DNA of 32,000 nt from Xylella taiwanensis. Lineage in GTDB: Bacteria; Pseudomonadota; Gammaproteobacteria; Xanthomonadales; Xanthomonadaceae. The position numbers and the translations under genes are program-made. Where the stretch lies: assembly GCF_013177435.1 (NCBI RefSeq), contig NZ_CP053627.1, positions 360,001-392,000 of the forward strand. Direction: 5' to 3'. Below, one piece after another: positions 1 to 32,000 of the stretch; position 1 is the stretch's first letter; each line of letters begins with the position of its first letter. Under the pieces are notes generated by a model. That model saw only the letters and a program-made list of their open reading frames with translations, was not told the DNA's origin and ran no database searches.

Positions 1-1063
1 GCGGCGCGTTTGGGGTGTACCACAGCCCCTGTGCTTTTGCGTAGGCTTCAACCAGTGCGATCTGCGATTCGCTGCGCCCTGACAGGCGTAGGTAATTCAA
101 TGATTCTGTGTCGATCGGGAAGATACCGCAGGTGGCACCATATTCTGGCGCCATGTTGCCGATGGTGGCCCGATCGGCGAGTGGCAGATGCTCCAGACCA
201 TCGCCGTAGAACTCGACAAATTTGCCGACCACACCGAGCTTCCGCAGCATCTGGGTGATGGTCAGCACCAGATCGGTGGCAGTGGCACCCTCGGGGAGTT
301 TGCCAGTGAGTTTGAAGCCGACTACTTGCGGTATCAACATCGAGGAAGGCTGACCCAGCATCGCGGCCTCGGCTTCGATACCACCGACGCCCCAACCGAG
401 TACACCGATGCCGTTGATCATGGTGGTATGGCTATCGGTACCGAACACGGTGTCTGGATACGCCCAGGTGGCGCCGTCCTTCGTGGCGGTCATGACCACG
501 CGTGCGAGGTGTTCCAAGTTGACTTGGTGGACGATCCCGGTATTTGGCGGGACGACCTTGAAGTTGTTGAATGCTTTCTGGCCCCAACGCAAGAAACCGT
601 AACGTTCTTTGTTGCGCTGGAACTCGATGTTGCCGTTAAGGTCCAGTGCCTCTGGCTTGCCGAACACGTCGACTTGTACAGAGTGATCGATGACAAGTTC
701 CGCGGGGATTTGCGGGTTGATCTGCTGCGGTTGACCACCGAGCTTGACGGCCGCATCGCGCATTGCTGCCAAGTCGACCACACAGGGAACACCAGTGAAG
801 TCCTGCAACACCACACGAGCTGGCATGAATGCGATTTCAGTGTCTGGCTCGGCCTTTGGATTCCACTTGGCGACTGCTTCGATATGCGCAGTACTGACGG
901 TGACGCCGTCATCCTCATGGCGGAGCAGATTCTCCAGCAAGATCTTCATCGAGTAAGGAAGGTGCGAGATGTCGCAGCGCTCACCTAGTTTGGCAAGGCT
1001 GTAGTAGTGGTAGGACTGGTTTCCGACGTGTAGTTGACTATGAGTGGAGAACGCATCGCGCAT
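1..1063 (-). CDS. acnA: Aconitate hydratase A (AcnA/IRP-type aconitase), N-terminal ~354 codons; 3' end lies beyond the window
   Basis: The minus-strand frame is open from ATG (complement of 1063-1061) to the window edge. It is absent from the ORF track because there is no stop in the window. My translation is collinear with AcnA N-terminal domains: [27 protein letters not shown]...[18 protein letters not shown]...[24 protein letters not shown]...[32 protein letters not shown]...[17 protein letters not shown]. Confidence 0.93.
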
Positions 1064-1263
1064 TGAGATGATTCCTTGCGTTTAGATGGCTTGCATTGGT
1101 AGCGCTGCTGAACGTTGCCGGCTTGCAGTGCCTCTGGATTGGTGTTGATTGGAGTTTGCAGTGCTTAGGTATACGTTAAGACTACACCTCAGCATGTGTC
1201 ATTGATGTCACTGCGCAGGTCCGTGCCGACCTGTGACCGGGAATCTTGAGGTCTAGATGAGTT

Positions 1264-1291
1264 TTGGTATGTGAAAACAGGTATGTATAAT
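1264..1291 (+). promoter_or_regulatory. Candidate sigma70-type promoter for the vapBC pair
   Basis: Perfect TATAAT at 1286-1291 and a TTGGTA -35-like hexamer at 1264-1269, separated by a 16-nt spacer, 29 nt upstream of ATG 1320. Pattern match only. Confidence 0.3.
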
Positions 1292-1319
1292 CGCCGCATA
1301 CTTGACGGGGTTCATCATC

Positions 1320-1559
1320 ATGGAAGCGACTGTTGCCGAGCGTGGTCAAATTACTCTGCCTAAGCGAGTGCGCGATGCGCTTGGTTTGACCAAGGGCACG
1401 CTGTTGAAGGTCGAGTTGGACGGTGCCCGGATCATTCTGCGTAAGAGTGTGGATGATGCAATCGCGCGCGCGCGCGGCAGATTCGTGCTGGACGACTTCG
1501 GCTCCAGTGGCCAGACGGTGCATTGCAGCAGCACAGCCACGAAGACGGACAAGCGGTGA
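1320..1559 (+). CDS. vapB: AbrB/SpoVT (MazE-fold) domain antitoxin, VapB-like
   Basis: In ORF 1302..1559 the internal ATG at 1320 gives MEATVAERGQITLPKRVRDALGLTKGTLLKVELDGARIILRK, the typical AbrB-type swapped-hairpin motif. The stop lies 1 nt before the start of a PIN-domain gene. Confidence 0.7.
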   Translation: MEATVAERGQITLPKRVRDALGLTKGTLLKVELDGARIILRKSVDDAIARARGRFVLDDFGSSGQTVHCSSTATKTDKR

Positions 1560-1560
1560 G

Positions 1561-1962
1561 GTGGTGATTGCGGTCGATTTCCCCGTCATGGTTGAATTGC
1601 TTGCTGACCGGTCGCAGGCCGATGCGGTTGAGGCTGCGTTGCGCCAAGGTTTGCTCGGTGGCCGGGTTGTGGTGTGCGATGTGGTACTGGCTGAGATCAG
1701 TGCTGTGTTGCGGGACGGCGCTGAGGTGCTGGGAGTGCTTGAGGAGATGGGGGTACACTTCCATCCATTAGAAGCTAAAGCAGCGTTGCGCGCCGGCGAG
1801 ATGTACCGGCGCTATCGTCAGCGCGGTGCCAGCGGGCACGACATTAAAGATTTTCTGGTGGGCGCGCATGCGTTGTTGCAGTGCGACGGTCTGATGACTT
1901 GGAACGATACGTTTTATCGTGACTACTTCAAGGGTATGAAGCTGATCGTGCCACGCGCTTGA
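1561..1962 (+). CDS. vapC: PIN-domain ribonuclease toxin, VapC-like
   Basis: In the frame of ORF 1423..1962, a GTG at 1561 follows the vapB stop immediately. The product [14 protein letters not shown]...LAEISAVL...[23 protein letters not shown] has PIN-like spaced acidic residues (N-terminal D, central E, D-x-x-x-A, and a T-x-D-like C-terminal motif). Size is 133 aa. The start choice (1561 vs 1564) is uncertain. Confidence 0.65.
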
Positions 1963-2011
1963 GCGTCTCCATCCACTGTTGTCCATCCTATATTCATGCG
2001 GAGAGTTGTCT

Positions 2012-4615
2012 ATGTTGGAAGCCTATCGACACCACGTCGCTGAGCGCGCCGCGCTTGGCATTCCACCATTGCCACTGAGTGCGCAGCAGACGGCAGATGT
2101 CATCGAGCTGCTTAAAGTCCCACCGGCGGGTGAAGCAGATTTCCTCCTCGATCTCATCAGCCACCGTGTCCCGGGCGGGGTTGATGATGCTGCTAAAGTT
2201 AAAGCCTCTTACCTGGCGGCGGTTGCCTTTGGCACAGAAGTGACGCCGCTGTTCACGCCACAGCGCGCCACCGAATTATTGGGCACCATGCTGGGGGGAT
2301 ATAACATCCAACCGTTGCTTGACTTGCTCGATCATGCCGAATTGGGTCAGGTGGCGGCTGAAGGGTTGAAGCACACTTTACTGGTGTTCGATGCTTTCCA
2401 TGATGTGCAGGAGAAGGCAGAGCAGGGCAACATCAATGCTCGCGCAGTCCTGGAAAGTTGGGCGGCGGCTGAGTGGTTCACGAGCAGGCCGGAAGTGCCG
2501 CAGCGCCTGACCGTCACCGTGTTCAAAGTCCCTGGTGAAACCAATACCGATGATTTGTCGCCGGCACCGGATGCGACCACCCGCCCGGATATCCCAATGC
2601 ATGCGTTGGCGATGCTGAAGAACAAGCGCGAGGGAGCGCCGTTCGTGCCGGAAGAAGAGGGTAAACGTGGTCCGATTCAGGAGATGTTGTCGTTGAAGCA
2701 GAAGGGACATTTAGTGGCCTATGTCGGTGATGTCGTTGGCACGGGTTCCAGTCGGAAGTCGGCAACTAACTCGGTGCTGTGGTGGACTGGTGAGGACATT
2801 CCGTACATTCCGAACAAACGTTTCGGAGGCGTGTGCTTAGGCTCGAAGATCGCGCCGATCTTCTACAACACCATGGAAGATGCTGGTGCATTGCCGATCG
2901 AGCTGGATGTATCGAAGATGGAACATGGCGACGTGATCGAGTTATATCCCTACGAGGGGCAAGTGCTGAAGAACGGCGTAGTGATTGCTGAATTTGCGTT
3001 GAAATCGGAGGTGTTATTGGACGAGGTGCGTGCTGGTGGTCGTATCCCGCTGATCATTGGCCGTGGCCTGACCTCCAAGGCCCGTGAGGCGTTGCAGTTG
3101 GAACCGACCAGCCTGTTCCGCTTACCGGTCAATCCGCCGGAGACTGGCCGCGGTTTCTCGTTAGCGCAGAAGATGGTGGGCCGCGCCTGTGGCCTTCCCG
3201 AAGTGAATGGCAAGCAGCAGGGGATGCGTCCTGGCACATACTGCGAACCAAACATGACCTCGGTCGGTTCACAGGATACGACCGGCCCTATGACACGTGA
3301 CGAGTTGAAAGATCTGGCGTGCCTGGGGTTCTCAGCTGATTTGGTGATGCAGTCCTTCTGTCACACCGCCGCCTATCCGAAGCCGGTCGATGTAAACACT
3401 CACCACACCTTGCCGGAATTCATCTCCACCCGCGGCGGCATCGCGCTGCGTCCTGGTGATGGCGTGATTCATAGCTGGCTCAATCGCATGCTGTTGCCTG
3501 ATACCGTCGGTACTGGCGGTGATTCACATACACGTTTCCCGATTGGGCTCTCGTTTCCTGCTGGTTCTGGTCTGGTTGCTTTCGCGGCAGCCACCGGCGT
3601 GATGCCGCTGGATATGCCCGAATCAGTACTGGTGCGCTTCAAAGGGCAGATGCAACCGGGTGTGACGCTACGTGATCTGGTCAACGCGATTCCCTTATAC
3701 GCCATCAAACAAGGCTTATTGACTGTGGCGAAACAGGGCAAGAAGAACATTTTCTCTGGGCGTATTCTCGAAATCGAAGGGTTGCCCAATTTGAAGGTGG
3801 AACAGGCCTTCGAATTGTCTGATGCCTCGGCAGAACGTTCGGCAGCGGGTTGCACCGTCCGTTTGAATAAGGAACCGATCATCGAGTATCTCAATAGCAA
3901 TATCACGTTGCTCAAATGGATGATTGCCCAAGGTTATGCCGATGCGCGTTCCTTGGCGCGCCGCATGAAGAAGATGGAAGCATGGTTGGCTGATCCGCAA
4001 TTGATCGAACCGGATACCGATGCTGAGTACGCCGCGATCATCGAGATCGACCTGGCTGAAATTCATGAGCCTATTGTGGCTTGCCCGAATGATCCGGACG
4101 ATGTGAAAACCTTGTCCGATGTCGCAGGTGCGAACATTGACGAGGTCTTTATCGGCTCATGCATGACTAACATTGGTCACTTCCGGGCAGCGGCTAAACT
4201 GTTGGAAGGTCAGCGTGATATCCCAACCCGGCTGTGGGTTGCTCCACCCACCAAAATGGACGCCTCGGAGCTGACCAAGGAAGGCCACTACGGCACCTTT
4301 GGTAATGCTGGCGCGCGTATGGAGATGCCCGGGTGTTCACTGTGCATGGGCAATCAGGCGCAAGCGCGTGAGGGTGCCACTGTATTCTCGACCTCGACGC
4401 GTAACTTCCCGAATCGCTTGGGTCGGAATACCAATGTTTATCTCGGTTCTGCAGAATTGGCGGCGATCTGCTCACGCCTGGGCAAAATTCCGACCAAGGA
4501 AGAATACATGGCGGACATCGGTGTGATCGACACTAAGCGTGCGGAAATATACCGCTACATGAACTTCGATCAGATCCAAGATTATCGAGATGTGGACCAG
4601 ACTGTGGCGGTGTGA
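2012..4615 (+). CDS. acnB: Aconitate hydratase B / 2-methylisocitrate dehydratase (AcnB)
   Basis: In ORF 1979..4615 the internal ATG at 2012 gives [22 protein letters not shown]..., collinear with E. coli AcnB over the whole length. Matching stretches include [112 protein letters not shown] and [20 protein letters not shown] precedes 2012. Length is 867 aa. Confidence 0.97.
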
Positions 4616-4639
4616 TCCTCAATTGTACGTTGTCATCTC

Positions 4640-4673
4640 AACCAGCCCGGAGCCTGTCATCTCCGGGCTGGTT
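4640..4673 (+). terminator. Hairpin after acnB (candidate terminator)
   Basis: A 13-bp perfect inverted repeat, aaccagcccggag (4640-4652) / ctccgggctggtt (4661-4673), with an 8-nt loop, 25 nt after the acnB stop. The trailing U-tract is weak (gcgtgtt). Confidence 0.45.
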
Positions 4674-5264
4674 GCGTGTTAGGCAAGTGCTGCACAAGCC
4701 TTACGACGCTCTTGTTATCCATCGTCATGGTTTGATGGACAGCGGCTCAGGTTTTTTTTCGGAGAGAGCAAATATCGATTGGTGTTGTGATCGAGGCAGC
4801 GCACATCGAATGCTTGCGATGTGTTGATTGTGAATTTTTCTGGTGTTTAGCGATGTTGACTGACTTAAGAATCTGCACGACTGAATAACGCAACTGACGA
4901 CTTGTCTACCTGGTTGTTCTGGCGGGTGCTCACCAACATCTACTGCAACCTGGGATGCATCGGCTACGGCAGTGACTTCATGAAGAACACGATGCACGTG
5001 AATGCGATTGACCTCATTGAGTCAGTGCATGGTTGCAAGTCCTCAGCCTTATCGTGCACAAGTCGAGCAGTGCATGACACAAAAAAATGCAGGCGCACGT
5101 GTTCCTATTGTTGCCTCTATGCTCCCGCGTCAGCGCCTGCATTGAGTGTTTGTCTCTGCACCAGTGTGTTGGCGGCTATGTCATCGTGGGTATCACAAGA
5201 CTTGCTCCTTGTAGGTCTGGGTCGGTATAGTCGCCCTCCTTACAGCGCAGCTGTGCTTGGTAAG

Positions 5265-5340
5265 GGCCGGGTAGCTCAGTTGGTAGAGCAGGGGACTGAA
5301 AATCCCCGTGTCGGGGGTTCGATTCCCTCCCCGGCCACCA
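5265..5340 (+). tRNA. tRNA-Phe (anticodon GAA)
   Basis: A 76-nt sequence, GGCCGGGTAGCTCAGTTGGTAGAGCAGGGGACTGAAAATCCCCGTGTCGGGGGTTCGATTCCCTCCCCGGCCACCA. The acceptor stem is GGCCGGG/CCCGGCC, the anticodon loop is CUGAAAA, the T-loop is GTTCGATTCC, and CCA is encoded. It is near-identical in layout to E. coli tRNA-Phe. Confidence 0.97.
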
Positions 5341-5423
5341 ATATCAAAAGGTCAACCGTGTGCTGTTGGCCTTTTTTCTTGCCCGATCGCGCCGATTCCC
5401 GCGTGTTGTTGGGGGGTGCTGCG
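5335..5423 (+). repeat. Left copy of an imperfect direct repeat (att-like), overlapping the last 6 nt of tRNA-Phe and its terminator
   Basis: By hand alignment, 5335-5423 (ccaccaatatcaaaaggtcaaccgtgtgctgttggccttttttcttgcccgatcgcgccgattcccgcgtgttgttggggggtgctgcg) matches 15395-15480 with about 6 mismatches and 3 gap positions, roughly 90 percent identity. Confidence 0.85.
5348..5377 (+). terminator. Rho-independent terminator downstream of tRNA-Phe
   Basis: Stem ggtcaac (5350-5356) / gttggcc (5365-5371) with one G-U pair and an 8-nt loop, followed by T6 (5372-5377). Confidence 0.7.
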
Positions 5424-5560
5424 TAAGCCTGCGGACTTCGGCAACCACCTTCTGTTGCGAGGTGGACGGTAGCCATGTGACCAACACATCCCCTACAGCA
5501 CATACTCCAAAGAGCGCAACAGGCAGTACATTGGCCGCACCCCATCGACAAGACGCCACC

Positions 5561-5791
5561 ATGTCACGCCTGAAAGCCGAAACCCTGTCCATTCGCACCT
5601 CCGTCGAGATCAAACACCTGTTGCGCTTGGCCGCAGCACATGAACGCCGCTCGGTCGCCTCCATCGTCGAAATCCTCGTACTGAAATACGCCCAGCAATA
5701 CGACTTACACACCGCACCCCATCCATCCATGCCCCCGCCACAGCGACCGCTGCATCACGAGGCACTCCCCACTGACACCCGCATCCTCTGA
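5561..5791 (+). CDS. Small ribbon-helix-helix (CopG/Arc/DUF1778-like) DNA-binding protein
   Basis: The internal ATG at 5561 of ORF 5360..5791 gives MSRLKAETLSIRTSVEIKHLLRLAAAHERRSVASIVEILVLKYAQQ. This is a beta-strand (LSIR), helix, helix pattern typical of RHH antitoxin/repressor domains, followed by a Pro-rich tail. It lies 65 nt upstream of hsdM on the same strand. Confidence 0.5.
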   Translation: MSRLKAETLSIRTSVEIKHLLRLAAAHERRSVASIVEILVLKYAQQYDLHTAPHPSMPPPQRPLHHEALPTDTRIL

Positions 5792-5856
5792 CACACGCAG
5801 CAGCCAAACGGCTACCACACCGCCTGCGCCTTGCTCCTCGCCCCTGAAGCCACCGC

Positions 5857-7617
5857 ATGAACCCCATCGAACAACAGTTTCTCAACGACTTCGAAAAAAA
5901 ACTCTGGACCGCTGCCGACAAACTGCGCTCCTCCCTGGATGCTTCCGTCTATAAACACGTCGTCCTGGGCTTGATCTTTTTGAAATACGTCTCCGATGCC
6001 TTTGAAGAACGGCAGCAAACACTACGCCAGCAATTCCAAAACCCCGAACATGACTACTACATGGACCCTGACGCCTACGGCGGCGCAGGCACACCAGAGT
6101 ACGAACAAAACCTGGCCGCGGAACTGGAGGTCCGTGACTACTACATCGCGAAAAACGTCTTCTGGGTGCCCATTGAGGCCCGCTGGCACACCTTGCGCAA
6201 TTTCGCCCCATTGCCCCCTGGCAGCGAACTGCCGTGGACAGTGCCCAAGCGCGACAGCGATGGCCGCTACGTGCACAACGCAGCCGGTGAACGCGTCATG
6301 GAGCCGGACAAAATGCGCACCGTCGGCTGGCTGATCGACAACGCCATGGAGGCTGTTGAACGCGAGAACGTCAAACTCAAAAACGTGCTCAACAAAGACT
6401 TCGCCCGCACCCAGATCGACAGCCACAAACTGGCCGACCTGATCGTCCACTTCTCCGACACCTACTTCAGCCAACCCACCTACCGCGGCCACACACTGGA
6501 CCTGAAGAGCAACGACATCCTCGGCCACGTCTACGAATACTTCCTCGGCCAATTCGCCCTCGCCGAAGGCAAAAAGGGTGGCCAGTACTACACCCCCAAG
6601 AGCATCGTCACCCTAATCGTGGACATGTTGCAGCCCTTCAAAGGCCGCGTGTACGACCCCGCGATGGGCTCGGGCGGCTTCTTCGTGCAGAGCGAACACT
6701 TCATCACCCAGCACAGCGGCAAAATCACCAACCCCAAAACCGGCCAGATCAGCATTTACGGCCAAGAGAGCAACCCCACCACCTGGAAACTGGCCGCCAT
6801 GAACATGGCCATCCGCGGCCTGGACTTCAACTTCGGCAAGCACCCCGGCGACACCCTGCTGAACGACTTACACCCCGACCTACGCGCCGACTACGTCATG
6901 TCCAACCCCCCCTTCAACATGAAGGAATGGTGGAGCGAGAAACTGGATAACGATCCACGCTGGATCGCCGGCAAACCGCCACACAGCAATGCCAATTTTG
7001 CCTGGCTGCAACACATGCTCTACCACCTGGCCCCCACCGGCAGCATGGCACTGCTGCTCGCCAATGGTTCCATGAGCAGCAATACCAACAACGAAGGTGA
7101 AATCCGCAAGCAACTGGTCGAACACGATCACGTCGAATGCATGGTGGCCCTGCCCGGCCAACTGTTCACCAACACCCAGATTCCCGCCTGCATCTGGTTC
7201 CTCACCAAAGACAAAGCCAACGGCTTCAACCTCGATAAGAAAAAACGCAACCGGCGCGGCCAGTACTTATTTATTGATGCCCGCTCACTGGGCTACATGA
7301 AAGATCGTGTCCTGCGTGACTTCACCCTGGACGACATCAACAAGATCGCCACCACCTTCCACGCCTGGCAACAGGGCACGAATTACGCCGACGTCCCCGG
7401 TTTCTGCTACGCCGCCACACTGGACGACATCCGCAAACACGGCCATGTGCTGACGCCAGGTCGCTATGTGGGTGCAGCGGCACAAGAAGACGACGGAGAA
7501 CCCTTTGCCGACAAAATGGCGCGCTTGACAGCGCAGTTAGCGGAACAGTTTGCTGAGAGTGCCAAGCTGGAGGGGGAGATCAAGAAGAACTTGGCGGGGT
7601 TGGGGTATGGCGTTTGA
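5857..7617 (+). CDS. hsdM: Type I restriction-modification system, DNA methyltransferase subunit M (N6-adenine)
   Basis: The 586-aa ORF has an HsdM N-terminal domain (LWTAADKLRSSLDASVYKHVVLGLIFLKYVSDAFEE). The AdoMet motif is VYDPAMGSGGFFV (about 6652-6690). The catalytic motif NPPF is at 6904-6915 (SNPPFNMKEW). The C-terminal helical tail is ARLTAQLAEQFAESAKLEGEIKKNL. Confidence 0.95.
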   Translation: MNPIEQQFLNDFEKKLWTAADKLRSSLDASVYKHVVLGLIFLKYVSDAFEERQQTLRQQFQNPEHDYYMDPDAYGGAGTPEYEQNLAAELEVRDYYIAKNVFWVPIEARWHTLRNFAPLPPGSELPWTVPKRDSDGRYVHNAAGERVMEPDKMRTVGWLIDNAMEAVERENVKLKNVLNKDFARTQIDSHKLADLIVHFSDTYFSQPTYRGHTLDLKSNDILGHVYEYFLGQFALAEGKKGGQYYTPKSIVTLIVDMLQPFKGRVYDPAMGSGGFFVQSEHFITQHSGKITNPKTGQISIYGQESNPTTWKLAAMNMAIRGLDFNFGKHPGDTLLNDLHPDLRADYVMSNPPFNMKEWWSEKLDNDPRWIAGKPPHSNANFAWLQHMLYHLAPTGSMALLLANGSMSSNTNNEGEIRKQLVEHDHVECMVALPGQLFTNTQIPACIWFLTKDKANGFNLDKKKRNRRGQYLFIDARSLGYMKDRVLRDFTLDDINKIATTFHAWQQGTNYADVPGFCYAATLDDIRKHGHVLTPGRYVGAAAQEDDGEPFADKMARLTAQLAEQFAESAKLEGEIKKNLAGLGYGV

Positions 7618-8980
7618 TTGGAATGCAGCCATTGTCGGTGACTTCGTTGATCTGCAACGTGGAAATACTTACCAAAGCGCACTTCTGGATACACCTGGCC
7701 CAGTACTTCTTGGCCTCGCATCCATTGAGTGCGATGGCGGATTTAGACCAGACAAGCTCCGAACCTATGGAGGCGAAAGTCCAGCCAGGCTCCTAATATA
7801 CCCAGGAGACATCTACGTTTCCTTGAAGGATGTTACCCAGTCGGGGGACCTTCTGGGCTCGGTAGCTCGTGTTCCAAATTTCATCACTGTTGGAAGATTG
7901 ACTCAAGATACAGTGAGGCTTGTATTCAAAAACGAGATGATTGATCGCTCATATCTATATTGGATTTTGAGGACCCCTGAATACAGGGATTATTGCCGAG
8001 CACGCGGCATGGGAACTACGAACCTATCGCTAAGTCGAAGCGATTTTCTTTCCTTTACTGTTCCCGAGCCAACATCTAATCGCCTCTCCATTCAGCGCAC
8101 ACTGGATGCTATTGAATGCAAGATCACGTTGAATCGAGATATTTGTCAAACCCTCGAAGCCATGGCGCAAGCGATCTTCACATCGTGGTTTGTCGATTTC
8201 GACCCGGTCAAAGCCAAAATCGCCGCTATTCAAGAGGGCCGTGACCCGCTGTGTGCTGCCATGAGTGCCATCAGCGGCAAGGGTGACGCCACCCTCGACG
8301 CGCTGCCGCCCGAACAATACAAACAACTCGCCGCCACTGCCGCGCTGTTCCCTGATGCGATGGAAGCAGCGGCGTTGGGGGAGATTCCGAAGGGGTGGAT
8401 GCTCAAGTCCCTCGGTGATGTTGCGCAATTTGCGAACGGGAAAGTTGATGTTGCCTCTCTGAATGAAGGGATCTACGTTTCCACCGAAAACATGCTTAAT
8501 GATAGAGCAGGCATCACTCGCGCAACCTCACTTCCTTCCACAGCGACCGTGCCGAGCTTTACTAAAGGCCAAGTTCTCGTTTCGAATATTCGGCCTTACT
8601 TCAAGAAGATTTGGTTGGCACGCTTTAATGGCGGAAGATCTCCCGATGTATTGGCTTTTGCGCCGGTAGATCTCCGATGGTCTGAGTTTCTGTATAGCTT
8701 GATGTACCAAGATGCATTTTTTGAGTTCATAACACGCACAGCCAAGGGCGCTAAGATGCCTCGCGGAGATAAGGATGCAATCATCGGCTGGAAGTTTCCT
8801 TGTCCTGACGAACGACTAATAGTGCATTTTTCAGAAAAATCCAGACCATGCTATGAGCACATTGAGCACTTAACTTCAGAGAATCAAGCGCTGCTAGTAC
8901 TCCGCGACACCCTGCTCCCCAAACTCCTCTCCGGTGAGTTGCCTGTGACGGCCCTTGTGGACGCCGCGGGAGCTGGATGA
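7607..8980 (+). CDS. hsdS: Type I restriction-modification system, specificity subunit S (two target-recognition domains)
   Basis: The ATG at 7607 (MAFDWNAAIVGDFVDLQRGNTYQS) overlaps the hsdM end by 11 nt. There are two variable TRDs separated by a central conserved region (AIFTSWFVDFDPVKAKIAA...) and a C-terminal conserved region (LRDTLLPKLLSGEL). Length is 457 aa. Confidence 0.92.
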   Translation: MAFDWNAAIVGDFVDLQRGNTYQSALLDTPGPVLLGLASIECDGGFRPDKLRTYGGESPARLLIYPGDIYVSLKDVTQSGDLLGSVARVPNFITVGRLTQDTVRLVFKNEMIDRSYLYWILRTPEYRDYCRARGMGTTNLSLSRSDFLSFTVPEPTSNRLSIQRTLDAIECKITLNRDICQTLEAMAQAIFTSWFVDFDPVKAKIAAIQEGRDPLCAAMSAISGKGDATLDALPPEQYKQLAATAALFPDAMEAAALGEIPKGWMLKSLGDVAQFANGKVDVASLNEGIYVSTENMLNDRAGITRATSLPSTATVPSFTKGQVLVSNIRPYFKKIWLARFNGGRSPDVLAFAPVDLRWSEFLYSLMYQDAFFEFITRTAKGAKMPRGDKDAIIGWKFPCPDERLIVHFSEKSRPCYEHIEHLTSENQALLVLRDTLLPKLLSGELPVTALVDAAGAG

Positions 8981-10002
8981 TGGATATCAAGGCGCTGCGC
9001 GACAACACGTTGATCGTGGACAAGGTCGAAGAAGCGTTGCAGGCGGCGTACTCATCGAATGAAGCATTCAACGCAGTTCTGGATGAAGCGCCGCCACTAT
9101 CTTTCAAGAGCCTGCGTGACCCGGAACACGAGTATTTCGTGAAGGTCAGTGAAGCGCTGTACTGGGTGGAGCGAGAGACCTACCTGGATGAGCTGAGACA
9201 CTGGGAAGAACAGCGCGAAATCAACCAACACCAGGCGGCCATCACCTGCATCACCTCCTCTGATCAGCGCGGCGTCTTCTCTGATCTGGTGAATGCGATG
9301 CGCCTGAGGCGGATCGCGCCGTTCGTGGGCGCGGGGCTCTCCAAAGCCTGTGGTGACACGATGTGGGGCGAGGCGCTGCGCAACATCGCCCCAAAGCTCG
9401 ATGGTTTGGAGGTACAGGACATCCAGGACATTGAGCCCCTGATGGCGCGATACGACGATCTGCAAGCCGCGCAGGTCTTACATGATGCCGCCGCCGAGCA
9501 TGTCACACATTTCATCAAAACCGAGTTTCGCCAACGCGGTGCGATTGTCGGGCCTGTTCGCTTGCTCACCGAGCTTGCCAACGGCTGCATCGTCACTACC
9601 AATGTCGATACGGTCATTGAAGATCTGTTTCGTGAACGGGGGCAGCCGCTGGATGGCTACATGCATGGCACTCAGGCGGGCCATAACTTCGTGCAGCGGT
9701 TGTTGCGTGGCGAACGTTGCATCCTCAAGCGGCACGGCGACGCGGGACAGGACAACACCCATGTGTTCACCCAGGCGCAATACCAGGCCGCGTATGGCGA
9801 ACCCTTCGCCTTCCAGAACCAGCTCCCCCGTGCGCTGCGGCAGATCTTCATCAGCCATTCGCTACTTTTCTTGGGATGCAGCATGGAGCAAGACAAAACG
9901 CTCGATTTGTTCAAGCACGTGGTAGATGAAGCAGCCTTTGAAATTCCGGATCACTTTGCCCTGTTGAATGAACCGGCCACGGCGGCAGAACGTGTCCTCT
10001 AA
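8977..10002 (+). CDS. SIR2-like (SIR2_2 family) domain protein, putative NAD+-consuming defence effector, embedded in the Type I RM operon; possibly truncated by a frameshift at its 3' end
   Basis: The start ATG 8977 overlaps the hsdS stop (ATGA at 8977-8980). Motifs: PFVGAGLS (GAG at 9328-9336), IVTTNVD (Asn codon at 9601-9603), ILKRHGD (His codon at 9733-9735) and LLFLGCSMEQD. These match the Rossmann/NAD-pocket and catalytic Asn/His signature of prokaryotic SIR2_2 defence domains. The first ~105 aa form a helical region that I do not recognise. Confidence 0.75.
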   Translation: MMDIKALRDNTLIVDKVEEALQAAYSSNEAFNAVLDEAPPLSFKSLRDPEHEYFVKVSEALYWVERETYLDELRHWEEQREINQHQAAITCITSSDQRGVFSDLVNAMRLRRIAPFVGAGLSKACGDTMWGEALRNIAPKLDGLEVQDIQDIEPLMARYDDLQAAQVLHDAAAEHVTHFIKTEFRQRGAIVGPVRLLTELANGCIVTTNVDTVIEDLFRERGQPLDGYMHGTQAGHNFVQRLLRGERCILKRHGDAGQDNTHVFTQAQYQAAYGEPFAFQNQLPRALRQIFISHSLLFLGCSMEQDKTLDLFKHVVDEAAFEIPDHFALLNEPATAAERVL

Positions 10003-10453
10003 GGAAGCCCGGCTATTGAAACTGAACATCCGGCCGTTATGGTACGCAACGCCTGTCAACACCGATGGCACACCGGATCACTGCTTGCTGGAACAGCTCC
10101 TGAGATACGCCATCGCGGTCGCGGACTGCCCACCGGGGCGCTTCATTCCTTATATCCAGCTGCATGAATTTGAGGCGCTGCTGTTTAGCGATGTATCGAT
10201 CCTGACGCGCATTGCATCAGGCTGGCTATCGGCACACGTTGCACTGGCAGCCATATGTGCCGCTGTTGAATCCCCTGAACAGATCAACGGCCTGCCCGAA
10301 ACCAAGCCCGCCGCGCATCTGGAACGCGCCTTGAGCCATCCCAAGTACCGCAAACGCACCCATGCCCCCAGTGCCGCACAGAAGATCGGATTGGCCAAGA
10401 TCGAAGCCAAGTGCGCCTTCTTTGCTGGGGGGCTGGCACACATCAGGAAATGA
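9968..10453 (+). pseudogene. Chimeric remnant ORF: the +1-frame continuation of the SIR2 gene tail fused to the C-terminal half of a DUF4276-like protein
   Basis: This frame is +1 relative to the SIR2 ORF and overlaps it by 35 nt. Residues SKEARLLKLNIRPLWYATP...LLEQLL read like the usual C-terminal tail of SIR2_2 proteins. From about 10139, the stretch RFIPYIQLHEFEALLFSD...SPEQINGLPETKPAAHLERAL..YRKRTHAPSAAQKIGLAKIEAKCAFF matches my recollection of the C-terminal half of DUF4276 proteins. The Toprim-like N-terminal half is absent. The stop overlaps the hsdR start (ATGA at 10450-10453). Confidence 0.5.
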
Positions 10454-13400
10454 GCACTGCCATGCTGACCGAACACACCCTCGAAGCACACTGCCTTCAT
10501 TGGTTCCAGGACACGGGATGGCACGTCGCCTACGGCCCTGACATTGGGCCAGACAGTAGTGCCCCTGAACGCACGGATTACCGCCAGGTGATCCTGCGCG
10601 AGCGCCTCTTGGCCGCCCTGGCACGGATCAACACTCACATCCCGGCGACAGCCTTGGAGGACGCCGTACATGCGCTGCACACGATCAGCGAGCCGCAGAT
10701 GGTGATGCGCAACCGCAGCGTGCACCGCCTCTTGCTCAACGGCATGCCCGTAGAGTGTGTCGTAGGCGACGAGAAGAAAACCGACTGGGTGCAGTTCATC
10801 GACTTTCAGCACCCCAGCAACAACGACTTTCTGGCGGTGAACCAGTTCACCATCATCGGTCACCAGCAACTGCGCCGGCCCGATGTGATCGCCTTTGTGA
10901 ACGGCCTGCCGCTGGCGGTGGTGGAGCTGAAAAACCCTGCCAATGAGCACACAGACATCTGGGATGCCTTCAACCAATTGCAGACCTACAAAGATGAAAT
11001 CAGCGACCTGTTCAATAGCAACGTCGCCCTGGTGATCAGCGATGGTTGGACGGCCCGTGTGGGATCGCTGACCGCGGATACCGAACGCATGCTGCCTTGG
11101 CGCACCATCGACCACGAAAACGACCGGCCGCGCCTACAGATGGAATTGGAAACAGTGGTGCGGGGCTTTTTCAAGCCCGAGTTGTTTCTCGACTATGTGC
11201 GGCACTGTGTGCTGTTTGAACAGAATGACGTCGGCATCATCAAAAAGATTGCGGGCTACCACCAGTTCCATGCCGCGCGCGAAGCAGTACGTGCCACCGT
11301 GATGGCCGCACAACAGGCGGACAAGCGCTTGCTGGAAGTGCGGGAAGCACCCGCCGGCTATGGCAAGGACGTCACACCCGGCTCACGCAAGGCAGGCGTG
11401 GTGTGGCATACCCAGGGCTCGGGCAAAAGCATCACCATGGCTTGCTATGCAGGCAAGTTGCTGCAACAGCCGGATATGAAGAACCCCACGTTGGTGGTCG
11501 TGACGGATCGCACCGATCTGGACAGCCAGTTATTCGCCACCTTTAGCGCCGCCAGTGATCTGTTCAAGACCACTCCGGTTCGAGCCGAAAACCGCCAAGA
11601 GCTGCGCGCGCTGTTGGCCTCTCGCGAAGCGGGCGGCATCATCTTCACCACGGTGCAAAAATTCGCGCTGCTGGAGGGGGAAGATGTTCACCCGCTGCTC
11701 TCTGATCGCGCCAACATTGTGGTGATATCCGACGAGGCCCATCGCAGCCAGTACGGCACCAAAGGGACACTGCACCCCACCACCGGCAAGTACATGTTTG
11801 GTTATGCCAAGCACCTGCGAGATGCGTTGCAGAACGCGACCTTCATCGGTTTCACCGCCACACCGATTGCACAGGAAGACAAAGACACCCGCACCGTGTT
11901 TGGTGACTACATCAGCATTTACGACATCCAAGATGCGGTGGACGATGGTGCCACCGTGTCCCTCTTCTACGAGAGCCGCCTCGCCAAGCTTGACGTGAAC
12001 CAGGCCGAGATTGATGCACTCAACGCGCAGGTTGATGAACTCTTCGAGGAGGAAGAGGACATCGCCAGCCGTGAGAAAACCAAAAGCGAATGGGCCGCGC
12101 TGGAGAAGCTCGTGGGTTCAGCGCCCCGAGTGCACCAGGTAGCGCGTGACCTGATCCAACACTTCGAAGCACGTGTTGCGGTGATGGACGGCAAGGCCAT
12201 GATCGTGTGCATGAGCCGCGATATCTGCGTGCAGCTCTACAACGCCATCTGTATCGGCGACGCGCACACCCCGCCGCTGCGGCCTGAGTGGCATAGCCCC
12301 GATCCGAAGCAAGGGGCCATCAAAATCGTGATGACGGGATCAACCACCGACAAGGCGCTGTTGAAGCCGCATCTGTACAGCACACCGGTAAAAAAACGGC
12401 TAGAAGAACGCTTCAAAGACGTGAAAGACCCGCTGAAGCTGGTGATCGTGCGCGACATGTGGTTGACGGGATTCGATGTGCCGTGCTGCCACACCATGTA
12501 CATCGACAAGCCCATGAAGGGACACACCCTGCTGCAGGCTATTGCCCGCGTTAACCGCGTTTTCAAAAATAAACCGGGCGGTCTAGTCGTCGATTACATC
12601 GGCATTGCCAAGGAACTCAAGGTGGCGCTCAAGACGTACACCGCTGCGAACGGCAAAGGCGACCCCACCCACAATGCCGCTGAAGCAATGGCCGTGCTAC
12701 GGGAGAAGCTGGACATCGTACGCGGCATGATGCACGGCTTTGATTACAGCGCATTCGAGACGCAGGCCCTCCCGTTACTGGTGCCTGCCGCCAATCACCT
12801 CCTGGGACTGCAGGACGGTAAGGCACGCTTCCTCGACACCATGGCCGCCATATCCAAGGCGTTCGCGCTGTGCGGCACGCTGGACGAAGCCGCTGCGTTG
12901 CGTAAGGAAATCGCTTTTTTCTCGGCCATCAAGGCGGCCATCGTGAAGTTCACGACCGTGGACAAGAAGCGCCGTGACGCGGAGAAGAACAGCGCACTCA
13001 AGCAGATTCTGGACAACGCCATCATTGCGGATGGTGTGGCGGACGTGTTCGCCCTGGCGGGGTTGGACACACCCAACATCCAGGTGCTGTCGGATGAGTT
13101 TCTGGAAGACGTGCGCCAGATGAAAAGCCGCCATGTTGCCGTGGAACTGCTGGAAAAGCTGTTGCGCGATGCGATCAAAGCGCGCGCCTCTCACAACATC
13201 GTGCAGGAGAAAAAGTACGGTGACAGGCTGCTGGAGGCCCTGCGCAAGTACCACAACCGCGCGATTGAAACTGCCCAGGTCATCGAAGCGCTGATCCAGA
13301 TGGCCAAGGAATTTCAGGCCACCCTGGAACGGGAAGCCACACTGGGCCTCACCCACGACGAAATCGCGTTCTATGACGCGCTCGCCAACAACGAAAGCGC

Positions 13401-13632
13401 GGTGCGTGAGTTGGGCGATGAGGTGCTCAAGAAGATCGCCATCGAGATCACCGAGAAACTGCGCGCCAGCACCACGGTGGATTGGCAGGTACGTGAGAGT
13501 GTACGTGCCAAATTGCGCATCCTCGTGCGGCGATGTTTGCAGAAGTGGAAGTACCCACCTGATCAGCAACCGAACGCGGTAGAGCTGGTGCTGCAGCAGG
13601 CAGAAGAACTCTCCAATCATTGGACGGTGTGA
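10450..13632 (+). CDS. hsdR: Type I restriction enzyme, endonuclease/translocase subunit R
   Basis: The ATG at 10450 lies within ORF 10411..13632. The N-terminal nuclease motif is RPDVIAFVNGLPLAVVELKNP (PD-(D/E)xK). Helicase motif I is HTQGSGKS (11410-11430) and the DEAH box is VVISDEAHRSQYG (11731-11742). Other helicase motifs are FIGFTATP and QAIARVNR. The C-terminal DUF3387-like tail is AFYDALANNESAVRELGDEVLKKIA...VDWQVRESVRAKLRILVRRCL. Length is about 1060 aa. Confidence 0.95.
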   Translation: MSTAMLTEHTLEAHCLHWFQDTGWHVAYGPDIGPDSSAPERTDYRQVILRERLLAALARINTHIPATALEDAVHALHTISEPQMVMRNRSVHRLLLNGMPVECVVGDEKKTDWVQFIDFQHPSNNDFLAVNQFTIIGHQQLRRPDVIAFVNGLPLAVVELKNPANEHTDIWDAFNQLQTYKDEISDLFNSNVALVISDGWTARVGSLTADTERMLPWRTIDHENDRPRLQMELETVVRGFFKPELFLDYVRHCVLFEQNDVGIIKKIAGYHQFHAAREAVRATVMAAQQADKRLLEVREAPAGYGKDVTPGSRKAGVVWHTQGSGKSITMACYAGKLLQQPDMKNPTLVVVTDRTDLDSQLFATFSAASDLFKTTPVRAENRQELRALLASREAGGIIFTTVQKFALLEGEDVHPLLSDRANIVVISDEAHRSQYGTKGTLHPTTGKYMFGYAKHLRDALQNATFIGFTATPIAQEDKDTRTVFGDYISIYDIQDAVDDGATVSLFYESRLAKLDVNQAEIDALNAQVDELFEEEEDIASREKTKSEWAALEKLVGSAPRVHQVARDLIQHFEARVAVMDGKAMIVCMSRDICVQLYNAICIGDAHTPPLRPEWHSPDPKQGAIKIVMTGSTTDKALLKPHLYSTPVKKRLEERFKDVKDPLKLVIVRDMWLTGFDVPCCHTMYIDKPMKGHTLLQAIARVNRVFKNKPGGLVVDYIGIAKELKVALKTYTAANGKGDPTHNAAEAMAVLREKLDIVRGMMHGFDYSAFETQALPLLVPAANHLLGLQDGKARFLDTMAAISKAFALCGTLDEAAALRKEIAFFSAIKAAIVKFTTVDKKRRDAEKNSALKQILDNAIIADGVADVFALAGLDTPNIQVLSDEFLEDVRQMKSRHVAVELLEKLLRDAIKARASHNIVQEKKYGDRLLEALRKYHNRAIETAQVIEALIQMAKEFQATLEREATLGLTHDEIAFYDALANNESAVRELGDEVLKKIAIEITEKLRASTTVDWQVRESVRAKLRILVRRCLQKWKYPPDQQPNAVELVLQQAEELSNHWTV

Positions 13633-13651
13633 AGGTTGCCAAGAGCAACCT
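13633..13651 (+). terminator. Short hairpin immediately after the hsdR stop (weak terminator candidate)
   Basis: aggttgc (13633-13639) / gcaacct (13645-13651), 7-bp perfect stem, 5-nt loop, no U-tract. A second 6-bp hairpin lies at 13661-13678. Confidence 0.25.
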
Positions 13652-13685
13652 AGATGCAAGAATCACTCAGTGGTGATTGCGATAA

Positions 13686-14678
13686 AGAACAGTGCTCGAG
13701 AAGGGCCGTGTTGCTCGTATGGTGGGCCACGTGGTCTGAGGCGTCCATGTGGTCGGCATACAGGTTTTCAGCTTTGCTGTTGGGCCCAATGACCTGGATC
13801 TTTTCCCAGAGATTGAGGTGAGCCCGGGCGCGCGCCATGCCTTCGAAACCACGCCCAGCGGTGTGCTTGTTGGTGCGCAGTTGATGCAGCGCGGCGGTTG
13901 GAAGGTGGGGCAGCGCTTGCCGCTGCAAGCGGCCCGCTTCCCCGACAAGACCGGCAGCATGAACTGGGCCTGCGATATCGTGGGTGTGCTGCATGCGCAG
14001 GACACAAGGAGCGGCGGCTTCTGCGACCGATTGCTGCTGCCATGGAAGACGTTTGATGACACCACGCCCTACAACCGCGGTCAGGTGGGTTGGTATGTCG
14101 TCGAGGTGAAAGACGTCAACGAGGCCGACCGTGTGGCACAGCGCATAGACGCGCTATCGAGCAATTCCGACGATGAAACGCGCCCGCAAAGCGAGCACGC
14201 CGCCATCGCCCATTGGATCACGCCGTTCGTGGACGTCGGCCTCATGGTGGGATCGGTCATGGGCGCGGTGTTCTTTACGCTCATGCTGCTCTCAGGCAAC
14301 ACCATGATGCAGGCAGGACGCGAGCGCACCGGTGAGCTGGAGGTACTCAAGACCTTGGGCTTTTCCAACAGCACCGTGCTGCTGCTGGTGCTGGCCGAGT
14401 CGGTGTTCCTGCTGTTGCTTGGTGGTGTGATCGATCTCTTGGTGGCGAGTGTTCTCATTCCTGCGATTGCGGCGGGCAGCGGCGGCATGCTCAATCTGCC
14501 TGCTTGGGGTGCAGGTAACGGGTTGCTCGGCTGCGGACGGCTGCTCAGCAGCGGTGCGTTGGTGGGCGTGGTGCCCGCTTGGAGCGCTATGCGCCTCAAC
14601 AGCGTCGCTGTGTTGCGGCGCTGCATGACATCGCACCATGTGGATGGCTCTCTTACTTGGACTGCTGGTACTGGCTAG
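13686..14678 (+). pseudogene. FtsX/MacB-type ABC transporter permease, 5'-truncated with an in-frame stop (decayed)
   Basis: ORF 13749..14678 encodes a MacB-like periplasmic core (GVLVGAQLMQRGGWKVGQRLPL...WACDIVGVL...VVEVKD...ADRVAQRIDAL) plus an FtsX domain (ERTGELEVLKTLGFSNSTVLLLVLAESVFLLLLGG...VPAWSAMRLNSVAVLRR). The same frame continues upstream to 13686 across a TGA at 13737-13739. The N-terminal transmembrane helix and start are missing. The reading frame begins about 50 nt after hsdR. Confidence 0.7.
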
Positions 14679-14782
14679 CGTGGGTGTGTTCGTGCTGCTG
14701 CCGCCTGTTGGAGGACTGCTGCTGCTGCTCACGGCCTGGCTGTGTTTGACGCGGCGCGGGCGTCAGGTGCTTTCGGTAGCGG

Positions 14783-15289
14783 ATGTGGGGCTTGCGTACT
14801 TTGCAACAGCGCTGGGGCGCTTCTGCCGTGATCGGTATTGCCGGCGTGGCGGGGGTGCTGCTTGCCTTGCTCGCGATGGGGGAAGGTGATGGGCGGACAC
14901 TGCGCCAGTCCGGCAGCGCGGACACCGCCATCGTGCTGTGGGGTGCTGCGTTGTCAGAGGTGAATGCAGTGCTCGACAACGACAGCTTGGTGCAGATTGA
15001 GCAGGCATCGCCGATCGCGCGTGACACGCGTGACGAGCCGCTGGCGTCGTCGGAGATCGTGGTGGCCGCCCATCTGCTGCTGGGCGGCGCACAGATCGAG
15101 GACGCAGCAGGTAGCGTGCAATTCCGCGGTGTGAGCGATTAGGCCTTTCTGCTGCGCCCACATCTGAAGCTCATCAGCGGACGGAGATTCCAGCCGGGCT
15201 TGCGTGAGCTGATGGTCGGCACAGGTGCTGCTCGACTGTTCGCAGGTCTCGTACCGGGACGCAAGGTCAAGCTGGTAGGCCATAGGTGA
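14783..15289 (+). pseudogene. Second FtsX/MacB-type permease, N-terminal fragment with an in-frame amber codon and 3' truncation
   Basis: MWGLRTLQQRWGASAVIGIAGVAGVLLALLAMGEG...DTAIVL...IEQASPIARD...VQFRGVSD matches the TM1 plus periplasmic-domain start of MacB-type permeases. There is a TAG at 15140-15142. The same frame then continues with family-typical sequence, AFLLRPHLKLISGRRFQPGLRELMVGTGAARLFAGLVPGRKVKLVGH, and ends at TGA 15287-15289. The rest of the gene, including the FtsX domain, is absent. Confidence 0.65.
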
Positions 15290-15394
15290 AAGGAAAGGGA
15301 TGCGGTGGGTTTGCCTCCGCGCACTGATGCACAGCAATTCGAAGCACTTGGATTGTGTACGTTCAAGAGTTGTTTGGTGCGGGGGACCACTCCA

Positions 15395-15480
15395 CCACCC
15401 ATACCAAAAGGTCAACAGTGCGCTGTTGGCTTTTTTCTTGCCCGATCGCGCCGATTCCGGCGTGTTGTTGAGGGGCTGCG
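15395..15480 (+). repeat. Right copy of the direct repeat (att-like), including a second copy of the tRNA-Phe terminator hairpin (15408-15436)
   Basis: ccacccataccaaaaggtcaacagtgcgctgttggcttttttcttgcccgatcgcgccgattccggcgtgttgttgaggggctgcg aligns to 5335-5423. No intact tRNA precedes it. Confidence 0.85.
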
Positions 15481-16279
15481 ACCACCACCCGAATGGGCCG
15501 TTTCGGGTCGCCACATTCCCCTCTCTCCTGGCCATTCCGGCTCTTTGAGACTGACCCGAAATCCGCAAGGATCGCCACACAGCCCGATATAGATCAATCG
15601 GTTGCGCGCGGACAAATCAAATGATTGGATGACAGCATTGGGTGGCCAAAGAAACGCAATACGGATGGATGCGCGTACATCAATGCGGGCAGAGATCGCT
15701 TGTCAGGACAACCACAATGAGGACATTCAAGATCAATGCGGAGGGGCATGATGAGCACGCAGTCCTGTTGATGTGCTGAGCTTTCCCCGGTGGCGTGCAG
15801 CATCAGCCAAGTCAAGCGCGTGTGGTCAAGGGCACCAGCAGCGAGACACCGCTGAATGTCAGCATGGTGCCACATAGGCATTGGAATACGGGTCAAGAGG
15901 CGACGTGCCGACTCAAGCCAAACATGAGAATGACGCTGGATTCACCTGCTGCGGGCCACGGCACCATCGGACTGTCACCGACAATGAAAGGACAAGAGAA
16001 TGAAGTGCTACGTCCTGCACGCGCCAGAAGCCGCGGGCATCTCCACGCGCTAGGCTAGGAAGCTCTGCAAGGTCTGTGTGAAGCTTGGCCAGCAGCGACA
16101 CTAAGGGCCTGATTGTTGGCACCGGAGGCTTCCCCGGCAATGTGACCTTGCCCGCCGCAACACTTGAGCATCCGTCGGTATGCGGCATCATCCTGTTGAG
16201 GTGCAAAACAGGCTGATGTACACATCGTGGATACATTCCAACTGAGCCGTACTTTTCAAATGTATAGGAGGAGGCCGTG

Positions 16280-17032
16280 ATGACAACACCGCAACACGTC
16301 AAGAAGGTCGCGCTGATCACGGGAGGATCTGGGGGGATTGGCAGTGAAATCGCGCGCCGTCTGGCCGCCGATGGGATGGCGGTCATGATGACGTATTGGA
16401 AGTCAGAAGACGCTGCCATGAAAGTGCTGTATGAGATAACGCAATGCGGTTACGAAGCGGCAATGGTCTGTGCCGATGTATCGAAAGCGCAGAGTGCGTC
16501 TGCCGTGTTTGAGGCTACGATGGCGCGTTTTGGTCGTGTTGATTGTATTGTCAACAATGCTGGCGTCGCTGGTGTCAGCAGGCCGAACATGATTGCTGAT
16601 GTGACCGAAGCAGCTTATGACGAGGTCTTCGATGTGAACGTGCGTGGCGCGCTGTTTATGATGCAAGCAGCGGCGCAGTATCTGCAGGATGGGGGACGTG
16701 TCATCAATATTTCGTCTGCGATAGTCAATGCATCTTTCGCTGGAGCGGCGTTGTATACCGCGAGTAAGGCTGCGCTTGAAGCGTTCAGCCGCATTTTGTC
16801 GAAGGAAATCGGCCCCCGCGGCATTACGGTCAACGCTTTGCGTCTTGGGGCGATCATTCCGGGCATGTTCGCCAAAGTGCCGCCAGAACGTCAGGCTGCT
16901 ATCGCATCCGCTTCACCGTTCAAACGTCTGGGTACGCCACAGGATGCTGCCAGCGTGGTTTCTTTCTTGGCAAGCGAGGCTGGAGGCTGGGTCACAGGCC
17001 AAGTGATTACGGTCGACGGAGGAGCAACCTGA
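16280..17032 (+). CDS. Short-chain dehydrogenase/reductase (SDR) family oxidoreductase, FabG-like
   Basis: A GGAGGA RBS (16267-16272) sits 7 nt before ATG 16280. Motifs: cofactor motif ALITGGSGGIGSEIA, NNAG, and the catalytic S...YTASK (YxxxK). The C-terminal GQVITVDGG is typical of classical SDRs. Confidence 0.9.
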   Translation: MTTPQHVKKVALITGGSGGIGSEIARRLAADGMAVMMTYWKSEDAAMKVLYEITQCGYEAAMVCADVSKAQSASAVFEATMARFGRVDCIVNNAGVAGVSRPNMIADVTEAAYDEVFDVNVRGALFMMQAAAQYLQDGGRVINISSAIVNASFAGAALYTASKAALEAFSRILSKEIGPRGITVNALRLGAIIPGMFAKVPPERQAAIASASPFKRLGTPQDAASVVSFLASEAGGWVTGQVITVDGGAT

Positions 17033-17429
17033 GACGCATCATCAAGAATTCTGTTTTTTCCTGCTGCTGATTGGCTGCGGTTGGGATGCACGATCAAGCC
17101 ATATGTGGGTTGGTGCAGTGCAATGGCCATTTGCAAAGCGTGGGTACACTTTTGACCGCGCCTCGCCAAGCTCAAGTGCAAGTGTTTGTGTCAGTACAGG
17201 TCAAGTTCGGATGAAAGATGACCTATAGGGGAGGACGGGCGACTGCGTTGCCAGATGAATTTACTTGAGTGCTTGGTGTGTTGATGCCTGACAGTGTTTC
17301 AAGGCAGAGACTACTGATAGGACAGCGAGAAGGGGTTGGTCTGCCATGTGAATTTGGACAGGTATTGCTCTGAGGACGATGGAGTATCGGCTATCCTTGC
17401 CTACTAAAATTTTCAGGAGTTGTTGACTG

Positions 17430-18206
17430 ATGCGTCGCAAGATCGTTGCTGGAAACTGGAAACTGCATGGTAGCTACGCGTTCGCGCAGGCATTGGTCGC
17501 ACAGGTGGCTGCTGGCTTGCCCCTGCCTGGAGTGAGTGTGATCATCTTGCCGCCATTCCTGTATCTGAGTGATCTGGCGCAGCGCTTCAAAGGGGAAGGC
17601 TTAACGTTTGGTGCGCAGAACGTCAGTCATCATGAGCATGGTGCCTATACGGGTGAAGTCGCAGCGGCGATGCTGGTTGACGTCGGGGCTCACTACAGTC
17701 TGGTTGGTCATTCTGAACGCCGGGAGTACTACCATGAGGACAGCGAGTTAGTGGCGCGTAAATTTGCTGCCGCTCTCAATGCCGGGTTGCGACCGATCCT
17801 ATGTGTTGGCGAGAGTTTATCCCAACGTGAGGTCGGGCAGGCCGAGACCGCTATCGCGATGCAGCTCGCACCAGTGTTGGCTTTGGTTGGCCCGCAAGGC
17901 GTGGCAAGTGGTTTGGTGGCTTACGAACCGGTGTGGGCGATTGGTACCGGGCGTCACGCGGATCCGGGCCAAGTCCAGGCCATGCATGCTTTCATTCGTG
18001 GTGAAATTGCTAAGCAAGATGCTACAATCAGCGATTCGCTGCTCATCCTATACGGAGGCGGTATCAAACCCAGCAATGCTGCGGAGTTGTTTTCTCAGCA
18101 GGATGTCGATGGTGGGTTGGTTGGCGGCGCTGCGTTGGTTGCTGAGGATTTCCTGTCTATCGCTCGTGCGGCTTCCCTTTACCCAGAGGCGGATTCGAGA
18201 TGTTGA
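17430..18206 (+). CDS. tpiA: Triosephosphate isomerase
   Basis: MRRKIVAGNWKLHGS (catalytic N/K), VGHSERR (catalytic His), AYEPVWAIGTG (catalytic Glu), ILYGGGIKPSN. A CAGGAG RBS lies upstream. Confidence 0.95.
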   Translation: MRRKIVAGNWKLHGSYAFAQALVAQVAAGLPLPGVSVIILPPFLYLSDLAQRFKGEGLTFGAQNVSHHEHGAYTGEVAAAMLVDVGAHYSLVGHSERREYYHEDSELVARKFAAALNAGLRPILCVGESLSQREVGQAETAIAMQLAPVLALVGPQGVASGLVAYEPVWAIGTGRHADPGQVQAMHAFIRGEIAKQDATISDSLLILYGGGIKPSNAAELFSQQDVDGGLVGGAALVAEDFLSIARAASLYPEADSRC

Positions 18207-18610
18207 TGCTTAATGTGATCTATGTGCTGGTAGCGATTGCCATGATCGTGTTGATTCTGATGCAGCGTGGTACTGGTGCAGCTGCAGGGTCAGGTTTTGG
18301 CACTGGTGCTTCGGGGACCGTATTTGGTGCGCGTGGCGCTTCAAATTTCCTCTCAAAATCGACCAAATGGTTGGCTGTGGTGTTCTTTGGTATCAGTCTA
18401 TTCATGGCTTGGTATGCTGGTCACGGTCACCATTCGATTGGGCAGCAGCACAGCTTGATGTCCGAAGTGTCTCCCACTCCTGCTGCCGGGTCTGGCCAAG
18501 TGACGCCGCCGGTGCTTCAAGTCCCAGCAGCTGTTCCTACAGCGCCAACCCCCGCTAAGACGCTGGCTGGTGATGCAGAAAAGGCTTCTGATCACTCGCA
18601 AAAACATTGA
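18200..18610 (+). CDS. secG: Preprotein translocase subunit SecG
   Basis: MLMLNVIYVLVAIAMIVLILMQRGTGAAAGSGFGTGASGTVFGARGASNFLSKSTKWLAVVFFGISL is the canonical SecG two-TM core with a Gly-rich loop, followed by a Pro/Ala-rich tail. The start overlaps the tpiA stop. It is followed by tRNA-Leu(GAG), as in the E. coli secG-leuU arrangement. Confidence 0.92.
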   Translation: MLMLNVIYVLVAIAMIVLILMQRGTGAAAGSGFGTGASGTVFGARGASNFLSKSTKWLAVVFFGISLFMAWYAGHGHHSIGQQHSLMSEVSPTPAAGSGQVTPPVLQVPAAVPTAPTPAKTLAGDAEKASDHSQKH

Positions 18611-18660
18611 AGGTGGTTAGAATACGCTACGTTTCGTACAGGGTCGGTCACGTAACGTAA

Positions 18661-18745
18661 GCCCAGGTGGCGGAATTGGTAGACGCACTACCTTGAGGTG
18701 GTAGCGACGTAAGTCGTAGGGGTTCGAGTCCCCTCTTGGGCACCA
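18661..18745 (+). tRNA. tRNA-Leu (anticodon GAG), class II with long variable arm
   Basis: GCCCAGGTGGCGGAATTGGTAGACGCACTACCTTGAGGTGGTAGCGACGTAAGTCGTAGGGGTTCGAGTCCCCTCTTGGGCACCA. The anticodon stem is CTACC/GGTAG with loop TTGAGGT. The T-arm is GGGGTTCGAGTCCCC, and CCA is encoded. Confidence 0.95.
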
Positions 18746-18794
18746 TACTTGTTATTGCGTGTGGCGATTTCGTCAGCGTGGAGTTCCACTGTAT

Positions 18795-18805
18795 CCCCCC
18801 CCCCC
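18795..18805 (+). repeat. C11 homopolymer tract in the tRNA-Leu / nuoA intergenic region
   Basis: gtatCCCCCCCCCCCatatatg, 11 consecutive C, 54 nt upstream of the nuoA start codon. Confidence 0.95.
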
Positions 18806-18858
18806 ATATATGCCTATGCCTTCTACTTGCTGGAGGCAGAGGTTAAGAGAGAATCGCT

Positions 18859-19215
18859 GTGCTGGCCGAATATTTGCCGAGTCTGCTTTTTCTGGTTGTG
18901 GCGACCGGTATTGGTCTTGCGTTGATACTCATTGGCAGGTTCCTCGGTCCCCATCGCCCTGATTTCGAAAAGCTTTCCTCATATGAGTGTGGGTTTGCGG
19001 CTTTCGAAGACGCACGGATGAAGTTTGATGTGCGTTATTACTTGGTTGCGATCCAGTTCATTGTCTTCGACTTAGAAATCATCTTCATCGTGCCATGGAC
19101 TCAGGTGTTCATGGACGTAGGCGCGCGCGCGCTGGTCACGATGGGCCTGTTCGTCGGGATGCTGTTTCTTGGTTTTGTATACGTATGGAAGAAGGGAGCA
19201 CTGGAATGGGAGTGA
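18859..19215 (+). CDS. nuoA: NADH-quinone oxidoreductase subunit A
   Basis: GTG start. [35 protein letters not shown] is the NuoA/ND3 signature. It is the first gene of a collinear nuoA-N cluster. Confidence 0.93.
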
Positions 19216-19760
19216 TTCAGGCCATTGATCGTCTGATGACTAATCCGAGCCCGGATGGTCAGGTGGACGACATTCTGCGCCCGGAGGGCGAGAGTCCGCT
19301 CTTGCAAAAGGGCTACGTGACGACGAGCGTCGATACCTTGTTGAACTGGGCACGTACCGGTTCAATGTGGCCGATGACCTTTGGTTTGGCCTGCTGTGCG
19401 GTTGAGATGATGCATGCTGGTGCTGCCCGCCTGGATTTGGACCGTTACGGAGTCGTATTTCGCCCGTCGCCGCGCCAGTCTGACGTGATGATCGTGGCAG
19501 GTACCCTGGTTAACAAGATGGCTCCGGCTCTGCGCAAGGTTTACGACCAGATGCCTGACCCGAAGTGGGTGATCTCGATGGGCAGTTGCGCGAATGGCGG
19601 TGGCTACTACCACTATTCTTACTCGGTGGTGCGCGGTTGCGACCGCATCGTGCCGGTGGACGTCTATGTTCCAGGTTGTCCACCGACTGCAGAAGCATTG
19701 GTCTACGGCATTTTGCAGCTGCAGAAGAAGATCTGGCGAACCCAGACCATTGCACGTTGA
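19206..19760 (+). CDS. nuoB: NADH-quinone oxidoreductase subunit B
   Basis: ATG at 19206 ([10 protein letters not shown]...) within ORF 19095..19760. N2 cluster ligand motifs: [28 protein letters not shown]. Confidence 0.95.
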
Positions 19761-19810
19761 TCTGTTGTTTTCATCTACTCAATAGCCAATTACTGAACAG
19801 CCAAGCCCAT

Positions 19811-20548
19811 ATGGCAGAGCAAGCCCCTTATTTCGTTGACCGTCTCACATTACGCTTCCCAGGTGCGCAGGTCTCCGTAGCCCAACCGCGCGGCGAGATA
19901 ACGCTGGACGTGCCGGCGGCCGAGTGGTACGCCGTTTGTAAAGCGCTGTGCGACGAGTTCGATTTCGAACAGCTGTCCGATCTTTGCGGAGTGGACTATC
20001 TTGGCTATGGTAATGCTGAGTGGGACACCACCGATGTATCTGCACAAGGCTTTAGCCGTGGTGTTGAGGGCAAGTCGGTGGGTCGCTTCGCCTGGGGCGA
20101 GTTTCCGAGTGACGGTGCCCAGCCGTGGCAGGTGCCGCAGCAGCGCTTCGCGGTACTCGCACACGTTATCTCTTATCAGCATAACCGTCGTTTGCGGGTG
20201 CGTTGTTTTGCTCCCAACGATGCGTTACCGATGGTGGCTTCGCTGACGGACGTATGGCCTGGGGTGAATTGGTTCGAACGTGAGGCGTTTGACTTGTTCG
20301 GTATTGTGTTCGAGGGCCATCCTGATTTGCGTCGCATCCTGACAGACTATGGATTCATCGGCCATCCGTTCCGTAAAGATTTTCCGTTGATCGGCAACGT
20401 TGAGGTGCGTTACGACGAGGAACAGAAGCGTGTTGTGTACGTCCCGGTCACCTCGGTTGAACCGCGTGTCACTGTGCCGCGTGTGATCCGTGATGATGCC
20501 CGTTTCGGGACCGCGGCTGGCGAATCAGCCCATTCGGAGACTGCTTAA
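19811..20548 (+). CDS. nuoC: NADH-quinone oxidoreductase subunit C
   Basis: ATG at 19811 ([12 protein letters not shown]...) within ORF 19565..20548. [45 protein letters not shown] is the NuoC/30-kDa subunit signature. Confidence 0.93.
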
Positions 20549-21856
20549 GTGAGTGAGATTCACCAGGCGCACGGCGCGTTCGCCAGCAATGCCGCGGAAC
20601 GCAAGCAGGAGATCCGCAACTACACGATGAACTTCGGTCCACAGCATCCTGCCGCGCATGGTGTATTGCGTCTGATTCTTGAAATGGATGGCGAGACGGT
20701 GGTTCGTGCGGATCCGCATATCGGTCTGCTGCATCGCGGTACTGAGAAACTCGCTGAGTCCAAGCCGTTCAACCAGTCAATCGGTTACATGGATCGTTTG
20801 GACTACGTGTCGATGATGTGCAACGAGCACGCCTACGTACGCGCGATCGAGACTTTGATCGGGATCGAGCCGCCGGAGCGAGCCCAGTACATTCGTACCA
20901 TGTTCGATGAAATCACTCGTATCTTGAATCATTTGATGTGGGTGGGCTCCAATGCTTTGGATCTTGGAGCCATGGCCGTGATGCTGTACGCGTTTCGCGA
21001 GCGTGAGGAGCTGATGGATGTTTATGAAGCGATCAGTGGCGCACGCATGCATGCGGCCTACTACCGTCCAGGCGGTGTGTATCGCGATCTGCCGGATACG
21101 ATGCCCAAGTACAAGGAATCGCGTTGGCACAAGGGCAAGGCGCTGAAGCGTCTGAACGCGGCTCGGGAAGGTTCGATGCTTGATTTCTTGGAGGACTTCA
21201 CTGACACGTTCCCCAAGCGCATTGACGAGTACGAAACGTTACTCACGGACAACCGCATCTGGAAGCAGCGCACCGTCGGTGTGGGGGTGATTGAACCAGA
21301 TGTGGCTAAGGCGTGGGGCATGACGGGTGTCATGTTGCGTGGCTCGGGCATTGCTTGGGATCTGCGCAAGAAGCAGCCTTACGCGAAGTATGATGCGGTC
21401 GATTTCGATATTCCGCTGGGGACCTGTGGCGACTGCTATGACCGTTATCTGTGCCGTGTGGCTGAGATGCGTGAGTCCAATCGCATCATCAAACAGTGCG
21501 TGCAGTGGCTGAAGGTTAACCCCGGTCAAGTGATGATCGAAAACTTCAAGGTCGCTCCGCCCAAGCGTGAGAACATGAAGGACGACATGGAGGCATTAAT
21601 TCACCACTTCAAACTGTTTAGCGAAGGCTATTGTGTCCCTGCGGGTGAAACCTACAGTGCGGTCGAGGCGCCCAAAGGCGAGTTCGGGTGTTATTTGGTC
21701 TCCGATGGTGCGAATAAGCCGTTTCGTGTGCATTTGCGTGCACCGGGGTTCGCACACCTGTCTTCAATGGATGCGGTGGTTCGTGGCTATATGCTCGCCG
21801 ATGTGGTGGCCATGATTGGGACATACGATTTAGTGTTTGGTGAGGTCGACCGATGA
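20549..21856 (+). CDS. nuoD: NADH-quinone oxidoreductase subunit D
   Basis: [34 protein letters not shown] and the C-terminal DLVFGEVDR are 49-kDa subunit signatures. The GTG start directly follows the nuoC stop. Confidence 0.95.
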
Positions 21857-22380
21857 AGGCGACAAATAATTTTGAAGTCGCGCGTGATGTCGACCCACGC
21901 GTGGTTCTGAGTGACAGTACGCGTGCTCACATCGATCATTGGCTTACCAAATTTCCTCCAGATCAGAAGCGATCGGCCCTGCTGCAGGGGCTGTATGCCG
22001 CGCAGGAACAAAATCAGGGCTGGTTGACCGATGAGCTCATCGCCGCCGTGGCCAAATATCTCGATATTCCGTCGGTATGGGCGTATGAAGCCGCCACGTT
22101 TTACTCGATGTTTGAGACTCGGAAGGTGGGCCGTCATAACGTTGCTTTCTGTACCAATATCAGTTGTTGGCTCAACGGAGCTGAGGACTTGGTGACACAT
22201 GCCGAGAAAAAACTTGGTTGCAAGCTCGGCCAGTCCACGGCTGACGGGCGCGTTTACCTCAAGCGTGAGGAAGAATGCCTTGCCGCTTGTGCGGGTGCTC
22301 CAATGATGGTGATTAATGGTCATTACCATGAGCGCCTGACCAAGGAGAAGGTTGACCAACTGTTAGATGGGTTGGAGTAA
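21853..22380 (+). CDS. nuoE: NADH-quinone oxidoreductase subunit E
   Basis: 2Fe-2S thioredoxin-like subunit with Cys pattern [11 protein letters not shown]...[21 protein letters not shown] overlap with nuoD. Confidence 0.93.
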
Positions 22381-22384
22381 CGTC

Positions 22385-23719
22385 ATGGCACAGCCTCACG
22401 TATCCAAGGGGCCGGTTGGCCCGGCGCCCCAACCTCACCAAGTGGTCTATACCACGTTGCACTATGAAACCCCGTGGTCGTATGAGAGTTACTTAAAGAC
22501 CGGCGGTTACGCCGCGTTGCGCAAGATTTTTGAAGAGAGGATGTTGCCGGAGCAGGTCATTGAGATGGTCAAGCAGTCGAACCTGCGGGGCCGTGGTGGT
22601 GCGGGCTTTCCGACGGGCCTTAAATGGTCCTTCATGCCGAAGGGCACCATGCAAAAATACATCTTGTGTAACTCTGACGAGTCCGAGCCGGGAACCTGTA
22701 AGGATCGTGACATCCTGCGCTATAACCCGCATTCCGTGGTGGAGGGGATGGCGATTGCATGTTACGCCACCGGTGCGACCGTGGGTTACAACTATTTGCG
22801 CGGTGAGTTCCACCACGAGCCGTTCGAGCATTTTGAGCAAGCGTTGGCTGATGCTTACACGCATGGTTGGCTTGGCAAGAACATTTTAGGAAGCGGTGTT
22901 GATATCGATATCTACACCGCTCTTGGTGCGGGTGCTTATATCTGCGGCGAAGAGACTGCACTGATGGAGTCCCTGGAAGGCAAGAAGGGACAGCCTCGCT
23001 ACAAGCCGCCATTTCCAGCCAATTTCGGTTTGTATGGCAAGCCATCGACGATCAATAACACTGAGACGTACGCTTCAGTGCCAGCGATTATCCGCAATGG
23101 TCCGGAATGGTTTCTGTCTTTAAGCAAGACCAAGAACGGCGGCCCGAAGATCTTTTCGGTCTCAGGGTGCGTGCAGCAAGGGGGTAACTTCGAGGTGCCG
23201 TTAGGCACCACCTTCGACGAACTGTTGGAGATGGCCGGTGGCCTGCGTCCAGGCCGCGTTCTGAAAGCGGCAATCCCAGGGGGGGTGTCGATGCCGGTAT
23301 TGAAAGCTGACCAGCTGAAAGGCCTTCCGCTGGACTATGACACCCTGCGTGTGCTAGGCACGGGCTTGGGCTCGGGAGGGATCGTGGTTCTTGACGACAG
23401 TGTTTGTTGTGTCCGTTTTGCCTGCCGCATCTCGCAGTTTTTTTATAAAGAATCTTGTGGCCAATGCACTCCGTGCCGTGAGGGGACTGGTTGGATGTAC
23501 CGCGTTTTGGAACGTATCGTCGCCGCTCAGGGCACGATGGAAGATCTGCACCAGCTGAAGACAGTGGCGGGACAGATTGAGGGGCATACCATTTGCGCGT
23601 TTGGCGAGGCAGCGGCTTGGCCGATTCAAGGGTTCCTGCGCCAATTTTGGGATGAATTCGAGTACTACATTGTTCATGGCCGGTCGATTGTTGACGACAA
23701 GGTGAGAGTGGCTGCATGA
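22385..23719 (+). CDS. nuoF: NADH-quinone oxidoreductase subunit F (NADH/FMN-binding)
   Basis: ATG at 22385 (MAQPHVSKGP...). Motifs: GLRGRGGAGFPTGLKW (FMN site), YICGEETALMESLEG, and ESCGQCTPCREG (N3 4Fe-4S). Confidence 0.95.
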   Translation: MAQPHVSKGPVGPAPQPHQVVYTTLHYETPWSYESYLKTGGYAALRKIFEERMLPEQVIEMVKQSNLRGRGGAGFPTGLKWSFMPKGTMQKYILCNSDESEPGTCKDRDILRYNPHSVVEGMAIACYATGATVGYNYLRGEFHHEPFEHFEQALADAYTHGWLGKNILGSGVDIDIYTALGAGAYICGEETALMESLEGKKGQPRYKPPFPANFGLYGKPSTINNTETYASVPAIIRNGPEWFLSLSKTKNGGPKIFSVSGCVQQGGNFEVPLGTTFDELLEMAGGLRPGRVLKAAIPGGVSMPVLKADQLKGLPLDYDTLRVLGTGLGSGGIVVLDDSVCCVRFACRISQFFYKESCGQCTPCREGTGWMYRVLERIVAAQGTMEDLHQLKTVAGQIEGHTICAFGEAAAWPIQGFLRQFWDEFEYYIVHGRSIVDDKVRVAA

Positions 23720-25950
23720 GTGCGCAACCTGTGAATCCTGAAGTGCCGCCCGATCGTGTCACCATCGAGATCGATGGCCAGCATCTGGTTGTACCGAAAG
23801 GCTCGATGATTATCCAGGCGGCTGATAACGCTGGTATCCCGATCCCGCGTTTTTGTTACCACGAGAAGTTGCCCATCGCGGCCAACTGCCGCATGTGTCT
23901 TGTCGATATCGAGAAGGTGCCGAAGCCATCACCAGCGTGTGCTACGCCGGTGATGGAGGGGATGAAAATCCGCACGCGCAGCGAAAAGGCACTGCACTAT
24001 CAGCGGAGTGTGATGGAATTTCTGCTGATTAATCATCCGTTGGATTGTCCGATTTGCGACCAGGGAGGGGAGTGTGAGTTGCAGGACGTCTCGATGGGTT
24101 ATGGACGCTCGGTCAGCCGTTTCAATGAGCGTAAACGGGTGGTGCCGGATGAGGACATTGGTCCGTTGGTCGCGACCGAGATGACCCGCTGTATTCAATG
24201 CACACGGTGCGTGCGCTTCACTGCCGACATCGCCGGTACCTACGAGTTAGGCGGTATGTACCGTGGAGAGAATCTGCAAATCGGTACTTACGACGGCAAG
24301 CCTCTAATCACTGAACTGTCTGGCAATGTGGTCGATGTGTGTCCGGTCGGTGCACTGACCAACAAGGTGTTTCAGTTCCGTGCCAGGCCGTGGGAACTGA
24401 TGGCATGCCAGTCGCTGGGGTATCACGATGCGATGGGTTCCAACTTGTTTCTGCATGTGCGTCAGGGTGAAGTGCTGCGTACAGTGCCGCGTGACAATGA
24501 GCAGGTGAACGAGTGTTGGTTATCTGACCGTGATCGCTACTCGCATCAGGGGTTGTACGCGACTGACCGCGCGGTCAAGCCGCTGAAGAAGATCGGTGAC
24601 GCATGGTGCGAAGTGAGTTGGGCCGAAGGTGTGTCCGCGGCTGCTGAGATCTTGCGTGCTTATCGTGGCGACGCGCTTGGTGTGTTGGTGCATCCCGCGA
24701 CTTCGAATGAGGAGGGCGCGCTGCTGACACGTCTGGCGGCGGGGCTGGGCACGGGTCATCTTGATCATCGCATCTTCAACCGTGACTTTTCCGATGCTGC
24801 CGTGGCCGAGCCGTTTGCGTTGCCGTTGGCAGAGATCGGCAACGCTGATCTAGTCGTATTGTTTGGAAGCAACGTGCGTCAGGAGTTGCCGTTGCTGCAT
24901 GCTCGTCTGCGCAAAGCGGTCACTTGCAACGACGCCAGAGTGTACGCGGTGAATCCGGTCGATTTCGATTTCACCTTTTCGCTGACTGGGAAGTACATCG
25001 TTCCCCCGTCGCAGTTGGCCAATGCGTTGTCCGATGAGGTCCTGCTCAATGCGGCAAAAGCTGCTGCCCGCGTGGTGATTGTGGTCGGTGCATTGGCCGA
25101 GAATCATCCCCAAGCCGCCGCATTGCGTGCTGCCGCGCGGCAGTTTGCTGAGATTACCGGTGCGGCGTTGTGTCGCATCCCACAAGGGGCTAACTCGGTT
25201 GGACTCACCCAGCACGGCGTGTTGCCAACAGGGCATGATGCTGCGGCGATGCTCGTCGAGCCTTGTCAGGCTTATGTGTTGTACGGGATCGAGCCGGGTT
25301 TGGACTTTGCTGACACTGCGACCGCACGTACCGCACTGCATGGCGCCAAGGTGGTCGCGTTCAGTCACTTTGCTTGTGCCTCGACCCGTGATGTGGCGGA
25401 TGTCATCCTGCCGATTGGCTTGTTGCCTGAGATCGATGCGACGCTGACCAATCTCAATGGCCGCGCTCAGGTGGCCAAACCAGGTGGCAAGTTACCGATT
25501 GAAGCCCGTGAGGGTTGGCGTGTGCTGCGTGCCTTGGGAGGTGAATTGGGCCTATCGGGCTTTGATTTTGTCGACTTGGCTGGTCTGCGCGCTGAGGTGC
25601 GGCCGCACCCTGTTGTTCCTACGACATCGGCACAGCCGGTGACAGCGGAGGAAGGGTTGGAAGTGGCGGCGACACCAGCGATTTATCGCACTGATGCCGT
25701 CGTACGCCGTGCTGCTGCGTTGCAGTCGCATCCGCTGAATGTTGCTCCGGCGTTGGCTTTACATCCAGAGCAGGCGGTGCAGTTGCAAGTGGTCGCTGGT
25801 CAGATGGTCAAGGTAGGTGCTGCTGCCGGTCAAGCGACGCTGCCAGTGGTGTTGGACAAGCGCGTCGCCCTGGGTACGGTCTGGATCGAAACCGGCCACG
25901 GTGCTACCGCTCCAATCGGTGCTGGTCGCGTCACGATGGTGGCTGTATGA
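23716..25950 (+). CDS. nuoG: NADH-quinone oxidoreductase subunit G
   Basis: 744 aa. The N-terminal 2Fe-2S motif is [19 protein letters not shown]. Also [19 protein letters not shown] and [10 protein letters not shown] cluster motifs, plus a molybdopterin-oxidoreductase-like C-terminal region. ATGA overlap with nuoF. Confidence 0.95.
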
Positions 25951-27038
25951 ATGCATGGTTCTTGAATATGGTTGATCCGTTGCACCAGTGGTGTCTCGGA
26001 TTTGGTGACATTGGTGTCGTGTTGTGGACCGTTCTAAAGATAGTGATGATCGCTATACCATTGATTCTGTCGGTGGCGTTTTATGTGGTTTGGGAACGGA
26101 AATTGATCGGTTGGATGCATGTGCGTCACGGGCCGATGTACGTTGGTATGGGTGTCTTTCAGGCCTTTGCGGACGTCTTTAAACTTCTGTTCAAGGAAGT
26201 TGTATATCCTGCCAAGGCGCATAAGGCGATTTTCGTGATCGCACCGTTGTTGACTTTAGCGCCGTCATTCGCCGCATGGGCCGTCGTGCCCTTTGATGCC
26301 AAGCTGGTGTTGTCTAACGCCAATGTTGGCTTGTTGTATTTGTTGGCGATGACTTCGCTAGGTGTCTACGGGATCATTTTGGCTGGTTGGGCTTCTAATT
26401 CGAAGTATGCTTTCCTGGGTGCGATGCGTTCGGCCGCTCAGGTGGTCAGCTACGAAATCGCGATGGGTTTTGCCTTGGTGGGTGTGATGATCGCGGCGGG
26501 CAGTCTCAATCTGTCTCAGATTGTGATGGCTCAGGCGGGCAGTTCTGGTTTTTTTGATTGGTTCCTGATTCCGTTATTCCCCTTGTTCATTGTGTATTGG
26601 GTGTCTGGTGTGGCTGAGACCAATCGTTCTCCGTTTGACGTGGTGGAGGGTGAGTCTGAAATTGTGGCCGGACACATGGTGGAGTACTCCGGCAGCGTAT
26701 TCGCGCTGTTTTTCCTGGCCGAGTACGCCAATATGATTTTGGTTAGTTTCTTGATCTCGATTTTCTTCCTGGGGGGATGGCTCAGTCCGATCCAGGGTTG
26801 GGTGAATGGGAATGTCTCACCGTTGATTGATTGGGTGTGGAATGGTGGTTGGCCTTGGTTGCTGCTCAAGGTGTTGTTTTTTGCCAGCGCTTATATCTGG
26901 TTCCGTGCTAGTTTCCCCCGCTATCGCTATGACCAGATTATGCGCCTGGGATGGAAGGTGTTTATCCCGCTGACGATTGTATGGATTGCAGTGACGGCAT
27001 TAATGGTGTTTTACGGCGTGATTCAAAAGGGCGTTTAA
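25947..27038 (+). CDS. nuoH: NADH-quinone oxidoreductase subunit H
   Basis: Polytopic membrane protein with ND1 signatures: [58 protein letters not shown]. Confidence 0.95.
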
Positions 27039-27041
27039 GTG

Positions 27042-27530
27042 ATGAACAAGATGATGCATTACTTCAAGAGCCTGCTGTTACTTGAACTGTTGGCTGGATT
27101 ATGGCTGACGTTGAAATACACCTTTAAGCCGAAGTACACCGTGTTGTATCCGATGGAGCGGTTCCCACAGTCGCCACGTTTCCGTGGCCTCCATGCGCTG
27201 CGTCGCTATCCTAATGGCGAGGAACGTTGCATTGCTTGCAAGCTCTGTGAAGCGGTATGTCCGGCGTTGGCAATTACCATCGATTCTGCCAAACGCGAAG
27301 ACGGTACCCGTCGTACGACGCGTTACGACATCGACCTGTTCAAATGCATCTTCTGCGGCTTTTGTGAAGAGAGTTGTCCTGTCGACTCGATTGTAGAAAC
27401 TCACATTCTTGAATATCACTTCGAGAAGCGTGGGGAGAACATTGTTACCAAACCGCAGTTGTTGGCCATCGGTGATCGGTTTGAAGCTGAGATCGCCGAA
27501 CGTCGTACTGCCGATGCTGCCTTCCGTTGA
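27042..27530 (+). CDS. nuoI: NADH-quinone oxidoreductase subunit I (2x4Fe-4S ferredoxin)
   Basis: [12 protein letters not shown] and [12 protein letters not shown] motifs. ATG at 27042 is preferred over GTG at 27039. Confidence 0.93.
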
Positions 27531-27537
27531 GGTCACG

Positions 27538-28200
27538 ATGGATTGGGTGAATATTGCTTTCTACATCTTTTCGGCTGTCGCAGTTGCAGCAGCCGGTGCC
27601 GTGATCAGCGTGCGTCATCCGGTGTATGCCGTCTTGTGTCTGATTCTGACTTTCTTTTCGATGGCCTGTATCTGGTTGCTCGTCGGTGCCGAGTTCCTCG
27701 GAGTGACTCTGGTGTTGGTGTACGTTGGCGCGGTGATGGTGCTGTTTTTGTTCGTGGTGATGATGCTGGACATCGATACCAGTCGATTGCGCGAGGGGTG
27801 GGTCAGATATTTGCCGGTTGGCGTGTTGGTGGCTGGGGTGATGTTGGTGCAGATGGTGGTGTTGATTGGTGTGAAGCTGCGCACAGCGACGCCGTTTCCA
27901 GTCGATAATGCTGCTGCTCAGGCGGCTGAGCATTCCAATCTCACGTGGTTGGCTCACAGTCTGTTCAATGACTTCTTGCTGCCGTTCGAGTTTGCTGCTG
28001 TGATCTTGACGGTGGCCGTGATCGCTGCAGTGATGCTGACGCTGCGCAAGCGTGAGGGTGTGAAGAGTCAGGATCCGAGTCAGCAGACCCGGGTGAGGGC
28101 TGCTGATCGCCTGCGTATGGTGCGGATGCCGGCTGAAAAGCCCGCGCCTGTAGTGCTGATCCAGAGTGATAGCAACGATGCACAGGAGATGAAGCCGTGA
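27538..28200 (+). CDS. nuoJ: NADH-quinone oxidoreductase subunit J
   Basis: ATG at 27538 ([16 protein letters not shown]...) within ORF 27409..28200. ND6-like hydrophobic core: [27 protein letters not shown]. Confidence 0.9.
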
Positions 28201-28502
28201 TTAGCCTGGGTCATCTTCTTGCGTTGGGAGCGGTACTGTTTTGCATCAGTCTCGTGGGTATCTTTCTGAATCGTAAGAATGTCATCGTATTGCTAATGTC
28301 CATCGAGCTGATGCTGTTGGCGGTCAATGTCAACTTTATTGCCTTCTCTCGCCAGCTTGGGGACACGGCGGGCCAACTGTTCGTGTTTTTCATCCTGACC
28401 GTGGCTGCTGCAGAAGCGGCCATTGGCCTCGCGATCCTGGTCACCCTGTTCCGTACCCGCCACACGATTAATGTGGCCGAAGTCGATTCTCTGAAGGGCT
28501 GA
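28197..28502 (+). CDS. nuoK: NADH-quinone oxidoreductase subunit K
   Basis: 101 aa, ND4L-like: [19 protein letters not shown]...[19 protein letters not shown]. The GTG start overlaps the nuoJ stop. Confidence 0.93.
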
Positions 28503-28509
28503 TCAGCAG

Positions 28510-30657
28510 ATGGATATCACTCTCTCCAAGAATGTGCTGATTGCTGTGGTGCTTGCACCACTACTTGGCAGCATTGTCGCCGGCCTGTTAGGGCGCCAAG
28601 TCGGTCGCAAGGGGGCACAGTGTGCCACCCTTCTCGGCGTTGCTGTCAGTTGTGCGTTGTCGTGTTGGACGCTTTACCAGCTCATCGGGCAGGGGGCGGC
28701 GCCGTTTAATCAGAACCTCTATACCTTCTTCCAGGTCGGTGATTATTCTGCCCATGTCGGCTTCATGATCGATCGGTTGACGGCGATGATGATGGTCGTA
28801 GTCACTTTTGTGTCGCTGCTGGTCCATGTCTATACCATTGGTTACATGGCAGAAGATCCGGGGTATCAGCGCTTCTTCAGTTATATCTCGCTGTTTACTT
28901 TCTCGATGCTCATTCTGGTGATGAGCAACAATTTTTTGCAGTTGTTTTTCGGTTGGGAGGCGGTGGGACTTGTCTCTTACCTGTTGATTGGTTTCTGGTT
29001 CAAGCGGCCGACGGCGGTGTTTGCCAACATGAAGGCGTTCTTGGTGAATCGTGTCGGCGACTTCGGCTTCTTGCTTGGCATCAGCCTGGTGCTGTACACG
29101 TTTGGCACATTGGATTATTCGGTGGTCTTTGCCAACGTGGCTAGCCTGATGGGGCAAACCACTAACGTGTGGAGCGGTGACATCAATGTGTTGGGCAGGG
29201 TCATCCACGTCATCGAGCCGTTGAACTGGTCGACGGCTACGTTAATGTGCATGTGCTTGTTTATCGGTGCGATGGGTAAGTCTGCACAGATTCCGTTGCA
29301 CGTGTGGTTGCCTGATTCGATGGAAGGACCCACGCCTATTTCAGCGTTGATCCATGCGGCGACGATGGTGACGGCAGGCATCTTCATGGTTGCACGCATG
29401 TCGCCGTTGTTCCAACTCAGTGAGAGTGCGTTGCAGTTCGTACTGTTCGTCGGTGCCACGACCGCATTTTTCACCGGATTGATCGGCATCGTGCAGCATG
29501 ACATCAAGCGTGTGGTGGCGTACTCCACGCTATCGCAGTTGGGTTATATGACGGTGGCGCTGGGTGTGTCGGCGTATTCGGCGGCGGTGTTTCACCTGAT
29601 GACCCACGCCTTTTTTAAAGCACTCCTGTTTCTTGCGGCTGGCTCGGTGATTATCGGTATGCATCATGAGCAGGACATGCGCAAGATGGGGGGGCTACGC
29701 AAGTACATGCCGATCACCTATATCACCAGTGTGATTGGTACGCTGGCTTTGGTGGGGACGCCGTTCTTTTCTGGGTTCTATTCGAAGGACACCATTATTG
29801 AGGTGGCAGCGCACCATGCTGAGCAGGCCCACAGTTGGGTGGCGACTTACGCTTACTGGGCGGTGCTTGGCGGTGTGCTGGTGACGAGTTTCTACAGCTT
29901 CCGATTGTTGTTCCTGACCTTTCATGGTGAGGAGCGTTTCCGCCGTAGCGGAGCCGAGCACGCGCATGGCAGCGATGCGCATGTACAAGAGCCAGATGGA
30001 CATGAAGAGCATGCGCATGGTGTGCATGAGCCGCACGAATCGCCCTGGGTGGTGACCTTACCGCTGATCTTGCTGGCGATCCCTTCTATTACGTTGGGCT
30101 TCTTCACGATTGGCCCGATGCTGTTTGGTACGGACTGGGCAGGCCATCATGCTGTTGAGGCGATCAGGGGTCAGGCTGTCTCATTCTTTACAGGCATTAT
30201 TGATTTTTATGATCCGGCACAGGATCCCGTTGCTATTTTGGGTGAGGACTTCCGTGGACCGGTGGCTTTTGCGTTGCATGGTGTGATGTCGTGGCCATTC
30301 TTTCTGACGGTTGCTGGCTTCCTGCTTGCCGTGTTGTTCTATCTGTGGAAGCCGGAATGGCCAGTAAAAATGCGCCAGATCTTTTCGCTACCGGTACGCA
30401 TCCTGGAAAACAAGTACGGCTTTGATAGGGTGTGGATTGACGGTTTTGCAGGATGTGGTGTCAAGCTTGGTAAGGTTTCGCGTGCAATCGATATCCATGT
30501 GGTGGATGGCGTTTTGGTGAATGGTTCGGCACACCTGATCGGCTTGGTGGCGCGTGTGCTGCGTCGCACGCAATCTGGTTTTGTCTATCACTATGCCTTC
30601 GCAATGATCATTGGCTTGATCGCTTTGTTGGCCGTGCTGATGTGTTTTTGGCGTTGA
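28510..30657 (+). CDS. nuoL: NADH-quinone oxidoreductase subunit L
   Basis: 715 aa, ND5-like antiporter subunit: FFGWEAVGLVSYLLIGFW, GKSAQIPLHVWLPDSMEGPTPISALIHAATMVTAGIF, DIKRVVAYSTLSQLGYM. Confidence 0.95.
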   Translation: MDITLSKNVLIAVVLAPLLGSIVAGLLGRQVGRKGAQCATLLGVAVSCALSCWTLYQLIGQGAAPFNQNLYTFFQVGDYSAHVGFMIDRLTAMMMVVVTFVSLLVHVYTIGYMAEDPGYQRFFSYISLFTFSMLILVMSNNFLQLFFGWEAVGLVSYLLIGFWFKRPTAVFANMKAFLVNRVGDFGFLLGISLVLYTFGTLDYSVVFANVASLMGQTTNVWSGDINVLGRVIHVIEPLNWSTATLMCMCLFIGAMGKSAQIPLHVWLPDSMEGPTPISALIHAATMVTAGIFMVARMSPLFQLSESALQFVLFVGATTAFFTGLIGIVQHDIKRVVAYSTLSQLGYMTVALGVSAYSAAVFHLMTHAFFKALLFLAAGSVIIGMHHEQDMRKMGGLRKYMPITYITSVIGTLALVGTPFFSGFYSKDTIIEVAAHHAEQAHSWVATYAYWAVLGGVLVTSFYSFRLLFLTFHGEERFRRSGAEHAHGSDAHVQEPDGHEEHAHGVHEPHESPWVVTLPLILLAIPSITLGFFTIGPMLFGTDWAGHHAVEAIRGQAVSFFTGIIDFYDPAQDPVAILGEDFRGPVAFALHGVMSWPFFLTVAGFLLAVLFYLWKPEWPVKMRQIFSLPVRILENKYGFDRVWIDGFAGCGVKLGKVSRAIDIHVVDGVLVNGSAHLIGLVARVLRRTQSGFVYHYAFAMIIGLIALLAVLMCFWR

Positions 30658-30678
30658 TCTGTTACGGAATAAGAATAC

Positions 30679-32000
30679 GTGTCGAACTGCCCTCTACTGT
30701 CTATCTTGATTTGGCTGCCGATGATTGGTGGCATCTTGATTCTGGCGTTGCGCAACGCCCATGTTGCTCGTTGGGTAGCATTGGCGGTAGCGCTGGCTAC
30801 TTTTGGATTCAGTCTGCAACTGTTGAATGGTTACGATGTTGCTAAAGATGCGTTGCAGTTTGTTGAGCAGCATGTCTGGATCCAAACGTACAGTATTGGT
30901 TACAACCTTGGTGTGGACGGTATCGCGGTGGCGCTGATCCTGTTGACCACACTAGTGACGGTATTGGTGTTGATTGGTGCCTGGAGTGCGATCGACAAGC
31001 GTGTACCCCAGTATGTGGCGGCGTTTCTGATTCTTGAAGGTGTGACAATCGGTATTTTCGCGGCGACCGACGCGATGCTGTTCTATGTGTTCTTCGAGGC
31101 GATGCTGATCCCGATGTTCCTGATTATCGGTGTCTGGGGTGGCCCACGTCGGATCTATGCGGCGATCAAGTTTTTTCTTTATACCTTTCTCGGTTCTGTG
31201 TTGATGTTGGTTGGCTTGATCTACCTGTATTTGAAGGGTGGTAGTTTCCAGTTAGTTGATTTGTATGCGATGCAGCTCAGCGCCAAAGAGCAGACGTGGT
31301 TGTTCTTTGCGTTCTTGATTGCTTTCGCGGTCAAGGTGCCGATGTTCCCTGTGCATACTTGGTTGCCGGATGCTCACGTGGAAGCACCCACTGCAGGTTC
31401 GGTGATCCTGGCGGCCATTGCGTTGAAAATTGGTGGTTACGGTTTTTTGCGTTTCAATTTGCCGATTGTTCCGGATGCCAGCCACGAGTTCGCTTGGGTG
31501 GTCATCGCGTTGTCGTTGATTGCAGTGATCTATGTCGGCTTGGTTGCATTGGTGCAGGAGGATATGAAGAAACTGATTGCCTATTCTTCGATTGCGCACA
31601 TGGGCTTTGTGACATTGGGGATCTTCATTGCTTTCACCTTAGTCCGTGACTTTGGTAATACAGATGCGGTACGCCTTGGGCTACAGGGGGCAATGGTGCA
31701 GATGATTTCCCACGGCTTCGTCTCTGGTGCGATGTTTACTTGCATTGGCGTGCTGTACGACCGCATGCATACCCGCCGTATTGCTGATTACGGCGGCGTG
31801 GTTAATGTCATGCCATGGTTTGCGACTTTTGCCATGTTGTTCTATATGGCAAATGCGGGCTTACCGGGAACCAGTGGTTTCGTCGGCGAGTTCATGGTGA
31901 TCCTGGCCAGTTTTCAAAAGCACCCACTGGTGGCTTTTGGCGCAGCGACGACACTGGTGATCACCGCTGCCTACACACTGTGGCTCTACAAGCGCGTGTT
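30679..32000 (+). CDS. nuoM: NADH-quinone oxidoreductase subunit M (partial; 3' end beyond the window)
   Basis: Not in the ORF track because there is no stop in the window. My translation from GTG 30679 is ND4-like: VSNCPLLSILIWLPMIGGILILAL...FYVFFEAMLIPMFLIIGVWGG...AVKVPMFPVHTWLPDAHVEAPTAGSVILAAIALKIGGYGF...KKLIAYSSIAHMGFV...GTSGFVGEF. The start codon choice is uncertain. Confidence 0.9.
   Translation, partial: MSNCPLLSILIWLPMIGGILILALRNAHVARWVALAVALATFGFSLQLLNGYDVAKDALQFVEQHVWIQTYSIGYNLGVDGIAVALILLTTLVTVLVLIGAWSAIDKRVPQYVAAFLILEGVTIGIFAATDAMLFYVFFEAMLIPMFLIIGVWGGPRRIYAAIKFFLYTFLGSVLMLVGLIYLYLKGGSFQLVDLYAMQLSAKEQTWLFFAFLIAFAVKVPMFPVHTWLPDAHVEAPTAGSVILAAIALKIGGYGFLRFNLPIVPDASHEFAWVVIALSLIAVIYVGLVALVQEDMKKLIAYSSIAHMGFVTLGIFIAFTLVRDFGNTDAVRLGLQGAMVQMISHGFVSGAMFTCIGVLYDRMHTRRIADYGGVVNVMPWFATFAMLFYMANAGLPGTSGFVGEFMVILASFQKHPLVAFGAATTLVITAAYTLWLYKRV

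Follow-up and report, generated by a model that had tools for sequence, protein, structure and literature searches.

Type I restriction-modification (RM) operons can carry additional genes, and one in Xylella taiwanensis contains a reading frame for a SIR2-domain protein between hsdS and hsdR. Does this gene form a working defense system with the restriction enzyme, or is it a passenger that has decayed? A sequence-only reading of the 32,000-nucleotide stretch analyzed here (the window) had proposed the former, a composite of restriction and NAD depletion. According to our analysis, the embedded cargo has decayed in X. taiwanensis, and the locus represents, in degraded form, an association that is known but uncharacterized.

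Organization of the hsd operon

Five open reading frames (ORFs) lie on one strand in the order hsdM, hsdS, SIR2_2 ORF, 161-codon ORF, and hsdR (Table 1). HsdM contains the Pfam domains N6_Mtase (1.8e-107) and HsdM_N (1.4e-20), matches the PADLOC model MTase_I (3.6e-180), and is 76-86% identical to HsdM proteins from other SIR2-bearing loci. HsdS is full length: the PADLOC profile Specificity_I aligns to residues 1-450 over profile positions 1-438 of 446 (1.9e-92). It has no Pfam match at E<0.01. HsdR has the Pfam domains HSDR_N, SWI2_SNF2, T1R_D3-like, and T1RH-like_C as well as TIGR00348 (1e-176), and its translation shows a Walker A motif (GSGKS), a DEAH box, and a D...ExK nuclease motif.

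Table 1. Features of the hsd locus and its flanks (window positions)
Feature	Position	Strand	Description
tRNA-Phe (GAA)	5265-5340	+	ARAGORN; 3' end opens the left repeat copy
Direct repeat, left copy, ~80 nt	5335-5416		Final 6 nt of tRNA-Phe and the sequence after it
hsdM	5857-7617	+	Full-length methyltransferase subunit (Type I), 586 aa
hsdS	7607-8980	+	Specificity subunit, 457 aa; ATG at 7607
SIR2_2 gene, 5' 341 codons	8977-10002	+	Start at 8977 or 8980 possible; TAA from frameshift
161-codon ORF	9968-10453	+	Chimera of SIR2 tail and DUF4276 C-terminal half
Frameshift site	9990-10000	+	One extra nt relative to five homologues (DNA alignment)
Displaced SIR2 3' tail	10001-10123	+	+1 frame only, KEARLLKLNIRPLWYATPVNTDGTPDHCLLEQLLRYAIAVA
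DUF4276 (HEC-01B, TOPRIM-like) 3' half	10112-10453	+	Joined in frame with the SIR2 tail through a deletion
hsdR	10450-13632	+	1060 aa, full length
Direct repeat, right copy, ~80 nt	15395-15475		Repeat search and alignment

The genes are tightly joined. hsdM and hsdS share 11 nt (7607-7617), an overlap also found in five annotated plasmid homologues; an ATGA at 8977-8980 links hsdS with the SIR2 ORF, and the TGATG at this junction is present in 16 of 21 complete loci; a further ATGA (10450-10453) links the 161-codon ORF with hsdR. Because the same junctions are kept in other loci, they are not due to chance, and the start/stop overlaps in the window are most likely an inheritance from an ancestral operon. 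The operon is bracketed by two repeats that are 88-96% identical (repeat families D3 and D5; alignment), the putative boundaries of an island of about 10 kb.

The SIR2 gene is interrupted by a frameshift

The SIR2 ORF matches Pfam SIR2_2 (PF13289) at 6.3e-24 (score, 85 bits; cut-off, 24.5), and this is the sole domain found in it with Pfam. In PADLOC, it matches the SIR2 part of ThsA (1.5e-21, model positions 5-226 of 478) and, again within the SIR2 part, Dsr1 (5.9e-07). The ORF retains the GAGxS motif, N209, and H253. In the numbering of the full-length homologue P0004, whose N205 and H249 correspond to N209 and H253 of the window, residues G117, A118, G119, S121, N205, and H249 are invariant among 41 sequences. 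Both the SIR2 assignment and the choice of N209 and H253 as key residues, made earlier from the letters of the sequence, were borne out. A Foldseek search with the predicted structure of P0004 (mean pLDDT, 84; pTM, 0.80) gave ThsA (9.6e-14), DSR2, and KomC as the best matches. Together, these profiles and the model support the view that the product truly belongs, at the level of its family, to the SIR2_2 proteins of the defense-NADase type. NADase activity itself and any link to restriction are inferred from homology and synteny.

The ORF of the window is nevertheless not a complete family member. Relative to its homologues, it contains one inserted nucleotide near 9997-10000; the aligner picks T10000, the exact base within CTCT being ambiguous. 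Owing to this insertion, the protein ends at residue 341 of about 385. Homologues measure either 385-392 or 339-346 aa, and every one of them has a C-terminal tail, which is missing from the ORF of the window. The tail is still legible in the +1 frame, where 31 of its 41 residues are identical to P0004, and a tblastn search with residues 1-52 of the 161-codon ORF matches SIR2 3' ends in all clade-A loci. It is kept in both clades, with L342, P349, Y352, and L367 invariant among the 41 sequences, and in P0004 it is modeled as helix, strand, helix with pLDDT values of 84-95. The SIR2 domain of the window is about 45 residues short and has lost the final strand and helix, which the whole family keeps; their conservation and the predicted model suggest that the tail is important. 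The stretch that the 161-codon ORF shares with the SIR2 ORF (9968-10002) also stems from this insertion and is not a gene junction. Hence the earlier description of a five-ORF chain was right in its coordinates, overlaps, and domain calls but missed both the truncation and the origin of this overlap.

The truncated product is encoded identically in 19 X. taiwanensis assemblies; thus, it is not a sequencing error. Private substitutions amount to 4.2% in the SIR2 protein of the window and 4.1% in HsdR, with no larger excess in SIR2. This points either to a recent lesion or to a remaining constraint.

The 161-codon ORF is a chimera

Within the 161-codon ORF, residues 12-52 are the SIR2 tail in the +1 frame, and the C-terminal half of a DUF4276 protein (Pfam profile positions 90-185 of 192) makes up residues 49-161. 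The latter part is 69% identical by BLASTP to residues 122-234 of an intact protein encoded in locus L016 and matches the PADLOC model HEC-01B at 1e-29. In L016, an AAA_21 ATPase gene and then the intact DUF4276 gene occupy the same position. Missing from the window are the N-terminal ~121 codons of DUF4276 and the partner ABC ATPase gene, and the fusion junction lies near 10112-10125. Starting from an L016-like layout, a deletion of roughly 1.6 kb joined the 3' end of the SIR2 gene to the middle of DUF4276 and removed the ATPase gene. The ORF is a chimera because this deletion fused the two genes; because it also took the ABC ATPase partner, the HEC-01-type module of the window is destroyed. 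What had been called a remnant ORF does hold a decayed DUF4276 half, but it also carries the SIR2 tail, and as a whole it is not a gene.

The SIR2 family is tied to Type I RM operons

A survey of homologues confirmed the enrichment in hsd loci that had been expected: the SIR2 gene lies inside a Type I RM operon in all 37 loci and between hsdS and hsdR in 36 of them, the one exception being located upstream of hsdM. This linkage persists down to 26-31% identity. Xanthomonas pisi and Gibbsiella quercinecans are among the bacteria with an intact homologue. No family members were found in phages. Weaker partial matches are Thoeris-type ThsA, and the weaker relatives located beside TIR genes are separate proteins. 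Pairwise identities of SIR2 correlate with those of HsdR and of HsdM (Mantel r = 0.98 for both; 0.88 and 0.69, respectively, in the close group). The N-terminal region of SIR2 is not hypervariable (identity of 0.79 versus 0.85 in the core), and a large sensor domain is absent from the protein.

The slot itself accepts other genes. The same hsd lineage also holds a BstXI-family nuclease, DUF4268, or HrgA there, and 13 of 23 loci have further cargo after SIR2. SIR2-bearing and SIR2-lacking HsdR proteins interleave in trees; for example, the HsdR of Photobacterium, which has SIR2, is 89% identical to that of Shewanella ANA-3, which does not. Intact operons without SIR2 also exist in this lineage.

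In 2012, Makarova, Anantharaman, Aravind, and Koonin (Biol Direct 7:40; PMC3506569) pointed out a link of Sir2 enzymes with Type I RM and described it as the coupling of a toxin-like domain with innate immunity. Theirs is a brief mention with a figure, without a family definition, survey numbers, or experiment, in which Sir2 is regarded as possibly a nuclease or an ADP-ribosyltransferase. Our literature search found no experimental study of Sir2 linked to Type I RM; the suggestion that the arrangement might be novel must be qualified, the association itself being known.

Decayed cargo and alternative explanations

The scenario that we consider probable is horizontal acquisition of an hsd operon whose SIR2 gene probably encodes an effector in intact relatives and has decayed in X. 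taiwanensis. The source lineage would normally carry a ThsA/DSR2-type SIR2 protein of 340-390 residues as a cotranscribed, translationally coupled member, and in intact relatives this protein would most likely act as a second-line, NAD+-depleting abortive-infection effector alongside the restriction enzyme. In X. taiwanensis, a 1-nt insertion halts the SIR2 frame at codon 341, at the cost of the terminal beta-strand and helix, and the ~1.6-kb deletion fused its 3' end with the DUF4276/TOPRIM gene and took away the ABC ATPase partner. Most likely, the locus now amounts to an ordinary hsdMSR system with two dead embedded modules. Against decay, the truncated ORF keeps all recognizable catalytic motifs and its ATGA/TGATG coupling to hsdS. 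Along with its identity in the 19 assemblies and the lack of a SIR2-specific excess of private substitutions, this speaks for a working composite of restriction and NAD depletion. Such a composite is unlikely, however: the SIR2 gene is frameshifted, its product has lost a strand and helix that are kept down to 26-31% identity, and the deletion chimera next to it suggests that the cargo region is decaying in general. The original proposal of an active system in the window is thus not supported. The lesion could in principle be read through, given that no stop interrupts the +1 frame across the tail and the DUF4276 segment before hsdR and that the lesion is fixed in the 19 assemblies: a +1 slip at CUC-UAA-G would yield a SIR2-tail-DUF4276C fusion of about 490 residues. 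Yet all homologues are single uninterrupted ORFs with their own stop, none is arranged likewise, and DUF4276 is missing its N-terminal half. The +1 frameshift site of prfB is CUU-UGA, and CUC-UAA is not, to our knowledge, among the known slippery +1 sites. We give programmed frameshifting very little credence.

How SIR2 relates to the enzyme in intact members is a separate question. One possibility, less probable than not but deserving attention, is that SIR2 is autonomous cargo with its own phage sensing, independent of HsdMSR, for which the slot provides only comobilization and coexpression. The exchange of cargo within one hsd lineage, the interleaved HsdR tree with its 89% identical pair, the extra genes that follow SIR2, and the ability of embedded TgvAB and DarTG2 to function alone (PMC11411939, PMC12255303) all agree with this idea. 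In contrast, no locus among the 37 has a family member outside an hsd operon (the gene upstream of hsdM included), SIR2 has codiverged deeply with HsdM and HsdR, and it has neither a large sensor domain nor a hypervariable N-terminal region. Slightly less likely is a PrrC-like guard, freed as an NADase upon disablement of the enzyme. SIR2 would be held inactive on HsdM2S or HsdR2M2S through its small N-terminal domain or conserved C-terminal tail and released once the enzyme is put out of action, be it by an Ocr/ArdA-type anti-restriction protein of a phage or by another insult. If so, this hsd lineage would form a four-subunit immune complex combining DNA restriction with an abortive-infection trigger. 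A mechanism guarded by HsdMSR is weakened because the slot holds different cargo in near-identical hsd backbones. We find it improbable that SIR2 instead acts through deacylation or ADP-ribosylation to regulate the restriction complex (e.g., restriction alleviation or HsdR control) without being a suicide effector. Strict operon membership with translational coupling, the NCBI name of the product ("NAD-dependent protein deacylase"), and the mono-ADP-ribosylating role considered for RM-linked Sir2 in PMC3506569 fit that role, but the nearest structures and profiles are ThsA, DSR2, and KomC rather than CobB/Sir2Tm-type deacylases, and same-lineage hsd systems work without SIR2, judging by the intact operons that lack it.

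Comparison with known defense systems

ThsA, DSR2, and KomC, the best matches in sequence and structure, share with this family the SIR2_2 fold and the invariant GAGxS, Asn, and His. They differ in their company: Thoeris ThsA has a SLOG domain and a TIR partner, DSR2 a sensor region of ~700 residues, and Kongming KomC the partners KomA and KomB, none of which accompanies the SIR2 family. Its own features are an N-terminal helical region of ~55-95 residues and an obligate hsd context. In Pfam searches, none of the five operon products matches TIR, and the locus has neither the SLOG/Macro domain nor the ThsB of Thoeris. With 339-392 aa, the family falls short of the ~1000 residues or more and the C-terminal phage-protein sensor of DSR1/DSR2. 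HerA, the partner in SIR2-HerA systems, is absent from the window operon and from those loci of the survey for which Pfam families were listed. HEC-01 (ABC ATPase plus DUF4276/TOPRIM) is present as an intact pair in L016; it needs both components, whereas the window keeps only the C-terminal half of B and lacks A. HEC-01 itself gave no protection in published assays (Payne et al., 2024, bioRxiv, 10.1101/2024.01.29.577857).

The closest parallel in gene arrangement is PrrC of EcoprrI (and RloC), likewise a single-gene, suicide-type effector cotranscribed with hsd and, in the case of PrrC, found almost exclusively between hsdS and hsdR (Payne et al., 2024). The SIR2 family is similarly embedded in the hsd operon and largely confined there (37 of 37 loci). 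In architecture, the two differ: PrrC combines an ABC ATPase with a HEPN anticodon nuclease, in place of which there is here a SIR2 NADase-type domain. PrrC is kept latent by binding to the Hsd complex and activated by an anti-restriction factor; in the SIR2 family, both features would be hypothetical. TgvAB of Vibrio cholerae VPI-2 and DarTG2 of EPEC, which act independently of restriction, occupy the same slot with unrelated proteins and mechanisms, supporting the hsdS-hsdR junction as a site for cargo.

The Type I RM operon and its embedded SIR2 gene

Five plus-strand ORFs make up the operon, and the overlaps by which the sequence-only reading had chained them are all present in the sequence: hsdM and hsdS overlap by 11 nt, and shared ATGA motifs occur at 8977-8980 and 10450-10453. 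HsdM, HsdS, and HsdR are all full length, and the translated HsdR retains the motifs GSGKS, DEAH, and D...ExK. The SIR2 domain proposed for the third ORF was borne out by a profile match to SIR2_2. A promoter and terminator scan of positions 5200-14200 returned counts at chance level and was uninformative about internal transcription units. The SIR2 ORF product matches an X. taiwanensis protein at 100% identity, in line with the species of origin.

Features of the window, with coordinates and domain content
Feature	Coordinates	Strand	Description
MazE-antitoxin/PIN-toxin pair	~1320-1962		between two aconitase genes
tRNA-Phe	5265-5340
Direct repeat, first copy	5335-5416		~80 nt
Small ORF just upstream of hsdM	5558-5791		weak TacA1-like ribbon-helix-helix (RHH) match, E 0.008
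hsdM	5857-7617	+	586 aa; N6_Mtase 1.8e-107
hsdS	7607-8980	+	457 aa from ATG at 7607; PADLOC Specificity_I 1.9e-92
SIR2 ORF	8977-10002	+	341 aa; SIR2_2 PF13289 6.3e-24, residues 204-335
161-codon "remnant" ORF	9968-10453	+	161 aa; DUF4276 profile positions 90-185 of 192 only; PADLOC HEC-01B 1e-29
Displaced SIR2 tail	10001-10123		residues 12-52 of the "remnant" ORF
hsdR	10450-13632	+	1060 aa from ATG at 10450; HSDR_N, SWI2_SNF2, T1R_D3-like, T1RH-like_C; TIGR00348 1e-176
First ORF downstream of hsdR	13749-14678		weak partial FtsX and MacB_PCD matches
Second ORF downstream of hsdR	14783-15142		no Pfam match
Direct repeat, second copy	15395-15475		~80 nt

A SIR2 family confined to hsd operons in the surveyed loci

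The expected enrichment of homologs in hsd loci held throughout the neighborhood survey: in 37 of 37 loci, SIR2 is part of a Type I RM operon whose HsdR has one and the same domain architecture, and in 36 of them it lies between hsdS and hsdR. Membership in the operon and confinement to hsd operons are thus features of every locus surveyed. In 23 species-representative genomes of beta-, gamma-, and alphaproteobacteria and Bacteroidota, selected by protein pattern (SIR2 identity to the window, 38-81% by tblastn), the order is hsdM-hsdS-SIR2-(0-2.3 kb)-hsdR wherever the upstream flank is present; on three truncated contigs among them, SIR2 again precedes hsdR. The order hsdM-hsdS-SIR2-hsdR recurs on three plasmids (Photobacterium damselae pPHDD1, Vibrio maritimus, and Ketogulonicigenium vulgare, the last with 28% identity) and around all six further proteins drawn from both clades. 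Five more distant members, each representing a 50%-identity cluster (profile E 1e-99 to 1e-65), were also examined; in four, the order is again hsdM-hsdS-SIR2-hsdR. The fifth, locus L050, has SIR2 (2092-3195) directly upstream of hsdM, overlapping its start by 8 nt; the hsdS-hsdR slot of L050 is taken by an unknown 118-aa ORF. Of 21 complete loci, 16 join hsdS to SIR2 through TGATG, and minimal operons have a 4-nt SIR2/hsdR overlap.

A family profile search gathered 1157 cluster representatives (50% identity clusters) at E<=1e-30; among the 150 best-scoring ones listed, about 100 were full-length proteins of 340-400 aa. Weaker partial matches (25-30% identity, <80% coverage) are longer SIR2 proteins; of four examined, three neighbor TIR genes in a Thoeris-like arrangement. 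No homolog was found in phage genomes by tblastn or in Escherichia coli genomes by blastn in distant mode.

SIR2, HsdM, and HsdR lose identity to the window in step: 69-81%, 76-86%, and 73-86%, respectively, in close loci; 38-42%, 59-61%, and 60-61% in a middle tier; and 26-31%, 45-49%, and 44-48% in an alphaproteobacterial clade (clade B). Across all loci, the Mantel correlation of pairwise identities is 0.98 for SIR2 with either HsdR or HsdM; within the close group, it is 0.88 with HsdR and 0.69 with HsdM. The correlation with HsdS is much lower (0.2-0.6), as expected from swapping of target-recognition domains.

A replaceable occupant of the hsdS-hsdR junction

SIR2 can be ruled out as an obligatory subunit of its hsd lineage, since near relatives carry other cargo in the same slot. 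Plasmids whose HsdR is 60-69% identical to that of the window (L037-L040) fill the hsdS-hsdR slot with a BstXI-family endonuclease (Proteus pR997), a DUF4268 protein (Klebsiella unnamed2), an unannotated, decayed ORF that does not match SIR2 (Shewanella ANA-3), or HrgA (Vibrio rotiferianus pAM7). The ANA-3 gap, ~950 nt long, holds a stop-interrupted ORF that looks HrgA-like by eye only. SIR2-bearing and SIR2-lacking systems interleave in neighbor-joining trees, and the HsdR proteins of Photobacterium, with SIR2, and Shewanella ANA-3, without it, are 89% identical. This diversity of cargo on the same hsd lineage marks the hsdS-hsdR junction as a cargo site, as described for PrrC, TgvAB (PMC11411939), and DarTG2 (PMC12255303) and in a "guilt-by-embedding" survey. 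SIR2 is a long-lived yet replaceable occupant of this site.

A second cargo lies between SIR2 and hsdR in 13 of the 23 genome loci. Namely, nine loci encode an SLFN_AlbA_2 plus HATPase_c_4 protein of 469 or 668-672 aa (L001, L003, L010, L015, L017, L018, L019 [~11160-12570], L002, and L023), two encode Abi_2 (L004 and L007), one encodes AAA_21 with an unknown 180-aa protein (L008, 11324-12903), and one encodes AAA_21 with DUF4276 (L016). Where SLFN_AlbA_2/HATPase_c_4 or Abi_2 stands between SIR2 and hsdR, the operon stacks three defense modules. In L008, the AAA_21 ABC ATPase is followed by the 180-aa protein, which has no Pfam match, in the slot of the L016 ATPase and DUF4276 genes; the two may be an undescribed ATPase-partner pair.

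Two lesions in the X. taiwanensis cargo

The cargo of the window carries two lesions, a frameshift and a deletion. SIR2 homologs at 72-84% identity are 385-390 aa long, versus 341 aa in the window. In the protein alignment, the window product stops at "...EPATAAERVL*", whereas every other aligned homolog runs on with "RARKEDRLLQLKIRPLWYATPADADGKPDHSLLEQILKLAIAVARRQVVFE". The missing tail is encoded directly downstream in the next frame, where it is 31/41 identical to that of P0004, the full-length homolog used as numbering reference. A DNA alignment shows one extra base in the window relative to five homologs, placed by the aligner at T10000; this base creates the TAA stop at 10000-10002. SIR2 homology in the +1 frame extends to about 10123 and then gives way to DUF4276 homology after an ambiguous switch stretch of four residues (IAVA). 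The DUF4276 part of the "remnant" ORF aligns with residues 122-234 of the intact 236-aa DUF4276 protein of L016 (69% over 113 aa).

L016, from a Sterolibacterium metagenome-assembled genome, has the order SIR2, AAA_21 ABC ATPase (388 aa), DUF4276 (236 aa), hsdR, and its ATPase and DUF4276 genes correspond to the HEC-01 pair (Payne et al. 2024, bioRxiv 10.1101/2024.01.29.577857). The simplest history would start from an L016-like ancestor and require two events: a 1-nt insertion frameshifting SIR2 and a deletion of ~1.6 kb, which would have reached from the final 7-8 codons of SIR2 across the whole ATPase gene to about codon 121 of DUF4276. Nineteen X. taiwanensis contigs have the identical 341-aa product and the same neighbors, indicating that the lesion is real and fixed in the sampled strains.

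The lost tail is conserved. Clade B proteins (339-346 aa, 26-31% identical) have a shorter N terminus and keep the tail; an alignment of 41 sequences spanning both clades shows no variation at L342, P349, Y352, and L367 and almost none at R335 and I347 (P0004 numbering). In the AlphaFold2 model of P0004 (mean pLDDT 84, pTM 0.80), the tail comprises a helix (332-344), a strand (347-352), and a second helix (365-378), with a block pLDDT of 84-95. ThsA profile alignments stop short of this tail and do not place it within the canonical SIR2 fold. The truncation costs the window product half of one helix, a strand, and the last helix, each of them conserved in the family; from tail conservation and predicted secondary structure, we infer that it is misfolded or inactive.

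N209 and H253, previously proposed as catalytic, are the invariant Asn and His of the family, and the catalytic motifs are intact in the window. Private substitutions at otherwise invariant columns amount to 4.2% in SIR2, 4.1% in HsdR, and 1.8% in HsdM, compared with 0.65-1.0% in other loci; all three genes are elevated in Xylella, so that the comparison does not single out SIR2 for relaxed constraint, and the SIR2 excess is not above that of HsdR. The intact motifs and the lack of an excess over HsdR would cut against long-standing decay of SIR2. In HsdR itself, 39 columns that do not vary among 14 relatives carry a private substitution (4.1% versus ~0.7%), a load reflecting either the fast evolution of Xylella in general or relaxed constraint on the whole system.

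The composite restriction and SIR2 system initially proposed therefore stands as to the placement of the SIR2 gene within the hsd operon, but probably not as an active composite in X. taiwanensis, given the frameshift and the deletion. If the operon is still active, it most likely works as a simple Type I RM system with two dead embedded modules.

Genomic setting

The hsd operon lies in a ~10-kb segment bracketed by a direct repeat whose first copy begins with the final 6 nt of tRNA-Phe. The segment has a GC content of 0.58, compared with about 0.55 on either side. It contains no integrase; several homologous hsd operons adjoin integrase genes. This setting would fit a fossil integrative island. 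What persists in X. taiwanensis is a decaying island, whose SIR2 and DUF4276 ORFs are to be annotated as pseudogene fragments, not as defense systems.

Two ORFs within the island, downstream of hsdR, are probably pseudogenes: the first is consistent with a fragment of an ABC-transporter permease, and the second is permease-like by eye only. The small ORF upstream of hsdM could be an operon regulator judging from its RHH match; as a conserved upstream regulator it was rejected, being absent upstream of hsdM in all other loci and having a weak match. The MazE/PIN pair was located from precomputed Pfam annotation of an identical X. taiwanensis contig (L044, offset 1024).

Two possible modes: guarded effector or autonomous sensor

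In the intact loci, SIR2 would most likely be an NAD+-depleting abortive-infection effector acting as a second line behind restriction. How it would be triggered can be framed in two ways. In one, the Hsd complex would guard SIR2 in the manner known for PrrC; in the other, SIR2 would itself sense infection. Some form of coupling is favored by the exclusive hsd context, by the variant with SIR2 upstream of hsdM, by co-divergence with the hsd proteins, and by the absence of a sensor domain; autonomy is favored by the swapping of cargo between hsd backbones that are nearly identical. On balance, we consider a PrrC-like guard arrangement rather unlikely. To our knowledge, the coupling of an effector to its host RM enzyme is understood for PrrC only. 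The SIR2 family is sizeable and compact (one gene of 340-390 codons) and, wherever a locus was examined, confined to a single Type I RM lineage, which makes it a clean system in which to ask whether an NADase can guard a restriction enzyme.

Relation to known systems

RM-embedded effectors are a current route toward finding new defense systems, and embedding as such is a familiar phenomenon. Makarova, Anantharaman, Aravind, and Koonin remarked in 2012 (PMC3506569) on Sir2 enzymes "linked to Type I RM systems". This was the only mention in the full-text literature searched, which yielded no experiments on a Type I RM system with SIR2; SIR2 is named neither in the main text of Payne et al. (2024) nor in 11 supplementary files of that study. 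The earlier impression that no such system has been characterized is upheld as to experiments, although the association itself was already on record. The window is a degraded new member of this known, uncharacterized association: the locus alone is of moderate interest, and its intact relatives are good experimental material. NCBIfam has no dedicated model for the family, giving only a weak Avs5 match (E 2.4e-4), and neither does PADLOC, where the best match is a partial ThsA and PDC-S25 reaches only 1.4e-4.

Among solved structures, the nearest in sequence are ThsA (6.7e-14 to 8.8e-20), DSR2, KomC, and FAM118B. The top Foldseek matches of the P0004 model are ThsA (9.6e-14; TM-score about 0.53, query normalized), the DSR2 SIR2 domains (TM-score up to 0.75, target normalized), and KomC. 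ThsA, DSR2, and KomC are NAD+-consuming defense effectors, and the family shares the fold and motifs of this defense-NADase type. The N-terminal region varies a little more than the core without being hypervariable: its identity is 0.79 (core, 0.85) among close members and 0.34 (core, 0.48) among more distant ones. Compared with these systems, the family differs from Thoeris ThsA in having neither a SLOG domain nor a TIR partner, from SIR2-HerA in having no HerA partner, and from DSR2 in dispensing with a large sensor; its accessory part consists only of an N-terminal helical region of about 55-95 residues.
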